A stretch of 64,000 bases of DNA, taken from positions 2,084 to 66,083 of the forward strand of contig DATARD010000380.1 of assembly GCA_036264355.1 (NCBI GenBank). The letters are read 5' to 3'. Source of the DNA: Thermoanaerobaculia bacterium (lineage in GTDB: Bacteria; Acidobacteriota; Thermoanaerobaculia; Multivoradales; UBA5704). Below, piece after piece: positions 1 to 64,000 of the stretch; the first letter of the stretch is position 1, and every line of letters starts with the position of its first letter. A program made the translations under genes and the position numbers. Below the pieces are notes generated by a model, which was not told where the DNA came from, did no database searches, and saw only the letters and a list, made by a program, of their open reading frames with translations.

Positions 1-1821
1 ATCGAGGCGTTCCATCCCGAGGAGTACTGGCTGCTCGGCGCCGACCTGAAAGCCGCCCTGCCGCCGCCGTTCTCCGCCCGCCTGCACCGCATCGACGGGC
101 GCAAGGCGGAGGTGGACAACGGCGCGGACGCCGGCCGCATCGTGACCGCCCTCCAGTCCGGCCGCTTCGTGGTCGGCAAAGTGGAGCGCAAGGAGTCGAA
201 GCAGCGGCCGTCGCCGCCGTTCATCACCAGCCGCCTGCAGCAGGAGGCGGCGCGCCGTTTCGGCTTCGCGGTGAAGCGCACCATGGCGCTCGCGCAGGGT
301 CTGTATGAAGGGCGCGAGATCGGCGACCGCGGCTCGGTGGGCCTGATCACCTACATGCGTACCGATTCGACGCGGGTGGCCGACGAGGCGCTCGACGCGG
401 TGCGCGAGGTGATCGGCACGACCTACGGCGCCGCGTCGCTGCCCGACAAGCCGAACCGCTACCAGTCGAAGAAGGGCGCCCAGGACGCCCACGAGGCGAT
501 CCGCCCCACCACCTTCGACCTGCCGCCGGAGGCGGTGCAGGATTTCCTCAAGCCGGACGAGCTGAAGCTCTACAAGCTGATCTGGGACCGCTTCATCGCC
601 TCGCAGATGCTGCCGGCGGTGTTCGACGTCACCCAGGTGGATATCGGAGCCGGTGAAAACGGCGCCTACGTGCTGCGTGCCACCGGGCGGATCATGAAGA
701 GCCCGGGCTTCCTCGCCGTCTACCGCGAGACGCCGGACGAGGACGCCGCCGCCGCTGATTCCAAGGACGGGGGGGACTCCGAAGGCGTCCTGCCGCCGCT
801 CCAGGAAGGGCAGGCGCTGGAGCTGGTCAAGATCACCAGCGAGCAGAAGTTCACCCAGCCGCCGGCGCAGTTCAGCGAGGCGACGCTGGTCAAGGCGCTG
901 GAAGAGAACGGCATCGGCCGCCCGTCGACCTACGCCACCATCCTCTCGACGCTCACCGACCGCAGCTACGTCGACAAGGTCGAGACCCGCTTCCGGCCGA
1001 CGCCGCTCGGCAAGATCGTCAACCAGATGCTCCAGTCGGGCTTCCACGACATCATCAACGAGGGCTACACGGCGGCGCTCGAAGAGCAGCTCGACCGCAT
1101 CGAGGACGGCGAGATCGACTGGCGCGGCGCGCTCCGCGAGTTCGACGACAAGTTCACCCGGGATCTCGAAACCGCCGGCGAGCAGATGCCCAACGTCAAG
1201 AAGGACGGCATCCCGCTCGACGAGAAGTGCCCGCTCGACGGCGGCCCGCTGACCATGCGCTTCGGCCGCTACGGCGCCTTCATCGCATGCAGCAACTATC
1301 CGGAGTGCAAGTACACCCGCGACGTCGTCGAGGCCTCGGCCAATGACGAGGAGGCATCTGGCGCCGGCGCCGCCGGAGACGCCGCCGCGGCATCCGGGAC
1401 GCCGGCCGCCGAGGAGGAGATCCCGCCCTGCGAGAAGTGCGGCAAGCCGATGGCGCTGCGGCGCAGCCGCTTCGGGGTCTTCTACGGCTGCACCGGCTAC
1501 CCGGAGTGCAAGAACCTGCGCAAGACCGGTCCCGCCAAGGTGGCGGCGGAGCCCAAGCCGACCGGCGTCACCTGCGCCGAGTGCGGCAAGGGCGAGATGA
1601 TGGAGAAGAGCTCCCGCCGCGGCAAGACGTTCTGGTCGTGCAGCCGCTTCCCGGACTGCAAGTTCGCGCTGTGGAAGAAGCCGATCTCCAAGCCCTGCCC
1701 CGAATGCGGCGCCGCCTTCCTGCTGGAGAAGACGACCAAGAAGCATGGGACGCAGTATGTGTGCAATACCGAAGGGTGCGGGTATATCGAGGACGCCGAG
1801 CCGGAGGCGGCGACGGCGTAA
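1..1821 (+). CDS. topA: DNA topoisomerase I, C-terminal ~600 aa (5' end outside window)
   Basis: Frame 1 is open from base 1 (IEAFHPEEYW...) and continuous with listed ORF 112..1821. It carries the type IA catalytic-Tyr block GLITYMRTDSTR and four C-terminal CxxC...CxxC zinc-ribbon modules. Confidence 0.95.
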   Translation: MEAFHPEEYWLLGADLKAALPPPFSARLHRIDGRKAEVDNGADAGRIVTALQSGRFVVGKVERKESKQRPSPPFITSRLQQEAARRFGFAVKRTMALAQGLYEGREIGDRGSVGLITYMRTDSTRVADEALDAVREVIGTTYGAASLPDKPNRYQSKKGAQDAHEAIRPTTFDLPPEAVQDFLKPDELKLYKLIWDRFIASQMLPAVFDVTQVDIGAGENGAYVLRATGRIMKSPGFLAVYRETPDEDAAAADSKDGGDSEGVLPPLQEGQALELVKITSEQKFTQPPAQFSEATLVKALEENGIGRPSTYATILSTLTDRSYVDKVETRFRPTPLGKIVNQMLQSGFHDIINEGYTAALEEQLDRIEDGEIDWRGALREFDDKFTRDLETAGEQMPNVKKDGIPLDEKCPLDGGPLTMRFGRYGAFIACSNYPECKYTRDVVEASANDEEASGAGAAGDAAAASGTPAAEEEIPPCEKCGKPMALRRSRFGVFYGCTGYPECKNLRKTGPAKVAAEPKPTGVTCAECGKGEMMEKSSRRGKTFWSCSRFPDCKFALWKKPISKPCPECGAAFLLEKTTKKHGTQYVCNTEGCGYIEDAEPEAATA

Positions 1822-1829
1822 GGTTGGAA

Positions 1830-1903
1830 AAGGACAAAGGACCAAAAGGACTGCAAGGACCCAAAGGACAACACGGGCTGTCGTTTAGGTCCTTTATGTC
1901 CTT
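1830..1903. repeat. Five direct AAGGAC copies (1830, 1837, 1846, 1855, 1864; mostly 9-bp spacing), then two inverted GTCCTT copies (1889, 1898)
   Basis: Counted directly in the topA-DUF547 intergenic region. The direct and inverted copies can pair into a long imperfect hairpin. Confidence 0.6.
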
Positions 1904-1930
1904 TACCCCCTTGCCTGCTAGCATGCCCGG

Positions 1931-2707
1931 ATGCTAGCGAAAACCCTCCCCCTCTGCCTCTTCGCCCTTCTGGCGGTGGGCGCCGCCCATGCCGAGCCCC
2001 CCGACTACAAGCTGTGGCAGGACCTGCTCTCCAAGTACTACGACCCCGCCAAGGGGATGAGCTACAAGAGCCTCAAGGAGCACGACAAGCCGGCCCTCGA
2101 CCATCTCCGCCAGCAGCTCGCCACGGTCGACGTGGCTGCCCTGGCGAAGACCGACCAGCTCGCCTACTGGATCAACCTCTATAACATCTCGACCCTCGCG
2201 GTGGTCATCGACGGCTATCCCACCAAGTCGATCCGCGACCTGTCGACCGATCCGATCATCCGCCTGAACGTCTTCAAGAAGCCGTCGGTGAAGACGAAAG
2301 CCGGCGCCCTGTCGCTCAACGACGTGGAGAACGACAAGATCCGCGAAGGCTTCAAGGACCCGCGCATCCACTTCGCGATCAACTGCGCGGCGAAGAGCTG
2401 CCCGCCGATCCGCACCGAGCCCTACGTCGGCGCCCGCCTCGGCGAGCAGCTCGACGACCAGGCGCGCCGCTTCCTCAACGGTCCGCATGGCGCTCGCCTT
2501 GCAAGGGATGGCGACGGCGTCACCCTGCATGTCACCAAGATCCTCGACTGGTTCAAGGACGACTTCGAGAAGTGGGGCGGTGGCCGGTTAGCGTTTGTGC
2601 GAAAATATCTTCCCGCGGACAAGCAGAAACAGCTCGACGCGGCCAAGGGGAAGGTCGATCTCGCGTTCGACGACTACGACTGGGCGCTGAACGACGCATC
2701 CCGGTAG
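1931..2707 (+). CDS. DUF547 domain-containing protein with N-terminal signal peptide
   Basis: Hydrophobic leader MLAKTLPLCLFALLAVGAAHA. DUF547-type blocks YWINLYN and HFAINCAAKSCPPIR. Confidence 0.85.
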   Translation: MLAKTLPLCLFALLAVGAAHAEPPDYKLWQDLLSKYYDPAKGMSYKSLKEHDKPALDHLRQQLATVDVAALAKTDQLAYWINLYNISTLAVVIDGYPTKSIRDLSTDPIIRLNVFKKPSVKTKAGALSLNDVENDKIREGFKDPRIHFAINCAAKSCPPIRTEPYVGARLGEQLDDQARRFLNGPHGARLARDGDGVTLHVTKILDWFKDDFEKWGGGRLAFVRKYLPADKQKQLDAAKGKVDLAFDDYDWALNDASR

Positions 2708-2734
2708 CGATCGGGGGGAGGGACGGCGAGAACC

Positions 2735-4108
2735 ATGATCGGACAGCCTGCGTCACTGAAGACTCTTCTGGAGTATCTGCGCAACCCGGCGACTGACGAG
2801 AAGAAGGCGATCCTCTACCAGCGCTGGGAGGCGCTGGACCCGGCGCTCAAGCTGCCGGGCCAGGGATTTGGCCAGAAAGCCACCGGCTGCGGCGCCACCA
2901 TCGGCATCCAGCCGCGCTGTGACTTCGCCTGCACCGGCTGCTATCTCGGCGTCGAGGCGAACCACGTCCCCGCCCTCCCCACCGCCGCCATCCTGCGCCA
3001 GCTCGACTCCCTGCGCGCCTGGCTCGGCCCGAAGAGCAATGTCCAGATCTCCGACGGCGAGGTCACCTTGCGGCCGGTCGAGGAGCTCACCGAGATCCTG
3101 CGCTACGCCCGCTCGATCGGCATCGTCCCCATGGTGATGACGCACGGCGACTCCTTCCGCCGCCGGCCCGGCCTGCTGGAACGGCTGATGGAAGAGGGCC
3201 GCCTCTCCGAGGTCTCGATCCACGTCGACATCACCCAGCGTGGCCGCGAAGGGTACGGCATGCCGAAGTCCGAAGGCGAGCTGATGGACCTGCGCGGCGA
3301 GCTGGCCGACATCGTCCGCACCGCCCGCCGGACCACCGGCCGCCCGCTGCGCGCCGCGACCACCCTCACCATCTCGCGCCAGAACCTGGACCAGGTGGCG
3401 GACGTGGTGCGCTGGGTGATCCGCAACCGCGACGCCTTCAGCCTGATCAGCTTCCAGCCGCTGGCCCAGGTCGGCCGCACCCGCCGCGGCCTGGAAGGCG
3501 TCACCGCCGGCGAGCTGTGGGAAGAGATCAGCCATGCCACCGCCGATTTCGGCCTCGAATTACCCGATCGCGGCGCCGAGCCGATGCATTTCGGCCATCC
3601 GGCCTGCACCCGTTTCGTGCCGGTGCTCGCCCTGGAGAAGCGGGGGGAATCTCCCCGTCTCTTTGAGCTCATCCGCAACCAGCCGGAAGACGTCGCGGTG
3701 ATGCAGGAGTTCTTCACCCGCGGCCTGGGCGGCGTCGCCTTCCGCGACGACCTCCCTATCGAAGCCCTGGCGCGGGCCGCCGGCCTCTTCCGCGCCGCCC
3801 CGGGCTGGTTCCTCGGCCCGGTCCGCCGCTGGGCCGACAGCCGGCTCTCGGAAGAAGCCGGAACCTCCCTCGGCCGCCTCTTCGCCGACGCCCTGCGCGG
3901 CCGGGTGCGCGTCGACGGTCTCACCCTCACCAGCCACCACTTCATGAGTCCCGCCGAGCTGCGCACCGAAGAAGGCCGCCAGCGCCTCGACGCCTGCGTC
4001 TTCCGCCTCTCCTATAAAGAAGACATGGTGCCGATGTGCAAGATGAACGCGGACGGCGTCCGCGACCAGCTCTACGCCGACATCATCGACGGGACGCCGG
4101 TCCACTGA
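2735..4108 (+). CDS. Radical SAM protein of unknown specificity
   Basis: CDFACTGCY (CX3CX2C) cluster near the N-terminus. 457-aa ORF with GC3-rich codon usage. Confidence 0.85.
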   Translation: MIGQPASLKTLLEYLRNPATDEKKAILYQRWEALDPALKLPGQGFGQKATGCGATIGIQPRCDFACTGCYLGVEANHVPALPTAAILRQLDSLRAWLGPKSNVQISDGEVTLRPVEELTEILRYARSIGIVPMVMTHGDSFRRRPGLLERLMEEGRLSEVSIHVDITQRGREGYGMPKSEGELMDLRGELADIVRTARRTTGRPLRAATTLTISRQNLDQVADVVRWVIRNRDAFSLISFQPLAQVGRTRRGLEGVTAGELWEEISHATADFGLELPDRGAEPMHFGHPACTRFVPVLALEKRGESPRLFELIRNQPEDVAVMQEFFTRGLGGVAFRDDLPIEALARAAGLFRAAPGWFLGPVRRWADSRLSEEAGTSLGRLFADALRGRVRVDGLTLTSHHFMSPAELRTEEGRQRLDACVFRLSYKEDMVPMCKMNADGVRDQLYADIIDGTPVH

Positions 4109-4150
4109 ACGTTGATTCTCTCACTTGAATGGGGTATGCTAGAGGGCTTA

Positions 4151-4624
4151 ATGAACCTCAAATTCATCGCTGCCTTATCCCTTCTTGCCTTTCTCGCCTA
4201 TCTGGCACTCAAGGCCAAGCTGCTCACCGCCAAGGCCCACAAAGAGATCGCCGCCAATGATCCGGAGTCTGGGTGGAGGCATGCGCTTCTGGCTGCCGAA
4301 TCTCGACTGGTCAAGTGGAAACTCGAGGCCGGCCCCAGATCGATCGCCGGCTGGAAAGGCGAGGCCAAGAGAATTCGGAGCCTTTTCGAGACCATCACGA
4401 CCCTGCATCCTGCTGTTGCCGGCGCTCAGGGAGATCCGGCAGCCGTCACAGCCGCCTGGGGCGCGGCGATCAGCGCCGGCAACTTCAACCGCAAGCTCAG
4501 GCGCGCGGCGACGACCCAGGCAGAAGAGTATCTAGCCGCGAACCGCGCCAGGTTTGCGAATGACTTTCCTCTCGGCACTCCAGCCGAATACAGACAGCCT
4601 ACGCTCCCTACCCCTTTCAGCTAA
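4151..4624 (+). CDS. Hypothetical membrane-anchored protein on a low-GC insert
   Basis: ORF 4112..4624. Preferred start is ATG 4151 (MNLKFIAALSLLAFLAYLAL, a single N-terminal hydrophobic helix) behind AGAGGG. The 5' part is clearly AT-richer than its surroundings. I recognise no family. Confidence 0.5.
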   Translation: MNLKFIAALSLLAFLAYLALKAKLLTAKAHKEIAANDPESGWRHALLAAESRLVKWKLEAGPRSIAGWKGEAKRIRSLFETITTLHPAVAGAQGDPAAVTAAWGAAISAGNFNRKLRRAATTQAEEYLAANRARFANDFPLGTPAEYRQPTLPTPFS

Positions 4625-4704
4625 AGCGCCGGACCGCGCCTGCTATCTGGGAGCGATCCACCAGATCCGGCCGTCGACTTCTGCAGCCAGCTTGTTGGTC
4701 TTTG

Positions 4705-4782
4705 CCGATGTGCAAGGTGAACACGGACGGCGTCCGCGACCAGCTCTACGCCGACATCATCGACGGCACGCCGGTCCACTGA
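4705..4782 (+). pseudogene. Duplicated 3'-terminal fragment of the radical SAM gene (PMCKVNTDGVRDQLYADIIDGTPVH*)
   Basis: 78 nt match 4031..4108 with 3 mismatches by my count, including the stop codon. Homology begins abruptly at CCGATGTGCAAG. Confidence 0.85.
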
Positions 4783-4834
4783 CCGCGATTTGACCCAGCT
4801 TTTTGCGTCAGCTCACGAATGACGAGCCCGTGAG

Positions 4835-4870
4835 CGCCGCAAAACTGCGCGGGTTTCGCGGCGTTATTTT
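4835..4870 (+). terminator. Intrinsic terminator-like hairpin
   Basis: Arms CGCCGCAAAAC / GTTTCGCGGCG (one mismatch), 7-nt loop, followed by TTATTTT. It overlaps the 3' end of the convergent VOC gene. Confidence 0.55.
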
Positions 4871-5271
4871 CGCGTGTCGCTGGTGATGGAGATGTTGAAC
4901 CCGTCGGGATCGACCACCGCGAAGTCGCGCCGTCCCCAGGGCTGGTCGGTCGGCTCCTGGGTGAGCTTGCCGCCCCGCTCCCGGATGGCGGCGGCGAGGG
5001 TGTCGATGTCCTGGTCGGTCTGGAAGTAGAAGCGCAGGGCGACGCCCTTCACGCGGTCGCGGCCCTTCGCGAAGTCGTCCTGGCCGAGCAGGAGCTGGAC
5101 GGCGCCCGCCTGCATGCGCACCCCCATGACTTTGTCGTTCATCTTGTACTCCTCGGCGAGGCTGAGCCCGAGGACGTCCCGATACCAGGCGAGGCTCGCC
5201 TGGAGATCGTTGACGGTGAGGAAAGGGGTGATGTTCTGCAGGTCGAGCCGGGCCGTGTTGTTGTCGGTCAT
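4864..5271 (-). CDS. VOC (glyoxalase/bleomycin-resistance/dioxygenase) family protein
   Basis: Lies within ORF 4864..5310. Start is ATG 5271 behind GGAGAA. The sequence ITPFLTVNDLQASLAWYRDVLGL ... DPDGFNISI is typical of the VOC fold. Confidence 0.85.
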   Translation of the reverse strand: MTDNNTARLDLQNITPFLTVNDLQASLAWYRDVLGLSLAEEYKMNDKVMGVRMQAGAVQLLLGQDDFAKGRDRVKGVALRFYFQTDQDIDTLAAAIRERGGKLTQEPTDQPWGRRDFAVVDPDGFNISITSDTRK

Positions 5272-5313
5272 TGTGTTCTCCTTTCCGGGGAGGATATCCT
5301 GTAATCGCAAGCT

Positions 5314-5949
5314 CTATCGTGCCAACTGCTGTCGAAAATGCCCCCGCCAGGATTCGGGCAGAGCCTCGACCGCCGCCGCCCGCGCCAGGAGATCCCGGTC
5401 TTCCGAGCCCAGATAGAGGTGGACGACGTCGACCACGCTGACCCGCCGGGGGTCCTCGGCGATCCGCACCATGGGATCGCCGGCCGCGACGTCGCCTTCC
5501 TGGAGGACGCGCAGATAGAAGCCCGGCCGATCGCTTTCGAGAAGGCGGCCGATCACGTCATCGCGGCCGAAGCGGATGCCCAGCTTGAAGCACGGCATCC
5601 GCGGCTGCACCACCACCATCTCGGCCGTGCCGGCGCGGAAGCGGTCGCCGATGTGGACCGCATCCTCCAGCCACCCCTCGGTCGTCAGGTTCTCGCCGAA
5701 GCCACCCCAGGAGAGATGGTGGTCCGGATACTCGCCGCGCCAGAACGGATAGTGCTCGGACGGATAGACATAGACCGCCTTGTCCGGCCCGCCATGGACC
5801 GACAGATCGGCCTGCCGGTCGCCATCCAGATTGAGGCGGCGGACCGGAACGGTCCCTTCGACCGGCTCCTTGAAGATGCCGGTCATCACCGTCCGGCCTT
5901 TCCACTCGACAGCCCGAGGCAGCCCGACGTTGACGGAGATCACGCGCAT
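5314..5949 (-). CDS. MOSC domain-containing protein (YiiM-like)
   Basis: MRVISVNVGLPRAVEWKGRTVMTGIFKEPV ... PCFKLGIRF. Start chosen at ATG 5949 inside ORF 5314..5976. Confidence 0.85.
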   Translation of the reverse strand: MRVISVNVGLPRAVEWKGRTVMTGIFKEPVEGTVPVRRLNLDGDRQADLSVHGGPDKAVYVYPSEHYPFWRGEYPDHHLSWGGFGENLTTEGWLEDAVHIGDRFRAGTAEMVVVQPRMPCFKLGIRFGRDDVIGRLLESDRPGFYLRVLQEGDVAAGDPMVRIAEDPRRVSVVDVVHLYLGSEDRDLLARAAAVEALPESWRGHFRQQLAR

Positions 5950-5972
5950 GGGGGGCATCGTACGATGAAACT

Positions 5973-6476
5973 TCACACGACTTCAGCGAATGACCCGAAC
6001 GTCATCTTGAAGCGCCGCTGCTCCAGGCGCTTCTTCATATCGTCCGCCTCTTCCAGGGTCAGGATTTTTCGGCGGATCGCCAGCACGATCAGACCCGGAG
6101 TGGTCACAACGCTTCCCGGCCCGAGAAGCCGCTCCGCCTCTCTGCGGAAGGCACGCTTCTCGTCGGAGGCGACCCAGGCTCCATGCTGAACCGCAAGCGC
6201 AAGGCAGGCGGCTTCGCCCTGTTCCATGACTCGAAGCAATTCCGCAAAGAGGGCCAGGGTAGCAATGTCATCGAACGCGATTTCAGGGAGCAGCCCACAG
6301 GCGACCGCGCGGTCGACCCGGGTGCGCTCCCGCGGGCTCAGGACCTCGTCGAAGACGATACGCGGCGAGGAGAAGCGAAGATCCGGAAAGACTCCCAAAA
6401 GATCCAGCCGATCCACGATCGCCAGGTTCAGCAGTATGTTTGTATCTGTCAGGACCAGCCGCGGTGGTTTCACCAA
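5973..6476 (-). CDS. PIN-like nuclease-domain protein (COG2405/DUF3368-like), putative toxin partner
   Basis: The blocks LVLTDTNILLNLAIVDRLDLLG ... GEAACLALAVQHGAWVASDEKRA resemble PIN-like proteins. Start is TTG 6476, or GTG 6473, which would give a GTGA overlap with the upstream stop. Confidence 0.6.
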   Translation of the reverse strand: MVKPPRLVLTDTNILLNLAIVDRLDLLGVFPDLRFSSPRIVFDEVLSPRERTRVDRAVACGLLPEIAFDDIATLALFAELLRVMEQGEAACLALAVQHGAWVASDEKRAFRREAERLLGPGSVVTTPGLIVLAIRRKILTLEEADDMKKRLEQRRFKMTFGSFAEVV

Positions 6477-7744
6477 GGCTCTTCGAGATCTGCCGGCAGA
6501 AGCGGCTCGTGCTCTTCTTCGGCCAGGCCGGCATCGTCGATCAGCTCTTCGAGATCGGACCGCGAGAGGCCGACCATCGTTCCGAGCTCGCGCAGCTTGC
6601 CCCGGGTGATCTTTTCCTGGCGGTACGCTTCCAGAGCCAGCCCGAGGAAGCGCAGCCGGAATTCGTCCCGGGCTTCGGCGTGATCCTGCACGGAAAGCTT
6701 GAGGAGCCGTTCGATCCGCTTCCCCCGTTCGGCCCGCTCTTCTTCGAGCAGCGAGTCGAGCTGGACCCGGGAGAGGATGTGCAGGTTATGGAGCCGGTAG
6801 AGGGCGGCGGTCCGGCTCACCTGGAAGTGGTGGGCCAGAAGGACGACTTCGTAGAGCCGTACGGTCTGCGACCCGGGCGCCGAGCGCAGCTCCGCGGTCA
6901 CGGTGCCGTCTTCATCATAGATGTCGGCGTGTTCCCGGCTCGCCGAGCCCTTGCCGAGCTCCCCCAGGAAAGACCGGATCGCTTCCTTCGGCATCAAAAA
7001 GCACGCCGCGAAGGCATTGGCACGGACCTCGGGAAGGTCGTCGCGGCGGGACGAGACGCTGATGGTACCGCGCTGGGTACGGTCGAGCAGGACGTGGGCG
7101 TACTCGTGGACCCAGGAGAACCGGCGGCGCAGATGATGGTGCCGCCGGTTGACGACGATCGAGAGGCCGAGCCCTCGCTCCATGAGAGTGAGACCGGAGA
7201 CCTCGTCCGGCAGATCCTGCATGGCGGTCCGGACGCCTTGGGATTCCAGGAATTCGGCGGCGTCCCAGAGCGGCCGGCCGGCGAGGCCGACGCGGCGCCG
7301 CTCTTCGGCGGCGGCGTGGTCTCCCTGCTCGATGGCCTGCCAGCGGGTCCGGGGAGGCGGAACGGAGTACGCCGGCGCGCCGATCTGGGAGCGATCCAGG
7401 CCGAGCAGAGCCTCCAGGTTCGCCAGCTCACGCGACAGGAGAACGCAGTCCCGGATCGCCTCCAGAGCCACCTCCCGGCCGGCGATCTCCGGAGTGGCGC
7501 GGAAAAGGGCGAGAACGGTGTCCTCGGGATTGAACGCGGCGGCCAGAAAGTCGCCGATGTCCCGACCGTAGAGCCTGGCCAGAGACCCCAGCTCGATGCC
7601 GTTCACCGCGCGGTTTCCGCTCTCGAGCTGGGCGACCGACGGACGCGAAAGGCCGAGGTGGCGCGCCACGTCTTCCTGGCGAAGGCCGGCGGCCTCGCGG
7701 GCTTCCCGCAGGCGATGGGCGAGATCTTGATGGGTGACAGTCAT
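6470..7744 (-). CDS. XRE-family HTH fused to an ImmA/IrrE (COG2856) zinc metallopeptidase domain
   Basis: N-terminal HTH LRQEDVARHLGLSRPSVAQLESGNR and an HEYAHVLLD (HExxH) motif. Confidence 0.85.
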   Translation of the reverse strand: MTVTHQDLAHRLREAREAAGLRQEDVARHLGLSRPSVAQLESGNRAVNGIELGSLARLYGRDIGDFLAAAFNPEDTVLALFRATPEIAGREVALEAIRDCVLLSRELANLEALLGLDRSQIGAPAYSVPPPRTRWQAIEQGDHAAAEERRRVGLAGRPLWDAAEFLESQGVRTAMQDLPDEVSGLTLMERGLGLSIVVNRRHHHLRRRFSWVHEYAHVLLDRTQRGTISVSSRRDDLPEVRANAFAACFLMPKEAIRSFLGELGKGSASREHADIYDEDGTVTAELRSAPGSQTVRLYEVVLLAHHFQVSRTAALYRLHNLHILSRVQLDSLLEEERAERGKRIERLLKLSVQDHAEARDEFRLRFLGLALEAYRQEKITRGKLRELGTMVGLSRSDLEELIDDAGLAEEEHEPLLPADLEEPW

Positions 7745-7844
7745 GGCGGGCGCTCCATCGCCATGTTAGGAAAACGAACGCGGAATGTCAATCTTGAGCG
7801 TCACGACCCGCGGCCGGACAAACCGGCCGCGGGCGTTCCTGACC

Positions 7845-10800
7845 TTATTTAGAAGGCGCCCCTTCGATCTGGAGCGGTGGGGTGTCGGGGAGAAGCTCGA
7901 TCTTGGCGTCGCGGACCTTGGCGCGGAAGGCGGCGACGTCTTCGGCGAAGAATTTGTTGAGGTCTGCCAGAGCGACGTTCAGGTCTTTCTCTTCCCGGTC
8001 GAGGTAGGCGAGTTGGGCCGGCGTCGGCGGGTCCCAGGAGGAGCCGATGCCGCGGGCGGTGCCGCCGATGCGGCTCTCGAAGTCGGTGTTGCGCAGCAGG
8101 TGCTTGGGGGCTTCCCCCTGCCAGAAGCGCCGTTCGAGCTTCTCGAGACCCTGGTTGAGACGGCGGGCGGCGGCGAGGAGGTCTTTGCGGACAGGATCTT
8201 CGGCGGCGGGGTTGGTCCGCTTGGCGTCTTCGTCCTGCTTGCGCAGCTTGGCGGCCACGGCGTTGACGTCGGTGCGCGTGCGGGTGATGCGGTCGACGGC
8301 GTCGACGACGGCGTTGGAGAGGGTGTTGGCGCGCTGGAGAGCTTTGAAGTTGGCCTCGCGGGCGCCGCTCGCGATCTGGTAACGCGGATCGCCGAGGAGG
8401 TTGACCTTGCCCTCCGCCTTCTGGGCGCCATAGCTCACCCGCACGGTGTAGGTGCCGGGCAGGGCGTCGGGACCACGGCCGCGGCGGAACTCGTTCTCCT
8501 CGCCGCCGGCGTCGTTGCGGCGCGGAATGCGCCGCGGCGCGTCGAAGCGCAGGTCCCAGGCGACGCGGTTGACGCCCAGCTTGGCCGGACCGTCGAAGGT
8601 GCGGATGACTTTGCCGGAGGCGTCCAGGATCTCGACCTTCGTCTTGGGGCCATTGGGGCCGCGGCCCCTTCCTCCCCGTCCCTCGTCGGCCTCGTCGTCT
8701 CGCTTGGGCTCGGCGGGAGCACCGGCCTGTGGCGCGGTGGGTGGGGTGTGCGGCGTTTCGGCGTGCTCGCCCTGCTTGCGCTCGCGCTCCTTGTCCGCAT
8801 CGGGGTGCGGCAGGCCGGGAGCGTTCAGGGAGTAGGTGATGAGGGCGCCGTACGGCCGCGGCCTGCCGCGGAAGTCGGCATCGCCCGGAACCCGCATGCC
8901 GGCGCCCTGGCCGATCCGGGCCTGCTGCGCGTCGGCGATGGGGAAGAGGTGGAGCGGCTGCTTCTGGGTCTCCTCGGTGAGCGTGCGCAGCGGCCGGATG
9001 TCGTCGATGATGTAGAGGCCGCGGCCGTGGGTGGCGATCACCAGGTCGTGCTCGCGCGGATGGATCGCCAGGTCCATGACCGAGACGGTGGGCACGCCGT
9101 GCGTCCACTTCATCCAGCTCTTGCCACCGTCCTGCGAGACCCAGAGGCCGAACTCGGTGCCCAGGAAGAGGAGGTCCTTGTCCACCGGGTCCTGCTCGAT
9201 CGCGAGGGCGTAGCCCCAGAGGTTCTTGGTGGCCAGGCTGGTCCAGGTCTTGCCGTAGTCGGTGGTCCTGTAGACGTAGGGCGTCCAGTCGGAGCGCCGG
9301 TGGTTGTCGAAGACGACGAAGGCGGTGCCGGCGTCGGAAGGCGACGGGCTGATGTGGGGGATCCAGGTGTTGGCCGGCACGCCGTGGACGTTCTTCTCCA
9401 GGCTGTCCCAGCTTTTGCCGCCGTCCCTGGTGACGTGGAGGCGGCCGTCGTCGGTGCCCACCCAGATCACGCCGCGCTGCACCGGGCTCGGCGCGATCGC
9501 GAGGATGGTGGTGAAGCTCTCGGCGCCGGTGGCGTCGATGGTGATGCCGCCGCTCTGGTCCAGCTTCTGCCACTCCGGATTGTTGGTCGTCAGGTCGGGA
9601 CTGATGATGGTCCAGGAGTCGCCGCGGTCGGTCGTCTTGTGCAGCCACTGGCTGCCGAAGTAGAGGGTGTTCGGATCGAACGGGTCGATGGCGATGCCGG
9701 CGTTCCAGTTGAAGCGCGGCTCCTCGCCGTTCGGACCGGCCGGGCGGATGTCCTTGCGCTCGCCGGTCCGCAGGTCCCAGCGCATCAGGTGCCCCTCCTG
9801 GCTCATCGAGTAGCCGCGCATCGTGTCGTTCGGGTCGGGCACGGTGTCGAAGCCGTCGCCGAAGCCGACCTCGGACCAGTGGTGGTTGCGGATGCCGCTC
9901 TGCTCCCAGACGTTGCTCGGACCCTTCCAGGAGCCGTTGTCCTGCAGGCCGCCGTAGACGTTGTAGGGCACGGCGTTGTCCAGCCGCACGTGGTAGAACT
10001 GCCCCACCGGCAGGTTTTGCATGAAGCGCCAGGTGGCGCCGCGGTCGTGGCTCTCGTAGGCGCCGCCGTCGTTGCCGTCCCAGATGTGCAGGGGGTCCCT
10101 GGGATCGATCCAGAAGGCGTGGTGGTCGGCATGCAGGGCGCGGGCGCCGATGAGGGTGAAGGTCTTGCCGCCGTCGTCCGAGACGCTGAGGTTGGTGAAC
10201 AGCCGGTAGAGGCGGCCGGGATCGGCGGAGTCGACGAAGATGTGGTCGAAGTAGAAGGGGCGGGGATTGACGTCGCTGTCGGTGTTGACCGCTTTCCAGG
10301 TCCGCCCGCCGTCGGTCGAGCGCAGGAGGGCGCTCTGCGCGGCTTCGACCAGCGCGTAGACGACGCTCGGCTCGGACGGCGCGATGGCGAGGCCGATCCT
10401 CCCGAGCTCGCCCTTGGGCAGGCCGTCGTCCTCGGTCTGCTTCTTCCAGGTGGCGCCCCCGTCATAGGTGACGTAGAGACCGGAGCCGGGGCCGCCGGAG
10501 CGGAAGGTCCAGGGCTGGCGCCGGAAGTCCCACAGCGCGGCAAAGAGCTTGCGCGGATTCGAGGGATCCATGACCAGGTCGGCGACGCCGGTGCGCTCGT
10601 CGACATAGAGGACGCGCTTCCAGGTCTTGCCGCCGTCCTCGGTCTTGTAGACGCCGCGCTCGGGGTTCTCGCCCCACACCTGGCCGAGGGCGCCGACGTA
10701 GGCGACCTGCGGATCGTCCGGGTCGACGAGGATGCGGTCGATGTGCTCGGTCTTGTCGAGCCCGAGGTGTTGCCAGGTGTGGCCGCCGTCGAGCGACTTG

Positions 10801-11204
10801 TAGACGCCGTTGCCGACCGAGACGCTGTTGCGCGGATTCCCCTCGCCGGTGCCGACCCAGACGACGTCCGGGTTGTGCGGATCGAGGGCGATGGCGCCGA
10901 TCGAGGCGACCGGCTGGTCGTCGAAGATCGGCTCCCAGTTGGTGCCGCCGTTGACGGATTTCCACAGGCCGCCGGTGGCCGCGCCGACATAGACGATCTC
11001 GGGATGGGCCGCCGACGATTCGATGGCGGCGATGCGGCCGCTCATGGCCGCGGGGCCGATGGAGCGCGCCTCCAGGCCGGCGAGCAGGGCGGGGGCGACG
11101 GCGGCGGCGAGCGGCGCGGGGTGGGCGACGAGGGAGATCAGGGAGACGAGGGCGAGCGCGAAACCGGGGGCCGCCGCGGAACAGAAACGGAGCGATCTCT
11201 TCAT
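7845..11204 (-). CDS. Sortilin/VPS10-like BNR (Asp-box) repeat protein, secreted
   Basis: Start is ATG 11204 behind GGAGG (MKRSLRFCSAAAPGFALALVSL signal). It has more than 10 Asp-box motifs (SVNGGTNWE, SLDGGHTWQ, TEDGGKTWK, STDGGRTWK, and others). The listed 1562-aa ORF is an upstream read-through. Confidence 0.85.
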   Translation of the reverse strand: MKRSLRFCSAAAPGFALALVSLISLVAHPAPLAAAVAPALLAGLEARSIGPAAMSGRIAAIESSAAHPEIVYVGAATGGLWKSVNGGTNWEPIFDDQPVASIGAIALDPHNPDVVWVGTGEGNPRNSVSVGNGVYKSLDGGHTWQHLGLDKTEHIDRILVDPDDPQVAYVGALGQVWGENPERGVYKTEDGGKTWKRVLYVDERTGVADLVMDPSNPRKLFAALWDFRRQPWTFRSGGPGSGLYVTYDGGATWKKQTEDDGLPKGELGRIGLAIAPSEPSVVYALVEAAQSALLRSTDGGRTWKAVNTDSDVNPRPFYFDHIFVDSADPGRLYRLFTNLSVSDDGGKTFTLIGARALHADHHAFWIDPRDPLHIWDGNDGGAYESHDRGATWRFMQNLPVGQFYHVRLDNAVPYNVYGGLQDNGSWKGPSNVWEQSGIRNHHWSEVGFGDGFDTVPDPNDTMRGYSMSQEGHLMRWDLRTGERKDIRPAGPNGEEPRFNWNAGIAIDPFDPNTLYFGSQWLHKTTDRGDSWTIISPDLTTNNPEWQKLDQSGGITIDATGAESFTTILAIAPSPVQRGVIWVGTDDGRLHVTRDGGKSWDSLEKNVHGVPANTWIPHISPSPSDAGTAFVVFDNHRRSDWTPYVYRTTDYGKTWTSLATKNLWGYALAIEQDPVDKDLLFLGTEFGLWVSQDGGKSWMKWTHGVPTVSVMDLAIHPREHDLVIATHGRGLYIIDDIRPLRTLTEETQKQPLHLFPIADAQQARIGQGAGMRVPGDADFRGRPRPYGALITYSLNAPGLPHPDADKERERKQGEHAETPHTPPTAPQAGAPAEPKRDDEADEGRGGRGRGPNGPKTKVEILDASGKVIRTFDGPAKLGVNRVAWDLRFDAPRRIPRRNDAGGEENEFRRGRGPDALPGTYTVRVSYGAQKAEGKVNLLGDPRYQIASGAREANFKALQRANTLSNAVVDAVDRITRTRTDVNAVAAKLRKQDEDAKRTNPAAEDPVRKDLLAAARRLNQGLEKLERRFWQGEAPKHLLRNTDFESRIGGTARGIGSSWDPPTPAQLAYLDREEKDLNVALADLNKFFAEDVAAFRAKVRDAKIELLPDTPPLQIEGAPSK

Positions 11205-11378
11205 TGATACCTCCGGGAAGGGAAACGGCTGCTGAGCCACGCAGAAGACTAGTCTCTGCGCGCCAGGCGGGCAACATTTTGTTGCGCGGTGCGTTTCTCT
11301 GGGAAGGGCTGCTTCGGCTATTCTGGCGGCTCGATCCGGCGTGCAGCCCGTTATCGCAACCTCGACGAGGAGATCAAG

Positions 11379-12143
11379 ATGATACGTAAGACCTTTGTCT
11401 ATGCTCTGTTGGCCGGCCTGGTGGCGACCGCGGCCGGCGCGCAGACGGTGGACGAGATCATTGCCAAGAACCTGGAAGCGCGGGGCGGGAAGGACAAGAT
11501 CAAGGCGGTCAAGACGATCCGGATGACCGGCAAGCTCGCCCTGCCGCAGGGCATGGAGGCGCCGTTCGTCCTCGAGCTGGCGCGCCCGAACAAGATGCGC
11601 AACGAGTTCACCGTCCAGGGGATGACCGGCATCCAGGCGTTCGACGGCAAGACCGGCTGGACGGTGATGCCGTTCATGGGCAAGACGGAGCCCGAGGCCG
11701 TCTCGGGCGACGACGTGAAGAACCTGGAGGACCAGGCCGACTTCGACGGACCGCTGGTGGATTACAAGGAGAAGGGCCACCAGGTGGAGCTCGTCGGCAA
11801 GGAGACCCTCGAGGGGACGCCGGTCTACAAGCTCAAGGTGACGAAGAAGAACGGCGACGTCGAGAGCCACTACCTGGACGCCGAGCAGTACCTGGAGATC
11901 CGGGTCGAAGGCAAGAGCAAGGTGCGTGGACAGGAGGTGGAGGGCGAGACGACGCTGGGCGACTATAAAGAGGTCGGCGGCCTGATCTTCCCCTTCTCGA
12001 TCCAGACCAAGCAGAAGGGCGGCCCGGGAGGCGTGACGCTCACCTTCGACAAGATCGAGGTCAATCCGGACGTGCCGGCGAGCCGCTTCGAGATGCCGAA
12101 GCCCGACAAGCCGGCCGCCCCGCAGGCGCCGCCGCAGCCGTAG
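11379..12143 (+). CDS. LolA-like outer-membrane lipoprotein-sorting family protein (periplasmic)
   Basis: Start is ATG 11379 (MIRKTFVYALLAGLVATAAGAQ signal). The TVDEIIAKNLEARGG and KTIRMTGK blocks are typical of this family as I remember it. Confidence 0.6.
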   Translation: MIRKTFVYALLAGLVATAAGAQTVDEIIAKNLEARGGKDKIKAVKTIRMTGKLALPQGMEAPFVLELARPNKMRNEFTVQGMTGIQAFDGKTGWTVMPFMGKTEPEAVSGDDVKNLEDQADFDGPLVDYKEKGHQVELVGKETLEGTPVYKLKVTKKNGDVESHYLDAEQYLEIRVEGKSKVRGQEVEGETTLGDYKEVGGLIFPFSIQTKQKGGPGGVTLTFDKIEVNPDVPASRFEMPKPDKPAAPQAPPQP

Positions 12144-12156
12144 GGACGAGGAGCGC

Positions 12157-15100
12157 ATGCGAGCCATGGCTTCGACGCTTCGCAGATCCCTCGGTCTGCC
12201 GCTCGGTCTCTGTCTCCTGATCGCCGCTCCCGCCGCGAGCCAGGAGATCGATTCGAATACCTTCGGCGGCATCACGGCGCGGCCGATCGGCCCCGCCATC
12301 ACCAGCGGCCGCATCGCCGCGATCGACGGTGCCGCGGGCGCCTCCGGCGGCACCGGCGAGCCGGCCGTCCTGTTCATCGGCGCGGCCGGCGGCGGCCTCT
12401 GGCGCTCGAAGGACGGCGGCACCACCTTCCAGCCGGTCTTCGACGAGCACGCGCAGTCGATCGGCGCGGTCCGCATCGATCCCCGCGATCCCAAAACCGT
12501 CTGGGTGGGCACCGGCGAGCCCTGGGTGCGCAACAGCGTCTCGGTGGGCGACGGCGTCTACAAGAGCACGGACGGCGGCGACACCTGGACCAACATGGGC
12601 CTCGCCCAGAGCGAGCACATCGCCCGCATCCGGGTCAGCCCCGCCGACTCGAACACCGCCTGGGTGTGCGCCACCGGCCATCTGTGGAACGCCAACGAGG
12701 AGCGCGGCGTGTTCAAGACGGTGGACGGCGGCAAGACGTGGAAGAAGGTCCTCTACGTCAACGCCGACACCGGCTGCTCCGACCTCGACGTCGATCCGCA
12801 GGACGGGCAGATCCTCTATGCCGGCCTGTGGCAGTTCCGCCGTGCTGCCTCGTCCTTCAGCTCCGGCGGTCCCGGCAGCGGTCTCTACAAGAGCACCGAC
12901 GGCGGCGACAGTTGGCGCAAGGTGGAGAGCGGTCTGCCGGCCGGGACCAAGGGGCGGATCGCGGTGGCGGTGGCGCCGTCGCGGCCGAGCGTGGTCTATG
13001 CGCTCGTCGAGTCGCGGGACACCGCCCTCTACCGCTCGGACAACACCGGCGAGACCTGGCAGCGGGTGAACTCGTCGTTCAACATCCAGGTGCGGCCGTT
13101 CTACTTCGCCTACCTGGTGGTCGACCCGGCGGACTTCAACACGGTGTTCAAACCCGGCCTCACCCTGACCGTCAGCAGCGACGGCGGCCATACGTTCAAC
13201 GCCTCCATGGGGCTCGGCGGCAGCTATCACAGCGACCTGCATGCCCTGTGGATCAATCCCCGGGACCACCAGCAGCTCTTTCTCGGCACCGACGGCGGCA
13301 CCTACGCCTCGACCGACCACGGCACGCACTGGCGGCATCTCCAGTCGCTGCCGGTGGCGCAGCTCTACCACGTGAGCTACGACATGGAGGTGCCGTACAA
13401 CGTCTACGGCGGCCTGCAGGACAACGGCTCGTGGTCCGGCCCGTCGCGGGCGACCAGCGGCATCATGAACAAGGACTGGCGCAACATCGGCTTCGGGGAC
13501 GGCTTCTACGCGTTCCGCGATCCGCAGGCCCCCGACTTCGTCTACTCGGAGTCGCAGGGCGGGAAGATCTCGCGCCTCCAGCTTTCGACCGGCGAGGACC
13601 GCGAGATCCAGCCGCAGGCGGCCGCGGGAGAGCCCAAGCTGCGCTACAACTGGAACACGCCGATCTATCTCAGCCCGAACGAGCCGGGGACGGTCTACGT
13701 CGGCGCGCAGTACCTCTTCCGCTCGAAGGACCACGGGGAGTCGTGGGAGAAGATCTCGCCCGACCTCACCACCAACGACCCGAAGCTCCAGGAGCAGCTC
13801 AAGTCGGGCGGCCTAACGATCGACAACTCGGCGGCCGAGAACCACACCACCATCTATACCGTCAGCGAGTCGCCGAAGAACCGGCAGGTGATCTGGGTGG
13901 GGACCGACGACGGCAACCTGCAGGTCACCCGCGACGGCGGCGCCAGTTGGACGAACGTGGCGAAGAACCTCCCCGGCGTGCCGGCGCACACCTGGGTGTC
14001 CGGCGTCGAGGCCGGGCACTTCGACGACGCGACCGCCTACGCCACGCTGGACGGCCACACGACCGGCGACATGAAGACCTACGTCTTCAAGACCACCGAT
14101 TCCGGCAAGACCTGGACGCCGCTCATGACCCCGGCGCTCGCCGGCTACGCGCACGTCATCCGCGAGGACCTGGTGAATCCGGACCTGCTCTTCCTGGGCA
14201 CCGAGTCGGGGCTGTTCCTCTCGATCGACGGCGGCGCCGGCTGGGCTCGCTTCACCGGCGGCTTCCCCCCGGTGGCGGTGCGCGACCTCACCATCCACCC
14301 GCGGGACTCCGACCTGCTCATCGCGACGCATGGGCGCGGCGTCTACATCCTCGACGACCTCACGCCGTTCCGCAAGCTCCGCGCGGTGATGGACCAGGAG
14401 GTGGCGTTCCTCCCCTCGCGGCCGTCCGCGCTGGTGATCCCCTCGTCGGTGCAGAATTTCGCCGGCGACGACGAGTACGTCGGCGAGAACCCGCCGGAAG
14501 CGGCGGCGGTCACCTACTATCTGAAGAAGCGCCATCTGATCGGCGACCTCAAGCTGGAGGTCTACGACGCCCAGGGAGCGCTGGTCACCACCCTCCCCGG
14601 CGGCAAGCGCAAGGGCATCAACCGGGTGCTCTGGCCGATGCGCCTGCCGCCTCCCAAGCTGCCGGGTGGCAACTCGTTCATCGAAGAGCCGTTCTCGTTC
14701 CTCGGCCCGCGCGCGGCGCCCGGCACCTACACGGTCAAGCTGATCAAGGGGGGCCAGACGCTGACCAGCGAAGTGGTGCTGGTGCCCGACCCGCGCTCAC
14801 GGCACAGCGCCGAAGACCGCGCCCTCCAGAGGCGGTCGGTGCTCACCGCCTACAAGCTGCTCGAGACCCTGACCTGGATCGACACCGCGACGACCGGTCT
14901 GCGCGACGCGCTGCGCGACCGGGTGGCCAAGCTGCCCGCCGGCGACGCGCTGCGCCGGCAGGCGGAGAAGCTGGCCGGTGACCTCGACACCTTCCACTCG
15001 TCGCTCGTCGCCACCAGCGAGGGAGGCTGGATGTCGGGAGACGAGGAGTTGCGCGAAAACCTGGCGATCCTCTATGGCGGAATGAACGGCTATGAGGGGA

Positions 15101-15285
15101 GACCGACCCAGGCGCAGCTCGATCAGCTCCGCATCCTCGGCGGCCGTCTCGACAAGGCAGCCGCTCACCTGGAGAGCCTGACCAGGACCGAGCTGCCGGC
15201 GATCAACAAGGGCCTGGCCGGGCGCAAGCTCACCGCGGTGACCTTGCTGACGCGCGAGGAGTGGCAAAAAAAGCAGGGAGGATAG
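12157..15285 (+). CDS. Sortilin/VPS10-like BNR (Asp-box) repeat protein, paralogue of 7845..11204
   Basis: Signal peptide, then repeated Asp-boxes (SKDGGTTFQ, STDGGDTWT, TVDGGKTWK, STDGGDSWR, and others). It is colinear with the other copy. Confidence 0.85.
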   Translation: MRAMASTLRRSLGLPLGLCLLIAAPAASQEIDSNTFGGITARPIGPAITSGRIAAIDGAAGASGGTGEPAVLFIGAAGGGLWRSKDGGTTFQPVFDEHAQSIGAVRIDPRDPKTVWVGTGEPWVRNSVSVGDGVYKSTDGGDTWTNMGLAQSEHIARIRVSPADSNTAWVCATGHLWNANEERGVFKTVDGGKTWKKVLYVNADTGCSDLDVDPQDGQILYAGLWQFRRAASSFSSGGPGSGLYKSTDGGDSWRKVESGLPAGTKGRIAVAVAPSRPSVVYALVESRDTALYRSDNTGETWQRVNSSFNIQVRPFYFAYLVVDPADFNTVFKPGLTLTVSSDGGHTFNASMGLGGSYHSDLHALWINPRDHQQLFLGTDGGTYASTDHGTHWRHLQSLPVAQLYHVSYDMEVPYNVYGGLQDNGSWSGPSRATSGIMNKDWRNIGFGDGFYAFRDPQAPDFVYSESQGGKISRLQLSTGEDREIQPQAAAGEPKLRYNWNTPIYLSPNEPGTVYVGAQYLFRSKDHGESWEKISPDLTTNDPKLQEQLKSGGLTIDNSAAENHTTIYTVSESPKNRQVIWVGTDDGNLQVTRDGGASWTNVAKNLPGVPAHTWVSGVEAGHFDDATAYATLDGHTTGDMKTYVFKTTDSGKTWTPLMTPALAGYAHVIREDLVNPDLLFLGTESGLFLSIDGGAGWARFTGGFPPVAVRDLTIHPRDSDLLIATHGRGVYILDDLTPFRKLRAVMDQEVAFLPSRPSALVIPSSVQNFAGDDEYVGENPPEAAAVTYYLKKRHLIGDLKLEVYDAQGALVTTLPGGKRKGINRVLWPMRLPPPKLPGGNSFIEEPFSFLGPRAAPGTYTVKLIKGGQTLTSEVVLVPDPRSRHSAEDRALQRRSVLTAYKLLETLTWIDTATTGLRDALRDRVAKLPAGDALRRQAEKLAGDLDTFHSSLVATSEGGWMSGDEELRENLAILYGGMNGYEGRPTQAQLDQLRILGGRLDKAAAHLESLTRTELPAINKGLAGRKLTAVTLLTREEWQKKQGG

Positions 15286-15294
15286 AAAACAAAA

Positions 15295-15318
15295 GGGAGG
15301 GGCCGTCCGGCCCCTCCC
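15295..15318 (-). terminator. Intrinsic terminator of rpsU
   Basis: Perfect 10-bp stem GGGAGGGGCC / GGCCCCTCCC with a 4-nt loop. On the minus strand it is followed by TTTTGTTTT. Confidence 0.65.
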
Positions 15319-15361
15319 GCTGATCCTTCCACGCTCGCCGCGGCGAGTGGTCGTCCAGAGC

Positions 15362-15571
15362 CTAGGCCAGACCCTGGCGCCTCTCCTCCGACAGTTTGCG
15401 CATCATCTTCTTGCGCGCTTGAACAGCCTTCCGCTTGCGCTTGACCGAGGGCTTCTCATAGTGCTGCCGCTTCCGCAGCTCGGTAAGAATTCCCGACTTC
15501 TCCACCTTGCGCTTGAAACGGCGCAGGGCGTTTTCGAAGCTCTCTTCCTCGCGCACGTGCACGACTGGCAT
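15362..15571 (-). CDS. rpsU: 30S ribosomal protein S21
   Basis: [42 protein letters not shown]. Start is ATG 15571 inside ORF 15362..15658. Confidence 0.95.
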
Positions 15572-15654
15572 TCCGGAATCACCTCGCTTCCACGACAGAG
15601 ATCGACGCGCCAGAGACGCGTACTCTCTAGGATCTCGCGAAAACGGGGCGCGCG

Positions 15655-16434
15655 TCAAGAGCCGAGGGCCTTGAAGTCGGCCTGGTAGACCGTGTAGACG
15701 CCTTTGTCCTTGGAAAAACCCTTGGAAAACCAGACCGCCGCGGCCCGTCCCTCGCCGTCCTTGGCGTAGAACCAGGCGGCGATCCCCCGCTCCGGAAAGT
15801 CACGGACGTCGCGCAGGTTGGGCGCGCCGAGCAGGTCGCGCACCTCGTCCTGGGTCATCCCCTTCTTCACCGCGGCGAAGCGCGCGGCGGTCATGTAGCG
15901 GTGGGCGTCGGCGTTGTCGAGCTCCTGCCGCAGGCGCGGATTGTCGGGATCGACGGCCAGGGCCGCCTCGTAGATCTCGATGGCGCGGCGGTAGTCGCCG
16001 CCCCGCTCGATGAATTGGTGACCGAGGAGGATGTCTTCTTCGCTCTTCAACCGGATGGCGTCGAGCAGGCGGCCGGTGGGTTTCTCGCCTTCGAGGGGTG
16101 GATTGGCGTTGATGAAGTCGACCAGGCGGCGGTTGAGCTCCTCGCTCCGCGCCGTGATCTCCTTGTCGGCCTTCTCCCGCCCTGCCGTGTCGGCCGCCGG
16201 CAGGGCGGCGCGTTGGCCGCGGCTGGCGTCGAGGGTCTTCTTGGCCGCCTGCAGCCAGGCCCATTCGGCGTTCTCGGCAGTCTGCCGGGCGGTCGCCCGC
16301 TCCGAGGAACCGGGCGCGGCACCGCGTTTGCCGGTGCAGCCGGCGCCTGCCAGGACGGCGAGCAGGAGACCTGCGAGAGCCGCCGAAGTGAGCCGCCGGT
16401 AGGCGCTTCGTCCGGGCCTGAGTGTATGCTGCAT
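15655..16434 (-). CDS. Lipoprotein with TPR-like region and C-terminal BamE/SmpA_OmlA-like domain
   Basis: Start is ATG 16434. Lipobox LAGAGC. C-terminal [15 protein letters not shown] ... WFY resembles BamE. Confidence 0.6.
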
Positions 16435-16558
16435 GGGTGTCTGCGCCTCCTTCCAGCGAGGCGCGACGCTACCACAGCGGCCCGGCCGCGGACCATGGCC
16501 CCGCCGGGAGAGACGAACTAAGCCTCTTGTCTGCAAGGGGTTTCGCCTGCGACAATCC

Positions 16559-16587
16559 TTGACATGATAGGGTGGCTAAAGAATAAT
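16559..16587 (+). promoter_or_regulatory. Near-consensus sigma-70 promoter
   Basis: TTGACA (16559-16564), exactly 17-nt spacer, AATAAT (16582-16587), about 55 nt upstream of ATG 16641. Confidence 0.5.
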
Positions 16588-16640
16588 GGACTGCCTTCAG
16601 AGATGAGCCGGTCGGCACGCAAGGCTGCGGAGAGCTGAGG

Positions 16641-18416
16641 ATGTCCCTTTCGGAAAGAATCCAACAGATCAATCGGGAGATCAGCGCCACTGTGGACAGC
16701 GCTTTGGCTGAGCTGCGGCGCGACGTGGCAGAGCGGGTGCGGGCCAGCAGTGAGGAGATCGCGCGCCACGTAGAGGCGCTGGCTCCGCGGCTTCCGGCAT
16801 CGTTCCTGGCGCATGAGGACCTGAGCCAGGTCGCCGAGAGCATGGCCCGCGAGGCCGCCGACCAGGCGAGCCGCGAAGCGGCCGGCAAGGCGGCCGCGGC
16901 GGCCGCCGCGGCCGCCCATCAGGCCGCCGGTCAGGTGGCCGCGGCGGCGCGCAGCGGCGCGGTGGACCTCCGCGACGCCCTCCAGGCCGTCGACCGGGCG
17001 CGCTCGCAGGCCGACATCCTGGCCGCCCTGTTGCGCGAAGCGCAGCGCTTCGCCGGCCGCACCGCGGTCGTGCTGGTGCGCGGCAACGAGATGCGGGGCT
17101 GGGGCGGGCATGGGTTCGGCGACGCCGACGCGGCGCTGCGCGACCTCGCATTCACCCCCGGCGCGACCGGCGGCTGGGCGCGCCTGGCGCAGGGGCAGAG
17201 CGCGATCCATCTGAGCGCCGCCGACGCCGGCGAGCTGTGCAGCCGCATCGAGGCGCCGCTGCCGCATGAGGGCGTCCTCATCCCGCTGGTGCTGCGCGAC
17301 CGCGTCGCGGCCGGCCTGTATGCCGACCGCGCCGATCAGGACGGCGGCCTGCCCGCCGTGGAGGCGCTCCAGATTCTCTGTTACACCGCGGCGCAGGCGA
17401 TCGAGCTGCTCCCCTTCCGCGAGCGCGCGTTCACCGCCACGCTGGCGACCGGGGACGGGCTCGCCTATATGCCGCCGGCGGCGCCAGCCGCCGCCGAGCC
17501 TCCGGCGGCCGCCGCTCCGGTCACGGCGCCCGAGGAGCCGCTCGCCACGGCCCGCATCGAGACCCTGCCGCAGACCGCGGCCGAAGAGCTGCCGGAGATC
17601 GAGGTCGAGGCGGAGCCCGAGCCGCCGGGCGATGCCCTGGTCGAGGCCGCGGCTCCCTGGGCGCCGGCGGCCCCTGAGCAGGAGATCGAGGCCGAGGCGC
17701 TCCCCGAGCTGCCGGCCGAATTGCCTGCCGATCTGCCCCCCGAGTTGCCGGACACTGCGCTGGAGGCCGAGCCTGAGCCGGCCCCCGCGCCGCCTCCGTA
17801 CTCGCCGGCGGCCACCGTCTACCAGCCGATCCCCCGCGAAGCGCTGCGCTCCTTCGAGGAGACACCGCAGGCACCCGGCGTGACGCGGCTGACCACTCCC
17901 ATGCCGTTGCCGCCCCCCGAGCTGGCTTCCAGCAGCCCGGACGAGACGGTGATGCTGCAGCGGCCCTCCCTGCGCGAGATGCCGCCCGAAGCCCCGCCCC
18001 CGGCGCCTGCTCCGCCGCCTCTGCGGTCGGTGCCGCCGCCCGCGCCCGAGCCTCCGGCGGAGGCGCCGAGCCTGGCCGGCATCCCGGAGGTCAAGCCGCC
18101 GAGCGGTGTCGAAGGTCCGGGCTGGGCGTTCGCCACCAGCCGTGTCGCCGTGTCGCCCAATGAAGAGGCGCTGCACGAGGAGGCGCGCCGCCTGGCCCGC
18201 CTGCTGGTCAGCGAGATCAAGCTCTATAATGAGGAGCAGGTGGAAGAAGGACGGCGAAAGAAAGATGTGTATGAACGGCTGAAGGAGGACATCGACCGCT
18301 CGCGCCAGATGTATGAGGAGCGCGTCGAGCCGAGAATCCTCAAGTCGACGGATTATTTCTACCAGGAATTGGTGCGCATCCTGGCCGCGGGCGATTCCAA
18401 AGCCCTGGGTATCTGA
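16641..18416 (+). CDS. Hypothetical protein: N-terminal globular region, ~200-aa Pro/Ala/Glu-rich linker, conserved-looking C-terminal helical domain
   Basis: 591-aa ORF. C-terminus is EEARRLARLLVSEIKLYNEEQVEEGRRKKDVYERLKEDIDRSRQMYEERV. I cannot name a family with confidence. Confidence 0.6.
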   Translation: MSLSERIQQINREISATVDSALAELRRDVAERVRASSEEIARHVEALAPRLPASFLAHEDLSQVAESMAREAADQASREAAGKAAAAAAAAAHQAAGQVAAAARSGAVDLRDALQAVDRARSQADILAALLREAQRFAGRTAVVLVRGNEMRGWGGHGFGDADAALRDLAFTPGATGGWARLAQGQSAIHLSAADAGELCSRIEAPLPHEGVLIPLVLRDRVAAGLYADRADQDGGLPAVEALQILCYTAAQAIELLPFRERAFTATLATGDGLAYMPPAAPAAAEPPAAAAPVTAPEEPLATARIETLPQTAAEELPEIEVEAEPEPPGDALVEAAAPWAPAAPEQEIEAEALPELPAELPADLPPELPDTALEAEPEPAPAPPPYSPAATVYQPIPREALRSFEETPQAPGVTRLTTPMPLPPPELASSSPDETVMLQRPSLREMPPEAPPPAPAPPPLRSVPPPAPEPPAEAPSLAGIPEVKPPSGVEGPGWAFATSRVAVSPNEEALHEEARRLARLLVSEIKLYNEEQVEEGRRKKDVYERLKEDIDRSRQMYEERVEPRILKSTDYFYQELVRILAAGDSKALGI

Positions 18417-18468
18417 CCGCGGAGCGAAACAGCACCTGAAGACGGCCCCGGGATAAGCCGGGACCTGG

Positions 18469-20754
18469 TTGGAGCAGTTGGTGGATTCCGAGAAGCTTGC
18501 AAGACGTCATTCTCCGGCCTATCGCCGGCGCGCGCGCCCGATCTTCAGGATCGCCGCGCCGATCCTGCTCGTCCCCCTCCTGTTGGGCTTCGCCTCCCAG
18601 ACCGTCCCGCGGACGGCGCCGATCCGCGCCCTGCCGGGCGCCTCCGACCGCGCCTCCCTGCTCTACGCCGACGCCGCCTCCGCAGTCCGAAGCAAGGACT
18701 GTGCCGGTGCTTTCAAGATTCTCGCTCCCCTGACCGGCGACCGCGGTGCCGGCGGCTCCTTCGCCCGGCTCCTGAGCGGTTTCTATGCCCACTCCTGCGA
18801 GCAGGTGGCCCTCGCCGAGGACCGGCTGTACAACGCCGGCGATCCCGACGGCGTGCTGGAGGATTGGCGTCTTTACATTCTGAGCGACACGGCGACCGCG
18901 CGCGGCCATATTCTGGTGGCGCAGAACGCGCTCGCCAAGCTGCTCGGCGACTATCCGGCCTCGCCCTTGCGTCCGCGGGCCCTGGTCAAGGCGGCGAGCC
19001 TCGCCTGGCAGCGCGGCGATTCGCGGCGGGCGCTGGAGCTCATCGGTCAGGGGCGGCGCGAGTCGATCCAGGGAGACGAGGCGACGCAACTGGAACGGCT
19101 CGCCTGGGAGATCGGCACCCGGCTGCCGGACGACACCATCCGGCGCGAGGCCGGCCGCCGGCTCCTCACCGACTCGCCGGCCGCGGCCGCCGAGATGCAG
19201 GTGGCCGAGATCTTCCGCCTCCCCAACGGCACGCTGAGCTGGTCGTCCGTGCTCACCCCGGAGCAGCTCGCACGCAGGGCGCGCGCCCTGCTCGTCCTCA
19301 AGCTCGAGCCCAATGCGGCGGCGGCGCTCGACGCCGTCCCCGCGGCGAGCCGCGATCTCGACTGGATGCTGCTGCGGGCGGAGATCCTCACCCGTCTCCA
19401 CCAGGGCGCGGAGGCATTGGCCCTCCTCGCGCCGCTCACTGCCCAGGGGAAGCAGGCGGCGGCCCTGGAGTGGGGGCGCGCCCAGGCCGCCGCGGACGTG
19501 GCCACCGCCTTCCGCGGCCGCAGCAACCGCCCGTCTCCCGAGCGGCAGCACATGCGCCTCCTCTCCCGCCAGTCGCTCGCCAAGGTCGCGCAGATCGGCA
19601 CCGCCCCCGAGCTGGCGGTCAAGGCGTTGCGCAGCCTCTACGCCGACCAGGTGGACGACAACCTGTTCGACCAGTCGATCGAAAGTCTGCGCTCCCTGCG
19701 CCGCCTCGATCCGCTGGACACCACCGGCGCGGCCAACCTGTGGAGCCAGGGGTGGCGGGAGTACGGCAAGAAGAACTACTCCGGCGCGGTGGGCTACTGG
19801 ACGGAGCTGTTCGCGCTCTACCCGGAGGACAGCGCGGCGCGGCGCGGCCGGTACTGGACGGCGCGCGCCTTCGCAGCGCTCGGCGAGAGCGAGCGGTCGC
19901 AGCAGATCTTCCGCGAGGTCGCGGCGTCCGACACCACCGACTTCTACCGCGAGAACGCCCTCGCCCGGTTGCAGAAGAAGCCGGCCAGCGATGCTCGAAG
20001 CCAGGCCGGCGAGCCGGCTGCCGTCGAGGCGTGGCCGAACGATCCGGTGTTGACGCGGGCGCGCCTGCTCACCGATCTCGGGCTCGACGATCTCGCCGGC
20101 TCCGAGCTCGAGCTGGCGCGCGCCAAGGCGCAACCGCGTTCGGTGCGCGCCCTGGAGGCGCTGATCCTCGCCCGCCGGGGCGACCGCCGGAAGAGCGTGC
20201 TCGCCATTCGGGAAGCGTTCCCGGCCCTGGGCGGCGCCTGGCAGGCGCGCCTGCCGGAAGACGCGCGGCGGCTCTACTATCCGCTCGACTACCAGGAGCC
20301 GATCCGCAACTGGGCGACGCAGAACCGCCTGCCGCCGTATCTGGTGTTCGGCATCATCCGCCAGGAGAGCGCCTTCGACACCAACGCGCAGAGCTGGGCG
20401 GGCGCCCGCGGCCTGATGCAGCTCATGCCCTCGACCGCCAAGGAGCTGGCCGGCAAGCTCGGCCTCCCCTACACGCACGACAAGCTCTCGGACCCCGAGT
20501 TCAACGTGCGCCTCGGCACCCACTACTTCAGCCATGTGCTGGGGCTGTTCGACGGCAACGTCGATCTCGCCCTCGCCGGCTACAACGGCGGCCCCTACCG
20601 CATCAAGCGCATGTGGAACGAGTGGAAGGCGGGCGGGGCTGGAGACATGGACCGCTTCCTCGAAGGGCTCAACCTCGAAGAATCGAAGACCTACGTGAAG
20701 CGTATCCTCGTGCTTTCCGACAGCTACCGGCAACTGTACCCGCTCCCCGGATGA
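18469..20754 (+). CDS. Soluble lytic murein transglycosylase (Slt70-like)
   Basis: C-terminal SLT domain IIRQESAFDTNAQSWAGARGLMQLMPSTA and a superhelical N-terminal region. TTG start is uncertain. Confidence 0.85.
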   Translation: MEQLVDSEKLARRHSPAYRRRARPIFRIAAPILLVPLLLGFASQTVPRTAPIRALPGASDRASLLYADAASAVRSKDCAGAFKILAPLTGDRGAGGSFARLLSGFYAHSCEQVALAEDRLYNAGDPDGVLEDWRLYILSDTATARGHILVAQNALAKLLGDYPASPLRPRALVKAASLAWQRGDSRRALELIGQGRRESIQGDEATQLERLAWEIGTRLPDDTIRREAGRRLLTDSPAAAAEMQVAEIFRLPNGTLSWSSVLTPEQLARRARALLVLKLEPNAAAALDAVPAASRDLDWMLLRAEILTRLHQGAEALALLAPLTAQGKQAAALEWGRAQAAADVATAFRGRSNRPSPERQHMRLLSRQSLAKVAQIGTAPELAVKALRSLYADQVDDNLFDQSIESLRSLRRLDPLDTTGAANLWSQGWREYGKKNYSGAVGYWTELFALYPEDSAARRGRYWTARAFAALGESERSQQIFREVAASDTTDFYRENALARLQKKPASDARSQAGEPAAVEAWPNDPVLTRARLLTDLGLDDLAGSELELARAKAQPRSVRALEALILARRGDRRKSVLAIREAFPALGGAWQARLPEDARRLYYPLDYQEPIRNWATQNRLPPYLVFGIIRQESAFDTNAQSWAGARGLMQLMPSTAKELAGKLGLPYTHDKLSDPEFNVRLGTHYFSHVLGLFDGNVDLALAGYNGGPYRIKRMWNEWKAGGAGDMDRFLEGLNLEESKTYVKRILVLSDSYRQLYPLPG

Positions 20755-20824
20755 GGCGCCTCTGAGTCCGACGACGACAACGCGGCCGGAGAAGGCTCAC
20801 AGAGGCCGCCTCGCTCTGCTCCTC

Positions 20825-22204
20825 TTGCCTCTTCTTTGTCTCCCCACTCTGGCCTGCCGTACCGCCGCTCCGCCGGAGCGGGGGCCGATCGTGCTGATCA
20901 CGCTCGACTCGCTACGCGCCGACGTCGTCGACGGTGGCCTGATGCCCAACCTGGAGGCGGTGGCGCGGCAGGCGGACTGGTCCGGGCGCGGCATCGCGGC
21001 GTCGAGCTGGGGTGTGCCGGCGATGGCGTCGCTGTTCACCGGCCTGCGGCCGTGGCAGCATCAGGCGCTCGAGGTCGACCAGGCGACTCTCGCTCCGAAC
21101 CTGATCACCCTGCCGAAGGCGCTCGGCGCGCGCGGCTACGAGACCGCCGGCTACTGGACCAACCCGCTCTACTCCGAGAAGCGCGGCTACGCCCAGGGGT
21201 TCGACGTCTATGAGAACCTCGGCCGCGGCCGGCGTGCCGCCGAGCGGCTGGAGAATCTCGGCCCCGGGCGGCAGTTCCTCTGGATCCACCTGCCCGAGCC
21301 TTCAGCTCCCTACGTCCGGCACGACGAGATGATTCCCCGCCTCGGCCCGGATGCGCCGGCCGAGCTCCCGGAGCGCATCCTCCCCGAGCAGCTCCAGGGC
21401 TTTTTCGACCCCGGAAAACCGATCCCGCCCGGCAAACGGCGCCGCTTCTGGGCCATGTACCGCCTCAACGCGGCGTGGGCCGACGAGCGGCTGGGCCGCC
21501 TGCTCGACAGCTTGCGCGCCAGCGGCCAGTGGGACCGCACGCTCCTGGTGATCACCGCCAACCACGGCGAAGAGGTGGGAGAGAACGGGCAGGTGCTGCA
21601 CGGCGGCAACCTCTGCCGGCCGCTCCTCGAAGTGCCGCTGGTGATCAAGCTGCCGCGCGGCTTCCGGCAGCACATCGCCGAGCCGCCGCAGCAGCGCGTC
21701 GCGATGACCCGGCTGTGGGCGACCCTGATCGAAGCGGCCGGCGGCACCGCGCCGCCGGCGATCGCGCCCAGCCTGTTCCGGCACACTGGCGGACCGGTGC
21801 TCTCCGAGCTCTATGAAGTGAACAGCTCCAACCTCTTCTCCCTGGTGGACGGCGACGACCAGCTCCTCTGGGAGGCGCGCTTCGGGCCTCCCGATCCGGC
21901 CTACTACCGGGCGCTCGCAGAGGCCGGAGATCCGGACGCCGAGACCGATGCGGAGGCCGTGTTCGAACGTCTCACCAAGGCGTTCCGCGCGGCGCCGCCG
22001 CTCTCCGGCAATCCGGAGATGGGTCCGCCCAGGCTGACCCTGGTGCACTGGGACCCGGTGGGAAGCCATGTGGTGGACGATCCGGCACGAGCCCGGCAGA
22101 TGGCGCCGCGCCTGGTGGCAGCCTGGCGCCGCTTTCTGCCCGATGAGCTGCCGGCCGCCATGGAACGTTTGGAGTGGGCACCGCGGAGTGGAGGAACGGG
22201 ATGA
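20825..22204 (+). CDS. Sulfatase / alkaline-phosphatase superfamily protein
   Basis: The ITLDSLRADV metal-site block and the HLPEPSAPY and ITANHGEE blocks. The true start may lie upstream: the in-frame LALLLLPLLCLPTLAC leader has no ATG/GTG/TTG before it. Confidence 0.75.
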   Translation: MPLLCLPTLACRTAAPPERGPIVLITLDSLRADVVDGGLMPNLEAVARQADWSGRGIAASSWGVPAMASLFTGLRPWQHQALEVDQATLAPNLITLPKALGARGYETAGYWTNPLYSEKRGYAQGFDVYENLGRGRRAAERLENLGPGRQFLWIHLPEPSAPYVRHDEMIPRLGPDAPAELPERILPEQLQGFFDPGKPIPPGKRRRFWAMYRLNAAWADERLGRLLDSLRASGQWDRTLLVITANHGEEVGENGQVLHGGNLCRPLLEVPLVIKLPRGFRQHIAEPPQQRVAMTRLWATLIEAAGGTAPPAIAPSLFRHTGGPVLSELYEVNSSNLFSLVDGDDQLLWEARFGPPDPAYYRALAEAGDPDAETDAEAVFERLTKAFRAAPPLSGNPEMGPPRLTLVHWDPVGSHVVDDPARARQMAPRLVAAWRRFLPDELPAAMERLEWAPRSGGTG

Positions 22205-22239
22205 TATACTGTCAAATCGCCCCGACAGGGCTCTCTCCC

Positions 22240-22312
22240 GGGTCCATAGCTCAGCGGTTAGAGCATCCGGCTCATAACCGGACGGTCCCTGGTTCGAACC
22301 CAGGTGGACCCA
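22240..22312 (+). tRNA. tRNA with CAT anticodon (elongator tRNA-Met, or tRNA-Ile2 if lysidinylated); no encoded CCA
   Basis: Hand-folded 73-nt cloverleaf. Acceptor stem is GGGTCCA/TGGACCC. Anticodon loop is CTCATAA, with CAT at 22273-22275. T-loop is TTCGAAC. The G1-C72 pair and a non-GGG anticodon stem argue against an initiator. Confidence 0.9.
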
Positions 22313-22314
22313 CT

Positions 22315-22357
22315 TTGAAGGTGTCCTCTTCTCATCGAGACCTTCAACTTGTTTCTT
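22315..22357 (+). terminator. Possible tRNA terminator hairpin
   Basis: 8-bp stem TTGAAGGT / ACCTTCAA with a 17-nt loop, followed by CTTGTTTCTT. Confidence 0.35.
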
Positions 22358-22395
22358 GAACAGTTGTTCTTTGGAGAGGAGTCAGAATCTTAGTC

Positions 22396-23145
22396 ATGAA
22401 TCCGCACCTCGAGACCATCGTGGAGCTGCAAAGCGACATCTCCCAACTGAAGGAAGCCGATGCACGGCTGCACGGCATTCCGGACTGGATGCGTGAGCTC
22501 CATGAAGAGCACGTCAAGCGCAAAGCGGAAATCGATGCTTTGGAGCAGGCGGCCGAAGAAGCCGCCCGCGAACGGCGGACCGCCGAGGCCGTGACCCAGG
22601 ATGCGCAGGAGAAGCTCAAGAAGTACCAGCAGCAGATCAACAAGGTGAGCACGCAGCGTGAGTACGGCGCTCTGTTGCAGGAGATCGACACGGTCAAGAA
22701 CCAGATCTCCGCCTCCGAAGAGCAGGCCCTCTCCGCCCTGGAGCGGCACGACAAGGCCCAGGAGGAGCTGAAAGAGAAGCGGGAGGGCTTCCGCGAGCTC
22801 GACGAGCGCTATGCCGCCGAGCAGGCCCGCTGGGGAGCCGAGAAGCCGGCGATCGCCAAGCGGGTGGAGTCCTTGCGCACCCGCATCGCCGAGCTGCGCG
22901 GCCAGCTTCCGCGCGCCGCCCTGTCGCTCTTCGACCGCATCCTGGAGCGCCACCCCGGTGCCGCCCTGGCCGAGGTCCGCATCATCGAGCGCCCCGGCGG
23001 CAAGCAGCGCGAGTGGCATTGCACCGCGTGCAACTACCGCGTCCGCCCGCAGGTCGTGGTGGAGATCCGCAACACCGGCAACCTGGTCCAGTGCGACAGT
23101 TGCAAGCGGATCCTGACCATCGATCCCGAGCCGCCGCAGAGCTGA
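22396..23145 (+). CDS. Coiled-coil protein with C-terminal C4 zinc ribbon (COG1579-like)
   Basis: Long heptad-like region, then CTACNYRV ... CDSCKRIL. Confidence 0.8.
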   Translation: MNPHLETIVELQSDISQLKEADARLHGIPDWMRELHEEHVKRKAEIDALEQAAEEAARERRTAEAVTQDAQEKLKKYQQQINKVSTQREYGALLQEIDTVKNQISASEEQALSALERHDKAQEELKEKREGFRELDERYAAEQARWGAEKPAIAKRVESLRTRIAELRGQLPRAALSLFDRILERHPGAALAEVRIIERPGGKQREWHCTACNYRVRPQVVVEIRNTGNLVQCDSCKRILTIDPEPPQS

Positions 23146-23158
23146 AGGCCGGCCGCCG

Positions 23159-23914
23159 GTGGACGACAATGCCCACGAAGCGGATGATGCCGCCGAGCTG
23201 CCGGCGCGGCTGGCGGCGGTCCGCGACCGCATCGCCGCCGCCTGCCGCCGGACCGGCCGCTCCCCCTCCGAGGTGGTCCTCCTCGGCGTGAGCAAGACCC
23301 ACCCCGCCGCCGCGGTCGAGGCGGCGTGGCGGGCCGGCCTCCGCACCTTCGGGGAGAACCGTGTGCAGGAGGCGCTCGCCAAGAGCCGCGAGCTGGCCCA
23401 CCTGCCGCCGCCTCCCCCAGCAGCAGACGGCCCGGAGTGGCAGCTCATCGGCCCGCTGCAATCCAACAAGGTCCGCGCCGCCCTCGAGCTGTTCCGCACC
23501 ATCCACTCGATCGACCGGCCGAGCATCGCCGAGGCGCTCGACCGCGAAGCCGCCGCCCGTGGCCTCCAGCTCACCGGCTTCCTGGAGATCAACGTCGGCG
23601 GCGAAGCCAGCAAGCATGGCTTCGTGCCCGAGGGGCTCGCCGAGGCCGTGCGTCCCCTCGCCGGCTTGCAGCACCTGCGCATCGCCGGCCTGATGGCGAT
23701 CCCTCCCCAAGGGGACGATCCGGAGGACTCGCGCCGCTGGTTCGTCCGCCTGCGCGAGCTGCGCGACGCGCTCACCGCGCGGCCCGAGTGGTCCGGCTGG
23801 TCCGGCTGGCTCTCCATGGGGATGAGCCACGACTTCGAGATCGCCATCGAGGAGGGAGCCACCCACGTGCGGGTCGGCACGGCCATTTTCGGCACCAGGA
23901 TCTCCAAAGCGTAG
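23159..23914 (+). CDS. yggS: YggS-family pyridoxal-phosphate homeostasis protein
   Basis: LLGVSKTHP (PLP lysine), FGENRVQEA, LSMGMSHDFEIAIEEGATHVRVGTAIFG. Confidence 0.9.
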   Translation: MDDNAHEADDAAELPARLAAVRDRIAAACRRTGRSPSEVVLLGVSKTHPAAAVEAAWRAGLRTFGENRVQEALAKSRELAHLPPPPPAADGPEWQLIGPLQSNKVRAALELFRTIHSIDRPSIAEALDREAAARGLQLTGFLEINVGGEASKHGFVPEGLAEAVRPLAGLQHLRIAGLMAIPPQGDDPEDSRRWFVRLRELRDALTARPEWSGWSGWLSMGMSHDFEIAIEEGATHVRVGTAIFGTRISKA

Positions 23915-23992
23915 GCATGCTAAGATGTCTATCCTTTTTCTGTGTACGAGCTGCGGGCAGACATCGAAGCTGAGACCGAAGGAGCTGCTGGT

Positions 23993-24493
23993 ATGAGCAT
24001 CACGCCCCTTGAAGTCCAAAAAATGCGTTTCTCGCAGCGGATGCGGGGCTACGACACCAGCGAGGTGGAAAACTTCCTCTCGCTGATGGCCGAAGAGCTG
24101 ACCGACCGCCTGGGTGAGATCGAGAAGCTGGACCGCGAGAACCGTTATTTCCGGCAGCGCCTGGAGGAAGGGCAACAGCGGGAGCATCAGCTCCAGCAGA
24201 CCCTCCTGCGGGCGCAGAAGGTGTCCGACGAGATCCTCGCCAACGCCCGCCGCGAGGCCGAGCTGACGGTGAAGGAAGCCGAGATGGCCGCCGACAAGAT
24301 CGTGCAGCAGGCGATCGACCAGTCGACCCGCTTCGAAGGCAAGATCGGTGAGCTCCGCGCGACCCGCCGCGAGCTGCAGCTCCGCTTCAAAAACACCCTC
24401 GAGCTCTTCCAGCAGATCCTGGAAGCGGAGATGGACGACGAGCGGAACACCGCGACCGTCCTCACCATGCCGCGCAAACGGCGCGAGGCCTGA
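23993..24493 (+). CDS. DivIVA domain-containing protein
   Basis: MSITPLEVQKMRFSQRMRGYDTSEVENFL followed by coiled coil. Start is ATG 23993 behind GGAG. Confidence 0.85.
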   Translation: MSITPLEVQKMRFSQRMRGYDTSEVENFLSLMAEELTDRLGEIEKLDRENRYFRQRLEEGQQREHQLQQTLLRAQKVSDEILANARREAELTVKEAEMAADKIVQQAIDQSTRFEGKIGELRATRRELQLRFKNTLELFQQILEAEMDDERNTATVLTMPRKRREA

Positions 24494-24606
24494 TCCTGTC
24501 CGCCGACCTCCTGCCTCCCATCCCCTCCGGCACCCGGCGTCTCCTTCACGGCTACGACGCGGTCGATGAGGCTGACCTGGCCGATCTGGCACATGGCCGG
24601 ACGCTG

Positions 24607-24810
24607 GTGATCGCCCGTCTGCTCGAGGACGGCGACGGCGCCGATCTCGCCTGGCTCTGCGAAGCCGTGCCGGAAGCGGATCTCGCCGCCTGGCTCGGCC
24701 GCCACGGCCGCCGCAAGCTGTCGCGCCGCAGCCGCGCCTTCTGGCAGGTCGTGCTCGGCGTTCCCACCGTCCCAGGGAACGAAACCGGGAGCGCGCTGTG
24801 GCCGCTCTGA
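24607..24810 (+). CDS. Small putative cognate (antitoxin-like) protein of the downstream nucleotidyltransferase; start unresolved
   Basis: The frame is open and protein-like back to 24493 (ILSADLLPPIPSGTRRLLHGYDAVDEADLADLAHGRTLV...), but the first ATG/GTG/TTG is GTG 24607. It overlaps the next gene by 13 nt. Confidence 0.35.
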   Translation: MIARLLEDGDGADLAWLCEAVPEADLAAWLGRHGRRKLSRRSRAFWQVVLGVPTVPGNETGSALWPL

Positions 24811-25487
24811 CCCTGGCGCACCTCGAATCGCTCTCGCCGCGCGCCCAGGAGCTGGTGGCCCGCATCGCGCCCTACGCCTGGGCCGAGGAGAGCTACCTCG
24901 CCGGCTCCGCGGCCCTCGCTCTCTACGTCGGCCATCGTCCGGTGCAGGATCTCGACCTGATGACCGGCACCAACCGCCTCACTCCGCCCGACCGCCGCGA
25001 TCTCCTCGGCGACCTGCTCGCCCTCGATCCGGCGACCGAGGTGGAGACGGCACGCGACGGCTATCTCTATGCCCGTCTCGCCGGCGGCGTCGGCCTGCGC
25101 TTCTTCTACTATCCCTATCCGCTGATCGATCCCTTCGAGGATCTTTCCGGCCTCGCGGTCGCCTCGGCGGTCGATCTGGGTCTGATGAAGATCGCCGCCA
25201 TCATCAGCCGCGGCACCCGGCGCGACTTCGTGGACCTCTATCTGCTCTGCCGCGAAATCCCGCTCGGCGAGCTGCTGGCCCGCGCCGGCGACAAGTTCGG
25301 CCACGTCCGCGACTTCCCCCTCCAGGCGCTCAAAGGTCTCGCCGACTTCTCGGACGTCGAAGGCGAGCCGATGCCGCGTCTCGCACGTCTCGCACGTCTC
25401 GCAACACCGCTCGCCTGGGAGGACGTCGAAGCCTGGGCCCGGCGCGAGGTGCGCGAGCTCGGGCGGGGGTTGGTGGGATTGGAGTAG
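24798..25487 (+). CDS. Nucleotidyltransferase, AbiEii/AbiGii toxin-like family
   Basis: LAGSAALALYVGHRPVQDLDL (GS...DxD NTase motif) and LMKIAAIISRGTRRDFVDLY. Confidence 0.7.
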   Translation: MAALTLAHLESLSPRAQELVARIAPYAWAEESYLAGSAALALYVGHRPVQDLDLMTGTNRLTPPDRRDLLGDLLALDPATEVETARDGYLYARLAGGVGLRFFYYPYPLIDPFEDLSGLAVASAVDLGLMKIAAIISRGTRRDFVDLYLLCREIPLGELLARAGDKFGHVRDFPLQALKGLADFSDVEGEPMPRLARLARLATPLAWEDVEAWARREVRELGRGLVGLE

Positions 25488-25500
25488 ACTCCCGGGCGCC

Positions 25501-26778
25501 ATGCTCCTCATCCACAACCTCGCCGAGGTGGCGACGCCGCAAGGAACGTCTCCCCGCCGTGGTCCGGAGCAGGGAAAGGTCCTCCGCCTGCGCGGCGCCG
25601 AGGTGATGTGCCAGGATGGCAAGATCGCTTTTGCCGGCTCGCCCGAGGAGCGCGTCCGCCTTTTCGGAGAGCTGCCGACTGCCGGAGACATGGAACGGCT
25701 CGACGGGCGCGGCGGCACGCTGATCCCCGGCTTCGTCGATCCTCACACCCATCTCCCCTGGGCCGGCACGCGCGAGGAGGAGTTCGCGGCGCGGCTGGCG
25801 GGCACCACCTACCAGGAAATCGCGGCGAAAGGCGGCGGCATCCTCTCCACCGTGGCCTCCACCCGCCGGGCGAGCGAGGAGGAGCTGGCCGCCAACGTCC
25901 TGCGGCGCATGGACCACATGCTCGCCTGCGGCACCACGACCGCCGAGGCGAAGAGCGGCTATGGATTGAATCTCGGCGACGAGCTGAAGCAGCTCCGCGC
26001 CATCCGCCGCGCCACGGCCGAGCATCCGGTCGACCTCATACCCACCCTGCTGGCCGCCCACGAAGTACCGCCAGAGTATCGGGGACCGGACCGCGGGCGG
26101 TACATCGACCTGATCTGCGACGAGATCGTTCCCGCCACGGCGGAGGCCGGGCTCGCCCGCTTCTGCGATGTGTTCTGCGAGCACGGCGTGTTCAGCGCCG
26201 AGGAGTCGCGGCGGATCTTGGAGGCCGGTGTGCGCCACGGCCTCGCGCCGCGCCTGCATGCCGACGAATTCGCCGATTCGGGCGGCGCGGAGCTGGCCGC
26301 CGAGCTCGGCGCCCTCTCCGCGGATCACCTCATGGCGGTCTCCGAGGCAGGCATCGACGCCCTGGCCGGGTCCGGCGTGACGGCGGTCCTCCTGCCCGGC
26401 ACCAGCTTCTTTCTGATGAAGAAGGTCTATGCGCCGGCGCGGCGGCTCGTCCGGGCCGGCGTGCCCGTCGCCCTCGCCACCGACTGCAACCCGGGCTCGT
26501 CGCACACCGAATCGATGCCGATGATCGTGGTGCTCGCCGTGATCCAGCTCGGCTTGACGATCGAGGAGAGCCTGACCGCGGCGACGCTCAACGCGGCATG
26601 CAGCCTCGGGCTCGGCGGCGAGATCGGCTCGATCGAAACCGGCAAAAGGGCCGACCTCGTGCTCCTCGACGCCCCCAACCTCCTGCACCTCGCCTACCAC
26701 TACGGCGTCAACCCGGTGGCGGCGGTCATCAAGGAAGGGCGAGTAGCTTTTCGCGCAGCCTCCCGCGGGTTGGCGTAG
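25501..26778 (+). CDS. hutI: Imidazolonepropionase
   Basis: GFVDPHTHLPWAGTREEEFAARLAGTTYQEIAAKGGGILSTV, with length and C-terminal amidohydrolase blocks to match. Confidence 0.9.
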   Translation: MLLIHNLAEVATPQGTSPRRGPEQGKVLRLRGAEVMCQDGKIAFAGSPEERVRLFGELPTAGDMERLDGRGGTLIPGFVDPHTHLPWAGTREEEFAARLAGTTYQEIAAKGGGILSTVASTRRASEEELAANVLRRMDHMLACGTTTAEAKSGYGLNLGDELKQLRAIRRATAEHPVDLIPTLLAAHEVPPEYRGPDRGRYIDLICDEIVPATAEAGLARFCDVFCEHGVFSAEESRRILEAGVRHGLAPRLHADEFADSGGAELAAELGALSADHLMAVSEAGIDALAGSGVTAVLLPGTSFFLMKKVYAPARRLVRAGVPVALATDCNPGSSHTESMPMIVVLAVIQLGLTIEESLTAATLNAACSLGLGGEIGSIETGKRADLVLLDAPNLLHLAYHYGVNPVAAVIKEGRVAFRAASRGLA

Positions 26779-26812
26779 AATCTGTCCTTCCGGACTTCCT
26801 GGTCCAAGCTCC

Positions 26813-27244
26813 ATGCCAAAACGACTCCTCTCCGCCTGCGCCTTCGTCGCCGTCCTCCTGGCGCTCGACGGGGCAGCCTTGTCTGAAGGCGGAACCTCGC
26901 ACGCCGAGATCGTCACGCCGTCGGGCCTGCGCTACATGGACCTGCTGATCGGGCAGGGTCAGGAGGCGACGGACGGCAAGATCGTCGAGGTGCGCTACAC
27001 CGGCTGGCTGGCGGGCGGGAAGAAGTTCGATTCGACCGAGAGCTGCGACAAGCCGATGACCTTCCGCATCGGGGCCGGCGACGTCATCAAAGGTCTGGAC
27101 CAGGGGATCACCGGCATGCGCGAGGGGGGGAAACGCCGGTTGGTCATTCCGCCCGACCTCGGCTTCGGCAAGCAGGGCGGCGGCGGCGTGATCCCCCCGA
27201 ACGCCGTTCTCACCTATGATGTCGAGCTGCTGGCTGTCCGCTGA
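26813..27244 (+). CDS. FKBP-type peptidyl-prolyl isomerase, secreted
   Basis: Signal peptide, then VRYTGWL..G.KFDS ... FRIGAGDVIKGLDQGITGMREGGKRRLVIPPDLGFG. Confidence 0.9.
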   Translation: MPKRLLSACAFVAVLLALDGAALSEGGTSHAEIVTPSGLRYMDLLIGQGQEATDGKIVEVRYTGWLAGGKKFDSTESCDKPMTFRIGAGDVIKGLDQGITGMREGGKRRLVIPPDLGFGKQGGGGVIPPNAVLTYDVELLAVR

Positions 27245-27266
27245 ACCCTTTCCAAGGAGAGACCTC

Positions 27267-27620
27267 ATGGCAGAGCCACAAGAGATCACCACGCCATCCG
27301 GCCTGAAATACATCGACCAGCAGGTCGGCACGGGCGAGGAGGCCAAGGCGGGCAAGACCGTCTCCGTCCACTACACCGGCTGGCTGGAGAACGGCACCAA
27401 GTTCGATTCGAGCCACGACCGCAAGCAGCCCTTCAGCTTCGCTCTCGGTGCCGGCCAGGTCATCAAAGGCTGGGACGAAGGAGTCCAGGGCATGAAGATC
27501 GGCGGCAAGCGCCGGCTCACCATCCCCGCCAGCATCGGCTACGGAGCCCGCGGCGCCGGCGGCGTCATCCCACCCAACGCCACGCTGATCTTCGAGGTCG
27601 AGCTGCTGGGGGTGAAGTAG
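27267..27620 (+). CDS. FKBP-type peptidyl-prolyl isomerase, cytoplasmic paralogue
   Basis: Start is ATG 27267 behind AAGGAGAG. VHYTGWLENGTKFDSS ... VIKGWDEGVQGMKIGGKRRLTIP. Confidence 0.9.
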   Translation: MAEPQEITTPSGLKYIDQQVGTGEEAKAGKTVSVHYTGWLENGTKFDSSHDRKQPFSFALGAGQVIKGWDEGVQGMKIGGKRRLTIPASIGYGARGAGGVIPPNATLIFEVELLGVK

Positions 27621-27633
27621 GAAAGACGCGCCT

Positions 27634-27867
27634 TCAGGCTTCTCCTGCAGCAACCAGGTTGAGAACCTTCGCCTGCACGCCTTCCAGGACTGCATCCCTC
27701 AGAAAGGCGCTGGCGTCGAGGATCTCGATCCCGATGAGCTCACCTTTTTGATTCAGCTCGGCCGTGATGTTCGGGCTCAGCTCGATGCTGTTTGCTTCGG
27801 CCTCCTCCGAAAAGACGAGGTGCAGGATGTCCTCCTGCGAGAAGTACGACATCTTGGGCTTGGTCAT
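27634..27867 (-). CDS. DUF2283 domain-containing protein (putative antitoxin)
   Basis: MSYFSQEDILHLVFSEEAEANSIELSPNITAELNQKGELIGIEILDAS. Confidence 0.8.
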   Translation of the reverse strand: MTKPKMSYFSQEDILHLVFSEEAEANSIELSPNITAELNQKGELIGIEILDASAFLRDAVLEGVQAKVLNLVAAGEA

Positions 27868-28133
27868 GGCTTGAATCTCCCCGTCTTCAGACGGAGGTTG
27901 ATCTGTTGACGGGTCGTGGCGTGGACCGTGACGGGCGTCAGGGTCTCGCCTTCCTGCTCGTACGGGATCACGACCAGATGACTGCCATCGCGTCCCACGG
28001 CCACCATCCGCTGGGTGGCGATGTCAAAGTACCGCTCCTCGGAATAGAGGACGATCCCTTCGACGGCGGCCGGAGAGAACCCCCGCAGATGTGCCCGGTG
28101 CTGCAGATAGTCCGTCCACACGACCTTGCCCAT
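27864..28133 (-). CDS. DUF4258 domain-containing protein (putative toxin)
   Basis: YLQHRAHLRGFSPAAVEGIV ... VVIPYEQEGETLTPVTVH. It overlaps the downstream DUF2283 gene by 4 nt. Confidence 0.8.
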   Translation of the reverse strand: MGKVVWTDYLQHRAHLRGFSPAAVEGIVLYSEERYFDIATQRMVAVGRDGSHLVVIPYEQEGETLTPVTVHATTRQQINLRLKTGRFKP

Positions 28134-28159
28134 CCGTCGCTCCCCAAGAGATTGTAGTC

Positions 28160-29002
28160 CTACAACCGCGAAAACCGCGTCAGCTCAATCCCCGCCTCCC
28201 GCAGCATCCCCGGGACGCGGGGATCGCACAAGGCCGCCGTTTCGGCGTCCCAGTCATAGTCCCAGTCGTAGTCCGCGGCGAGGTCGGCGTCTCCGCGACC
28301 GGGATGGCAGACCAGCTCGTTCGTGCCGGCGGCTCCGGCCAGGGCGCGGCGCAGGCGGTCGACGGTCAGGTGGCCGGCGCCGGCGACTCCGAGCGTCCGC
28401 TCGACAGCTTCGAGATGGTTGTTGGCTCCCAGGCGCCGGCGTGCTCTCCGGCCGAAGTGGTTGAGCACGGCGAGCTGGGCGGAGCGCGCGGACCAGCCGC
28501 CGGGTGCCGGCTCGCAGGGGATGCGGATGAAGCGGATGCCGTGCTCCTCGGCCAGCCGCATCACGATGTCGAAAATCCGTGGCAGCACGTGCAGGTGCTG
28601 GTGCGCGTTGGCGTGCACCACCGGCAGACCCGTGGCGCTCAGGCGCTCGATCTGGAGACGCAGCTCGGCTTCGATCTCTGCCAGGGCGAGACCGCCGGCG
28701 AGAAACCGCCGCGCCAGGGCCGGATAGCCGGAGAGCAGCGCGCCGTCGCGGCCGAGGAGCGAGGGGATGCGCTCCGGCGGCGACAGCGGCCGTTCGCCCA
28801 CCAGGGTCAGGTGGATTCCAACGTCCACATCACTCAGATCACCCGGACGGTCGCGGAGGAGCTCGACGGCGGGCTCGAATGCGCGGCCGACCGCGGCGAC
28901 GCTCACCGCGGTGACGATCCCCGCGTCGCAGGCCGCGAGGGCGCCGCGGGTCATGCCGGGATGGAGGCCGACATCGTCGGCCGTGACGACGAGCTTTTTC
29001 AA
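28160..29002 (-). CDS. ChbG/HpnK (YdjC) family carbohydrate deacetylase
   Basis: The last 280 aa of ORF 28160..29821: (L/M)KKLVVTADDVGLHPGMTRG ... VGIHLTL ... NAHQHLHVLP. TTG start at 29002 forms a TTGA overlap with the GT2 stop. Confidence 0.8.
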   Translation of the reverse strand: MKKLVVTADDVGLHPGMTRGALAACDAGIVTAVSVAAVGRAFEPAVELLRDRPGDLSDVDVGIHLTLVGERPLSPPERIPSLLGRDGALLSGYPALARRFLAGGLALAEIEAELRLQIERLSATGLPVVHANAHQHLHVLPRIFDIVMRLAEEHGIRFIRIPCEPAPGGWSARSAQLAVLNHFGRRARRRLGANNHLEAVERTLGVAGAGHLTVDRLRRALAGAAGTNELVCHPGRGDADLAADYDWDYDWDAETAALCDPRVPGMLREAGIELTRFSRL

Positions 29003-29814
29003 GGAGCGGTTGCGGAGGCCCCCGCGGCCACGGAATACGCGTCGCCAGGAGGAGGCTCGGACGACTCCTCGGCGGGCGGGTCCTGCCGGCGGCGCGGATG
29101 GCGCATCTCCGGATACAGGCGGATCAGCTCGCGGAGGATCTTGAAGATCACCGACGGCGAGGAGAGCGTCGACTCGCCGCGGCTGCGCGGGAAGTAGTCC
29201 AGACCGAGCTGCTGGATCACGAAGCCCAGGTTCTTCGCCTTGACGATCAGCTCGGCGTCGATCAGCGAGCCTTCGGAGCGCAGCTCCACCGCCTCCAGCA
29301 CCTCGCGGCGCAGGAGCTTGAAGGAGAAGTTGATATCGCGGTGCGGCCAGCCGAAGAGGACGCCGATCAGCGAGTTGTAGAGATAGGAATAGACCGTGCG
29401 GCGCAGTCCCTCGGCCGTCCGGTCGAGCCGGTAGCCGGCGATCACGTCCGCCCGGGTGACCTCGAGGGCGCGGATCGCCGGACCGATGACGTTGGGATCG
29501 AACGGCAGGTCGGCGTCCATGTAGACCACCAGGTCCTTGCGGGCCGCCGCGAAGCCGGTCTTGAGCGAGCCGCCGAGCTTGCGGTTCACCTCGTGGCGCA
29601 GCATGCGGATGCGCGGATTTTGCTCCGCGAGGCGGCTGACGATCGCCGGCGAGCGGTCGGTCGAGGCGTCGTCGACGATGACGATCTCGTAGTCGCCGCC
29701 GTAGAGCTCCAGCGCCGAGACGCCACAGGCGATGGCGTGCTCGATGTTGTCCTGCTCGTTGAACATCGGGATCACGAGCGAGACCGACAGGGATCTGGTT
29801 TCCAGGTTCGACAT
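28999..29814 (-). CDS. Family 2 glycosyltransferase, polyprenol-phosphate sugar synthase-like (ArnC/DPM1-like)
   Basis: SLVIPMFNEQDNI ... EIVIVDDASTDRS ... VYMDADL. Confidence 0.9.
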   Translation of the reverse strand: MSNLETRSLSVSLVIPMFNEQDNIEHAIACGVSALELYGGDYEIVIVDDASTDRSPAIVSRLAEQNPRIRMLRHEVNRKLGGSLKTGFAAARKDLVVYMDADLPFDPNVIGPAIRALEVTRADVIAGYRLDRTAEGLRRTVYSYLYNSLIGVLFGWPHRDINFSFKLLRREVLEAVELRSEGSLIDAELIVKAKNLGFVIQQLGLDYFPRSRGESTLSSPSVIFKILRELIRLYPEMRHPRRRQDPPAEESSEPPPGDAYSVAAGASATAP

Positions 29815-29824
29815 GATTCATCCC

Positions 29825-31639
29825 TCAGGGAGCTTTTCTCTCCGCTCCCAAGAGCTGGACCGCCAGACGCCGGCGGTCGGGCCCCAACCCTGCTTCAGCC
29901 GGCACGAACGACACCGGCGATCGGAACGATACTTCGACCGGCTCTCCCGCCCGCACCGGCAGATCGACGGTCCGCCGCTCTCCCCGTGGAACGGTGACGG
30001 TCTCCGCGGCGCCGCCGTCCACGGCGACGGTCACCGCCACCGCCGCCACCGGCGCGTGTCCCGGCAGGCCGAGCGTCACGGCAACCCGGCTGCCGGGAGG
30101 CGAAAGACGAATCGCCGCGTCCGGTCCCAGCCAGCGCCAGAGCGGCTGGCGGAGGCTCGGCTCGAAGGCGTAGACGCCGCGCAGCGGCACATACCACCGA
30201 TCCGGCGGGATCGGGCTCAGAGAGACAACTCTAAGATGTCCGCGGCTCAGTTTGCCATAGGCGTCGCTTTCGGGCCAGAGAAATCTCATCGTGCCGGGCC
30301 AGAGGCTCTCGCCGTCGCCGAGCAGGAAGTCCGGCCGCACCAGCCGGTTCTCGGGCTCCCGCTGGAGACCGGGATCGGCGGGGATGCGTAGGTACTTCCG
30401 GAGCAGGTAGGAGGCATGGGGAGCAAGCTCCGCCTCGACGACGAGGACCGCGGTCTTGGGCAGCGAACGGTCGATCCAGCGCGCCGCCTGCACCGGCGGT
30501 GAATCCATCGTGGCGCGCATCGCCAGGAATGGCTCGGTGTAGACGATGAATCCGGCGGCGAGCAGAGCCGCGGCCGGCCAGACGGCGAACGGCATCCACG
30601 GCCGGTGGATCCGGCGTACCAGAGCGTCACATCCGACCGCCGCCGCGAAGGCCACTCCCAGGAGAGAAGGAAGGGCATAGCGGACGGCGTCGAACGGGTT
30701 CATCACCAGGAGCGCGAAGACGAGATCGACCGCGCACAGGACCGCGAGAGGCAGCGCGCCGATCCGCCGCGTCGCGGCCAGCGCGACAGCTCCGGCGGCG
30801 GCGAGCGCGAGCACCGGGAACGACGTCCACCGCGTCCCCCACGGGTGAGCGAGGAAACGCGTCGCCACCTGGAGCGCGCCGCCACCGGCCCGCGGCGCGC
30901 CGGCGTCGTATTGCGCCACCAGGCCGGCCTGCTTGCCGAGGAACGGCAGAAGTCCGGCCGGCCCGCCGACTGCGACGACGAGCGGCACGAACCAGAGGAG
31001 CGACACGGCGCCGAATGCACCCAGCCCCACAACCATCCACCGGGGCCTGGCCGGCCAGAGCGCCACCGCCAGCATCGGCAGCACGGCGAGAGCGAGCTGC
31101 GGCCGGCACCCCACCGCCGCGGAGGCCGCGGCGCCGAGCGCCAGAGCCGGCCCCGGCGACGCGCTCTCCCGCAGGCGCGCCGCGGCGGCCAGAGCCAGGG
31201 AGAGGAACATCAGAGCCGGCGGGTCCGACAGGGGCAGCGGCCCATAGATCAGCATGGCGGGAGACAGATGAAAGAGGATGGCACCGGCCACCGCCACCCG
31301 TTCCGAGCCGCCGATCCGCCGGAAGGCGTCGACCAGCGCGAGATAGCCGATCAGGGACGAGATCACACTCAGCGTCACCAGACTGACGAACGGATCGTGG
31401 AGGAGAAGATTGAGCAGCTTGCCGAGACCGATGAGCAGCGGATAGCCCGGCGGGTGCGGCTGGTGATGGAGCGGATCGAACCGCTCGATCCCCTTGACGA
31501 AGAGAACCTCGTCGCCCTCCCAGAGACTGCGCGGCACCGTCAGGACACGCGCCGCCGCCACCGCCCCGAAGCCGAGCAGGAGGGAGGGAGACAGCCACCG
31601 CGAACGGGTGACCGGCAAGTCGGGTGTCACCGGCATCAT
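29825..31639 (-). CDS. GT-C fold membrane glycosyltransferase (ArnT/PMT-like, GT39/GT83-like)
   Basis: Many predicted TM helices. First periplasmic loop is WEGDEVLFVKGIERFDPLHHQPHPPGYPLLI. Start chosen at ATG 31639 inside ORF 29825..31750. Confidence 0.7.
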   Translation of the reverse strand: MMPVTPDLPVTRSRWLSPSLLLGFGAVAAARVLTVPRSLWEGDEVLFVKGIERFDPLHHQPHPPGYPLLIGLGKLLNLLLHDPFVSLVTLSVISSLIGYLALVDAFRRIGGSERVAVAGAILFHLSPAMLIYGPLPLSDPPALMFLSLALAAAARLRESASPGPALALGAAASAAVGCRPQLALAVLPMLAVALWPARPRWMVVGLGAFGAVSLLWFVPLVVAVGGPAGLLPFLGKQAGLVAQYDAGAPRAGGGALQVATRFLAHPWGTRWTSFPVLALAAAGAVALAATRRIGALPLAVLCAVDLVFALLVMNPFDAVRYALPSLLGVAFAAAVGCDALVRRIHRPWMPFAVWPAAALLAAGFIVYTEPFLAMRATMDSPPVQAARWIDRSLPKTAVLVVEAELAPHASYLLRKYLRIPADPGLQREPENRLVRPDFLLGDGESLWPGTMRFLWPESDAYGKLSRGHLRVVSLSPIPPDRWYVPLRGVYAFEPSLRQPLWRWLGPDAAIRLSPPGSRVAVTLGLPGHAPVAAVAVTVAVDGGAAETVTVPRGERRTVDLPVRAGEPVEVSFRSPVSFVPAEAGLGPDRRRLAVQLLGAERKAP

Positions 31640-31654
31640 GTCCAACACGAGGGC

Positions 31655-31669
31655 CAGGATTATATCCTG
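31655..31669. promoter_or_regulatory. Perfect palindrome CAGGAT-TAT-ATCCTG in a 47-bp divergent intergenic region
   Basis: It is the only AT-rich stretch between the GT-C gene start (31639) and the methyltransferase start (31687). Confidence 0.4.
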
Positions 31670-31686
31670 CCGCCGTGGTGTCACCC

Positions 31687-32367
31687 ATGGAAATGCCGGA
31701 TTTTTCTGTCGCCCTCTCTCTGGTCCGGCGTACCTATGCCGATTTGGCACCCTCCGTCCGCGCGCACGCCGTCGGCCGTTTCCTCACCTGCCCCTTCCTC
31801 CGCGTGCTCGCCGCCGTGCCCTCCGGAGCGCATCTCCTCGACCTCGGCGCCGGCCATGGCACCTTCGCCCGCCTCGCCGTCGAGTGGGCCGCCGCGAAAG
31901 CGGTCGCCGTCGAGCCGGACGCCCGCAAGGTCTTCGCGACCTATCGTCACCCGCGGGTGCATTTCGTCGCCGGCTACGCCGACGCCGTCGCCGGCACCTT
32001 CGACGCCGTGAGCCTTCTCGACGTCCTCTATCGCATCCCCCTCGCCGGCTGGGACCCGCTCCTCCGCCACGCCTTCGACCGCCTGCAGCCGGGAGGTCTC
32101 CTGCTGCTCAAGGAGATCGATCCCGGCCATCGCCTGAAAGCGCTCTGGAACCGCACCCAGGAAAAAGTCGCCGACCTCCTCGGCATGACCCTCGGCGAAG
32201 CCTTCACCTACGAGACCCGGGAGCAGATGCAAAAACGGCTGGAGCGGATCGGCTTCGAGGCGTTCACAGCCGAGGACGTGGGCGCGGGATATCCGCACGC
32301 CCACGTCCTGTACACGGCCCGGCGGCCGGCAGGTCAGGAAGCGATCCGCACCGGCTCGGCGTGGTAG
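31687..32367 (+). CDS. Class I SAM-dependent methyltransferase
   Basis: LLDLGAGHGTFA (motif I) and LLLLKEID. Start is ATG 31687. Confidence 0.8.
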   Translation: MEMPDFSVALSLVRRTYADLAPSVRAHAVGRFLTCPFLRVLAAVPSGAHLLDLGAGHGTFARLAVEWAAAKAVAVEPDARKVFATYRHPRVHFVAGYADAVAGTFDAVSLLDVLYRIPLAGWDPLLRHAFDRLQPGGLLLLKEIDPGHRLKALWNRTQEKVADLLGMTLGEAFTYETREQMQKRLERIGFEAFTAEDVGAGYPHAHVLYTARRPAGQEAIRTGSAW

Positions 32368-32915
32368 ACCGGCAGGTCGTAGCACCGGCGGATGCTCGAG
32401 CCGAGCTTGCGGACGTCGGCGCCGTAGATGTGCAGGGAGATCGCCATGCCCGGTCCCGGATTGCTGACCACGTGGATGTCACCCGGCGGGTTGAGGGTCG
32501 CGATGGTTCCGACCTGGTTGAAAGAGGTGCCGGTGGCGAGCAGATACTCGTCCGGATATCCGTCGCGGACGGTGATGTCCCGCTCGTAGTGATCCTCCTG
32601 CTCACACCCCTCGTGCAGGCCGACCACGCACCAGCTCACATGATCGTGGATCGGCGTCGCCTGGCCCGGCAGCCAGACCAGGGCGACGAGCGAATAGCTG
32701 CCGTCGTCGGCGACGTGCAGGATGTGCTGCCGGTAGCGCGTCGGATCCGCCTCGCGCTGTGCCGGCTCCAGCAGCCCCGGGCGGCCCAGGAACGGCCGGA
32801 GCACCTCGCCCACCCGTTCGGCCAACCGCTTCGTATCCCGTTCCCGGGCCATCACGGCGTCCACGCGCCGGATCAAGTCATTGAGAAGTCCACTCTTCCG
32901 CTCTCTCGTCTCCAT
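32334..32915 (-). CDS. Cysteine dioxygenase-type cupin family protein
   Basis: TPIHDHVSWCVVGLHEG ... PPGDIHVVSNP. Start is ATG 32915. Its 3' end overlaps the convergent methyltransferase by 34 nt. Confidence 0.7.
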   Translation of the reverse strand: METRERKSGLLNDLIRRVDAVMARERDTKRLAERVGEVLRPFLGRPGLLEPAQREADPTRYRQHILHVADDGSYSLVALVWLPGQATPIHDHVSWCVVGLHEGCEQEDHYERDITVRDGYPDEYLLATGTSFNQVGTIATLNPPGDIHVVSNPGPGMAISLHIYGADVRKLGSSIRRCYDLPVYHAEPVRIAS

Positions 32916-33052
32916 GGCTGCTCCTCTCGTCGGCTCGGCCCAGGCGCCCAGCGCCAGGGCCACTGCAAGCCAGCTTAAGGAGACGAGGTGAGATTGTCGG
33001 TTCCAGAGACGTTATATTTTTGCGACCGGAGATCTCGGCAGATGGAAGACGG

Positions 33053-33112
33053 AAAAAGGGTGGGGCCGGGGGAAGGGCTGGTCCGGACCCTTCGAGGCGA
33101 GACTCCCGGCCC
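33053..33112 (-). terminator. GC-rich nested hairpin with T-run on the minus strand
   Basis: GGGCCGGG (33063) ... CCCGGCCC (33105) encloses GAAGGG..GTCCGGAC..CCCTTC. It is preceded on the plus strand by AAAAA, which reads TTTTT after the stem on the minus strand. Confidence 0.4.
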
Positions 33113-33159
33113 ACGCTCAGTGAGACACGGTCCGTCCGGTTTTGTTGAGAGAGGGAGAG

Positions 33160-33222
33160 AAAAAAGTGGGGCCGGAGCCGAGGGGGTCGCGACCCCCCGG
33201 TCCTGGCGCCTCTTCCGGCCCC
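33160..33222 (-). terminator. Intrinsic terminator downstream of the DUF4143 ATPase gene
   Basis: GGGGCCGGA (33168) ... TCCGGCCCC (33214) encloses the 16-nt palindrome GGGGGTCGCGACCCCC. The minus strand continues with TTTTTT. It begins about 35 nt after the stop at 33257. Confidence 0.5.
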
Positions 33223-33256
33223 GTCCTTTAGATAGACACCGTGCCGCGGATTTGGT

Positions 33257-34582
33257 TTAGGGGATGGCGCCGCCAGGCACGCGATCGGCGGTCAGGAACG
33301 CCTCGACGGCGTCGCTGAGCTTTTCGGTGCGGAGGAAGCGGACGCGCGTTGGACCGATCTCGGCATCTGGAAAGTCTCGGCGGTTGACGATCAGGAGCTG
33401 CTCGGGCTGATAGGCATCGAGAAAGCTTCGCGCCGAACGGCTCAGGAGCCCTCGGCTGTCGCCGGCCTTGACCTCGCAGGCGAGCAATCGGCCCTGGTGC
33501 TCGACGACGAAGTCCATCTCCGCTCCGGATTTGCTCCGCCAGGTGGAGAGACCGTCGAGGAGGGGATGCGCTGTCTTCGCAAGCTCGGTGAAGACGAGGT
33601 TTTCCAGCAGCGCGCCGCGGTCGGGCCGGTCCGCCGCCGGCTGGAAGCCTCCGAAGAGCTGGTTGCGGATGCCATTGTCGAGGAGGAAGACCTTGCGCGC
33701 GCTGGTGATCTCGGCACGTTTGCCGCCGACGAACGGCCGCACCATGCGGATCAGGTGCGTCTCTTCGAGCAGGCGGCAGTAGTCGGCCACCGTGTCGTTG
33801 CTGACGTTGCTCAAGGCGGCCCATTCCGAGAGGTTGACCAGGTTGCCGATCTGGCTCGCGGCGAGCTCCAGGATTTTGCGCAGAGCGGCCGTGTGGCGGA
33901 TGCGGAAGCGGTCTGAGGCGTCGCGCACCACAAAAGCCTCGACTAGCGAGGCCAAGTCCCGGCGTGGGTCGTCCGACGTCAACACGGTCGGATACCCACC
34001 AAAGACCATCATCCGCTCCACCAACTGCGAGAGCTCTTCCTCCCGGGCCAGAGAACCGCCTTCGAAGGCCATGTCCACCTCTGCCAACGACAACGGCAGA
34101 AGGAGATGGCGTTGGGCGCGGCCGGCGAGCGATTCGCGGGTCGCCGCTTCGAGGTCGAACGAGGAGCTGCCGGTGGCGAAGATCCGCAGACCGGTCCGCC
34201 GGTCGACCAGCCCCTTGAGAAAAAGGCCCGCTTCGGGAAGCCGCTGCACTTCCTCGAAGAACAGCGCCCGTGCCGCGCCGGCATGCTCCCTGACGTCCGC
34301 GAGGAATTCGGCTGGAGACGACAGCCACTCGCGCATCGAGGGCTCCTCGCAGTTGACATAGAGGACAGGCTCAGCTGTCTCTCCGAGCGTCTTCCAGATC
34401 AGCGTCGACTTACCGGCCTGCCGAGGTCCCACCACGAGCACGACCCGGTGATCGGCAACCAGGCGCTGCCGCCGCGGGATGTAGCTCGCGGGCAGGAAGT
34501 GCCGGATCCAGGACAGAAGCTCTTCCCCTCGCAGCCAGGGATTCTCGGCCAGGATGAGACGGCGCAGTTGCGGGGTCATCAT
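33257..34582 (-). CDS. AAA+ ATPase with DUF4143 domain
   Basis: Walker A VVGPRQAGKSTL and Walker B-like LFFEEVQ, with a C-terminal DUF4143-like region. Start is ATG 34582. Confidence 0.85.
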   Translation of the reverse strand: MMTPQLRRLILAENPWLRGEELLSWIRHFLPASYIPRRQRLVADHRVVLVVGPRQAGKSTLIWKTLGETAEPVLYVNCEEPSMREWLSSPAEFLADVREHAGAARALFFEEVQRLPEAGLFLKGLVDRRTGLRIFATGSSSFDLEAATRESLAGRAQRHLLLPLSLAEVDMAFEGGSLAREEELSQLVERMMVFGGYPTVLTSDDPRRDLASLVEAFVVRDASDRFRIRHTAALRKILELAASQIGNLVNLSEWAALSNVSNDTVADYCRLLEETHLIRMVRPFVGGKRAEITSARKVFLLDNGIRNQLFGGFQPAADRPDRGALLENLVFTELAKTAHPLLDGLSTWRSKSGAEMDFVVEHQGRLLACEVKAGDSRGLLSRSARSFLDAYQPEQLLIVNRRDFPDAEIGPTRVRFLRTEKLSDAVEAFLTADRVPGGAIP

Positions 34583-34586
34583 GCTG

Positions 34587-34640
34587 AGAGAAACTAGCAG
34601 GGTTCGTTTCGGATGCCAAGAGAAACGAGCAGGGTTAGTT
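34587..34640. promoter_or_regulatory. Two direct 22-nt repeats AGAGAAAC(T/G)AGCAGGGTT(C/A)GTT, 32 bp apart
   Basis: Copies at 34587-34608 and 34619-34640 (2 mismatches). They start 5 nt from the ATPase start codon, in the divergent intergenic region. Confidence 0.5.
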
Positions 34641-34787
34641 GCTGATAAGCGCCCCGGTCTGAGCCCAGGAGATGGAGCATGGTCCGACTCCGCGACAGTG
34701 GCGAGGGGCTCCTGCAACTGGAGGCTGCGACCAAGTGGTCTGCGGCGTCGACGCCCCTGCTACTATGAATAGGCACAAGGAGGGCGC

Positions 34788-35201
34788 ATGGCCGCTCATG
34801 CTGTAAGGCTTCATCTGCCAGGGCCGTTGTACAACCACTTCCAGAGCCGGGCCGAACGGGCGCACCGAAGCCTGGAGGCGGAGTTGCTGGCGGCGGTCGC
34901 CACGGTCGCCGCAGAGGAAGAGGAGTTGTCTCTCGACGTGGCCAGGGCGATCGAGGAGCTCAAGCTCTTGAACGAAGAGGAGCTCTGGCGGGCTGCCCAA
35001 AACCGACTCTCCGAGGAAAGCAGGTTGCAACTCGAAGCGCTCAACCTCAAACAGCAACGAGGAAGATTGACGCCGGCCGAGAAGGAGACGCTGGAGCATC
35101 TCATTGAGCAATACGACCAAGCTGTGCTGCTACGTGCGGAAGCAGCCCGACTCCTGAAGGAGCGCGGTCACGACATCTCCAGCCTCCTGACCGTGCGATG
35201 A
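34788..35201 (+). CDS. Ribbon-helix-helix-like small protein with helical C-terminal domain
   Basis: N-terminal VRLHLPGPLYNHFQSRAERAHRSLEAELL (RHH-like). RBS is AAGGAGGG. ATGA overlap with the HNH gene. Confidence 0.6.
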   Translation: MAAHAVRLHLPGPLYNHFQSRAERAHRSLEAELLAAVATVAAEEEELSLDVARAIEELKLLNEEELWRAAQNRLSEESRLQLEALNLKQQRGRLTPAEKETLEHLIEQYDQAVLLRAEAARLLKERGHDISSLLTVR

Positions 35202-35626
35202 CTTCGGACTATGTCGCGAAGAGATTGCGCGACCGCGTTGCTGAACAGGCTCGCCATCGCTGCGGCTACTGTCTGACCTCGGAGTTGGTCGTTGGTCTCT
35301 CCATGGAGATCGACCATCTCATCCCCCAGGCTCTTGGAGGTCCTACCGTCGAAGAGAACCTTTGGCTGGCCTGCTCGGCCTGTAACGGCTCCAAAGGTCA
35401 TCGGATCTCTGCCCGCGATCCGGAGAGCGGCCAGATCGTCCGGCTGTTCAACCCTCGTGAGCAGAGTTGGGAAGAGCACTTTTTCTGGGCGGATTCGGGC
35501 TGTCGAATCGTCGGGAAAACAGCCGTCGGCCGGGCCACGGCGAAGGAGCTCCGCCTCAACCGTCCTCTCCTGGTTCGAGCGAGAAAGGTCTGGATCGCGG
35601 CCGGTTGGCATCCGCCGGTGGATTGA
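35198..35626 (+). CDS. HNH endonuclease
   Basis: CGYC ... EIDHLIPQALGG ... NLWLACSACNGSKG. Confidence 0.85.
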   Translation: MTSDYVAKRLRDRVAEQARHRCGYCLTSELVVGLSMEIDHLIPQALGGPTVEENLWLACSACNGSKGHRISARDPESGQIVRLFNPREQSWEEHFFWADSGCRIVGKTAVGRATAKELRLNRPLLVRARKVWIAAGWHPPVD

Positions 35627-35711
35627 GACGCTTTCGTTCGGTGCCGCCTCATCGATCGCTCGCCCTGGCCGCTGGATGGACGGGCGAGGCTGAGCCGCGG
35701 CAATCCGGAGC

Positions 35712-35963
35712 TCAATCAAGTCCCAGGCGCTTCTTTGCCTCCGAGAGGGAGACCCGACTGGTCTCCCGAGACCGTTCCTCTAGAAAGGCAGTGAACTCCG
35801 GGTTCAGGCTGAGTGCCTCGACCTCGGCGCCAAAGTCATCAGCGCCCACTTCAGTCAGGATGAACTCCCTTCCCTCGGAAGTCGTGAGCAGGATCATTTC
35901 ATCCTTGGCGAGGGCCAGTAGCTCAGCGAGGCCGGAAACCGCGGCAGCATCGATTGTCTTCAT
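35712..35963 (-). CDS. Phd/YefM-like antitoxin (apparently orphan)
   Basis: MKTIDAAAVSGLAELLALAKDEMILLTTSEGREFILTEV. Its ATG overlaps (ATGA) the stop of the upstream toxin remnant. Confidence 0.55.
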   Translation of the reverse strand: MKTIDAAAVSGLAELLALAKDEMILLTTSEGREFILTEVGADDFGAEVEALSLNPEFTAFLEERSRETSRVSLSEAKKRLGLD

Positions 35964-36172
35964 AGCAGGAACTCCTTACCTCGAACCAGAAGGCGGTTGT
36001 GTTCTTTCCAGCCAACTGCCCTGACCACTACGATGTTAGCTTCAACCTCCACTTCATAGAAGACCCGGAAGTCGCCCGCCCGACTTGGAGAAGCTCGGCC
36101 AACGAAGTATTTCCGGACGCAAATGAAGTATTGCCGGACAGCGCCGGGCCGGGGAACGGTCCCAACGAAGTA
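35960..36172 (-). pseudogene. RelE/ParE-like toxin remnant lacking a start codon
   Basis: My own minus-strand translation gives ...VRKYFVGRASPSRAGDFRVFYEVEVEANIVVVRAVGWKEHNRLLVRGKEFLL*. The GDFRVFYEV..VVVRAVG block is toxin-like. The open frame (70 codons) has no ATG/GTG/TTG upstream of that block, and its 5' part is made of the 21-bp repeats. Confidence 0.55.
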
Positions 36173-36307
36173 TTAGCGGACACGAACGAAGTATTTGGGG
36201 ACGGTAGCGAGGTATTGCCGGACGGCTTCGAGTCGGGGGACCGTCGCGGCGAAGTATTGCCGGACCAAGACGAAGTATTGGCGGACGGCCCCGAGGTATT
36301 GCCGGAC
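36104..36307. repeat. Array of 15-nt motifs GA(A/G)GTATTNNCGGAC phased at exactly 21 bp (8 clear and 2 degenerate units)
   Basis: Motif starts at 36104, 36125, 36167, 36188, 36209, 36251, 36272 and 36293. Degenerate units sit at 36146 and 36230. Confidence 0.85.
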
Positions 36308-36500
36308 AGGGGTCGGTCTTCGGTGGCCGGAGAGGTCCATCGGCTCGGCCGCCCATCCAGATCCTTCGGTCGCCAAGGCTCCCTCAGGATGACACAAAGG
36401 AAGGCGAGGAGCCGTCCCGCAGGGACAAGGGCGTCCAGCCCAGGATTTCAATCCTGGGAAAGGAGGCCATGGGGGCCGGGGTGAGGGCCCGCGTCCCGCC

Positions 36501-37592
36501 TCACCCTCCGTGAGCCCGCTTCTCCCTCCAATATCTCTTCTGCCAGATCTCCACGTTGCGGTTGTGCTCTTCGAGGGTGGTGGAGAAGACGTGGGTGCCG
36601 TCGTTGCGGCTCACGAAGTAGAGGTATGGGACGTCCGCGGGATCGGCGGCGGCGATCAGGCTGGCGATGCCGGGGGAGCAGATGGGGCCGGGGGGGAGGC
36701 CGGCGTAGCGGTAGGTGTTGTAGGGGGAGTCGACTTGCAGGTCGGCTTTGTGGATGTTGCCGTCCCAGCGGCCGAGCTTTTTCAGGGCGTAGATCACGGT
36801 CGGATCGGCGGCGAGGCCGATGTGGCGATTCACGCGGTTGCTGTAGACGCCGGCGATGATCGGGCGTTCGGTGGGCATCTTGGCTTCCTTCTCCACGATG
36901 CTCGCCAGGATGACGATCTGGCGCAGGGTGCGGTCGGGATGGCGGTCGCGGAGCGGCAGGATCTGGTGCTCGTAGCGGGTGTGGAAGGTCTTGGCGATGG
37001 TGGCGACGACGACCTTTTCGTCCGTCTTCGGAGCGAAGGAGTAGGTGTCGGGGAGCAGGTAGCCTTCGAGATCCTTCGCCTCCGGATCGAGATCGGCGAT
37101 CAGCTCGGGCGAGCGCATCAGGTCGAGGAGGACCTCGCGCCGGCCGAGCTTCGAGTCGACGAGCTTGTCGGCGGTCTCTTCCAGGGTCATCCCCTCGACC
37201 AGCGTCACCAGGAGGTTGATCACGTCGCCGCGGATGAGCTTGCCCAGCACCTGCTCGGTGTTGAGCGGACCGCGGAAGCGGTATTCACCGGCCTGGATCG
37301 GCCGGTTGCCCATCCGGAAGCGGAGATAGAGACGGGCGAGGCGGGCGTCGGCGAGCACGCCTTCGCTCTCCAGATGGGTGATGGCCAGGCTCGCGCTCGT
37401 GCCCGGGGCGATGGTCACCAGCCGCTCGCTGCCCGGATACCCCTGGAATGGATGCTGCACCCGCCACCAGGCCCACCCTGCGAAACCGGCCGCCACGAGG
37501 AAGAGCGGCAGGAGGAAGAACAGGCAGCCACTGCATCCCCATCTCGTCTTTTTCTTGCCGGTCCGTCCCCGCCCCTGAGTTGTCGCCATCAT
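36501..37592 (-). CDS. mltG: Endolytic murein transglycosylase MltG (YceG-like)
   Basis: N-terminal TM helix. SNRVNRHIGLAADPTVIYAL and SPYNTYRYAGLPPGPICSPG. Confidence 0.9.
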   Translation of the reverse strand: MMATTQGRGRTGKKKTRWGCSGCLFFLLPLFLVAAGFAGWAWWRVQHPFQGYPGSERLVTIAPGTSASLAITHLESEGVLADARLARLYLRFRMGNRPIQAGEYRFRGPLNTEQVLGKLIRGDVINLLVTLVEGMTLEETADKLVDSKLGRREVLLDLMRSPELIADLDPEAKDLEGYLLPDTYSFAPKTDEKVVVATIAKTFHTRYEHQILPLRDRHPDRTLRQIVILASIVEKEAKMPTERPIIAGVYSNRVNRHIGLAADPTVIYALKKLGRWDGNIHKADLQVDSPYNTYRYAGLPPGPICSPGIASLIAAADPADVPYLYFVSRNDGTHVFSTTLEEHNRNVEIWQKRYWREKRAHGG

Positions 37593-37996
37593 CCCTCCTC
37601 CCGGTCCAGCGCTTCCTGGAGCAGGATCTGCGCCGCCATCGAATCCAGCCGTTCGGGGTGCTTCCGCGGATCGACGCCGGCGGCGCGCAGCCGTTCGGCG
37701 GCCTCGACGCTGGTCAGCGATTCGTTCACCAGCTCCAGGGGGAGACCGGTGAGCTCGGCCAGCCGGCGGGCGAAACGGCCGGCGCGTACGGCGGCCGCGC
37801 CGCGGGTGCCGTCGAGCCCGAGCGGCTCGCCGACGATCAGGCGGCCGATCTCTTCGCGGCGGGCGATGGCGGCGATCTCCGCCAGCGCCGAACGGTCGTC
37901 GCGGCGCCGCAGGGTGCAGAGCGGCACGGCCAGCGATCCTTCGGAGACCGCGAGGCCGATTCTCTTCTCCCCGAAGTCGATGCCGAGGGCGCGCAC
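37589..37996 (-). CDS. ruvX: Putative pre-16S rRNA nuclease / Holliday junction resolvase-like YqgF
   Basis: (V/M)RALGIDFGEKRIGLAVSEG with GTG start at 37996. 4-nt overlap with mltG. Confidence 0.85.
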   Translation of the reverse strand: MRALGIDFGEKRIGLAVSEGSLAVPLCTLRRRDDRSALAEIAAIARREEIGRLIVGEPLGLDGTRGAAAVRAGRFARRLAELTGLPLELVNESLTSVEAAERLRAAGVDPRKHPERLDSMAAQILLQEALDREEG

Positions 37997-38100
37997 GGCG
38001 GGGATTCTACACGGGAGCCCTGTGCTACGATCAGGCGCCCGGTCCGCCCGCCCGCGCGGACGGCTCGGACCCATCCAATTCCAGCGGAGACGCAGACGTC

Positions 38101-39279
38101 ATGGACGATGTTGTCATATTGAGCGCGGTGCGCACGCCGATCGGGACCTTCCAGGGTGCCCTGTCGAGCCTGCCGGCCCACGCTCTCGGTGCCCGGGCGC
38201 TCGCCGCCGCCTATGAGCGGGCGGGAGTCGCTCCGGAGCAGATCCAGCAGGTGAATCTCGGGTGTGTCCTTCCCGCCGGCCAGGGGCAGGCTCCGGCGCG
38301 CCAGGCCGCTCTCGGCTCCGGCTGTCCGCCGGCGACCGGCGCGTTGACATTGAATAAGGTCTGCGGCTCCGGCATGCGGGCGGTGATGATCGCCGCCAAC
38401 GACCTGCGCTGCGGCGACTTCCAGGTCGTCGCCGCGGGCGGCATGGAGACCATGAGCCAGGCGCCCTATCTCGCGGTCGGCGCGCGCGACGGTCTGCGCC
38501 TCGGCCACGGCAAGCTGCTCGATTCGATGATCCACGACGGCTTGTGGGATCCCTACAACGACGTCCACATGGGGAGCTGCGCCGAGCTCTGCGCCGCCGA
38601 GTACAAGCTGAGCCGCACCGAGCAGGACGCCTTCTCGCTGGAAAGCTACCGCCGCGCCCGCGAGGCGACGGAGAAGGGGCTGTTCGCCGAGGAGATCGTG
38701 CCGGTCGCCGTGCCGCAGAAAAAAGGGGAGGTGAAGATCGACCGCGACGAGGAGCCGTTCAAGGCCGACCTCGACAAGATGCCGTCGCTCCGCCCCGCCT
38801 TCCAGAAGGACGGCACGGTGACCGCCGCCAACGCCAGCAAGATCAACGACGGCGCCGCCGCCCTGGTGCTCACCACCGCCGGCCACGCGGCGCGGCTCAA
38901 CGCGCGTCCGCTCGCCCGCATCGTGGCGCACGCCTCGCTGGCACAGAAGCCGGAGTGGTTCACCACCGCGCCGGTGGGCGCCGCGCGGGCGGTGCTCGAG
39001 CGGGCCGGTCTCAAGACCACCGACATCGATCTCTGGGAGGTCAACGAAGCGTTCGCCGTCGTCGCCCTCGCCTTCCAGCGTGATCTCGGCCTCGACGCGG
39101 CGCGGATGAACGTCCGCGGCGGCGCCGTGGCTCTCGGCCACCCGATCGGCTGCTCCGGTGCCCGCATCCTGGTGACCTTGCTGCACGCCTTGCGGCAGAG
39201 CGGAGGGCGGCTCGGCTGCGCCGCCATCTGCATCGGCGGCGGCGAGGCTACCGCGATGGTGATCGAGCGGTTAGACTAA
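38101..39279 (+). CDS. Acetyl-CoA C-acetyltransferase (thiolase II)
   Basis: LNKVCGSGMRAV (active-site Cys), NVRGGAVALGHPIGCSGARI, CIGGGEA. Confidence 0.92.
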   Translation: MDDVVILSAVRTPIGTFQGALSSLPAHALGARALAAAYERAGVAPEQIQQVNLGCVLPAGQGQAPARQAALGSGCPPATGALTLNKVCGSGMRAVMIAANDLRCGDFQVVAAGGMETMSQAPYLAVGARDGLRLGHGKLLDSMIHDGLWDPYNDVHMGSCAELCAAEYKLSRTEQDAFSLESYRRAREATEKGLFAEEIVPVAVPQKKGEVKIDRDEEPFKADLDKMPSLRPAFQKDGTVTAANASKINDGAAALVLTTAGHAARLNARPLARIVAHASLAQKPEWFTTAPVGAARAVLERAGLKTTDIDLWEVNEAFAVVALAFQRDLGLDAARMNVRGGAVALGHPIGCSGARILVTLLHALRQSGGRLGCAAICIGGGEATAMVIERLD

Positions 39280-39287
39280 CGCCGTCC

Positions 39288-41759
39288 ATGGCCGACTCGC
39301 ACAGGATCTCCCCGAGCCTTCTCCTGGCGTGCTGCCTGGCGCTGACCTCCGCGATGGTCGACGCCCAGGAGCAACCGCCTCCCGCGTCCCCGGCGCCGGC
39401 GACCACGCCCGCGCCGCCTCCGGCGCCGCCGATGGCAGGCCCCGGCGTCACCAACAATCCGCAGCCGGCTCCGGCGGCGCCTGCACCCGCGACTCCTCCC
39501 GCGGCGGCCAAGCCGAAGGCTCCGCCGCCGCTGCCGCCCAACCCGGACGAGCTGCAGTTCCAGCTCAAGTTCCCGCCGCAGAAGGGGAAAAAAGAGGGCG
39601 GCGCCGCGGTCGGCTCGGCCGGCACGCTGGAGTACAAGCGCGAAGATTACGCGGTGCTCACCGGCAACGTGCACATCCATTATCAGGACATCGACATGCA
39701 GGCGGACCAGGCGGAGATCGACCTGTCGACGCGCGACGTCATCGCGCTCGGCAACGTCGTCATCGACCAGGGACCGCGGCGGATGACCGGCATCTCGGCG
39801 ACATTCAATCTCGACAGCAAGACCGGCAAGCTGAAGCAGGCGACCGCCCGTGTCGCGGCCGACTACTATTTCAGCGGCACCGAGATCGACAAGACCGGGG
39901 ACAACACCTACGAGGTCAGCAACGGCATCTTCACCTCCTGCGACCAGAAGGTTCCGGACTGGAGCTTCCGCCTCGGCCGGGCGCGCGTCGAGGTGGAGGG
40001 CTACGCGCACATGCACAACGTGTCGATGCTGGTGAAGAAGCTGCCGGTCCTCTACGTGCCCTACATCGTCTGGCCGGCCAAGACCGAGCGCTCCTCGGGC
40101 TTCCTGGTGCCCAACGTCGGCTATTCGAACAGCCGCGGCGCCGAGCTGGGCCTCGCCTACTTCCAGACCCTCGGCCGCAGCTACGACACGACGATCCACA
40201 CCGATCTGTTCACCAAGAACTTCCTGGGCATCGGCGACGAGCTGCGCTACCGGCCGACCGCGGGGACGACCGGCGACCTGATCGGCTACATGGTGCACGA
40301 CGGCTCGAAGCTCCCCGGCGAGCTGCCGCACGACGCGTGGCGCTGGAAGGTGGAGTGGGACCACGTCACCAACGACCTGCCGTACGGCATGCGCGGTCTC
40401 GTCCACTATCTGAACTACTCGGACTTCAACTTCTTCCGCGACTTCGAGCGCGACTTCGACCGCAACACGGTGCGCTTCCTCGACAGCAAGGCGTCGGCGA
40501 CCGGCAACTGGGGTCCGAACCTGCTCAACATCCTGCTCGACAACCGCGAGACGTTCATCGACGCCACGACGACGAACACGGTGATCCAGCGCAAGCTGCC
40601 CGACGTCGACTACCACCTGCGCTCGACGCAGGTGGGCAAATCGCCGTTCTACGTGCAGTTCGACGGCTCGGCGGCCTATCTCGACGTGTCGCAGCCCAAC
40701 AGCTACGCCGGCAAGTACGGGCGCTTCGACCTCTTCCCGCAGGTCACGCTGCCGATCCGTTCGTTCACCTGGCTCTCCATGTCGGTCACCGGCGGCGAGC
40801 GGCTCACCTGGTACGGCGACACCCTGGAGACCCGGACGACGGACACCGGAACGGTCACCGACTTCCGCGGCCAGGCGGCGACCCGCACCCTGCCGTACGG
40901 CAGCGCCGAGATCGTCGGTCCCTCGTTCTCGCGCATCTTCGACGTCGACCTGGGCAAGTTCGGCAAGTTCAAGAACGTCATCGAGCCGCGCTTCACCTAC
41001 ACCTACCAGGGGATCTTCGACAAGCAGCAGAGCATCCCGCAGTTCGACGAGGTCGATACGCAGTTCGCTTCGAACATCGGCCGGGTGGCCCTGGACAGCC
41101 GGGTCCTCGGCAAGCCCGCGGACGAGAAGCAGAGCGCCCGCGAGGTGCTGCTCCTGGAGATCGCCCGCAGCTACAGCTTCGACAAGACCCAGCCGCTCCT
41201 CGGCGTGGCCAGCGTCAGCGACGTCAACGGCGGCCTGGTGACGCCCGGGGTCGTGACCACCGGCACGCGGAGCTCCCAGGCCGGACCGCTCGAAGGGCTG
41301 CTGCGCTTCAATCCGAGCGACCGCACGAACCTCAAGCTGGAGGGCACCTACGACACGCTGTACAAGCGGATCGCCTCGACCGGCGTCTCCGGCAACTATG
41401 GTCTGCCGTCCGCCAACTTCATCGGCTTGACCTGGTTCACCCGCTATGAGACGGACAACGGGCAGACCCTGGGCAACCAGATCCGGCTGAACGGCGGCAT
41501 CGCCGTGCTGCCGGGCAGGCTGCGGCTCGAAGGGCAGGTCAACTACGACATCCAGCTCCACCTGCTGCAACAGCAGCGCTACCTCCTGACCTGGACGTCG
41601 CAGTGCTACGGGGTCATTCTGGAGCTGCGCGATTTCCGCACCGGCACCGGCGTCGGTGCCGCGACACAGAGCGACAAGGAGATCCGCTTCTCCCTGAGCC
41701 TGAAGAACGTCGGCACGTTCCTCGACCTGACCAGCCGTAGCACCTCGATCGTCCAGTAA
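39288..41759 (+). CDS. lptD: LPS-assembly protein LptD (OstA family)
   Basis: Signal peptide and Pro-rich linker. OstA_N-like LEYKREDYAVLTGNVHIHYQDIDMQADQAEIDL..., then a large beta-barrel-like C-terminal region. Confidence 0.8.
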   Translation: MADSHRISPSLLLACCLALTSAMVDAQEQPPPASPAPATTPAPPPAPPMAGPGVTNNPQPAPAAPAPATPPAAAKPKAPPPLPPNPDELQFQLKFPPQKGKKEGGAAVGSAGTLEYKREDYAVLTGNVHIHYQDIDMQADQAEIDLSTRDVIALGNVVIDQGPRRMTGISATFNLDSKTGKLKQATARVAADYYFSGTEIDKTGDNTYEVSNGIFTSCDQKVPDWSFRLGRARVEVEGYAHMHNVSMLVKKLPVLYVPYIVWPAKTERSSGFLVPNVGYSNSRGAELGLAYFQTLGRSYDTTIHTDLFTKNFLGIGDELRYRPTAGTTGDLIGYMVHDGSKLPGELPHDAWRWKVEWDHVTNDLPYGMRGLVHYLNYSDFNFFRDFERDFDRNTVRFLDSKASATGNWGPNLLNILLDNRETFIDATTTNTVIQRKLPDVDYHLRSTQVGKSPFYVQFDGSAAYLDVSQPNSYAGKYGRFDLFPQVTLPIRSFTWLSMSVTGGERLTWYGDTLETRTTDTGTVTDFRGQAATRTLPYGSAEIVGPSFSRIFDVDLGKFGKFKNVIEPRFTYTYQGIFDKQQSIPQFDEVDTQFASNIGRVALDSRVLGKPADEKQSAREVLLLEIARSYSFDKTQPLLGVASVSDVNGGLVTPGVVTTGTRSSQAGPLEGLLRFNPSDRTNLKLEGTYDTLYKRIASTGVSGNYGLPSANFIGLTWFTRYETDNGQTLGNQIRLNGGIAVLPGRLRLEGQVNYDIQLHLLQQQRYLLTWTSQCYGVILELRDFRTGTGVGAATQSDKEIRFSLSLKNVGTFLDLTSRSTSIVQ

Positions 41760-41779
41760 CGCGTTTCCTCGGAGGTGAC

Positions 41780-42865
41780 ATGAAGGGCTTGATCCTGTCG
41801 GGGGGTAAAGGCACGCGCCTGCGTCCCCTGACCTATACGTCCGCCAAGCAGCTCGTCCCGGTGGCGAACAAGCCGGTGCTGTTCTACGCCATCGAGGCGA
41901 TCGTCGCGGCGGGGATCACCGACATCGGCATCATCGTCGGCGACACGCGCGAGGAGATCCGCGCCGCGGTGGGCGACGGCGCGCGCTTCGGCGCCCGCAT
42001 CACCTACATCGAGCAGTCCGCTCCGCTCGGTCTGGCGCACGCCGTGATGATCGCCGAGGAGTATCTCGCCGGCTCGCCGTTCGTCATGTACCTGGGGGAC
42101 AACCTGATCGCCGGCGGCATCACCGGCCTGGTGGACGAGTTCAGGGATCTGGGCTGCAACTCCGAGATCCTGCTCGCCGAGGTGCCGACGCCGGAGCAGT
42201 TCGGCGTCGCCGAGCTGACCCCGGACGGTAAAGTCTTCCGGCTGGTGGAGAAGCCGAAGGAGCCGAAGAGCAACCTGGCGCTGGTCGGCGTCTACATGTT
42301 CGACGCGACCATTTTCGAGTCGGTGCGCCGCATCAAGCCGTCGAAGCGCGGCGAGCTCGAGATCACCGATGCCATCCAGGACCTGATCGACCGCGGCCTC
42401 GACGTCCATCCGCACATCGTGCGCGGCTGGTGGAAGGACACCGGCAAGCTGGACGACATGCTGGAGGCGAACCGCATCGTGCTCGAAGGGCTCGGCGCCG
42501 GGCGCGGCGCCACCCTGGGGGCGCTCGGAGCCATCGGCGAGAACAGCCGCATCGAGGGGAAGGTCGAGATCGGCGCCGGCGTCGAGCTGATCGACTCGCT
42601 GGTGCGCGGTCCGGTGGTCATCGGCGACGGCGCCCGTCTGGAGAACGCCTTCGTCGGCCCGTACACCTCGATCGGCGAGCGCTGCAAGCTGGTCTGCTGC
42701 GAGGTGGAGAACTCGATCATCCTCGCCGACTCGGAGATCCGCGACATCCCGCTGCGGATCGACGGCTCGCTGATCGGCCGCAACGTGCGCATCGTGAAGA
42801 CCGACTTCAAACCCAAGGCCTACCGTTTCATGCTCGGGGACAACTCCGAGGTGGGGATCACCTAG
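41780..42865 (+). CDS. Glucose-1-phosphate thymidylyltransferase, long form with C-terminal left-handed beta-helix
   Basis: MKGLILSGGKGTRLRPLTYTSAKQLVPVANKPVL and a C-terminal hexapeptide-repeat region. Confidence 0.85.
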   Translation: MKGLILSGGKGTRLRPLTYTSAKQLVPVANKPVLFYAIEAIVAAGITDIGIIVGDTREEIRAAVGDGARFGARITYIEQSAPLGLAHAVMIAEEYLAGSPFVMYLGDNLIAGGITGLVDEFRDLGCNSEILLAEVPTPEQFGVAELTPDGKVFRLVEKPKEPKSNLALVGVYMFDATIFESVRRIKPSKRGELEITDAIQDLIDRGLDVHPHIVRGWWKDTGKLDDMLEANRIVLEGLGAGRGATLGALGAIGENSRIEGKVEIGAGVELIDSLVRGPVVIGDGARLENAFVGPYTSIGERCKLVCCEVENSIILADSEIRDIPLRIDGSLIGRNVRIVKTDFKPKAYRFMLGDNSEVGIT

Positions 42866-42866
42866 C

Positions 42867-43745
42867 TTGCGCTGTCTGATCCTCGGCGGCACCGGCATGC
42901 TCGGCCGCGCTCTGACCGCGGAGGCGCGCCGACGCGGCCAGGCCGCGCTCGCCCTGTCGCGCGAGCAGGCCGACGTCACCGATGCCGGCCGCCTGCGCTA
43001 CTGGATGGAGAGCTTCCGGCCGGAGCTGGTGGTCAACGCCGCCGCCTACACCAAGGTCGACGCCTGTGAAGGAGAAGGGCGTGAGCAGGCCTTCGCGGTC
43101 AACGGCGCCGCGGTGGGAAACATCGCCGCCGCGGCCGCGGCCGGCGGCGCGCGGCTGATCCACGTCTCCACCGACTACGTGTTCGATGGGAAGGGGACGA
43201 CGCCCTACCGCGAGGACGATCCCACGGCGCCGCTCTCGGTCTACGGGCAGAGCAAGCTCGAAGGGGAGCGCCAGGCGTTGCGGTATTTGGACTCGAAGGC
43301 GAACGCCCTGGTGGTGCGCACGAGCTGGCTGTTCGGTCCGGGCGGTCCCAACTTCGCCGCCACCATGGTGCATCTGATCCAACAGGGGCGCCTGCCTCTC
43401 CGCGTCGTCGCCGACCAGACGGGGGCTCCCACCTACACACCGTTCCTGGCGCGGGCGATCCTCGATCTCGCGCCTGTTCCAGTCACCGGCATCGTGCACT
43501 ACCGCAACCGGGAGCCGGTCACCTGGCACGCGTTCGCCCGCGAGATCGCGGCCCTCTGGGCCGCGCCCGCAGAGACGGTGGACGTGCTGCCTGTCACCAC
43601 CGCCGAGTTTCCCCGCCCTGCTCCGCGCCCCGCCTGGTCCGTGCTCGACGTCGAACGTTTCGAGTCGCTGATGGGCCGCCGCGTGGAGCCCTGGGTCTGG
43701 GGGCTCGCCGACTACCTCGCCCGGATTCGACAAGGGAGACCCTGA
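42867..43745 (+). CDS. rfbD: dTDP-4-dehydrorhamnose reductase
   Basis: ILGGTGMLGRAL ... VNAAAYTKVDACE ... STDYVFDG ... YGQSKLEGE. TTG start. Confidence 0.85.
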   Translation: MRCLILGGTGMLGRALTAEARRRGQAALALSREQADVTDAGRLRYWMESFRPELVVNAAAYTKVDACEGEGREQAFAVNGAAVGNIAAAAAAGGARLIHVSTDYVFDGKGTTPYREDDPTAPLSVYGQSKLEGERQALRYLDSKANALVVRTSWLFGPGGPNFAATMVHLIQQGRLPLRVVADQTGAPTYTPFLARAILDLAPVPVTGIVHYRNREPVTWHAFAREIAALWAAPAETVDVLPVTTAEFPRPAPRPAWSVLDVERFESLMGRRVEPWVWGLADYLARIRQGRP

Positions 43746-44725
43746 TGAGGGCTTTGATCACTGGCATCACCGGCTTCGCCGGCTCGCACCTGGCGGAGTT
43801 TCTGCTCGCCGAGCACCCGGACGTCGAGGTGTTCGGCACCTACCGCTGGCGCAGCCGCATGGACAACATCGAGCACCTGCGCTCCAAGGTGAAGCTGCTG
43901 GAGACCGATCTCCGCGACTACACCTCGATGTACAACGCGCTCGACCGCTCGCGTCCGGACTTCATCTTCCATCTCGCGGCGCAGAGCTTCGTGCCGTCGA
44001 GCTGGTCGGCGCCGAACGAGACGCTGACCACCAACGTCTCCGGGCAGACCAACCTCTTCGAGGCCATCCGCGCCCTCAAGCTCGATCCGGTGGTGCAGAT
44101 CGCCTGCTCCAGCGAGGAGTACGGGCTGGTGCTGCCCGACGAGGTGCCGATCAAGGAGACCAATCCGCTGCGCCCGCTCTCGCCGTACGCGGTCTCCAAG
44201 GTGGCCCAGGACTACCTCGGCTACCAGTATTTCCAGAGCTACGGGCTGAAGGCGATCCGCACCCGCGGCTTCAACCACACCGGACCGCGGCGCGGCCAGG
44301 TGTTCGTGACCTCCAACTTCTGCAGCCAGGTGGCGGCCATCGAGCTGGGAATGCAGGAGCCGGTGATCCGGGTGGGCAACATCGAGGCGATCCGCGACTT
44401 CACCGACGTGCGCGACATGGTGCGCGCCTACTGGCTGGCGGTCAATCACGGCAAGCCGGGCGAGGTGTACAACATCGCGACCGGCCACGGCATCCGGATC
44501 AGCGAGTTGCTCGACCGCATTATTTCCCTCGCCAAGGTCAAAGTGACGATCGAGGTCGACCCCGAGCGCCTGCGCCCGTCGGACGTCGAGATCCTGATCG
44601 GCGACAGCTCCAAGTTCCGCGCCGACACCGGCTGGGAGCCGCGCATTCCGTTCGAGCAGACGCTGCGCGACCTCCTCGACTACTGGCGGCGCACCCTGGC
44701 GCACCGCAAACAGGCAGCCGGCTAG
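43745..44725 (+). CDS. GDP-mannose 4,6-dehydratase family SDR
   Basis: ITGITGFAGSHL ... SSEEYG ... PYAVSKVAQDY ... RGFNHTGPRRG. Confidence 0.75.
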   Translation: MRALITGITGFAGSHLAEFLLAEHPDVEVFGTYRWRSRMDNIEHLRSKVKLLETDLRDYTSMYNALDRSRPDFIFHLAAQSFVPSSWSAPNETLTTNVSGQTNLFEAIRALKLDPVVQIACSSEEYGLVLPDEVPIKETNPLRPLSPYAVSKVAQDYLGYQYFQSYGLKAIRTRGFNHTGPRRGQVFVTSNFCSQVAAIELGMQEPVIRVGNIEAIRDFTDVRDMVRAYWLAVNHGKPGEVYNIATGHGIRISELLDRIISLAKVKVTIEVDPERLRPSDVEILIGDSSKFRADTGWEPRIPFEQTLRDLLDYWRRTLAHRKQAAG

Positions 44726-44749
44726 GCCGGGCCGCGACGGATTTCCACG

Positions 44750-45655
44750 ATGCACCTTCTCGTCACCGGCATCAGCGGCTTCGTCGGTCCGCGCCTCGCC
44801 CGCCACCTGCTGGAGCGCGGCGACCGGGTGAGCGGCACGTTTCTCGTCGAGCGCCCCCGTTTCGAGGGCGCCGAGGAGGTGCAGCTCTTCGAGGCGGACC
44901 TCCTCGACGCCGCCGGCCTGGCGCGCGCCGTCCGCGCGGCGGCGCCGGACGCGGTCGTCAACCTCGCCGGGCTGTCGCACGTCGGCGAGTCGTGGAAGCG
45001 GATGGGCGACTACTTCCACGTCAACGTGATCGGCACCGAGAACCTGCTCGCCGCGGCGGCCGGCCGGCCGGTGGTGGTGGCGTCGAGCGCGGAGGTCTAT
45101 GGATCCGTGCCGGATACCGAGCAGCCGATCCGCGAGGAGCGCGGCGTCGATCCGCGCACGCCGTACGCCATGACCAAGGCGGCGGCGGAGCGCCTCGCCT
45201 TCGCGCGCGGCGCGGTGGTGGCGCGTGCCTTCAACCTGGTCGGACCCGGGCAGGCGCCGAATTTCGCGCTGCCGACCTTCGCGCAGCAGCTTGCGGCAAT
45301 CGAGCGCGGCGAGCACGAGCCGGTCCTCCGCGTCGGCAACCTCTCCGCCCGCCGCGACTTCGTGCACGTCGACGACGGCGCCGCGGCGTTCCGCCTGCTG
45401 GCCGAGAAGGGAGAGCCCGGCGGCGTCTACAACATCGCCTCCGGCCGCGCCTTCTCGATCGGCGAGGCGCTCAAACGGCTGATGGCGCTCTCCGGCGTCG
45501 CCGCCCGCATTGAAGAAGATCCCGAGCGCATGCGTCCGGTCGACCTGCCGCTCCTGGTCGGCGACGCCGGCCGGCTGCGCGCTCTCGGCTGGACGCCGGA
45601 GCGCAGCCTGGACGACGCGCTCGGCGATTTGTGGGCGGAAGTGAAAAGGACGTAA
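44750..45655 (+). CDS. NAD-dependent epimerase/dehydratase (GDP-6-deoxy-hexulose reductase-like)
   Basis: VTGISGFVGPRL ... SSAEVYG ... PYAMTKAAAE. Confidence 0.7.
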   Translation: MHLLVTGISGFVGPRLARHLLERGDRVSGTFLVERPRFEGAEEVQLFEADLLDAAGLARAVRAAAPDAVVNLAGLSHVGESWKRMGDYFHVNVIGTENLLAAAAGRPVVVASSAEVYGSVPDTEQPIREERGVDPRTPYAMTKAAAERLAFARGAVVARAFNLVGPGQAPNFALPTFAQQLAAIERGEHEPVLRVGNLSARRDFVHVDDGAAAFRLLAEKGEPGGVYNIASGRAFSIGEALKRLMALSGVAARIEEDPERMRPVDLPLLVGDAGRLRALGWTPERSLDDALGDLWAEVKRT

Positions 45656-45668
45656 GCTCCCGCTCAAG

Positions 45669-46670
45669 ATGAAGATCCTCGTCACCGGTGGTACCGGCTT
45701 CCTCGGCCGTCGCATCGTCTCCGAGCTGGCGGAGCGGCATGAGCTCCGCCTGCTGGTGCGCGCCGGCTCCTCGCGCGACCGCTTCCCCGCCGGCGTCGAG
45801 TTCGCCGCAGGGGACGTCACCGACCGCCTCAGCCTGGTGCGCGCCGCGACCGGCTGTGAGGCCGTGGTCCACGCCGCGGCGCTGGTCAAGATCCTGGCGC
45901 CGGCGGAGCAGTTCGACCGCATCAACGTCGGCGGCCTGGAGAACGTCCTCGCCGCCGCCGAGCAGGCGGGGACGGTCGAAAGGGTGGTCTACGTCTCCAG
46001 CTTCATCGCCCTCGGGCCGACCGAGAATGGCCCCGGCGGCCTGCTCGACGAATCGGCCGAAGTCGGAGACCGCGTCTGGATCAACGACTACGAGCGCACC
46101 AAGGCGCTGGCCGACCGCCTTGCCCGCCGCGCCATCGCGGGCGGCGCGCCCTTGATGGTGGTCTATCCGGGCGTCATCTACGGCCAGGGCGAGCTGACCG
46201 AAGGGAACATCGTCGTGCGCCACATCCTCGACCTGGTGCATGGCCGCCTTCCCGCCCTGCTCGGCAAGCCGGAGCGGCGCTGGAACTACGTCAACGTGGC
46301 GGACGTCGCCCGCGGCGTCGCCCTGACGCTCGAAAAAGCGAAGCTGGGCGCGCGCTACATGCTCGGCGGCGAGAATGTGGTCCAGTCCGACTTCTACGCC
46401 CTGGTCGGCAGGCTCACCGGCGCCAAGATCCCCAGCCTGCGCCTCCCCGACGCCGTCGCCAAGGCGGCCGGCGGTCTACAGAAGATGTGGGCGCAGATGC
46501 GCCACAGCACGCCGCAGCTCACCCCGGACCTGGTGGACATCTACAAGCACGACTGGGCCTACCGCTCGGACCGCGCCGCGGCCGAGATCGGCTACACCTG
46601 GCGCACCCTGGAGCAGGGGCTCACCGAGACCGTCGCCTGGCTCAAGGGGACGGGCGAGTGGAAGAAGTGA
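45669..46670 (+). CDS. NAD-dependent epimerase/dehydratase family SDR (HpnA/dihydroflavonol-reductase-like)
   Basis: VTGGTGFLGRRIV ... YERTKALAD. Confidence 0.7.
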   Translation: MKILVTGGTGFLGRRIVSELAERHELRLLVRAGSSRDRFPAGVEFAAGDVTDRLSLVRAATGCEAVVHAAALVKILAPAEQFDRINVGGLENVLAAAEQAGTVERVVYVSSFIALGPTENGPGGLLDESAEVGDRVWINDYERTKALADRLARRAIAGGAPLMVVYPGVIYGQGELTEGNIVVRHILDLVHGRLPALLGKPERRWNYVNVADVARGVALTLEKAKLGARYMLGGENVVQSDFYALVGRLTGAKIPSLRLPDAVAKAAGGLQKMWAQMRHSTPQLTPDLVDIYKHDWAYRSDRAAAEIGYTWRTLEQGLTETVAWLKGTGEWKK

Positions 46671-46685
46671 GGCGCGGGCTCTGAC

Positions 46686-48026
46686 ATGCCCCTGACCCGC
46701 AACGAGCTCCTCCGCAAGGTCACCCACATGGGCGTGGGGCTGATCGCCTTCTCCCTGCGTTTCCTCGGACCCCTGTGGTCGGCGGTCGCCGCCGCCGCCG
46801 CTCTGTGCATGAATCTCTTCGTGCTGCCGCGCGTCGGCGGCCGGCGTCTGTGGCGCGACGCCGAGCACGCCGCCGGCTCGTCGCTCGGCATCGTGCTCTA
46901 TCCGCTCGCCGTGCTGCTCCTGGTGCTGATCTTCTGGCGCCGCCTGGAGGTCGCCGCGGCATCGTGGGGAATCCTCGCCTTCGGCGACGGCATGGCCTCG
47001 GTCGCCGGCATGGCGCTCGGCCGCCGCAAGCTGCCCTGGAATCCGCGCAAGAGCTGGATGGGGACGATCGCCTACGTGCTGTTCGGCACCGTCGCCGCCG
47101 CCGTGCTTCTCGAATGGACAGCGCCGGGCCACTATTCGTGGCTCTTCGCGTTCGCCGCCGCCTTCGGCACGGCGCTCCTCGCCGCGGCTCTCGAATCGCT
47201 CCCCCAGGGACTGGACGACAACATCGGCGTGCCGCTGGTGTCGGCGCTGTTTCTCTTCTGTCTGCTGCTGACCCAGGGACACTGGCGGCCGTTCCTCCAC
47301 ACTCCGGGCCTGCCGTTGCGCCTCCTGCTCGCGGCGGTGATCAACGGCGCTCTCGCCGGCCTGGCCTACGCGGCGCGCACGGTCAATCTGTCCGGAGTGA
47401 TCGGCGGTTTCCTCGTCGGCTTCGCCATCTACGCGTTTCTCGACTGGCGCGGTTTCCTGCTCCTCCTCGGCTTCTTCGTCATCGGCAGCGCCTGCACCAA
47501 GTTCGGCTACAAGCGCAAGGCCGCCGCCAAGCTGGCGCAGGAAGAGGGCGGACGGCGCGGCGCGCGGCACGCTTTCGCCAACGCCGGAGTGTCCACCGCC
47601 TGTGCCCTGTTCGCGGCGCTGACCGATCATCCGGTCCTCTTCGGTCTCGCGTTCGCCGCCGCGTTCGCCACCGCCGCCGCCGACACCGCCTCCAGCGAGA
47701 TCGGCCAGCTCCTCGGCCGCCGCACCTTCCTGATCACCACCTTCCGCCCGGTGCCGCGCGGCACCGAGGGCGCGGTCTCGGTCGAGGGGACGCTGGCCGG
47801 CATCTTCGCTTCGCTGCTGCTCGGCGTATTCGGCGCGGCGGTCGGGCTCTACGGCTGGACCGGCGTCGCGATCGTCGTCGCCGCGGCGTTCCTCGGCACC
47901 ACGTTCGAGAGCATCGTGGGGGCCGCCCTCGAAAAACGCCAGCTCCTGGACAACGAGGCGCTCAACTTCCTCAACACCCTGGTGGGCGCCCTGGTCGCCG
48001 CCGCTTTCGCTTTCCTCATCTCATGA
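46686..48026 (+). CDS. Fusion protein: N-terminal polyprenol/phytol kinase-like (dolichol kinase / CTP_transf_1 family) and C-terminal DUF92 (COG1836, VTE6-like) domains
   Basis: N-terminal half: FGDGMASVAGMALGRRKLPWNPRKSWMGTIAYVLFG. C-terminal half: GGRRGARHAFANAGV ... AAADTASSEIGQLLGRRTFLITTFRPVPRGTEGAVSVEGTLAG. Polytopic throughout. Confidence 0.7.
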   Translation: MPLTRNELLRKVTHMGVGLIAFSLRFLGPLWSAVAAAAALCMNLFVLPRVGGRRLWRDAEHAAGSSLGIVLYPLAVLLLVLIFWRRLEVAAASWGILAFGDGMASVAGMALGRRKLPWNPRKSWMGTIAYVLFGTVAAAVLLEWTAPGHYSWLFAFAAAFGTALLAAALESLPQGLDDNIGVPLVSALFLFCLLLTQGHWRPFLHTPGLPLRLLLAAVINGALAGLAYAARTVNLSGVIGGFLVGFAIYAFLDWRGFLLLLGFFVIGSACTKFGYKRKAAAKLAQEEGGRRGARHAFANAGVSTACALFAALTDHPVLFGLAFAAAFATAAADTASSEIGQLLGRRTFLITTFRPVPRGTEGAVSVEGTLAGIFASLLLGVFGAAVGLYGWTGVAIVVAAAFLGTTFESIVGAALEKRQLLDNEALNFLNTLVGALVAAAFAFLIS

Positions 48027-49012
48027 ACCGCAAGCTCTCGCTCTACGTCCAGCTCGCCCGCCCGTTCACGCTGCTGCCGCCGCTCTTCGGCATCCTCTCC
48101 GGCGCGGTCTGCGCCTTCGGCTCGGTGCACAACCCGGACGCCGCCCATCGCGTCACCCTGTCGGTGGTGCTCACCGTGATCCTCGGCTCGCTCTGCGCCA
48201 GCTTCATGAACGCGGCCTCGAACGCCATCAACCAGATCTACGACCTGGAGATCGACCGGCTCAACAAGCCGACCCGGCCGCTGGTCACCGGCGCGCTCAG
48301 CCGGCGCGAGGCATGGGGGTTCACCTGGCTGTTCTACGTCCTGGCGCTGGTGCCCACCTGGCTGGTGGTGCCGCATCCGTACGAGACCTTCCTGGAGAAG
48401 CTCACCGCGCCGCTGTCGCAGCACGTCACCTTCTACATCTACCTGGCCGGCCTCCTCTTCACCTTTATCTACTCGGCGCCGGAGCTCGGGCGCACCAAGG
48501 TGCGCGGGATGCTCGCCAACTTCACCATGGCGATCCCGCGCGGCATCCTGCTCAAGCTGGCCGGCTGGGCGATGGTGGCGCCGATCTGGTCGGTCGAGCC
48601 GTGGTACATCGGCCTGATCATCTGCCTCTTCCTGCTCGGCGCCGCGTCGACCAAAGACTTCGCCGACATCGCCGGCGACACCGCGGGAGGCTGCCGCACG
48701 CTGCCGATCGTCTACGGCGTGAAGAAAGCGGCGTGGATGATCAGCCCGTCCTTCGTTCTGCCCTGGATCCTCCTGCCGCTGGGCACCAGGCTCCGGGACC
48801 CGCAGAATCCGTCGCACGCCATCCTGACCGGCAACCCCTGGCTGCTGAGCGCCCTCGGCGTCCTCTTCATGCTCTGGGGCGCGTACACGGTCTATCTGCT
48901 GGTGCGCGATCCGGCTTCGCTGACCGAGACGGAGAACCACCCCTCCTGGAAGCACATGTACATGATGATGATGGGAGCGCAGATCGGCCTCGCCTTGGCG
49001 TATATTTTCTGA
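48023..49012 (+). CDS. UbiA-family prenyltransferase
   Basis: Start ATG 48023 forms an ATGA overlap with the previous stop. NAASNAINQIYDLEIDRLNKPTRPL (first Asp-rich motif) and KDFADIAGD (second). Only the last 329 aa of listed ORF 46775..49012 are real. Confidence 0.8.
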   Translation: MNRKLSLYVQLARPFTLLPPLFGILSGAVCAFGSVHNPDAAHRVTLSVVLTVILGSLCASFMNAASNAINQIYDLEIDRLNKPTRPLVTGALSRREAWGFTWLFYVLALVPTWLVVPHPYETFLEKLTAPLSQHVTFYIYLAGLLFTFIYSAPELGRTKVRGMLANFTMAIPRGILLKLAGWAMVAPIWSVEPWYIGLIICLFLLGAASTKDFADIAGDTAGGCRTLPIVYGVKKAAWMISPSFVLPWILLPLGTRLRDPQNPSHAILTGNPWLLSALGVLFMLWGAYTVYLLVRDPASLTETENHPSWKHMYMMMMGAQIGLALAYIF

Positions 49013-49564
49013 ATGACCGACAATCCCAGCACGGGCCTGTTGAGCTTCTACGACCATCTGCGCCGGCGGGTCCTTCGCACTGTGGAGAAGCGCGGCGGGC
49101 GGCTGCCCGAAGACGTCGTCCGCATGCTCCTCCTCGTCCCCGACGTCTTCATCCTCCTCGTCCGCCTGGCGCTGGACAAGGACGTGCCGAAGCCGGCCCG
49201 CGTCCTGGTGGGCGGTGCGCTGGTCTATTTCATCTCGCCCATCGACCTCTTCCCCGAAGCGGTCCTGGGGCCGATCGGCTACATGGACGACCTCGTCCTC
49301 GCCGCCGCCGTCCTCGCCCAGGCGTTCGGCGGCGAGCTCGAGCCGTACGCCCGCAAGCACTGGAGCGGCTCGGAGGACCTGCGCGTCGTCCTGCGCGACA
49401 TCTCCCAAAGCGCCCATTCGCTGCTCGGCCACAAACTGTACGAAAGGGTGAAGGGGCTGCTACGCCGGAGAGGGATCAAAATGGACGACGCGCGTGCCCT
49501 GGAGGCGCAGCGGGCCGTCCATATCATCGAGGAAGAGCCCTACGACGACGAGCACGGCGTGTAG
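49013..49564 (+). CDS. DUF1232 (YkvA-like) domain-containing membrane protein
   Basis: ALVYFISPIDLFPEAVLGPIGYMDDLVLAAAVL. Confidence 0.8.
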   Translation: MTDNPSTGLLSFYDHLRRRVLRTVEKRGGRLPEDVVRMLLLVPDVFILLVRLALDKDVPKPARVLVGGALVYFISPIDLFPEAVLGPIGYMDDLVLAAAVLAQAFGGELEPYARKHWSGSEDLRVVLRDISQSAHSLLGHKLYERVKGLLRRRGIKMDDARALEAQRAVHIIEEEPYDDEHGV

Positions 49565-49570
49565 AGCGAT

Positions 49571-50146
49571 CTATCTGGCCGGGTTTTGGCCCCGCCGTTC
49601 GCGGAGCGCCGCGAACAGCTCGCGCACCGCGGGAAAATCATTGTCGGGTCCCATATCCGGAAAATTCTCCGGATTGTCCCAGAACTCGGCGAGCGCGCCG
49701 GTCCCCCAGCGCTCGTAGACCGCCACCTTGAGCATGAGCTGAAGCTTGTCGCAAGCCTTCACCAGCCGGGCCTCGGGTGTGGTGCCTTGCTGGTACTCCT
49801 CATAGAGCGCCAGAGCGCGCTCGGGCAGCGGCGCGAGGATCTCCGCCATCGCGGCCGCCTCGGCGGTCTTCTTCGCACCCACCGGAAAATAGCGCGACGC
49901 GACCCGCGGCAGATCGCCGACCCGCAGCTCGGCGAGGTCGTGCACCAGCGCGATCTCCATCGCCCGCGTTAGATCGATCCCCTCGCTCCGCGCGCCAAGC
50001 GCCCAGACCAGGAACAGCACGTGCCAACTGTGCTCGGTCACACTCTCCGGCTCGGCGACGCCGCGCAACACATAGCCGCTCCGCGGCACCCGGTCGAGGA
50101 TCTGAAGCTCCAGGCAGAGGTCGAGCAACGTTTCATTGGCGCGCAT
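49571..50146 (-). CDS. HD-domain phosphohydrolase (YfbR-like 5'-deoxynucleotidase family)
   Basis: Start is ATG 50146. ESVTEHSWHV ... VHDLAELRVGD ... KACDKLQ. Confidence 0.8.
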   Translation of the reverse strand: MRANETLLDLCLELQILDRVPRSGYVLRGVAEPESVTEHSWHVLFLVWALGARSEGIDLTRAMEIALVHDLAELRVGDLPRVASRYFPVGAKKTAEAAAMAEILAPLPERALALYEEYQQGTTPEARLVKACDKLQLMLKVAVYERWGTGALAEFWDNPENFPDMGPDNDFPAVRELFAALRERRGQNPAR

Positions 50147-50281
50147 GGCTCGGCGAGAGTACCGCAAGGCACAGGGCAGCGTCGACCCGGCGCGCGTGCT
50201 AACATTTCCTGACTCCGTAACCGGAAGAGCAGAATCCGGGGATTCGATTCGATCCCGTGGGCTCAAGGGGAGGCTGGGAGC

Positions 50282-51220
50282 ATGAAAAAGCACGACGAGA
50301 GCTATCGGCTCTTGTTCTCCATCCCGCGGATGATCATCGAGCTCCTCCGGGGATTCTTCGGCCAAGCTTGGGTCGACCGCATGGACTTCGAGACTCTGGA
50401 GCGGGTCAATTCCAGCTACGTCTCCCCGAAGCTCCGCAGGCGGGAGACCGATATCGTCTGGCGTGCCCGCCTCAAGGACGGCAGACCCGTCTACGTCTAT
50501 CTGCTGCTCGAGCTCCAATCAAGCGTCCAGAAGTACATGGCCGTCCGCCTGATGGTCTACGTGGGTCTGCTCTACCAGGATCTCATCAAGAGAGGAGAGC
50601 TGTCTCCCGACGGCAAGCTGCCTCTCGTCATCCCCATCGTCCTTTACAATGGTGAAGAGCGCTGGTGGGCGCCGCTCCAGTTGGCCGACCTGATCGAGGA
50701 GGTCGATCCGGAGGCCGATCTGTTCCGGCCCAGCTTTGCCTGCAAGCTGATCGACGCGGGATCCTACGCTCTGGACGATCTCGCGGCGCAGGAGAGTAAT
50801 GCCGTCGCGGCGCTCTTCTGGCTGGAGAAGACTCCCGAGCCGGAAGGTCTCCAGCAAGGCATCGACCGGCTGGCGAAAGATCTGGACCAACCGGAGGATG
50901 GCGAGCTGCGGAGCGCCTTCGCGAGCTGGCTGTTGCTGGTGCGGTTCGCAGACGAGGACGAGTTACCAGACACCCTGGGATTGGAGGACTTTCGAACCAT
51001 GCTGACAAAACGAGCTGTGGAGTGGAACGAGAAGCTCCTGGAGCGGGGACGCCAGGAGGGAGAGGCAGGGCTTGTGCTCCGCCTGCTCGAGCAAAAGTTT
51101 GGCCCTCTCGATGCACGGAGCCGGAAACGGGTGACGTCTGCCGGCAAAGATCAACTGGACGCTTGGACGGATCGGATCCTGGTCGCAGAGAAGATCAGCG
51201 ACGTCTTTCGAGAGAGCTGA
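50282..51220 (+). CDS. Rpn-family recombination-promoting nuclease / putative transposase (YhgA-like PD-(D/E)XK)
   Basis: ETDIVWRARLKDGRPVYVYLLLELQSSVQKYMAVRLMVY, with a C-terminal DUF4351-like helical region (RGRQEGEAGLVLRLLEQKFG). Confidence 0.8.
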   Translation: MKKHDESYRLLFSIPRMIIELLRGFFGQAWVDRMDFETLERVNSSYVSPKLRRRETDIVWRARLKDGRPVYVYLLLELQSSVQKYMAVRLMVYVGLLYQDLIKRGELSPDGKLPLVIPIVLYNGEERWWAPLQLADLIEEVDPEADLFRPSFACKLIDAGSYALDDLAAQESNAVAALFWLEKTPEPEGLQQGIDRLAKDLDQPEDGELRSAFASWLLLVRFADEDELPDTLGLEDFRTMLTKRAVEWNEKLLERGRQEGEAGLVLRLLEQKFGPLDARSRKRVTSAGKDQLDAWTDRILVAEKISDVFRES

Positions 51221-51337
51221 CGGCGTCCCTCCGGAGCGGAGCTCTGCTCCGGTCAGATCTCTGGCACCCCACGCAACTTTCCCCTCCTGGCAGCGTATCA
51301 AGCGGTTACCACCGCAACGCTTTGCAGGAGGTGTCAC

Positions 51338-52090
51338 ATGTCCGGGAACAGAGAAGCATTGATGGCGCAGATTTTCTTCGCCATTGCCCGGGGAACCGGC
51401 GGCATGCGGGTCTCGCGGCAGGCGAGCGCATGGCTTTCAGCGCGGTATTTGCGCTGGCTCACCGCGGTGAAGCCGGGATTGAAGGCGGCGCCGATCGCTC
51501 TCTGGGCGGACAAAGGACAGGGATTTTTAGGCAAATTCAAGGAGATCGGCGAGCACGCCCGCGCCGGCTCGGCGATCGCCGCCGGTAGCGAGCTGACGAT
51601 GGACGATGTCGCGGCCGCCGCCTGGCGGGTCGAATCGGAAGCCTCTTGCCCGTTCTGCCCGCTCTGGCCGCAGCCGTCTGGGCTGGAGAGGGAGACGCCG
51701 CTGGAAGATACCGTTTTCGGCCAGATCGTCTTCGCCCTCGCCCGCGGCGCCGGGGAGATGCGCCTCTCGCTCGAGGCGAGCGCATGGTTCCATGATGCCT
51801 ATGCGCCGTGGCTGACGGCCACCAAGCCGGAGCTCGTCTCCTCGCCCTTGGAAGTCTGGGAGATCATGGGGAAAGGCTTCCTGGCCAAATTCCGCGAGAT
51901 CGGCAAGGGAGCCCGCGGCATCGCCGGCGGCGAGATCCGCCGCGAGGAGCTGCAGGCCAGCGCGTGGGCAGTCGAAGCGGAGGCGCCGTGCCCATATTGC
52001 CCTATCGTGCCGCCGCCGGGCGTTCTTGAAGACGCCTCGTGCGGCGCCGGTGGTGCCGAGAGTCTGCTCCAGATCCAGCTCCCGGCCTGA
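51338..52090 (+). CDS. Hypothetical protein made of two tandem ~110-aa repeats, each ending in CPxCP
   Basis: RBS is AGGAGG. Repeat A is IFFAIARGTGGMRVS..ASAWL..WLTAVKPGL..GQGFLGKFKEIG..AAWRVESEASCPFCP. Repeat B is IVFALARGAGEMRLS..ASAWF..WLTATKPEL..GKGFLAKFREIG..SAWAVEAEAPCPYCP. I recognise no family. Confidence 0.6.
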   Translation: MSGNREALMAQIFFAIARGTGGMRVSRQASAWLSARYLRWLTAVKPGLKAAPIALWADKGQGFLGKFKEIGEHARAGSAIAAGSELTMDDVAAAAWRVESEASCPFCPLWPQPSGLERETPLEDTVFGQIVFALARGAGEMRLSLEASAWFHDAYAPWLTATKPELVSSPLEVWEIMGKGFLAKFREIGKGARGIAGGEIRREELQASAWAVEAEAPCPYCPIVPPPGVLEDASCGAGGAESLLQIQLPA

Positions 52091-52148
52091 TCCTGCCTCC
52101 GTTCCCGACCCTGGGGAGCGGCAACGCGCCGCTCCCGTTTCCCTCCTC

Positions 52149-52170
52149 CGCGCGTAATGTCGTCCGTAAC
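52149..52170 (+). promoter_or_regulatory. Conserved 22-nt block CGCGCGTAATGTCGTCCGTAAC upstream of the second paralogue
   Basis: A near-identical block recurs at 53189-53210 (19/22 identical by my count). Confidence 0.4.
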
Positions 52171-52247
52171 TCCGCCGGTGCCAAACTTCCAAAAGCCGGC
52201 TCCAAGAGGTGCATGGCAGTCGGCAATCCCTTGCAGGAGGTTTGATG

Positions 52248-52952
52248 ATGTCCGGGACAAGTAATGCATTGATGGTCCAGAGCCTTTTCTCCACCGCGCG
52301 GGGGACCCGCGGCATGCGGATCTCTCGCGAGGCGAGCGCATGGCTGTCGGCTTGGCTGATGGAGACGAAGGCCGGCCTCGCCAAGCTCCAGGAGATCGGC
52401 GAACGGGCCCGCGAGACCGCGAGCGGCGGTGTGCTGCGGGTGGAGGACCTGGCCGCCGCCGCCGGACAGGTCGAGCTCGATGCCACCTGCCCCGGCTGCG
52501 CGGCCTGGCCACCGCCGGCGGCTCTGGAGATGGAGGCGCCGCTGGAGGACGCCGTCTTCGGACAGATCGTCTTCGCTCTCGCCCGGGGAGCCGGGAACGC
52601 GCGCCTCTCGCTCGACGCGTGCGCGTGGTTTCACGACCGCTACGCGGCCTGGCTGACGGCCACCAAGGTGGATCTCGTCGCGTCGCCGCTGGAGGTCTGG
52701 GAGACCATGGGCAACGGCTTCCTCTCCCGGTTCAAGGCGATCGGCGAAGGCGTCCGCAGCGTCACGGGCGTCTCCAGCGTCTCCGATATCGAGATCAGCC
52801 TCCAGGAGCTGCAGGCCAGCGCGTGGGAGGTCGAGGCGGAGTCTCCGTGCTCCTACTGCCCGAGCGAGCCGGGCGTTCAGGATGAAGACGCGTTCGGCTG
52901 GAACGCCGGTCTCTCCTCCCGAAGCCTGCTCCGGGTCCAGCTCCCGGCCTGA
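52248..52952 (+). CDS. Paralogue of 51338..52090 (first repeat shortened, second intact)
   Basis: AGGAGG lies 7 nt upstream of ATG 52248. It shares the ..CPGC.. / ..CSYCP motifs and the C-terminal SLLRVQLPA (the paralogue has SLLQIQLPA). Confidence 0.6.
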   Translation: MSGTSNALMVQSLFSTARGTRGMRISREASAWLSAWLMETKAGLAKLQEIGERARETASGGVLRVEDLAAAAGQVELDATCPGCAAWPPPAALEMEAPLEDAVFGQIVFALARGAGNARLSLDACAWFHDRYAAWLTATKVDLVASPLEVWETMGNGFLSRFKAIGEGVRSVTGVSSVSDIEISLQELQASAWEVEAESPCSYCPSEPGVQDEDAFGWNAGLSSRSLLRVQLPA

Positions 52953-52989
52953 CTCGGATTAAAGGGTATTTGGAAATTCGAGCCGTTGT

Positions 52990-53138
52990 AGCCTCACCCC
53001 CCTGGCCCCCCTCTCCCATCCCCTCCCACCCTCCGGGAGAGGGGGGAATGGAGAGCCAGAGGGTGATGCGTGACCTGGGTGGTGGCGCCCCTCTCCCGGC
53101 GGCAGGGAGGGGATGGGAGAGGGGACGGGGGTGAGGCT
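52990..53138. repeat. Nested inverted-repeat (MITE/REP-like) element, ~150 bp
   Basis: Outer arms are AGCCTCACCCCCCTGGCCCCCCTCTCCCATCCCCTCCC (52990-53027) and GGGAGGGGATGGGAGAGGGGACGGGGGTGAGGCT (53105-53138). Inner pair is CCGGGAGAGGGG / CCCCTCTCCCGG. Confidence 0.65.
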
Positions 53139-53188
53139 CCACCGGTGGCGATTTCCCAAACACCCTCTTCGCTCCTTCCCGTAGCGTT

Positions 53189-53210
53189 CGCGCGTAATGT
53201 TCCCCGTAAC
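53189..53210 (+). promoter_or_regulatory. Second copy of the conserved block, CGCGCGTAATGTTCCCCGTAAC
   Basis: See 52149-52170. It contains the ATG (53197) that opens the listed ORF, which argues that this ATG is not the real start. Confidence 0.4.
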
Positions 53211-53259
53211 CCGGGTATGGCAGACTCGGTATCGTCAATTTCACGTCTCTCTCAAAACT

Positions 53260-56200
53260 ATGCGCTCACTTCCTCTCCGGATGCCGGCGATTCTGGTCCA
53301 TGCCTGGTCGGACCCCGCGGTCGAAGTCTGCCCGCCGGAGACCGCGGCGGCTCTCCTGGCGCTGCCCGGTGTCGTCCGGCTCGGCCCGGGACGCTTCGCG
53401 ATCGTGCCGGTGGCGAACGATCCGGGGGAGATGGAGACGGCGCTGCGCTGTGGCGAGCGGTTGCTGGCGGCGCGGGACGGCGATCGCCGGGCGGTGCTCC
53501 TGCTGCCCGTCCAGGTGCGGCTCGGCCTCGGACCACGGTCGCCGGCGGCCGAGCTGATCGCCGAGCCTCTGCTCGACGACCTGGAGCAGCAGGTGCCGAT
53601 CCTGCCGTGGGGCGCGGTCTATTTTTCCGGCTATGCGATGGCGCGCGCCGAGTCGCGGCTGGAAATGAAGATGTGCGGCCTCTATGAAGGGCCGTCGGGA
53701 ACCCAGGTCACGCTGTTCCGCCCGCTCCGGCCGCGCGACGACGTGCGCCCGTGGCACAACACGCATCTGGTCGACCGGCCGCTGGAGTATGTGCCGCGTC
53801 CGGATCTGGAAAGCGAGCTGGCGGCGGTCTCGGAGACGGCGGTGCTGCGGATCACCGGCGCGATGGGCTGCGGCAAGACCCGGCTGGTGTGGGAAACCCT
53901 GGGACCGGAGCGCCGGAAGACAGAAGGCGGCGGCGCCTTCTGTCTCTGGGTGAGCCTGCGCGGGCGGCGGGACGAGCCGGCCCGGCCGCTCGCGGCGTTG
54001 CGGCGGCAGCTCGTGCGGCTCGCCGGCAAGGATGCGCTCGCCGGGCTGATCCAGGCCGAGGCGCCGCCGTCCGATCTGCCGGAGCTGCTCGCCAAGTCGC
54101 TGGTGCTCGCCAGCCGCCGCGCCGGCGCTCCCCTGCGCCTGGTCTGCGACGACGTGCACGTGGCGGATGTCGAGACGCAGAGACTGATCGCGGGCCTCGC
54201 CGCACACCCCGAGGCGGGGAGCTCCTTCTCGCTGGTGCTGGTGGGCCGGCCGCGTACATTCTTCCAGACGCTTCAGGCGTTCCAGACCCTCCCGGCGGTG
54301 TGGGCGGGCTGTCCGCAGGTGGCGGGGGCGCCCGAGGTGATCGTGCCGCCGATGGCCGCGGCGCCTCTCGCGGCGCTCGCCGGCAAGCTGTTCCACGATC
54401 TCCTGATGCCGACCGAGGTGAAGCAGCAGATCGTGGAGGCCTCGGGCGGATTCCCGCTGGCGCTCGAAGAAGAGCTGTCGCGGATGATCCAGCGCCGCCA
54501 GCTCCGGCACCACGGCAACTTCTTCGTCAGCGGCCGCCAGGACATCGACTTCGAGCCGTCGTTCCATCTCATCCAGGAGATGTGCGCCGAAGCCCGCGCG
54601 CTCGGCGATCCGACGCCGCTGCGCCTCCTCGCCCTGGCGGACACCGCGGTGCCGTCGTTCGCCCTGGCCGAGGCGGCTCTCGCCTGCGACGCGGCGCCGC
54701 CTCCGGGCTGGGAAGCGCCCTTCCTCGCCGGCGGCTGGCTGCGCCGGTCGCCGTCGCCCTGGGGGATCGGCGTCGATTTCGCCGCCACCGCATACGGCCG
54801 GGCGATGGCGGCGACGGTGGATCCGGAAGCCGCGCCGGGCATGCGGAGCGCGCTGGGCGAGGTGCTCTCCGCGGCGGACGACCGGCCGCGCGGGCTGTGG
54901 CATTCCTACCGCCTGCTCTCGGGCGGACCCGGCGCCGTGCCGCGCATCCTCGAGCTCGCCCGCGAGCATCCGCAGAGCCTGCCGGCCCGCGAGGTGCTCG
55001 ACGGTCTCGCCTGGGAGCTCGCCGCGCACCGCGAGCGCGGCGGCGATCAGGCGACCGAGATCCAGATCCTCTGGCTGCTCCTCCCGCTGGCGCGCCGCCT
55101 CGGCCGTCTGGAGCGCTTCGAGGGCGACGTCGCGCGGGCCGTCGAGCTTGCGCAAGCCGAGCCGCGCAAGCTCCTCGCCTTCTCCGGCCTCAAGGCGGAT
55201 CTCGATCTCCAGAAGAGCCGCCTGGCCGACGGCGAGCGGACGCTGCGCGCCGTTCTCGATCAGGTGCTGGACGCCGATCCTTCGCACCAGTCGTTGCTGC
55301 TTTTACAGCTCGGCCGCCTGCTCGCCCGCCAGGAACGGCACAAGGAGGCCCGGCACCTGTTCGAGAACCTCCTCGCCACCGTCGAGGAGCGCGGCTCCAC
55401 GGCGCTCGCCGCCACCTGCCGCTTCCACCTCGGCAACATCGCGCTACGCGAAGGGCGGCTGCGCGAGGCGCAGACGTACCACCGCGAAGCCATGCGGATG
55501 CGCCGCAAGGAGAAAAACCTCAAGGCGCTGGGATCGTCGCTCTCCGCGCTCGGCGCCGTGTACTCGACCCTGGGAGCCTTCCCGCGGGCGCTCTGGTACT
55601 ACCAGGAGGCCGAGCGCGTGCTGCGCGAGTATGGCGAGGACGGCGAGGAGAGCTTCGCGCTGTTCGGTCTCGGCCGGGTGCTCGGTCTGTTGGGCGACGC
55701 GACCTCGGCCGCCGAGCCGTTGCGGCGCGCCCTGGCCCTGCGCGAAGGGAAGGCCGACGCGGTCGGCGAGGCGCTGGCCCGCTTGCAGGTCGCGGCGAAC
55801 CACGCCGATCTGCAAAATCTGGACGAAGCGCTGGCCGAGGCCCGCCGCGCCCACTTCCAGCTCAGCCTGGCGCCGGAGAGCGGCATCCTCGGCGACGCCG
55901 AGCAGCTCCTCGGCCGCATCCACTTCCTGCTGCAACAGCTCGACGCGGCCGGCACGTCGTTCGCGACGGCGCTGGAGATCCACGAGCGCCACGGCGACCA
56001 CGGCGCCGCATTGCGCGACCGGAGCTGGCTGCTGGAGACGGCCCTCGCCAACGGGAAGGAGACGGAGATCCGCCGGCTCTGCCGCGAGCTCGAGGCGGCG
56101 CTGGAGGCCGGCGTGCCGCCGCTCGGCGGCTCGTTTGCCGTCGTCGACTACCGGCTGGCCCGCGGCTGGGAGTGGCTGCGCCTCAACGGCCGCGGCGGCA

Positions 56201-56358
56201 CCGATCCGGCGCGCTTCTTTGCCCGCGCCTACCAGACCCTCCTCGACACGGCCTCGCCGCTGCCCGAGGGCCTGCGCCGCCGCTTCCTCCTCCAGGTGCC
56301 GGAAAACGCCGCCATCGTCGAAGCCGCCGCCAGCCGCCACTTGGTCAGCCAGGCGTAG
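53260..56358 (+). CDS. STAND/AAA-type NTPase with C-terminal TPR array and ~190-aa N-terminal domain of uncertain nature
   Basis: Walker A is ITGAMGCGKTRLV (53851-53889). Walker B is LRLVCDDVHVAD (about 54133-54168). Multiple TPR-like repeats fill the last ~350 aa. Start is uncertain (53197, 53260 or 53281). Confidence 0.75.
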   Translation: MRSLPLRMPAILVHAWSDPAVEVCPPETAAALLALPGVVRLGPGRFAIVPVANDPGEMETALRCGERLLAARDGDRRAVLLLPVQVRLGLGPRSPAAELIAEPLLDDLEQQVPILPWGAVYFSGYAMARAESRLEMKMCGLYEGPSGTQVTLFRPLRPRDDVRPWHNTHLVDRPLEYVPRPDLESELAAVSETAVLRITGAMGCGKTRLVWETLGPERRKTEGGGAFCLWVSLRGRRDEPARPLAALRRQLVRLAGKDALAGLIQAEAPPSDLPELLAKSLVLASRRAGAPLRLVCDDVHVADVETQRLIAGLAAHPEAGSSFSLVLVGRPRTFFQTLQAFQTLPAVWAGCPQVAGAPEVIVPPMAAAPLAALAGKLFHDLLMPTEVKQQIVEASGGFPLALEEELSRMIQRRQLRHHGNFFVSGRQDIDFEPSFHLIQEMCAEARALGDPTPLRLLALADTAVPSFALAEAALACDAAPPPGWEAPFLAGGWLRRSPSPWGIGVDFAATAYGRAMAATVDPEAAPGMRSALGEVLSAADDRPRGLWHSYRLLSGGPGAVPRILELAREHPQSLPAREVLDGLAWELAAHRERGGDQATEIQILWLLLPLARRLGRLERFEGDVARAVELAQAEPRKLLAFSGLKADLDLQKSRLADGERTLRAVLDQVLDADPSHQSLLLLQLGRLLARQERHKEARHLFENLLATVEERGSTALAATCRFHLGNIALREGRLREAQTYHREAMRMRRKEKNLKALGSSLSALGAVYSTLGAFPRALWYYQEAERVLREYGEDGEESFALFGLGRVLGLLGDATSAAEPLRRALALREGKADAVGEALARLQVAANHADLQNLDEALAEARRAHFQLSLAPESGILGDAEQLLGRIHFLLQQLDAAGTSFATALEIHERHGDHGAALRDRSWLLETALANGKETEIRRLCRELEAALEAGVPPLGGSFAVVDYRLARGWEWLRLNGRGGTDPARFFARAYQTLLDTASPLPEGLRRRFLLQVPENAAIVEAAASRHLVSQA

Positions 56359-56364
56359 CCGGTC

Positions 56365-56688
56365 ATGGCACCCACCGTGCTCTCGGTCGACGGTGATCTT
56401 TCTCCGGACTTCCTGAAAACCCTTGAATCTCTGGAAGCGCTGGACGACCGCGAGCTGTGGCGTCTGGCCGGCGAGGTCATGTCTCTGGAGGCGAGCCGAG
56501 AGCTTGAGAGCCTGCATCTCAAGATGGGTGACCAAGGTCTGAGCCCGGAGGAAGACGCCGCGCGCGCGCGGCTCATTCAAGAGTACGAGCGCTCGATGCT
56601 GATCCGGGCCCAGGCGGCAAAGCTCCTCAAAGATCGAGGGCGCGACATCTCCAGGCTCCTTTCAGTTGCGCGGGAACCATACAGGTAA
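56365..56688 (+). CDS. Small helical protein, paralogous to the C-terminal domain of 34788..35201
   Basis: LDDRELWRLAGEVMSLEASRELESLHLKM..LSPEE..LIQEYERSMLIRAQAAKLLKDRGRDISRLL aligns with LNEEELWRAAQNRLSEESRLQLEALNLKQ..LTPAE..LIEQYDQAVLLRAEAARLLKERGHDISSLL. Confidence 0.5.
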   Translation: MAPTVLSVDGDLSPDFLKTLESLEALDDRELWRLAGEVMSLEASRELESLHLKMGDQGLSPEEDAARARLIQEYERSMLIRAQAAKLLKDRGRDISRLLSVAREPYR

Positions 56689-56946
56689 AGAGAGCGCGCT
56701 TCTCTTTCGTGCTCCTCCTCGCTGCGCCGGAATACACCTTTGGCAGACGGTGACTACGAATACGGGCAGGAGGATGGTCGAGTGTCCTCTGCTCGTTGGA
56801 TTCTATTTTCAAAGAACGCCGTTCCGCTTCGCCCAGGCTTCGGCCGGCTCGGAATCGGCCGCGGGCGCTTTACCCAGGCCCATTCCGGGCTGACTCTGCG
56901 TCTGGCGGCGCGGCAGAGCCCTGCGCTGCTCCAGAACCGATCCGCT

Positions 56947-57253
56947 CAAGCCATCCGAAACGTCTGACGGCTTGAAGTCCCCCTGGTCACGACGGAATGG
57001 CGCCGGTCAGACCGTCCGCGGCTTCTGGCGCTCCAGAATCGGCTTGGCCAAGCCGTCCGAGTTTTCTGACGCTCTGGAATGGGGCTGATCAAGCCGCCCC
57101 GATCTTCTGATGAGTCGGAATGGCTCTGCTCGAAACGTCATCGGTTCATGGCGAACGGAAACGGCGTCATCCAAGCCATCGCCCGCTTCTGGTAATGAAG
57201 AATGGAGCGGCTCAAACCGTCGTCGCGGCTCTTGAGGCTCTACCGCGGGCGCC
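56947..57253. repeat. Degenerate tandem repeat, six units phased at exactly 41 bp (57008-57253) plus 1-2 out-of-phase units upstream
   Basis: Unit anchors CA(A/G)(G/A)CC lie at 57008, 57049, 57090, 57131, 57172 and 57213. Consensus is CAAGCCGTC-N6-TTCTGR-N6-GGAATGG-N7. Confidence 0.65.
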
Positions 57254-57761
57254 GCCGGTCGATCCCGTAGCACAACATCTCGCGCCCGATGTGCTCGATG
57301 CGCTTCAGCAGTTTTTCTCCGATCCGCTCGACGAGGCGGATGGAGGCGCGGTTGTCCGGGTGGACGAGACTGATCACACGGTCTTTCTTCCAGACGTTGA
57401 ACGCATGGTGCAGAGCGGCCTGTGCGGCCTCGCTTGCATAGCCCTGCCCCCACCACCGCCGCGCCAGCCGCCCGGCGAGCTCGAACCCGGGCCAGCCTTC
57501 CGGCTCGAAAAAACCGGCGAGCCCCACGAACGAGCCGGTCTCCCTGTGCTCCACCGCCCAGGTGCCGGTTCCCCGAATGTACCAGTGGCCCACGACGTAG
57601 GTCAGATGCCGCCAGGCCCGGCCCCGGTCCCAGGTCTCGCCGATGTGGCGCATCACCTCGGGGTCCGCGTGCAACGCGGCGTAGTCGTCGAGATCGGCCT
57701 GATGGAGAGGCCGAAGCCACAGCCGTTCGGTGGTCAGGGTCGGGATGACGGAATTCTCCAT
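57240..57761 (-). CDS. GNAT-family N-acetyltransferase (RimJ/RimL-like)
   Basis: Start is ATG 57761. TERLWLRPLHQADLDDYAALHADPEVMRHIG ... RRWWGQGYASEAAQAAL. The listed 350-aa ORF is an upstream read-through. Confidence 0.85.
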   Translation of the reverse strand: MENSVIPTLTTERLWLRPLHQADLDDYAALHADPEVMRHIGETWDRGRAWRHLTYVVGHWYIRGTGTWAVEHRETGSFVGLAGFFEPEGWPGFELAGRLARRWWGQGYASEAAQAALHHAFNVWKKDRVISLVHPDNRASIRLVERIGEKLLKRIEHIGREMLCYGIDRRRPR

Positions 57762-57890
57762 GGCTCTCTCCTTTTCGGTCCGCTTGTCCCGACTCTGGCA
57801 AAGGTGCAGACTGCCCCGGGGGCTCTCGATTTCTGACATCCGGTCAATGGCTGACCAGACACCTCTCGACCCCCGGAAAGAATCTGCCCC

Positions 57891-58007
57891 ATGATCCGTG
57901 CTCTTCTGCTGCTGGTGCTGGCCCTCGTCAACCCCGACGCGGGTGGCCGTTTCGACCCCGACGGCACCACCACCGACGCGGGCAACCGTTTCGACCCGAA
58001 CGGCTGA
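57891..58007 (+). CDS. Candidate 38-aa peptide MIRALLLLVLALVNPDAGGRFDPDGTTTDAGNRFDPNG
   Basis: My own translation. ATG start, weak GGAAAG 10 nt upstream, hydrophobic leader, two DAGxRFDxxG motifs, and a stop directly after the second motif. It is below the size cut-off of the ORF track. Confidence 0.35.
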   Translation: MIRALLLLVLALVNPDAGGRFDPDGTTTDAGNRFDPNG

Positions 58008-58148
58008 TGGCGCGTAGTCGCCGGGTCGGTCCGCCGTTCCCTTGTCCCTGTCCTGGCAAAGGGGCAGACTGCCCCGGGGGTTCTCGATTTCTGACACCTG
58101 GTCAATGGCTGACCAGATACCTTTCGACCCCCGGAAAGGATCTGTCCT

Positions 58149-58265
58149 ATGGTCCGTGCTCTTCTGCTGCTGGTACTGGCCCTCCTCGACCCCGACGCAG
58201 GCAACCGTTTCGACTCCGACGGCACCACCACCGACGCGGGTGGACGTTTCGACCCCAACGGCTGA
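58149..58265 (+). CDS. Candidate 38-aa peptide MVRALLLLVLALLDPDAGNRFDSDGTTTDAGGRFDPNG
   Basis: Second copy, with frame, length and stop position preserved. 5 of the 11 differing codons are synonymous. Confidence 0.35.
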   Translation: MVRALLLLVLALLDPDAGNRFDSDGTTTDAGGRFDPNG

Positions 58266-58303
58266 CGGCTCGCAATTCGTGGTTTGACACACTCTTACTT
58301 CAT

Positions 58304-58328
58304 GGGGGCATTTTCGCCCCCTATTTCC
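58304..58328 (+). terminator. Intrinsic terminator-like hairpin after the peptide modules
   Basis: GGGGGC-ATTTTC-GCCCCC followed by TATTTCC. There is a T-rich tail only in the plus orientation. Confidence 0.45.
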
Positions 58329-58366
58329 GCTACAATGCCGATTAAAGATGGTATGGAGGGGATGAG

Positions 58367-59903
58367 ATGGGCAGACACTTCAGCCGGGAAGCCCTGCTGC
58401 GGCTTCTTCGCGGGCCGGCCAGCGAGGCCGAGACGACGCGCGCCATCCGGCATGTGATGGAGTGCCGCCACTGCCGGAGGGTCGGGGCCGAGTGCCTGCT
58501 TCAGGAGAAGGTGGGAGATGTCCGCAACCCTCTCGTGGCGATCCTCCAGGCGGACGCGAACGGTTGGATCGAGGACATGGAGGCCGGGATTTGGTGGAAC
58601 GAGATCAAAGACCTCGGCCCGGAAAGCCAAATCACCAAGATCCGTTCGACCGCTGCCCTGCAGAGCCTGCAGGTGTTCGAGGAGATTCTGGCCGACACGA
58701 GAACCACAGCTCTCTCGGACCCCTTCCTCGGAGAGAGCAAGGCACGTGTCGCTCTAGTGGTCGCGGATCTCCTTCCGGAGCCCCACAATCCGAGGGCCCT
58801 CAAGAATGACCTCCGGGGAAAAGCCATGATGGCCGCCGCGAACTGCCGCCGGCTCGCGGCGGATTTCCCGGGTGCGGCCTCGGCGATCGAAGAGTCGCGG
58901 CGCTATTTGGCTCAGGGCACGGGAGATCCGGGCCTGAAGGCCGGGCTCCTCTCGATCCACTGCTCTTTGTGCACCGATCTCGGTGATTTCGAAAAGGCAC
59001 TGGCCTGCGTCCGCCGAGCTGTGAAAATCTTCCGGGAGTTGGAGGATTGGCAGGCTCTCGCGCACAACGCCGTCCTGGAGGCTAACTGTCTGCTCGCCGC
59101 CAACCAGACGGCGGAAGCGATCGAGAGAGCCCACTTCGCCCTTGAGCGCATGCCGCTCCATGAGACACGGCTTGAGGTTCTGGCGAAGCTCATCCTCGCC
59201 GAGGGCCTCATCATCTTGGAACGGCCTCTGGAGGCGCGCCCACATCTCGCAGACGCAAACTCACTCTGCAAGAAGTCGCAGCTCGGGTTGCAGCTTCTGG
59301 CCCTCTCGGTCGAAGCGCGTCTTCTGGACGCCCTCGGCAGCGTAAGGGAATCGGAAAAGCTCTTTCGCCAGACGGTGAAGGCCTTCTTTGACCAGGAGAT
59401 GTACAAGCAGGCCTTCCTCACCCTGCTGACCCTCTTCGAATGCCTCGTCCGCCGCGGCGCGCTCGACAAGGCCGCGGCTCTCTGCGAGGAGGCGATCGCC
59501 GCGACATCGCAGACGGGAGAGGCGTGCAACGAGCAGATCCGGCGGGCCTGGGAGGAGCTTCTGGCCACGGTGCGGGTGCGCCAGCTCAGCGAGAGCGAGC
59601 TGAGTCAGGCACGGCAGTATCTCGTCCGCAACTGGAGCGTGGCGGCCGGCACGTTTCCGGCTCCCGCGGGTGGAGGCCGGCCCGCCATGGCCTCCCTCCC
59701 CTCCCGAGCTCCCGCCGCCTCCACCCTTGCCGGACACGGAGGCCTCGGCGCCCGCCAGCTTTCCGGAGGCCCGCGAAGAGTACGACCGGCGGCTCGTTAC
59801 GGCGGCCCTGGAAAAGGCCGGCGGCAACCTCAGCGAGGCCAGCCGCCTGCTCGGGATCTCCCGCAACACGCTCAAGGCACGGCTGCGTCAGTACGGGCTG
59901 TAA
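58367..59903 (+). pseudogene. TPR-containing regulator with N-terminal Cys/His motif and C-terminal Fis-type HTH, interrupted by an apparent frameshift
   Basis: ORF 58367..59938 carries HVMECRHCRRVGAEC and TPR-like helices but ends in Arg/Gly/Pro-rich junk. The overlapping frame (open from 59604, ORF 59670..59903) ends in EEYDRRLVTAALEKAGGNLSEASRLLGISRNTLKARLRQYGL. Confidence 0.55.
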
Positions 59904-60034
59904 GCGCCATGGCTTGCTTCCCGCTGTTGCCGATGTAGCATCCTGGCTCAGGGCTTGCTTGTCTCCGAGACGGTCTTGCGCCGTGTCTCACCCGTGCTAT
60001 AGGATGCCGCCGAGCTTGTGACGACTTTCACAAA

Positions 60035-60706
60035 GTGAGCGCCAGTCTCATGCAGATCTTCCATCGCAGCACGAATACGATCGCCAAGGTCAGCATCTTC
60101 GGAGCGATCTTTTTCCTCGGCTTCTTCGGCTGGGTCTACTCCGAGCTGCTGCGTTCGCCCTATGCGACAGGCCAGGGGGTGGTGCGCAACCAGCCGGTGC
60201 CGTTCAGCCATCAGCACCACGTCGCGGGCCTGGGGATCGATTGCCGGTACTGCCACACGTCGGTGGAGAGGTCGAATTTCGCCGGCATTCCGCCGACCGA
60301 GACGTGCATGAACTGCCATCGCCAGATCTGGACCAACGCCGACCTCCTGGAGCCGGTCCGTTCGAGCTACGCGAACGGCACGCCGATCCAGTGGGTGCGC
60401 CTGAACGATCTGCCGGACTACGTCTACTTCAATCACAGCGTGCATGTGGCCAAGGGCGTCGGCTGCGTCACCTGCCATGGGTCGGTCGATCACATGCCGC
60501 TGATGTTCCAGCACGCCTCGTTGCAGATGGAGTGGTGCCTGAGCTGCCATCGCAATCCGGGACCGAACCTGCGGCCGCGGGAGGAAGTGTTCAACGTGAG
60601 CTGGCAGCCTCCCGCCGATCCGGACGCAGCCACGGCGTTGCAGGAGAAGCTGGTCAAGGACTATGACGTCAAGTCGCTGACGAGTTGCTCGACGTGCCAC
60701 CGCTGA
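60035..60706 (+). CDS. actA: Alternative complex III subunit ActA, pentahaem cytochrome c
   Basis: One N-terminal TM helix and five CxxCH motifs (CRYCH, CMNCH, CVTCH, CLSCH, CSTCH). Start is GTG 60035 or ATG 60050. Confidence 0.85.
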   Translation: MSASLMQIFHRSTNTIAKVSIFGAIFFLGFFGWVYSELLRSPYATGQGVVRNQPVPFSHQHHVAGLGIDCRYCHTSVERSNFAGIPPTETCMNCHRQIWTNADLLEPVRSSYANGTPIQWVRLNDLPDYVYFNHSVHVAKGVGCVTCHGSVDHMPLMFQHASLQMEWCLSCHRNPGPNLRPREEVFNVSWQPPADPDAATALQEKLVKDYDVKSLTSCSTCHR

Positions 60707-60740
60707 CGCTTGCCCCCAGACGACGAGAGAGCGAGATCTG

Positions 60741-63700
60741 ATGGACAGCGACCATGGAACGAAAGGCAAGTGCGAGGCCGAGGCGTCTCGCCGGCCCGGG
60801 GAGCGCGCGCCGCTCGACCTTGAGACCTTGCGCGAGGGCCTGCGCACGAAGCGGGGGCCGGAGCTCTGGCGCAGTCTCGACGAGCTTGCCGCGACGGCCG
60901 AGTTCGAGGAGCTGCTGCACCGCGAGTTTCCGCGCCAGGCTTCGGAATGGCCGGAGGGGGTCTCCCGCCGCGGCTTTTTGCAACTGGCCGGCGCCTCACT
61001 GGCGCTCGCCGGCTTGACCGCCTGCACCAGGCAGCCGATCGAGAAGATCGTCCCATATGTCCGCCAGCCGGAGCAGGTGATCCCCGGCCGGCCGCTGTTC
61101 TTCGCCACCGCGCTGACCCACGCCGGCTATGCGCTGGGCGTGCTGGCCGAGAGCCACCTCGGACGGCCGACGAAGATCGAAGGCAATCCGGATCATCCCG
61201 CGAGCCTCGGGGCGGCCGACGCGTTCCGCCAGGCCGCCGTGCTCTGCCTCTACGATCCGTCGCGCTCGCAGACGCTCTCCAAGAACGGCCGCACCGGCAC
61301 CTGGAGCGGCTTCGCGAGCGACGTCAACGCCGCCCTGCGTGCCCGCCAGCCGTTTGGCGGCGACGGGTTGCGCATCCTCTCCGGCACGGTGACCTCGCCG
61401 ACGCTCGAAGCCCAGATCAAGCAGCTCCTCAGCCGCTTCCCGAAGGCGCGCTGGCACCGCTGGGAGCCGGCCGGGCCGCACCACGAGCGCGCCGCGCAGG
61501 TGCGCGCTTTCGGCCGCCCGGTGGAGGTGCGCCACGACTTCTCGAAGGCCGACGTGGTCGTCGCGTTCGACTCCGAGGCACTGACCCAGGGACCAGGCAG
61601 CGTCCGCGCCTCCCGCGACTTCGCGGCGAAGCGGCGCGTGCAGACGGCCCAGCCGCAGATGAGCCGCGTCTATTGCATCGAGAGCGGTCCGACCAGCACG
61701 GCGACGGTGAGCGACCACCGGTTGCAGCTCCCGCCGGCCGAGATCGAAGCGTTCATCGCCGCCCTGGCGCAGGCGGTCGGAGCCTCGCCGTCCGGGAGCG
61801 AGCTGGTGACCGATCCGCATGTCAAGCCGTGGGTGGACGCGATCGCGGAGGACCTGAAGGCGCATCATGGCGCCTCCCTGGTGACCGGCGGCGAGCATCT
61901 CTCGCCCGCGGCGCTGGTACTGATCCATGCGATCAACGGCGCGCTGGGGAATGTCGGATCGACGATCGTCTACACCGAGCCGGTGGACGCCGATCCGGTC
62001 GATCATGTCGCTTCGCTGCGCGAGCTGACCTCCGACATGGCCGCCGGCCGCGTCGACATGCTGCTCCTGCTCGGCGGCGTCAATCCGGTGTACACGGCGC
62101 CGGCCGATCTCGAGTTCGCCAAGGCGTTGCAGAAGGTCGAGATGTCGATCCACCACGGCCTCTATGAGGACGAGACCTCGCGCTACTGCCGCTGGCACAT
62201 CCCGGCGGCGCACGAGCTCGAAGCCTGGGGCGACGCCCGCGCGTACGACGGCACGGCGAGCGTCATCCAGCCGTTGATCGAGCCGCTGTTCGAAGGCAAG
62301 AGCGAGATCGAGGTGCTGGCCGCCTTCAACAACCGCCCGGACGCCGCGGGGCACGACGAGGTGCAGACGTATTGGAAGACCAAGCTCCCCGGTGGAGCTG
62401 GTGGCTTCGATACCGCGTGGCGCCAAGTGCTGCACGACGGCCTGGTGGCGAACACCCAGGCGGCGCCGGTCAGCGTGACGGCTGCGGGTCCTGCCGCGGC
62501 GGCGGGAGCCGGGGAGATCGCCGCGGCGGTGCAGCAGGCGCGCGCGCGGAAAGACGCCGTCACGCTGCTCTTCCGTCCCGATCCGACGATCTACGACGGC
62601 CGCTACGCCGCCAACGTCTGGCTCCAGGAGATGCCCAAGCCGCTCACCAAGCTGACCTGGGACAACGCGCTGGTGATCGGTCCGAAGACCGCCGAGCGGC
62701 TCGGCCTGCGCGTCGAGGAGACCGTCGAGCTGACCGTCGGCAGCCGCAAGACCGGCGCGGCGGTCTGGATCCTTCCCGGCCAGGCGGAGAACACCGCCGT
62801 GCTCACCCTCGGCTACGGCCGCGCCGAGACCGCGCACGGCCGGGCGGACGGCGGCGCCGGGTTCAACGCCTATGCGCTGCGCACCTCCGACGCGCTGTGG
62901 GCGGTGCCGGTCGAGATCCGCCGCATCGGCGAGCGCTACCCGTTCGCCTGCACGCAGAACCACCACGCGCTCGATCCGCAGGGCAACGAGACCAAGCTGG
63001 CGAGCGAGGAGGCGGAGCGCCGCCACGTGATCCGCAAGACCACGCTCGCCGCGTTGCAGCAGGACCCGCAGGTGATCCAGAAGGAGCGCGAGAAGCCGGC
63101 GGCCGGCGAGACCCTGTATCCGGCCTGGAAGTACCCGGGCCACGCCTGGGGCATGGCGATCGACTTGAACGTCTGCACCGGCTGCAACGCCTGCGTCACC
63201 GCCTGCCAGGCCGAGAACAACATCCCGGTGGTGGGCAAGGAGCAGGTGCTGGCCGGCCGCGAGATGCACTGGCTGCGCATCGACCGCTATTTCGAAGGGG
63301 ACCTCGACGCGCCGGCGATCCATCACCAGCCGGTGCCTTGCATGCACTGCGAGAACGCCCCCTGCGAAGTGGTCTGCCCGGTGCAGGCGACCTCGCACAG
63401 CGACGAGGGGCTGAACGACATGGTGTACAACCGCTGTGTCGGCACCCGCTACTGCTCCAACAACTGCCCCTATAAAGTGCGGCGGTTCAACTTCCTGCGC
63501 TACAGCGACCGCGAGAGCCCGCTCGCCGCCATGCTCTACAACCCGGACGTCACCGTGCGCATGCGCGGCGTCATGGAGAAGTGCACCTACTGCGTGCAGC
63601 GCATCGAGCAGGCGAAGATCGAAGCCAAAATTGAGGATGCCGGCGCGCCGGAGGCCGGGCCGCACAAGATTCCGGCCGGCAAGCTGCAGACCGCCTGTCA

Positions 63701-63899
63701 GCAGTCGTGCCCGACGCAGGCCATCGTGTTCGGCGACATCAACGATCCGCAGTGGGAGGTCAGCCAGTGGAAAGCCGATCCCCGCAACTACGGCCTGCTC
63801 GAAGAGCTGAACACTCGGCCGCGCACGACCTATCTGGCCAAGGTGCGCAACCCCAATCCGCGGCTCGAGCCGACGAGGACTCCGCATGGCGATTCTTGA
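60741..63899 (+). CDS. actB: Alternative complex III subunit ActB (molybdopterin-oxidoreductase-like domain fused to a 4Fe-4S domain)
   Basis: Tat signal SRRGFLQLAGASLALAGL. C-terminal clusters CTGCNACVTAC, CMHCENAPCEVVCP, CSNNCPYKVRRFN and CTYCVQRI. Confidence 0.9.
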   Translation: MDSDHGTKGKCEAEASRRPGERAPLDLETLREGLRTKRGPELWRSLDELAATAEFEELLHREFPRQASEWPEGVSRRGFLQLAGASLALAGLTACTRQPIEKIVPYVRQPEQVIPGRPLFFATALTHAGYALGVLAESHLGRPTKIEGNPDHPASLGAADAFRQAAVLCLYDPSRSQTLSKNGRTGTWSGFASDVNAALRARQPFGGDGLRILSGTVTSPTLEAQIKQLLSRFPKARWHRWEPAGPHHERAAQVRAFGRPVEVRHDFSKADVVVAFDSEALTQGPGSVRASRDFAAKRRVQTAQPQMSRVYCIESGPTSTATVSDHRLQLPPAEIEAFIAALAQAVGASPSGSELVTDPHVKPWVDAIAEDLKAHHGASLVTGGEHLSPAALVLIHAINGALGNVGSTIVYTEPVDADPVDHVASLRELTSDMAAGRVDMLLLLGGVNPVYTAPADLEFAKALQKVEMSIHHGLYEDETSRYCRWHIPAAHELEAWGDARAYDGTASVIQPLIEPLFEGKSEIEVLAAFNNRPDAAGHDEVQTYWKTKLPGGAGGFDTAWRQVLHDGLVANTQAAPVSVTAAGPAAAAGAGEIAAAVQQARARKDAVTLLFRPDPTIYDGRYAANVWLQEMPKPLTKLTWDNALVIGPKTAERLGLRVEETVELTVGSRKTGAAVWILPGQAENTAVLTLGYGRAETAHGRADGGAGFNAYALRTSDALWAVPVEIRRIGERYPFACTQNHHALDPQGNETKLASEEAERRHVIRKTTLAALQQDPQVIQKEREKPAAGETLYPAWKYPGHAWGMAIDLNVCTGCNACVTACQAENNIPVVGKEQVLAGREMHWLRIDRYFEGDLDAPAIHHQPVPCMHCENAPCEVVCPVQATSHSDEGLNDMVYNRCVGTRYCSNNCPYKVRRFNFLRYSDRESPLAAMLYNPDVTVRMRGVMEKCTYCVQRIEQAKIEAKIEDAGAPEAGPHKIPAGKLQTACQQSCPTQAIVFGDINDPQWEVSQWKADPRNYGLLEELNTRPRTTYLAKVRNPNPRLEPTRTPHGDS

Positions 63900-64000
63900 C
63901 GACGGCGCGGCTCTCCAGTCGCCCGAGAAGCCCTACAAGACGCCGATCGTGGCCCCCGGCCACACGACGGCCACGGTGACCGACAAGATCAGCTCGGTCG
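63886..64000 (+). CDS. actC: Alternative complex III subunit ActC (NrfD-like), N-terminal 38 aa only
   Basis: My own translation: MAILDDGAALQSPEKPYKTPIVAPGHTTATVTDKISSV. It overlaps the actB stop by 14 nt and continues beyond the window. Confidence 0.65.
   Translation, partial: MAILDDGAALQSPEKPYKTPIVAPGHTTATVTDKISSV

Follow-up and report, generated by a model that had tools for sequence, protein, structure and literature searches.

In Streptomyces, the STAND-type regulator AfsR, which combines an effector domain, an ATPase and TPR repeats, is bound by AfsS, a small repeated partner encoded next to it; AfsK, the Ser/Thr kinase of the AfsR network, is in turn bound by a small protein of its own, KbpA (PMC10832544). 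The locus analyzed here, part of a 64-kb stretch of acidobacterial DNA (the window), is similarly organized: members of one small-protein family adjoin the gene of a STAND-TPR ATPase in this lineage and Ser/Thr kinase genes in another. However, the window proteins have no sequence relationship to the Streptomyces proteins, and binding of the small proteins to the ATPase is inferred. Where AfsR carries a SARP DNA-binding domain, the window ATPase has a degenerate cyclase domain, and it lacks an HTH; AfsS is a protein of 63 aa without the Cys motif of the window proteins. The domain order of the window ATPase, from a class III cyclase fold through AAA_16 to TPR, is also that of Rv0386, Rv1358 and Rv2488c of Mycobacterium tuberculosis, which we take to be cyclase-AAA_16-TPR multidomain proteins. 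Unlike these, the window ATPase has no Guanylate_cyc match and no C-terminal LuxR HTH. There is about an even chance that small partner proteins and a STAND ATPase form a regulatory module here, accompanied by an independent Rpn gene and a truncated small gene.

Five plus-strand genes lie between an HD-hydrolase gene and the ACIII operon: an Rpn nuclease gene (50282-51220), the tandem paralogues A (51338-52090) and B (52245/52248-52952), a large NTPase gene and a small 107-aa ORF (56365-56688). The most probable start of the NTPase gene is 53260 or 53281; an ATG at 53197 falls inside a conserved upstream block. The first-pass annotation had reported these five co-oriented ORFs, all of which are present as described, and had correctly identified them as encoding an Rpn nuclease, tandem paralogues, a STAND NTPase with TPR repeats and a small protein. 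Its proposal that they form one nuclease/STAND/adaptor system does not hold. Comparison of gene content across related soil-metagenome contigs (probably Thermoanaerobaculia, Acidobacteriota) reveals that the locus is composite. A, B and the NTPase gene occupy the same interval between HD-hydrolase gene and ACIII operon in loci L002, L003 and L004, as do B and the NTPase gene in L006, where the contig stops just upstream of B. L001 retains A together with only ~100 nt of the NTPase 3' end and is thus a deletion derivative, and L005 has a single A-like gene that stands alone, adjoining a trp operon. The conserved core is therefore A, B and the large NTPase, and these are the only genes of the five that co-occur elsewhere, in one lineage only.

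It is very improbable that all five genes work together in a single antiphage or signalling system. In favor of one, the window genes share an orientation and lie close together, and Rpn proteins are reported as antiphage toxins (bioRxiv 10.1101/2023.05.02.539157), but the variable gene content contradicts it. Rpn was found in only three of the five loci that show the junction between the HD gene and A, and L004 and L001 lack it there. None of the four other NTPase-bearing loci (L002, L003, L004 and L006) has the small gene. TA-like inserts have accumulated in this small hotspot, namely Rpn, Fic with a 61-aa gene, DUF2283 and RHH genes. As had been noted earlier, there is no integrase or flanking tRNA; the sole tRNA in the window is at 22240, and the chromosomal position of the locus is fixed.

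The Rpn gene encodes an Rpn/YhgA-like PD-(D/E)XK nuclease with a DUF4351 tail (PF04754, PF14261). The PD-(D/E)XK core matches PF04754 (Transposase_31) at 114.9 bits (cutoff 21; E 4.8e-33), and a D...ELQS motif is visible in the translation. The gene is an independent insertable cassette (~50190-51268) between the HD gene and the promoter region of A. Like the RpnL/RpnS nucleases, it combines a Transposase_31 core with a variable C-terminal domain, here DUF4351, and appears to have an internal in-frame start that follows a Shine-Dalgarno sequence. This ATG (Met240) is preceded by GGAGGA 10 nt upstream and opens a candidate RpnS-like ORF of 73 aa (50999-51220, plus strand) that covers DUF4351 (E 3.6e-8) and could yield a separate product. 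Gene-within-gene Rpn toxin-antitoxin loci are a published precedent, and Rpn is described as self-contained (bioRxiv 10.1101/2023.05.02.539157), which also argues against a five-gene system. Unlike its organization, the sequence of the window Rpn has low similarity to the E. coli Rpn equivalogs (45 bits versus a cutoff of 583). Judged by its sequence, the gene may be an autonomous gene-within-gene toxin-antitoxin or defence-type nuclease cassette that entered next to the module, at its border.

The product of the small gene was previously described as helical and adaptor-like. The gene is a copy, truncated at its 5' end, of an antitoxin-like gene of the RHH-plus-helical type, and it does not accompany the NTPase as a conserved partner. 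L001 contains a full 137-aa gene, 88% identical to the window gene, which lacks 133 nt including the native ATG and the RHH domain. The window gene thus lacks the N-terminal RHH domain of type II RHH antitoxins; the FitA-like_RHH matches of the L001 gene (22.7 bits) and of a window paralogue at 34788-35201 (16.2 bits) are both below the cutoff of 27. The paralogue overlaps the start of an HNH gene (35198-35626), in agreement with its earlier description as the partner of an HNH nuclease. No toxin-like ORF follows 56688; an HNH partner is present only for the paralogue at 34788. Scans of the small protein with PADLOC, NCBIfam and PHROG and a PDB sequence search gave nothing meaningful. The dS of the small gene is 0.12, far below the 0.41-0.60 of the flanks, indicating a separate and recent acquisition. 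The gene is best read as a truncated, recently acquired remnant of an RHH-antitoxin-like gene.

The NTPase is a STAND protein with a TPR array, as first proposed, and both its AAA_16 and TPR_12 matches are above cutoffs. The P-loop core (53839-54228, plus strand) matches AAA_16 (PF13191) at 39.8 bits (cutoff 32.6) and contains Walker A (GAMGCGKT, ~53857-53880) and Walker B (LVCDD, ~54148-54153) motifs, of which G-C-G-K and D-D are invariant among the homologues in alignment A4. The TPR array and C-terminal helical region (55288-56358, plus strand) match TPR_12 at 66.5 bits (cutoff 30.1; E 2.4e-18), and LGN/Pins-type TPR proteins are matched in PDB. Upstream of AAA_16 lies an N-terminal domain (53260-53740, plus strand) that had gone unnoticed. 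In an AlphaFold2 model (pLDDT 81) it adopts a class III nucleotidyl-cyclase-like fold: the best 50 Foldseek matches are all class III cyclases (best E 2e-6, probability 1.00, TM 0.41-0.59). A PDB sequence search with the domain gave nothing meaningful, the protein has no match to the Guanylate_cyc family (PF00211), and canonical cyclase catalytic motifs are not recognizable in alignment A4. By inspection of A4 and the secondary structure of the model, GPG replaces the metal-binding Asp hairpin and LLDDLE the VNxAxR helix. These residues suggest that the cyclase-like domain is probably catalytically inactive.

Avs antiphage systems also include large P-loop STAND proteins in which a TPR array is C-terminal and a non-NTPase domain N-terminal. 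It is possible, though unlikely, that A, B and the ATPase constitute a new Avs/STAND-type antiphage system in a small defence/TA hotspot beside Rpn, in which the TPR array would sense a phage product and A and B would be fast-evolving decoys, guards or effectors. Besides the architecture, the gathering of TA/defence-like genes at this site is consistent with such a system, as is the dispensability of B and the ATPase, seen from their deletion in L001. A more distant homologue of the ATPase (L015) adjoins restriction-modification methylase genes (N6_Mtase and Methylase_S), a context that fits defence equally well. However, a PADLOC check of the cluster returned only two generic TPR models (PDLC01169 and PDLC01092) and no defence system, and neither the NTPase nor its N-domain matches an Avs, NACHT or other curated defence HMM in PADLOC-DB. 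The N-domain is a degenerate cyclase, and the system lacks a nuclease, protease, SIR2 or TIR effector typical of Avs. The fixed chromosomal position, lacking integrase and tRNA, also argues against an antiphage system.

Evolutionary rates can be read both ways. Identity to the window is 88-95% for the ATPase and 79-98% for the flanking housekeeping genes, compared to 68-77% for A and 71-83% for B. The dN/dS values are 0.15-0.19 for the ATPase, 0.09-0.10 for ActA and 0.10 for Rpn, versus 0.37-0.39 for A and 0.50-0.52 for B. The raised values of A and B favor an antiphage function, but the ATPase evolves as slowly as its housekeeping neighbours. Its most conserved part is the TPR/C-terminal region (92-98.5% identity across orthologues), unlike the variable TPR of Avs.

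A and B belong to a new, tiny family. They are 55% identical to each other (E 2e-87) and, as the first-pass annotation had stated, of an unrecognized family, without a match in Pfam, NCBIfam, PADLOC or PHROG profile scans. A PDB sequence search with an A/B profile also gave nothing meaningful. Paralogue A (51338-52090, plus strand) has two tandem domains of ~105 aa. Both end in CP-x-CP, and a disordered tail with a terminal LPA comes after them; the two halves of A are 48% identical (E 2e-35). Paralogue B (52248-52952, plus strand) has a degenerate first domain, with a 16-aa deletion relative to A and the motif CPGCA, an intact second domain and the LPA tail. The unit of the family is thus a helical domain of ~105 aa with a C-terminal CP[YFWH]C(P) motif. 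Searches found 28 clusters of the family in a collection of 5.8 billion and 91 representatives in one of 1.84 billion proteins, and scanning GTDB genomes with the A/B profile gave one locus only.

The invariant dithiol motif of the A/B family resembles the CP[YFH]C active-site motif of glutaredoxin and DsbA. These enzymes carry their CxxC in a thioredoxin fold, whereas the AlphaFold2 model of A (pLDDT 83) is predicted to be all-helical with two short strands and has the CP motif at the C-terminal end of the domain; only the motif is common to both. Foldseek searches of the model against PDB and BFVD found nothing better than E 0.8, and weak matches to AAA-lid and histone folds were dismissed as noise. 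The genomic setting, like the motif, recalls thiol-redox proteins. Single-domain relatives of A and B are located, in the five contexts read, directly upstream of ~880-aa membrane Ser/Thr kinases, twice in tandem; GAF was detected in several of the kinases. The relatives and kinases adjoin DsbD and an AhpC/TSA redoxin, a thioredoxin-fold thiol peroxidase. A RiPP precursor paired with a lanthipeptide kinase was considered and rejected, since the kinases are membrane Hanks-type sensor kinases without lyase or cyclase domains. It had been asked whether the family travels with STAND NTPases and/or Rpn genes; the relatives in the contexts read are paired with these Ser/Thr kinases, beside thiol-redox genes, and not with nucleases or STANDs, which is further evidence against an antiphage function.

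The intergenic regions are consistent with partial co-regulation. The 64 kb contain exactly two copies of an 18-nt block, CGTAATGTNNNCCGTAAY, compared to an expected 0.01: one upstream of B (CGTAATGTCGTCCGTAAC, 52153-52170, plus strand), where it has direct CGTAAY repeats with a 12-nt period, and one upstream of the NTPase gene (CGTAATGTTCCCCGTAAC, 53193-53210, plus strand). The copy upstream of B is also found in L002, L003, L004 and L006, and the block is conserved upstream of both genes in all orthologues. Sigma-54 and sigma-70 readings of the block were rejected because the spacing does not fit, and an ECF reading because there is no conserved CGT at the right distance; a sigma-70 consensus scan of 50000-57300 found no sigma-70-like promoter. 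The block is absent upstream of A. Instead, A is preceded by a different block, GCAAC-N16-CGTA (51273-51299, plus strand), which is kept in all six orthologous loci and whose sequence resembles an ECF-sigma-type promoter. The earlier suggestion that both paralogues and the NTPase are co-regulated is thus supported for B and the NTPase but not for A. A GC-rich hairpin, GGGGAGCGGC...GCCGCTCCC (52113-52136, plus strand), was read from the sequence after A. It is terminator-like but without a T-run, and a terminator scan made no call; equivalent hairpins follow A and B in orthologous loci. The spacer between B and the NTPase gene also contains a long imperfect palindromic MITE/REP-like insertion (52968-53165, inverted repeat I1; fold energy -150 kcal/mol, z -7.0). 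This insertion is specific to the window, and the spacer is ~150 nt shorter in L002, L003, L004 and L006.

Adjacency of A and B to the ATPase is confined to one closely related lineage whose contigs share all flanking genes, so shared descent alone could explain it. That A and B are functionally unrelated to the ATPase and syntenic by descent only is a doubtful but credible alternative. The hairpins between the genes are in line with it, as is the presence of A without an intact ATPase gene in L005 and L001. Moreover, seven more distant STAND homologues, including those of L015-L017, have no A/B gene within their flanks. The NTPase homologues of L015-L017 (46-50% identical) are preceded by a variant of the block, CGTAATCTTCCYCTTAAC. 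Descent alone is at odds with the restriction of the 18-nt block to the upstream regions of B and the ATPase. It is also at odds with a second, independent setting in which the A/B family repeatedly occurs immediately before a gene for a large signalling protein, and with the LPA tail, which is restricted to the STAND-linked copies of the family.

In the regulatory module that we favor, the core would be vertically inherited and consist of a pseudo-cyclase/AAA_16/TPR STAND ATPase with fast-evolving A and B. B and the ATPase would be separate transcription units that are switched together, since one operator or promoter block is common to both, and A would be driven by its own ECF-like promoter. 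A and B would bind the ATPase, most likely through the conserved disordered LPA tail at their C-termini or by docking of the helical domains on the TPR array. Bound A and B may modulate the nucleotide-driven switching of the ATPase, with the Cys pairs serving as a redox or metal switch and with a regulatory rather than an immune output. By analogy, they could act as AfsS does on AfsR and KbpA on AfsK.

A bolder reading, which we consider rather unlikely, is that the CP-x-CP proteins are an unrecognized class of cysteine-switch adaptors in Acidobacteria, or else the decoys of a new STAND immune system. As adaptors, the CP-x-CP domains would attach to large signalling enzymes at their repeat or sensor regions, single domains serving the membrane Ser/Thr kinases and tandem-domain pseudo-dimers the pseudo-cyclase STAND ATPase. 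Thiol-redox or metal status would thereby be converted into kinase or ATPase switching.

Finally, the locus is a caution that a neat layout of nuclease, STAND and small proteins need not mean a multi-gene defence system, and can come from mobile TA-type genes beside a conserved regulator. If the partnership proposed for the favored regulatory module is true, it would provide a new small-protein family, characterized by a conserved CP[YFWH]CP motif and a predicted fold that is also new, and would add a cyclase-derived pseudo-enzyme to the catalogue of STAND proteins. The A/B family would then regulate two classes of large signalling proteins in abundant uncultured soil Acidobacteria.

Five co-oriented plus-strand ORFs lie across 50282-56688, as the first-pass annotation claimed. 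These encode the PD-(D/E)XK nuclease Rpn (50282-51220; Transposase_31/YhgA-like, E 4.8e-33, with a DUF4351 tail), the tandem paralogues A (51338-52090) and B (52245/52248-52952; 55% identical to A), a large STAND NTPase with AAA_16 and TPR_12 domains, and a 107-aa protein (56365-56688) with a paralogue at 34788-35201. The conserved starts of the NTPase are 53260 or 53281; an ATG at 53197 falls within a conserved upstream block. The single tRNA of the 64-kb window is at 22240.

The same annotation took the five genes for one system, a reading contradicted by the gene content of related metagenome contigs (L numbers). L002 has the order HD hydrolase, Rpn, A, B, STAND, ACIII operon, and L003 has the same order with two small genes added after Rpn and two after STAND. 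L004 runs HD, A, B, STAND, Fic and a 61-aa gene (minus strand), ACIII, and is without Rpn. L006 reads B, STAND, ACIII, the contig ending just upstream of B, and L005 has a lone A-like gene adjoining a trp operon. In L001, HD is followed by A, a 137-aa gene and, further on, ACIII; Rpn, B and STAND are all missing. Based on these orders, the recurrent set is A, B and STAND, Rpn and the small gene vary, and the locus is composite. DNA alignment reveals that L001 retains ~100 nt of the STAND 3' end and is therefore a deletion derivative. The place held elsewhere by B and STAND is taken up in L001 (~11500-12300) by an extended run of short repeats in tandem (~21 nt, translated as GPAHVGR heptads). 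Remnants of A-like 3' ends (...VESEAPCP[FY]CP...) at L001 11342-11420, downstream of the small gene, and at L027 1039-1440, downstream of STAND, suggest that A-like genes were once present here in additional copies or have been rearranged.

The Rpn cassette spans about 50190-51268 and is cleanly absent from the HD-A junction in L004 and L001. RpnL/RpnS has been described as a self-contained toxin-antitoxin/defence type (bioRxiv 10.1101/2023.05.02.539157). The window gene appears to fit this type, with an internal in-frame ATG at 50999, preceded by GGAGGA, as a candidate start ahead of DUF4351; the predicted product would cover DUF4351. A conserved TAACATTYCCTSACTCSGTAAY block precedes Rpn (window 50190-50282, L002 8640-8742, L003 6545-6643) and shows partial similarity to the CGTAAT-N6-CGTAAC block found before B and STAND; promoters of this organism may commonly contain CGTAAC-type elements.

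The small gene has a separate history. In DNA alignment, its ORF is missing 133 nt of L001 that encode the native start and RHH-like N-terminus of the 137-aa gene, and its ATG at 56365 derives from a stretch lying between genes in L001. It is a truncated RHH-type remnant. Between the window and L001, dS is 0.12 for the small gene, far below flanking ActA (0.41) and A (0.60), which points to a separate and recent acquisition. Its paralogue does pair with an HNH gene, as first annotated: at 34788-35626 the stop of the 137-aa protein gene (weak RHH match) overlaps the start of a 142-aa HNH endonuclease gene by 4 nt, likely a toxin-antitoxin-like pair. Both neighbours of this pair are on the minus strand, an 83-aa ORF downstream and a 486-aa ORF upstream.

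The entire 56.7-59.9 kb segment, carrying a GNAT gene and a zf-HC2/TPR regulator, is missing from orthologous loci. A 38-nt unit is repeated four times in tandem (56993-57153; 41-nt spacing, 66-71% identity to the reference copy) immediately 3' of the minus-strand GNAT gene. Upstream of it, a 258-nt unit is repeated 1.9 times (57783-58269; 88% match), inflating the ORF to 350 aa, of which only residues 190-325 are the Acetyltransf_3 domain. The gene at 58367-59938 matches zf-HC2 weakly, contains MalT-like TPR repeats and continues into out-of-frame sequence, with a Fis-type HTH_8 in a different frame at its 3' end (59670-59903; E 2e-13); it is either frameshifted, in reality or by assembly error, or split. 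The window (57240-59938) and the distant locus L015 (2652-4054) both have a GNAT gene and a regulator containing zf-HC2 within a few kb of STAND or its homologue; in L015 the zf-HC2 is fused to an ECF sigma. Chance or a loose functional connection could account for this.

CGTAATGTNNNCCGTAAY occurs twice in the 64-kb window versus 0.01 copies expected, upstream of B and of STAND, and both positions are kept in L002, L003, L004 and L006. The block is probably ancestral to the STAND promoter and later acquired by B, because a variant precedes the STAND homologues of L015-L017 (46-50% identical), which are without an A/B gene. Upstream of A is a different conserved block, GCAAC-N16-CGTA (6/6 loci), which looks like an ECF-type promoter. 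GC-rich hairpins lie 3' of A and of B. From these elements, A, B and STAND look like separate transcription units. The co-regulation of paralogues and NTPase first proposed seems to hold for B and STAND, which share CGTAATGTNNNCCGTAAY, but not for A. The B-STAND spacer also contains an imperfect palindrome of ~200 nt (52968-53165; 37-nt arms 92% complementary; RNA fold -150 kcal/mol, z -7), where orthologous loci have a short hairpin only; it looks like an inserted MITE/REP-type element.

A is an internal duplication (halves 48% identical, E 2e-35), as is B, and neither matched Pfam, NCBIfam, PADLOC or PHROGs. The family comprises 28 clusters among 5.8 billion proteins; a profile search recovered only 91 proteins among 1.84 billion representatives, most of them single-domain (105-115 aa) with a C-terminal CP-x-CP, and the named members are from Thermoanaerobaculia. 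It appears new as a domain family, and narrow. The invariant CP[YFWH]C is a dithiol motif of the glutaredoxin/DsbA type, although the fold is not thioredoxin-like: the AlphaFold2 model of A (pLDDT 83, pTM 0.83) has two domains, each of four helices and short strands, and a disordered tail, and neither PDB (best E 0.9) nor BFVD yields a fold match. With 68-83% identity and dN/dS of 0.37-0.52, A and B are evolving two- to fivefold faster than the genes around them, yet are still under purifying selection. A conserved ...LPA tail closes the STAND-linked copies and is missing from L005-type and single-domain members; it offers a lead on how the TPR array might recognise them, albeit one confounded by phylogeny.

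NTPase identity to the window copy across orthologues is 88-95% (TPR part 92-98.5%), similar to flanking DUF92, UbiA, DUF1232, HD, ActA and ActB (79-98%), with dN/dS of 0.15-0.19 versus 0.09-0.10 for ActA. Neither the Walker A (GCGK) nor the Walker B (DD) motif varies in the alignment. For residues 1-184 (AlphaFold2, pLDDT 81), the Foldseek top 50 are class III adenylyl/guanylyl cyclases only (best E 2e-6, prob 1.00; TM range 0.41-0.59). This N-terminal domain is a probable pseudo-cyclase, since the Pfam cyclase model gives no match and, by inspection, GPG stands in the beta2-beta3 hairpin, where the second metal-binding Asp would be expected, and LLDDLE in the helix that should carry Asn/Arg. 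The ATPase represents a novel variation on the known cyclase-ATPase-TPR architecture. The PADLOC check of the NTPase returned generic TPR models and no other match. That the trio is a novel STAND-based defence system is quite unlikely; a point for a defence neighbourhood is that the L015 homologue adjoins an RM methylase and specificity gene.

Single-domain family members were found in one locus type in 5/5 contexts read (L007, L008/L009, L010, L011, L014), ordered rSAM (minus strand), DsbD, AhpC/TSA redoxin, small protein, kinase, small protein, second kinase. The kinase is a ~880-aa membrane Ser/Thr kinase with GAF detected in some. The DsbD-to-second-kinase locus is conserved in Thermoanaerobaculia (L007, L008-L011, L014; for example L008 3362-12150), and its CP-x-CP small proteins and kinases, paired in tandem, look like a separate and so far undescribed signalling arrangement. 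Because A and B sit by STAND and single-domain members by kinases, family members immediately precede a large signalling protein in two settings independent of each other, of which one is a thiol-redox neighbourhood. That A/B and STAND are merely adjacent seems unlikely. An hmmsearch of six-frame ORFs in the flanks of more distant STAND loci detected an A/B-family ORF in 0/7 (L015, L017, L020, L022, L023, L024, L025); A/B and STAND therefore became linked once, within a single lineage. AfsR-AfsS and AfsK-KbpA, in which small proteins partner signalling proteins, are the closest working analogy (PMC10832544). The best reading of A, B and STAND together is a regulatory module, where the small Cys-motif proteins A and B would partner a STAND signalling ATPase.

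Follow-up and report, generated by a model that had tools for sequence, protein, structure and literature searches.

The window analysed here, a stretch of 64,000 nucleotides, carries two short and closely similar modules between an acetyltransferase gene and the gene of a TPR regulator, and the locus raises the question whether these modules encode peptides and, if so, what such peptides might do. Repeat alignment revealed a direct repeat of 237 nt with 87% identity at 57778-58014 and 58036-58272 (spacing 258), and TRF reported 57783-58269 with a period of 258, 1.9 copies and 88% matches, which bears out the two tandem 258-bp modules claimed in a preliminary description of this DNA. Each module consists of a conserved leader of about 108 nt followed by an ORF of 38 codons, and the segment is a small transcription unit duplicated in tandem, with one terminator-like hairpin closing the pair. 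A third module is absent from the window, where searches with CTTGY-N-CASACT, GGTCA-N5-TGACC and a covariance model matched these two modules only. Repeats with a 41-nt spacing at 56932-57153 also appeared in the repeat search and were set aside, TRF giving no confirmation of them.

Peptide genes and their repeat family

Both ORFs lie on the plus strand and encode 38 aa plus stop, namely MIRALLLLVLALVNPDAGGRFDPDGTTTDAGNRFDPNG at 57891-58007 (peptide gene 1) and MVRALLLLVLALLDPDAGNRFDSDGTTTDAGGRFDPNG at 58149-58265 (peptide gene 2), as quoted earlier. Homologues and codon evidence support both, and the JGI pipeline annotated them as genes on a matching metagenome contig. Over the 38 codons the two genes differ by five synonymous and six non-synonymous codons (pN/pS 0.62), reproducing the earlier count of five synonymous among 11 differing codons, and the equal divergence of leader and ORF noted before (about 12% each) was found again, with differences at 13/108 leader positions and 14/117 positions of the coding sequence. 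The hydrophobic stretch of the window peptides spans only 10 residues, an obvious AxA cleavage site is absent, and the peptides are devoid of the 20-35 residues that usually separate the hydrophobic stretch from the repeats.

The 18-mer CGTTTCGACNCNRACGGC occurs four times, here only (0.15 expected by chance; 0/100 shuffles reach four). An RNA-level function, which the preliminary description had considered for this four-copy core, was rejected because the 18-mer is coding sequence for RFDP(N/D)G, the codons of which vary freely across the family. The suggested resemblance to EF-hand-like calcium-binding loops found no support either, DPxG being the sole shared part.

A homologue search with the two window peptides concatenated as query recovered 26 homologues, and a profile search returned 309 clusters at E<=1e-3, 63 of them at E<=1e-10. 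The small proteins of this family combine an N-terminal hydrophobic stretch with two to five repeats of the type xAGxx[F/W/L]DP[N/D]G, a repeat number found in all 154/154 small members. Most family members have 44-112 aa, compared with 38 aa for the window pair. They begin with M-x-R and a hydrophobic, signal-peptide-like stretch of 10-13 residues (a hydrophobic N-terminal window was detected in 150/154), and classical signal peptides with AxA ends occur in the wider family (P0178, P0203). The decapeptide consensus reads D-A-G-(G/N/S)-x-(F/W/L/I/M)-D-P-(N/D)-G with short variable linkers between the copies, and in 123/154 small members the last Gly is the exact end of the protein. Among 41 repeat units from 17 genes, Gly3, Asp7 and Gly10 were present in 41/41 and Pro8 in 40/41, and the synonymous sites below these residues vary: all four codons are used for Gly3 (GGA 15, GGC 11, GGT 9, GGG 6) and both for Asp7 (GAC 29, GAT 12). 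Repeat positions 4-6 evolve fast (pN/pS 0.6-0.7 between close relatives) around the invariant scaffold. Reading frame and stop position are preserved in more than 150 members and pN/pS was 0.16 between L014 and L020, so that the frame conservation and codon constraint on which the coding claim hinged are found family-wide, and the small ORFs are protein-coding.

The hydrophobic-DP(N/D)G repeat is not confined to small proteins. It was also detected in secreted proteins of 640-780 aa with dozens of repeats (P0169, P0174, P0236) and in lipoprotein-like proteins of 200 aa (P0199, P0223), and in L007 and L022 the repeats are bracketed by Cys. Two matches to the DNA pattern of the terminal repeat are due to chance, one in L017 and one in L009, where it falls in an acyl-CoA ligase motif. 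The hosts are diderm bacteria of the Holophagales, Thermoanaerobaculia and Gemmatimonadales. Neither Pfam nor NCBIfam, including its RiPP-precursor models, contained a match for the peptides, and literature searches for repeat-motif sequences of the FDPNG/FDPDG type and for Thermoanaerobaculia together with quorum sensing returned nothing relevant. By homology, the peptides are thus assigned to an apparently undescribed family of small repeat proteins.

Leader, hairpin and neighbouring genes

Each leader opens with a pair of promoter-like boxes, CTTGTCC-N17-CAGACT at 57783-57812 and 58041-58070 on the plus strand. In module 1, CTTGTC (57783-57788) is separated by 18 nt from CAGACT (57807-57812), and in module 2 repeat alignment and motif search placed the same boxes at 58041-58046 and 58065-58070. 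CTTGYC-N17-CASACT and its spacing are kept in 14/14 core leaders. A strict scan for canonical promoters and terminators passed nothing, and the boxes are no canonical sigma-70 match; boxes and hairpin are supported by their conservation and not by a match to consensus. We infer from this conservation that the boxes represent a putative promoter. A sigma-54 reading of CTGGCAAAGGTGCAG was rejected by inspection, its GG and GC elements lying 9 nt apart and not 12.

Downstream of the boxes follows a 5'UTR of about 80 nt in which a helix P1 encloses a hairpin P2 and the Shine-Dalgarno sequence lies directly 3' of P1. In module 1 (57813-57890, plus strand) P1 pairs 57816-57822 with 57870-57876 and P2 pairs 57840-57846 with 57852-57858 around the loop AATGGC; the Shine-Dalgarno sequence GGAAAGA is located at 57875-57881, the MFE fold includes both helices, and the covariance-model score is 86.8 bits. 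In module 2 (58071-58148, plus strand) P1 is formed by 58074-58080/58128-58134 and P2 by 58098-58104/58110-58116, with an MFE z-score of -3.07 (0/200 shuffles as stable) and a covariance-model score of 94 bits. Its Shine-Dalgarno sequence is GGAAAGGA, which keeps a constant distance to the ATG among leaders. The sequence GGTCAATGGCTGACC is found at 57842-57856 and 58100-58114. The preliminary description had listed GCCCCGGGGGC as a palindrome; it is instead the 5' strand of a long-range helix, with its partner CCCCCGG just before the Shine-Dalgarno sequence.

Covariation, proposed earlier as a check for RNA structure, was found on the leader. In a MAFFT alignment, made without reference to the structure, pairing is possible in 87% of cells compared with 29-49% in slid controls, five pairs show changes on both sides, and 0/500 shuffles score as high; in 18 sequences aligned with the covariance model, eight pairs have both sides changed. 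P1 and P2 are preserved in L016 and L026 despite different sequences. Covariance-model matches in about 290 kb occurred only directly 5' of peptide start codons, and 12 G-U pairs on the plus strand versus 6 on the minus strand favour the plus strand. Between species, the leader is better conserved than the coding sequence. Rfam gave no match for the leaders (57783-57890 and 58041-58148) even at E<=10, and a scan of 56300-58800 at this threshold produced just two sub-threshold chance matches elsewhere. Conservation, fold and covariance-model matches together support the leader as a conserved functional element, which is a predicted structured 5'UTR outside Rfam. GGTCA-N5-TGACC, the nearly invariant core of P2, could be a DNA operator instead of, or besides, an RNA stem. 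Against a pure operator, the outer pairs covary and G-U pairs occur, the arms are flipped in L011, and in L016 the core pairs are changed with the AUGGA loop kept.

The two-module unit ends in the hairpin GGGGGC-ATTTTC-GCCCCC followed by TATTTCC (58304-58328, plus strand), which fails the strict T-run rule of terminators; module 1 is without a hairpin of its own. Its earlier designation as the element closing the unit is supported by counterparts with covarying stems and pyrimidine tails 3' of the peptide stop in 12/13 relatives' loci, L026 being the exception. Just past the hairpin lies TACAAT (58331-58336, plus strand), which might serve as the -10 box of the regulator gene, since hexamers of the TAnnnT type (TACAAT, TATACT, TAGAAT, CATAAT and others) are found at the corresponding position in most relatives, though none is evident in L026. 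Attenuation of the regulator via peptide translation is unlikely because of the 38-nt gap between stop and hairpin and the regulator's own -10 box.

The regulator (58367-59903, plus strand) was delineated by Pfam, an AF2 model and profile search. It combines a zf-HC2-like N-terminus, a TPR superhelix and a Fis-type HTH_8 C-terminus. Family members, of which there are more than 150, typically have 508-530 aa, some reaching about 1000 aa as tandem fusions. H4, H29, C33 and C36 (an H-x3-C-x2-C motif with an upstream His) are invariant across 60 regulator sequences, and the PF13490 match of the N-terminus (E 0.0026, 18.2 bits) stays under the gathering score of 22.2. A partner sigma factor is not conserved near the regulator, an ECF sigma factor occurring nearby only in L028-30. 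Pfam matches were TPR_12, TPR_MalT and HTH_8; a TM-like window is absent, indicating a soluble protein, and the AF2 model (pLDDT 85) is an all-helical superhelix. Best Foldseek matches (E 1e-4 to 2e-3) were TPR superhelices that bind peptides, among them LGN, pheromone-bound Rap (8rtc, 8rsv, 8rte, 4gyo, 4i9c) and MalT domain III, the likeness to Rap amounting to a TM of about 0.5 at about 13% identity with LGN and MalT scoring equally. The profile reached RapJ at E 2.4e-5 over 175 residues and also the NtrC/Fis HTH. Judging from the model and the profile, the similarity to Rap is a generic TPR similarity. A reading as a defence system was discarded, PADLOC yielding just generic TPR and HTH matches.

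The zf-HC2-like/TPR/HTH_8 regulator is located directly downstream of the peptide gene in nearly every informative context. Gene tables and tblastn placed it there in L001-3, L006, L010/18, L011, L013, L014, L020, L021, L024, L025, L026, L027-31, L032 and the P0004 and P0016 contexts, and remnants were detected in L004/5 and L012/15. The divergent peptides of L008 and L016 have TPR proteins as next downstream genes, and in L022 a protein of about 495 aa with an N-terminal HTH_3 (XRE) domain and TPRs is encoded divergently beside the peptide. The neighbours of all three are TPR proteins, and therefore the TPR partner is kept while the DNA-binding domain differs.

In the window the regulator gene is interrupted. 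The uninterrupted ORF 58367-59938 (plus strand) yields a 523-aa product without HTH, and the HTH_8 is read in a different frame (59670-59903), pointing to a frameshift near 59655; the circuit may therefore be non-functional here. The window cassette departs from the usual form and may be decaying. Its atypical traits are the duplicated peptide gene, the unusually short peptides and the loss of the regulator HTH through the frameshift.

On the other side, a GNAT gene (57240-57761, minus strand; Acetyltransf_3, PF13302, E 5.2e-34) is oriented divergently from the peptide genes. Its nearest solved relative is PA3944 (E 5.8e-20), which acetylates an amine in polymyxin B and colistin, both peptide antibiotics (PMC8072286), and its relatives include the self-resistance acetyltransferases BlmB and TlmB. 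Orthologues in the same divergent position were found in L001-5, L010/18, L011, L024, L027-31 and the P0016 context; a recognised GNAT is missing from L006, L013, L014, L020, L026, L032 and the P0004 context. Judging from this distribution, the GNAT is an accessory member of the cassette. The synteny proposed previously therefore holds strongly for the TPR/Fis-HTH gene and in part of the family only for the GNAT.

Candidate functions of the cassette

We tentatively favour, at a probability of about 0.42, an exported multi-copy pro-peptide that is sensed by the adjoining TPR regulator in an RRNPP-like manner. That a signalling peptide is secreted and has a sensor of its own had been suggested before; this ranks first here too, as a reading that we infer. 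The pre-peptide would be exported by Sec and cut into short units ending in DP(N/D)G, and these fragments, or just the free one from the C-terminus, would be re-imported and bound in the TPR groove of the regulator. The regulator would then alter transcription, with the peptide gene probably among its targets. Specificity might be set by the variable repeat positions 4-6, the GNAT might acetylate a free amine of the peptide and so tune or quench the signal, and the structured 5'UTR may make the short mRNA more stable or control whether it is translated. Neither an Opp-type importer nor a processing protease is conserved near the cassette. In the diderm hosts, true signalling between cells would require a peptide of about 1 kDa to pass through the outer membrane twice, and a regulator that did no more than control the peptide gene would be just as likely to lie beside it.

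The peptide might instead be the product that the cassette delivers and not its signal; it would act in the periplasm or extracellularly (for example in contacts with envelope or matrix, in the binding of ions or in antagonism), with the TPR/HTH protein as a dedicated transcription factor sensing something else and the GNAT, where present, modifying the peptide or protecting the producer. We regard such a regulated effector as the main rival reading, possible though doubtful. The occurrence of the repeat in lipoprotein-like proteins and in secreted proteins with dozens of copies suggests a structural or binding repeat and not a pheromone, and the repeats flanked by Cys in L007 and L022 point to a small folded loop. 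Yet the TPR regulator is the sole consistent linkage, exporter, immunity gene and maturase not being linked, and its retention with another type of DNA-binding domain points to the TPR-peptide relation itself. Conserved boxes, the near-invariant GGTCA-N5-TGACC and a strong terminator would fit a tightly regulated and highly expressed small gene, and an effector is also consistent with the self-resistance enzymes among the GNAT relatives (BlmB, TlmB, PA3944) and with no importer being conserved nearby. Recognition of a free C-terminus, on the other hand, fits the fact that 80% of members stop right behind the last Gly, and the fast-evolving positions 4-6 likewise fit recognition.

That the peptides are RiPP precursors, as the preliminary description had also suggested, is improbable. 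The hydrophobic N-terminus would be the leader and the decapeptides multiple cores, modified by GNAT N-acetylation or by enzymes encoded elsewhere and then released. This would agree with the multi-core layout with short variable linkers, with the GNAT adjoining the gene in some loci, and with single neighbourhoods such as that of L004, which has an NRPS cluster nearby, or of the Cys variant L007, which lies beside genes for a radical SAM protein and for a protein with a proprotein-convertase P-domain. The radical SAM gene is a neighbour in one case only, however; maturase, protease and transporter are not conserved across loci, the GNAT is missing from the seven contexts named above, and NCBIfam and Pfam precursor models are unmatched. 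Far less probable still is that the modules are untranslated, being either a duplicated 5' leader of the GNAT on the minus strand or a small plus-strand RNA with a fortuitous ORF. The equal divergence of leader and ORF in the window with a pN/pS of 0.62, the conserved leader structure and the higher conservation of the leader than of the coding sequence between species could be cited in its favour. A structured leader is compatible with a coding ORF, though, and family-wide amino-acid conservation with free synonymous sites, frame and stop kept in more than 150 members and the constant spacing of GGAAAGGA to the ATG all argue for translation. The minus-strand variant is refuted by the leader and peptide gene occurring without a recognised GNAT (L006, L013, L014, L020, L026, L032), and the excess of plus-strand G-U pairs (12 versus 6) also speaks against it.

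Comparison with known systems

The favoured reading of an exported peptide sensed by its TPR regulator recalls the RRNPP systems (Rap-Phr, NprR-NprX, PlcR-PapR, Rgg-SHP, AimR-AimP), where likewise a small pro-peptide gene with hydrophobic N-terminus adjoins that of a soluble TPR regulator. Their five-point signature comprises a pro-peptide of 10-100 aa, secretion by Sec/PptAB, a receptor of about 250-500 aa, TPRs and neighbouring genes (PMC10075063). The peptides described here have 38 aa in the window and mostly 44-112 aa in the family, and M-x-R with a hydrophobic stretch is present in 150/154, with AxA in P0178 and P0203 and no clear cleavage site in the window peptides. TPRs are indicated by TPR_12, TPR_MalT, the AF2 superhelix and Foldseek, and regulator and pro-peptide genes lie side by side in nearly all informative loci. 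The regulators lie just above the signature range (typically 508-530 aa, some about 1000 aa as tandem fusions), the L022 partner with about 495 aa falling within it and showing the RRNPP-type layout of N-terminal XRE HTH plus TPR. Further likenesses are the conserved motif at the extreme C-terminus of the pro-peptide and its tandem repetition, as some Phr pro-peptides contain tandemly repeated pheromones (PMC11343458).

The differences are considerable. The hosts are diderm Acidobacteriota and Gemmatimonadota and not Firmicutes or phage, homology to Rap, NprR, PlcR, Rgg, PrgX or AimR does not extend beyond generic TPR, and the regulator starts with a zf-HC2-like zinc motif and ends in a Fis-type HTH_8. 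Each repeat is a 10-mer built on an invariant scaffold, and the structured 5'UTR and the GNAT neighbour are without RRNPP counterpart. In diderm cyanobacteria, the small peptides PatS, PatX and HetN, some of them N-terminally hydrophobic, act through a short motif at or near the C-terminus on the cytoplasmic DNA-binding regulator HetR. Motif (RGSGR) and receptor (no TPR) are both unrelated to the cassette, a tandem decapeptide repeat is lacking, and the genes are not likewise paired side by side. TPR_MalT and HTH_8 relate the regulator to MalT/AfsR TPR sensors and NtrC/Fis outputs, its profile reaching AfsR, ZraR, NtrC, FleQ and Fis and Foldseek MalT domain III; it differs in having only zinc-motif head, TPR and HTH and none of the STAND NTPase, AAA+ sigma-54 activation domain or receiver. 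The window GNAT resembles the PA3944-like GNATs (Acetyltransf_3; relatives of RimJ/RimL, MccE-CTD and BlmB), with the difference that a GNAT belongs to the cassette in part of the loci only.

Sensing of exported oligopeptides by cytoplasmic TPR receptors counts as a hallmark of Firmicutes and of the mobile elements they carry, and tools detecting TPR receptor/peptide pairs have been applied to Gram-positive genomes. It is rather unlikely, though conceivable, that the cassette represents the first RRNPP-like family of pheromones and TPR receptors outside Firmicutes, in which a multi-copy decapeptide signal with DP(N/D)G at its end, a TPR/Fis-HTH/zinc receptor and an mRNA controlled by a new type of structured 5'UTR would be combined; such a family would be widespread in soil Acidobacteriota (Thermoanaerobaculia, Holophagales) and Gemmatimonadota. 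Genes of this type, with 38-75 codons, are easily overlooked in annotation. Whatever the function, the analysis allows three elements to be defined that were found neither in Pfam, NCBIfam and Rfam nor in the searched literature: the family of repeat peptides built on DP(N/D)G, with 309 clusters, the family of zf-HC2-like/TPR/HTH_8 regulators, with more than 150 members, and the structured leader of about 80 nt with covariation support. A peptide/TPR-regulator cassette conserved in hundreds of lineages of Acidobacteriota and Gemmatimonadota would provide a testable candidate for peptide signalling in these abundant and poorly cultured soil phyla.

Two small genes and the peptide family they represent

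Two direct repeats of 237 nt (57778-58014 and 58036-58272, 87% identity) follow each other at a spacing of 258 nt and were reported by TRF with a period of 258 and 1.9 copies. The duplicated segment comprises a putative promoter, a leader, an ORF and about 25 nt past the ORF. Both ORFs have 38 codons and lie on the plus strand (57891-58007 and 58149-58265); they were also called as genes on the same 40-kb contig in a JGI metagenome. Domain matches agree with the flanks named in the preliminary description, with an Acetyltransf_3 GNAT gene on one side (57240-57761, minus strand) and on the other a TPR protein gene starting at 58367 on the plus strand, here termed the regulator.

A search with both window peptides as a concatenated query returned 26 proteins of 44-112 aa, all annotated as 'hypothetical' and none with a Pfam domain. 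All 26 carry an N-terminal M-x-R and a hydrophobic stretch followed by 2-4 repeats of DAG(G/N/S)xFDP(N/D)G, and DP(N/D)G forms the C-terminal end in 23 of them. A profile built from these homologues and searched against 1.84 billion representative proteins gave 309 clusters at E<=1e-3 and 63 at E<=1e-10. Among 154 small members, two repeats were found in 29, three in 87, four in 33 and five in 5; the stop codon stands right behind the last Gly in 123, a strongly hydrophobic 10-residue window precedes the repeats in 150, and DP(N/D)G is preceded by F, W, L, I, M, A or Y. Carriers are MAGs of Holophagales, Thermoanaerobaculia and Gemmatimonadales; the MAG scan and the metagenome scan each included one match that was set aside as chance. 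Since none of the members is matched by Pfam or NCBIfam models and the motif was not found in the searched literature, we consider this widespread peptide family undescribed.

That the small ORFs encode peptides, as had been proposed, is settled at the level of family codon usage, where invariant residues are combined with free synonymous codons. Across 41 repeat units from 17 distinct genes, Gly3 is invariant (GGA 15, GGC 11, GGT 9, GGG 6), as are Asp7 (GAC 29, GAT 12) and Gly10 (41/41), and Pro8 is kept in 40/41. Substitutions cluster at positions 4-6 of the repeat and in the linkers with the scaffold fixed, and pN/pS is 0.62 between the window copies and 0.60, 0.71 and 0.16 for three pairs of relatives. 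The 18-mer CGTTTCGACNCNRACGGC, confined within the window to four copies in the modules (chance expectation 0.15), had been suspected of a role at the RNA level. This was rejected, since it merely encodes RFDP(N/D)G with codons that vary across the family.

In most relatives a G-rich/amphipathic segment separates the hydrophobic stretch from the repeats; both window peptides, the shortest type within the family, lack it. Comparably short are P0023 and the peptide of L021, which adjoins an intact regulator.

The hydrophobic-DP(N/D)G unit also builds P0199 and P0223 (about 200 aa) and, in dozens of copies, the large secreted proteins P0169, P0174 and P0236 (640-780 aa). The latter consist of a signal peptide, an N-terminal domain, repeats that are often followed by K/R, and C-terminal VDEWDxxVVKRG repeats; none of the five proteins matches Pfam or NCBIfam, and they appear to form a second class, as yet undescribed, that uses this repeat. 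On a short contig of a Gemmatimonadales MAG (L007, 169-2411), one peptide variant has repeats bracketed by Cys (DAGCRFDPNGLC). In this single case it adjoins genes for a radical SAM protein and for a protein with a proprotein-convertase P-domain, and it could be a modified-peptide offshoot of the family.

Leader RNA and terminator-like hairpin

Between the window and two related loci (L001/L004), conservation is higher over the approximately 110 nt ahead of the ATG than over the coding sequence. The order of elements is fixed across 14 core leaders: CTTGYC, 17 nt, CASACT, the 5' strand of a long-range helix (P1), a T-rich stretch ending in TGAC, the enclosed hairpin P2 (core GGTCA, loop A-T-G-G-n, TGACC), a spacer, the 3' strand of P1, the Shine-Dalgarno sequence GGAAAGGA, about 8 nt and the ATG. 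P1 occurs in several self-complementary versions, namely CCGGGGG/CCCCCGG (window type), GAGAGAC/GTCTCTC (L006, L010, L013, L014, L020), CCGGGTGGCG/CGCCGACCCGG (L026) and CCCGCGGA/TCCGCGGG (L016). The outer pairs of P2 covary as well (CTGG/CCAG, CGGG/CCCG, CCGGGG/CCCCGG, GCGGATCA/TGATCCGC), its arms are flipped in L011, and in L016 the core pairs are changed with the AUGGA loop kept. P1 enclosing P2 was recovered by 7 of 11 single-sequence folds, with z-scores of -1.4 to -3.1. In a MAFFT alignment made independently of the structure, 87% of cells are paired compared to 29-49% in slid controls, both partners change in five pairs, and the observed covariation was reached by 0/500 shuffles. An alignment of 18 leaders to the covariance model, which leans towards the model, has 8 of 14 pairs changing on both sides.

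The covariance model, trained on 14 leaders, found no further site in the window beyond the two modules. It matched leaders outside the training set in L027/28/30 (93 bits), L032 (62), L026 (34.5) and L016 (22), each directly 5' of the peptide start codon, and 12 G-U pairs on the plus strand against 6 on the minus favour the plus strand. Together with the absence of a match in Rfam, comparative analysis points to a conserved, structured and undescribed 5'UTR. The near-invariant GGTCA-N5-TGACC could, alongside or instead of a role as an RNA stem, be a DNA operator. CTTGYC-N17-CASACT does not match canonical sigma-70; conservation is the sole basis on which we infer it to be a promoter.

Behind the peptide stop, 12 of 13 relatives' loci read (the exception is L026) have a GC-rich hairpin whose tail is rich in pyrimidines, as does the window after module 2 (58304-58328, plus strand); module 1 is missing a hairpin of its own, and a second leader was found at no other sampled locus. 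The stem covaries between lineages (GGGGGC/GCCCCC, GAGGGCGG/CCGCCCTC, GGGGAGCC/GGCTCCCC). A few bases past it lies a TAnnnT-type, -10-like hexamer of the regulator (e.g. TACAAT, TATACT, TAGAAT, CATAAT), in the window TACAAT at 58331-58336 (plus strand), a putative -10 hexamer in the same place as in most relatives. Between the peptide stop and the hairpin we also observed a GCACACTC-like box (58284-58296; equivalents in L001, L027, L006, L013) that resembles the -10-like box of the leader (GGCASACT).

The regulator and its genomic neighborhood

The regulator has >150 homologues, annotated merely as 'TPR repeat protein' or 'helix-turn-helix domain-containing protein'. H4, H29, C33 and C36 are invariant in 60 sequences, and the N-terminus weakly matches the anti-sigma zf-HC2 pattern (E 0.0026, below the Pfam threshold). 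An AF2 model (pLDDT 85) is all-helical with a disordered linker ahead of the HTH, and no TM-like segment was found. Its best Foldseek matches in the PDB are peptide-binding TPR superhelices, namely LGN/Pins, Rap with bound pheromones (8rtc, 8rsv, 8rte, 4gyo, 4i9c) and MalT domain III, at E 1e-4 to 2e-3, TM about 0.5-0.6 and ~13% identity; the regulator profile touches LGN, RapJ and AfsR and, for the HTH, NtrC/ZraR/FleQ/Fis. As modeled, the regulator thus has the fold of a peptide-binding TPR sensor, but these similarities do not make it a member of the RRNPP proteins, the receptors of Firmicutes peptide quorum-sensing pairs.

In the window the regulator gene (58367-59938) is disrupted. Alignment to the intact 518-aa L001 orthologue places a one-base frameshift near 59655 (59640-59670), right behind ...NWSVAAGTF; the TPR part runs on to 59938 in the wrong frame and the Fis-type HTH_8 lies in a different one (59670-59903). 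The frameshifted 523-aa product is on record from both JGI and Logan assemblies, so that the frameshift may be real and not an assembly error. Given its short peptides and frameshifted regulator, the window locus may be a decaying or rewired copy.

Comparison of gene order, as suggested by the preliminary description, showed that the regulator linkage is kept in nearly all informative contexts. The regulator is encoded immediately downstream of the peptide in L001-3, L006, L010/18 (two tandem copies), L011, L013, L014 (two copies), L020, L021, L024, L025, L026 and L027-31, in the contexts of P0004 and P0016 (about 1004 aa), and in L032 as a 995-aa fusion with two HTH_8 domains. Only remnants are left in L004/5 and L012/15. 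At L004 (7111-7470) and L012 (1441-2505) the regulator is largely deleted, leaving the HTH_8 tail alone or the last ~100 TPR residues plus HTH, with peptide and leader intact; the cassette thus decays repeatedly on the regulator side. The GNAT gene is an accessory member. It is encoded divergently upstream, with ~130 nt separating it from the peptide ATG, in the window, L001-5, L010/18, L011, L024, L027-31 and the P0016 context, is a remnant in L025, and was not seen at L006, L013, L014, L020, L026, L032 or in the P0004 context.

TPR proteins also follow the divergent peptides of L008 and L016. On the non-Firmicutes metagenome contig L022 (2703-4562), a Cys-containing variant (4311-4562, plus strand) is divergent from a ~495-aa protein that has an HTH_3 of the XRE type at its N-terminus and TPRs at its C-terminus, as is classical for RRNPP receptors, and a second TPR ORF lies convergently downstream. 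These gene arrangements indicate that the constant partner of the peptide is a TPR protein, irrespective of the type of DNA-binding domain.

Some neighbors are local. In one lineage (L028 3709-4173, L029, L030) an ECF sigma factor is encoded two genes away from the GNAT, which is of interest because the regulator N-terminus has an invariant anti-sigma-like HxxxCxxC motif; this gene is conserved neither in the window nor at other loci. Directly upstream of the window cassette (53197-56688, plus strand) are a gene for a 1053-aa AAA_16 and TPR (STAND-like) protein and a 107-aa ORF without family match; neither is conserved beside the cassette elsewhere. Five weak direct repeats of ~38 nt (56932-57153; 41-nt spacing, 63-71% identity) lie in the gap on the downstream side of the GNAT; TRF did not report them at a minimum score of 30, and a sub-threshold COG2908 RNA match (E 0.19) falls within them at 57092-57125.

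Possible functions of the cassette

A small, conserved gene, coding by its substitution pattern and equipped with its own structured leader RNA and terminator-like hairpin, is tightly linked to a cytoplasmic TPR/HTH protein. We propose that the pre-peptide would be exported, that units ending in DP(N/D)G would be released from it, and that the TPR domain would sense these units, resulting in transcriptional feedback. Repeated pheromone units are known from Phr pro-peptides (PMC11343458), and the cassette agrees with the RRNPP signature (PMC10075063) in four of five features if the putative Sec export is counted, the receptor length being just outside the range. Three observations fit recognition of a short free peptide: translation stops strictly after Gly, positions 4-6 change fast, and a TPR partner is kept in both regulator architectures. 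The diderm hosts count against peptide sensing, as do the finding of no conserved importer or protease near the cassette and the use of the same repeat in the large secreted proteins. The latter would fit a structural or binding role of the peptide with the TPR protein as a plain regulator, which is nearly as likely. A RiPP precursor is a weak candidate because no maturase is conserved. The closest solved relative of the GNAT is PA3944, which acetylates the peptide antibiotics polymyxin B and colistin, so that acetylation of the peptide for tuning, quenching or self-protection is plausible by analogy.

The central idea of the preliminary description, a peptide/regulator unit, has held up in the form of a widespread cassette with a leader RNA. 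This cassette is undescribed and we infer its function; it fails homology-based RRNPP membership, but its sequence features suggest that it is akin to pairs of a peptide and a TPR receptor.
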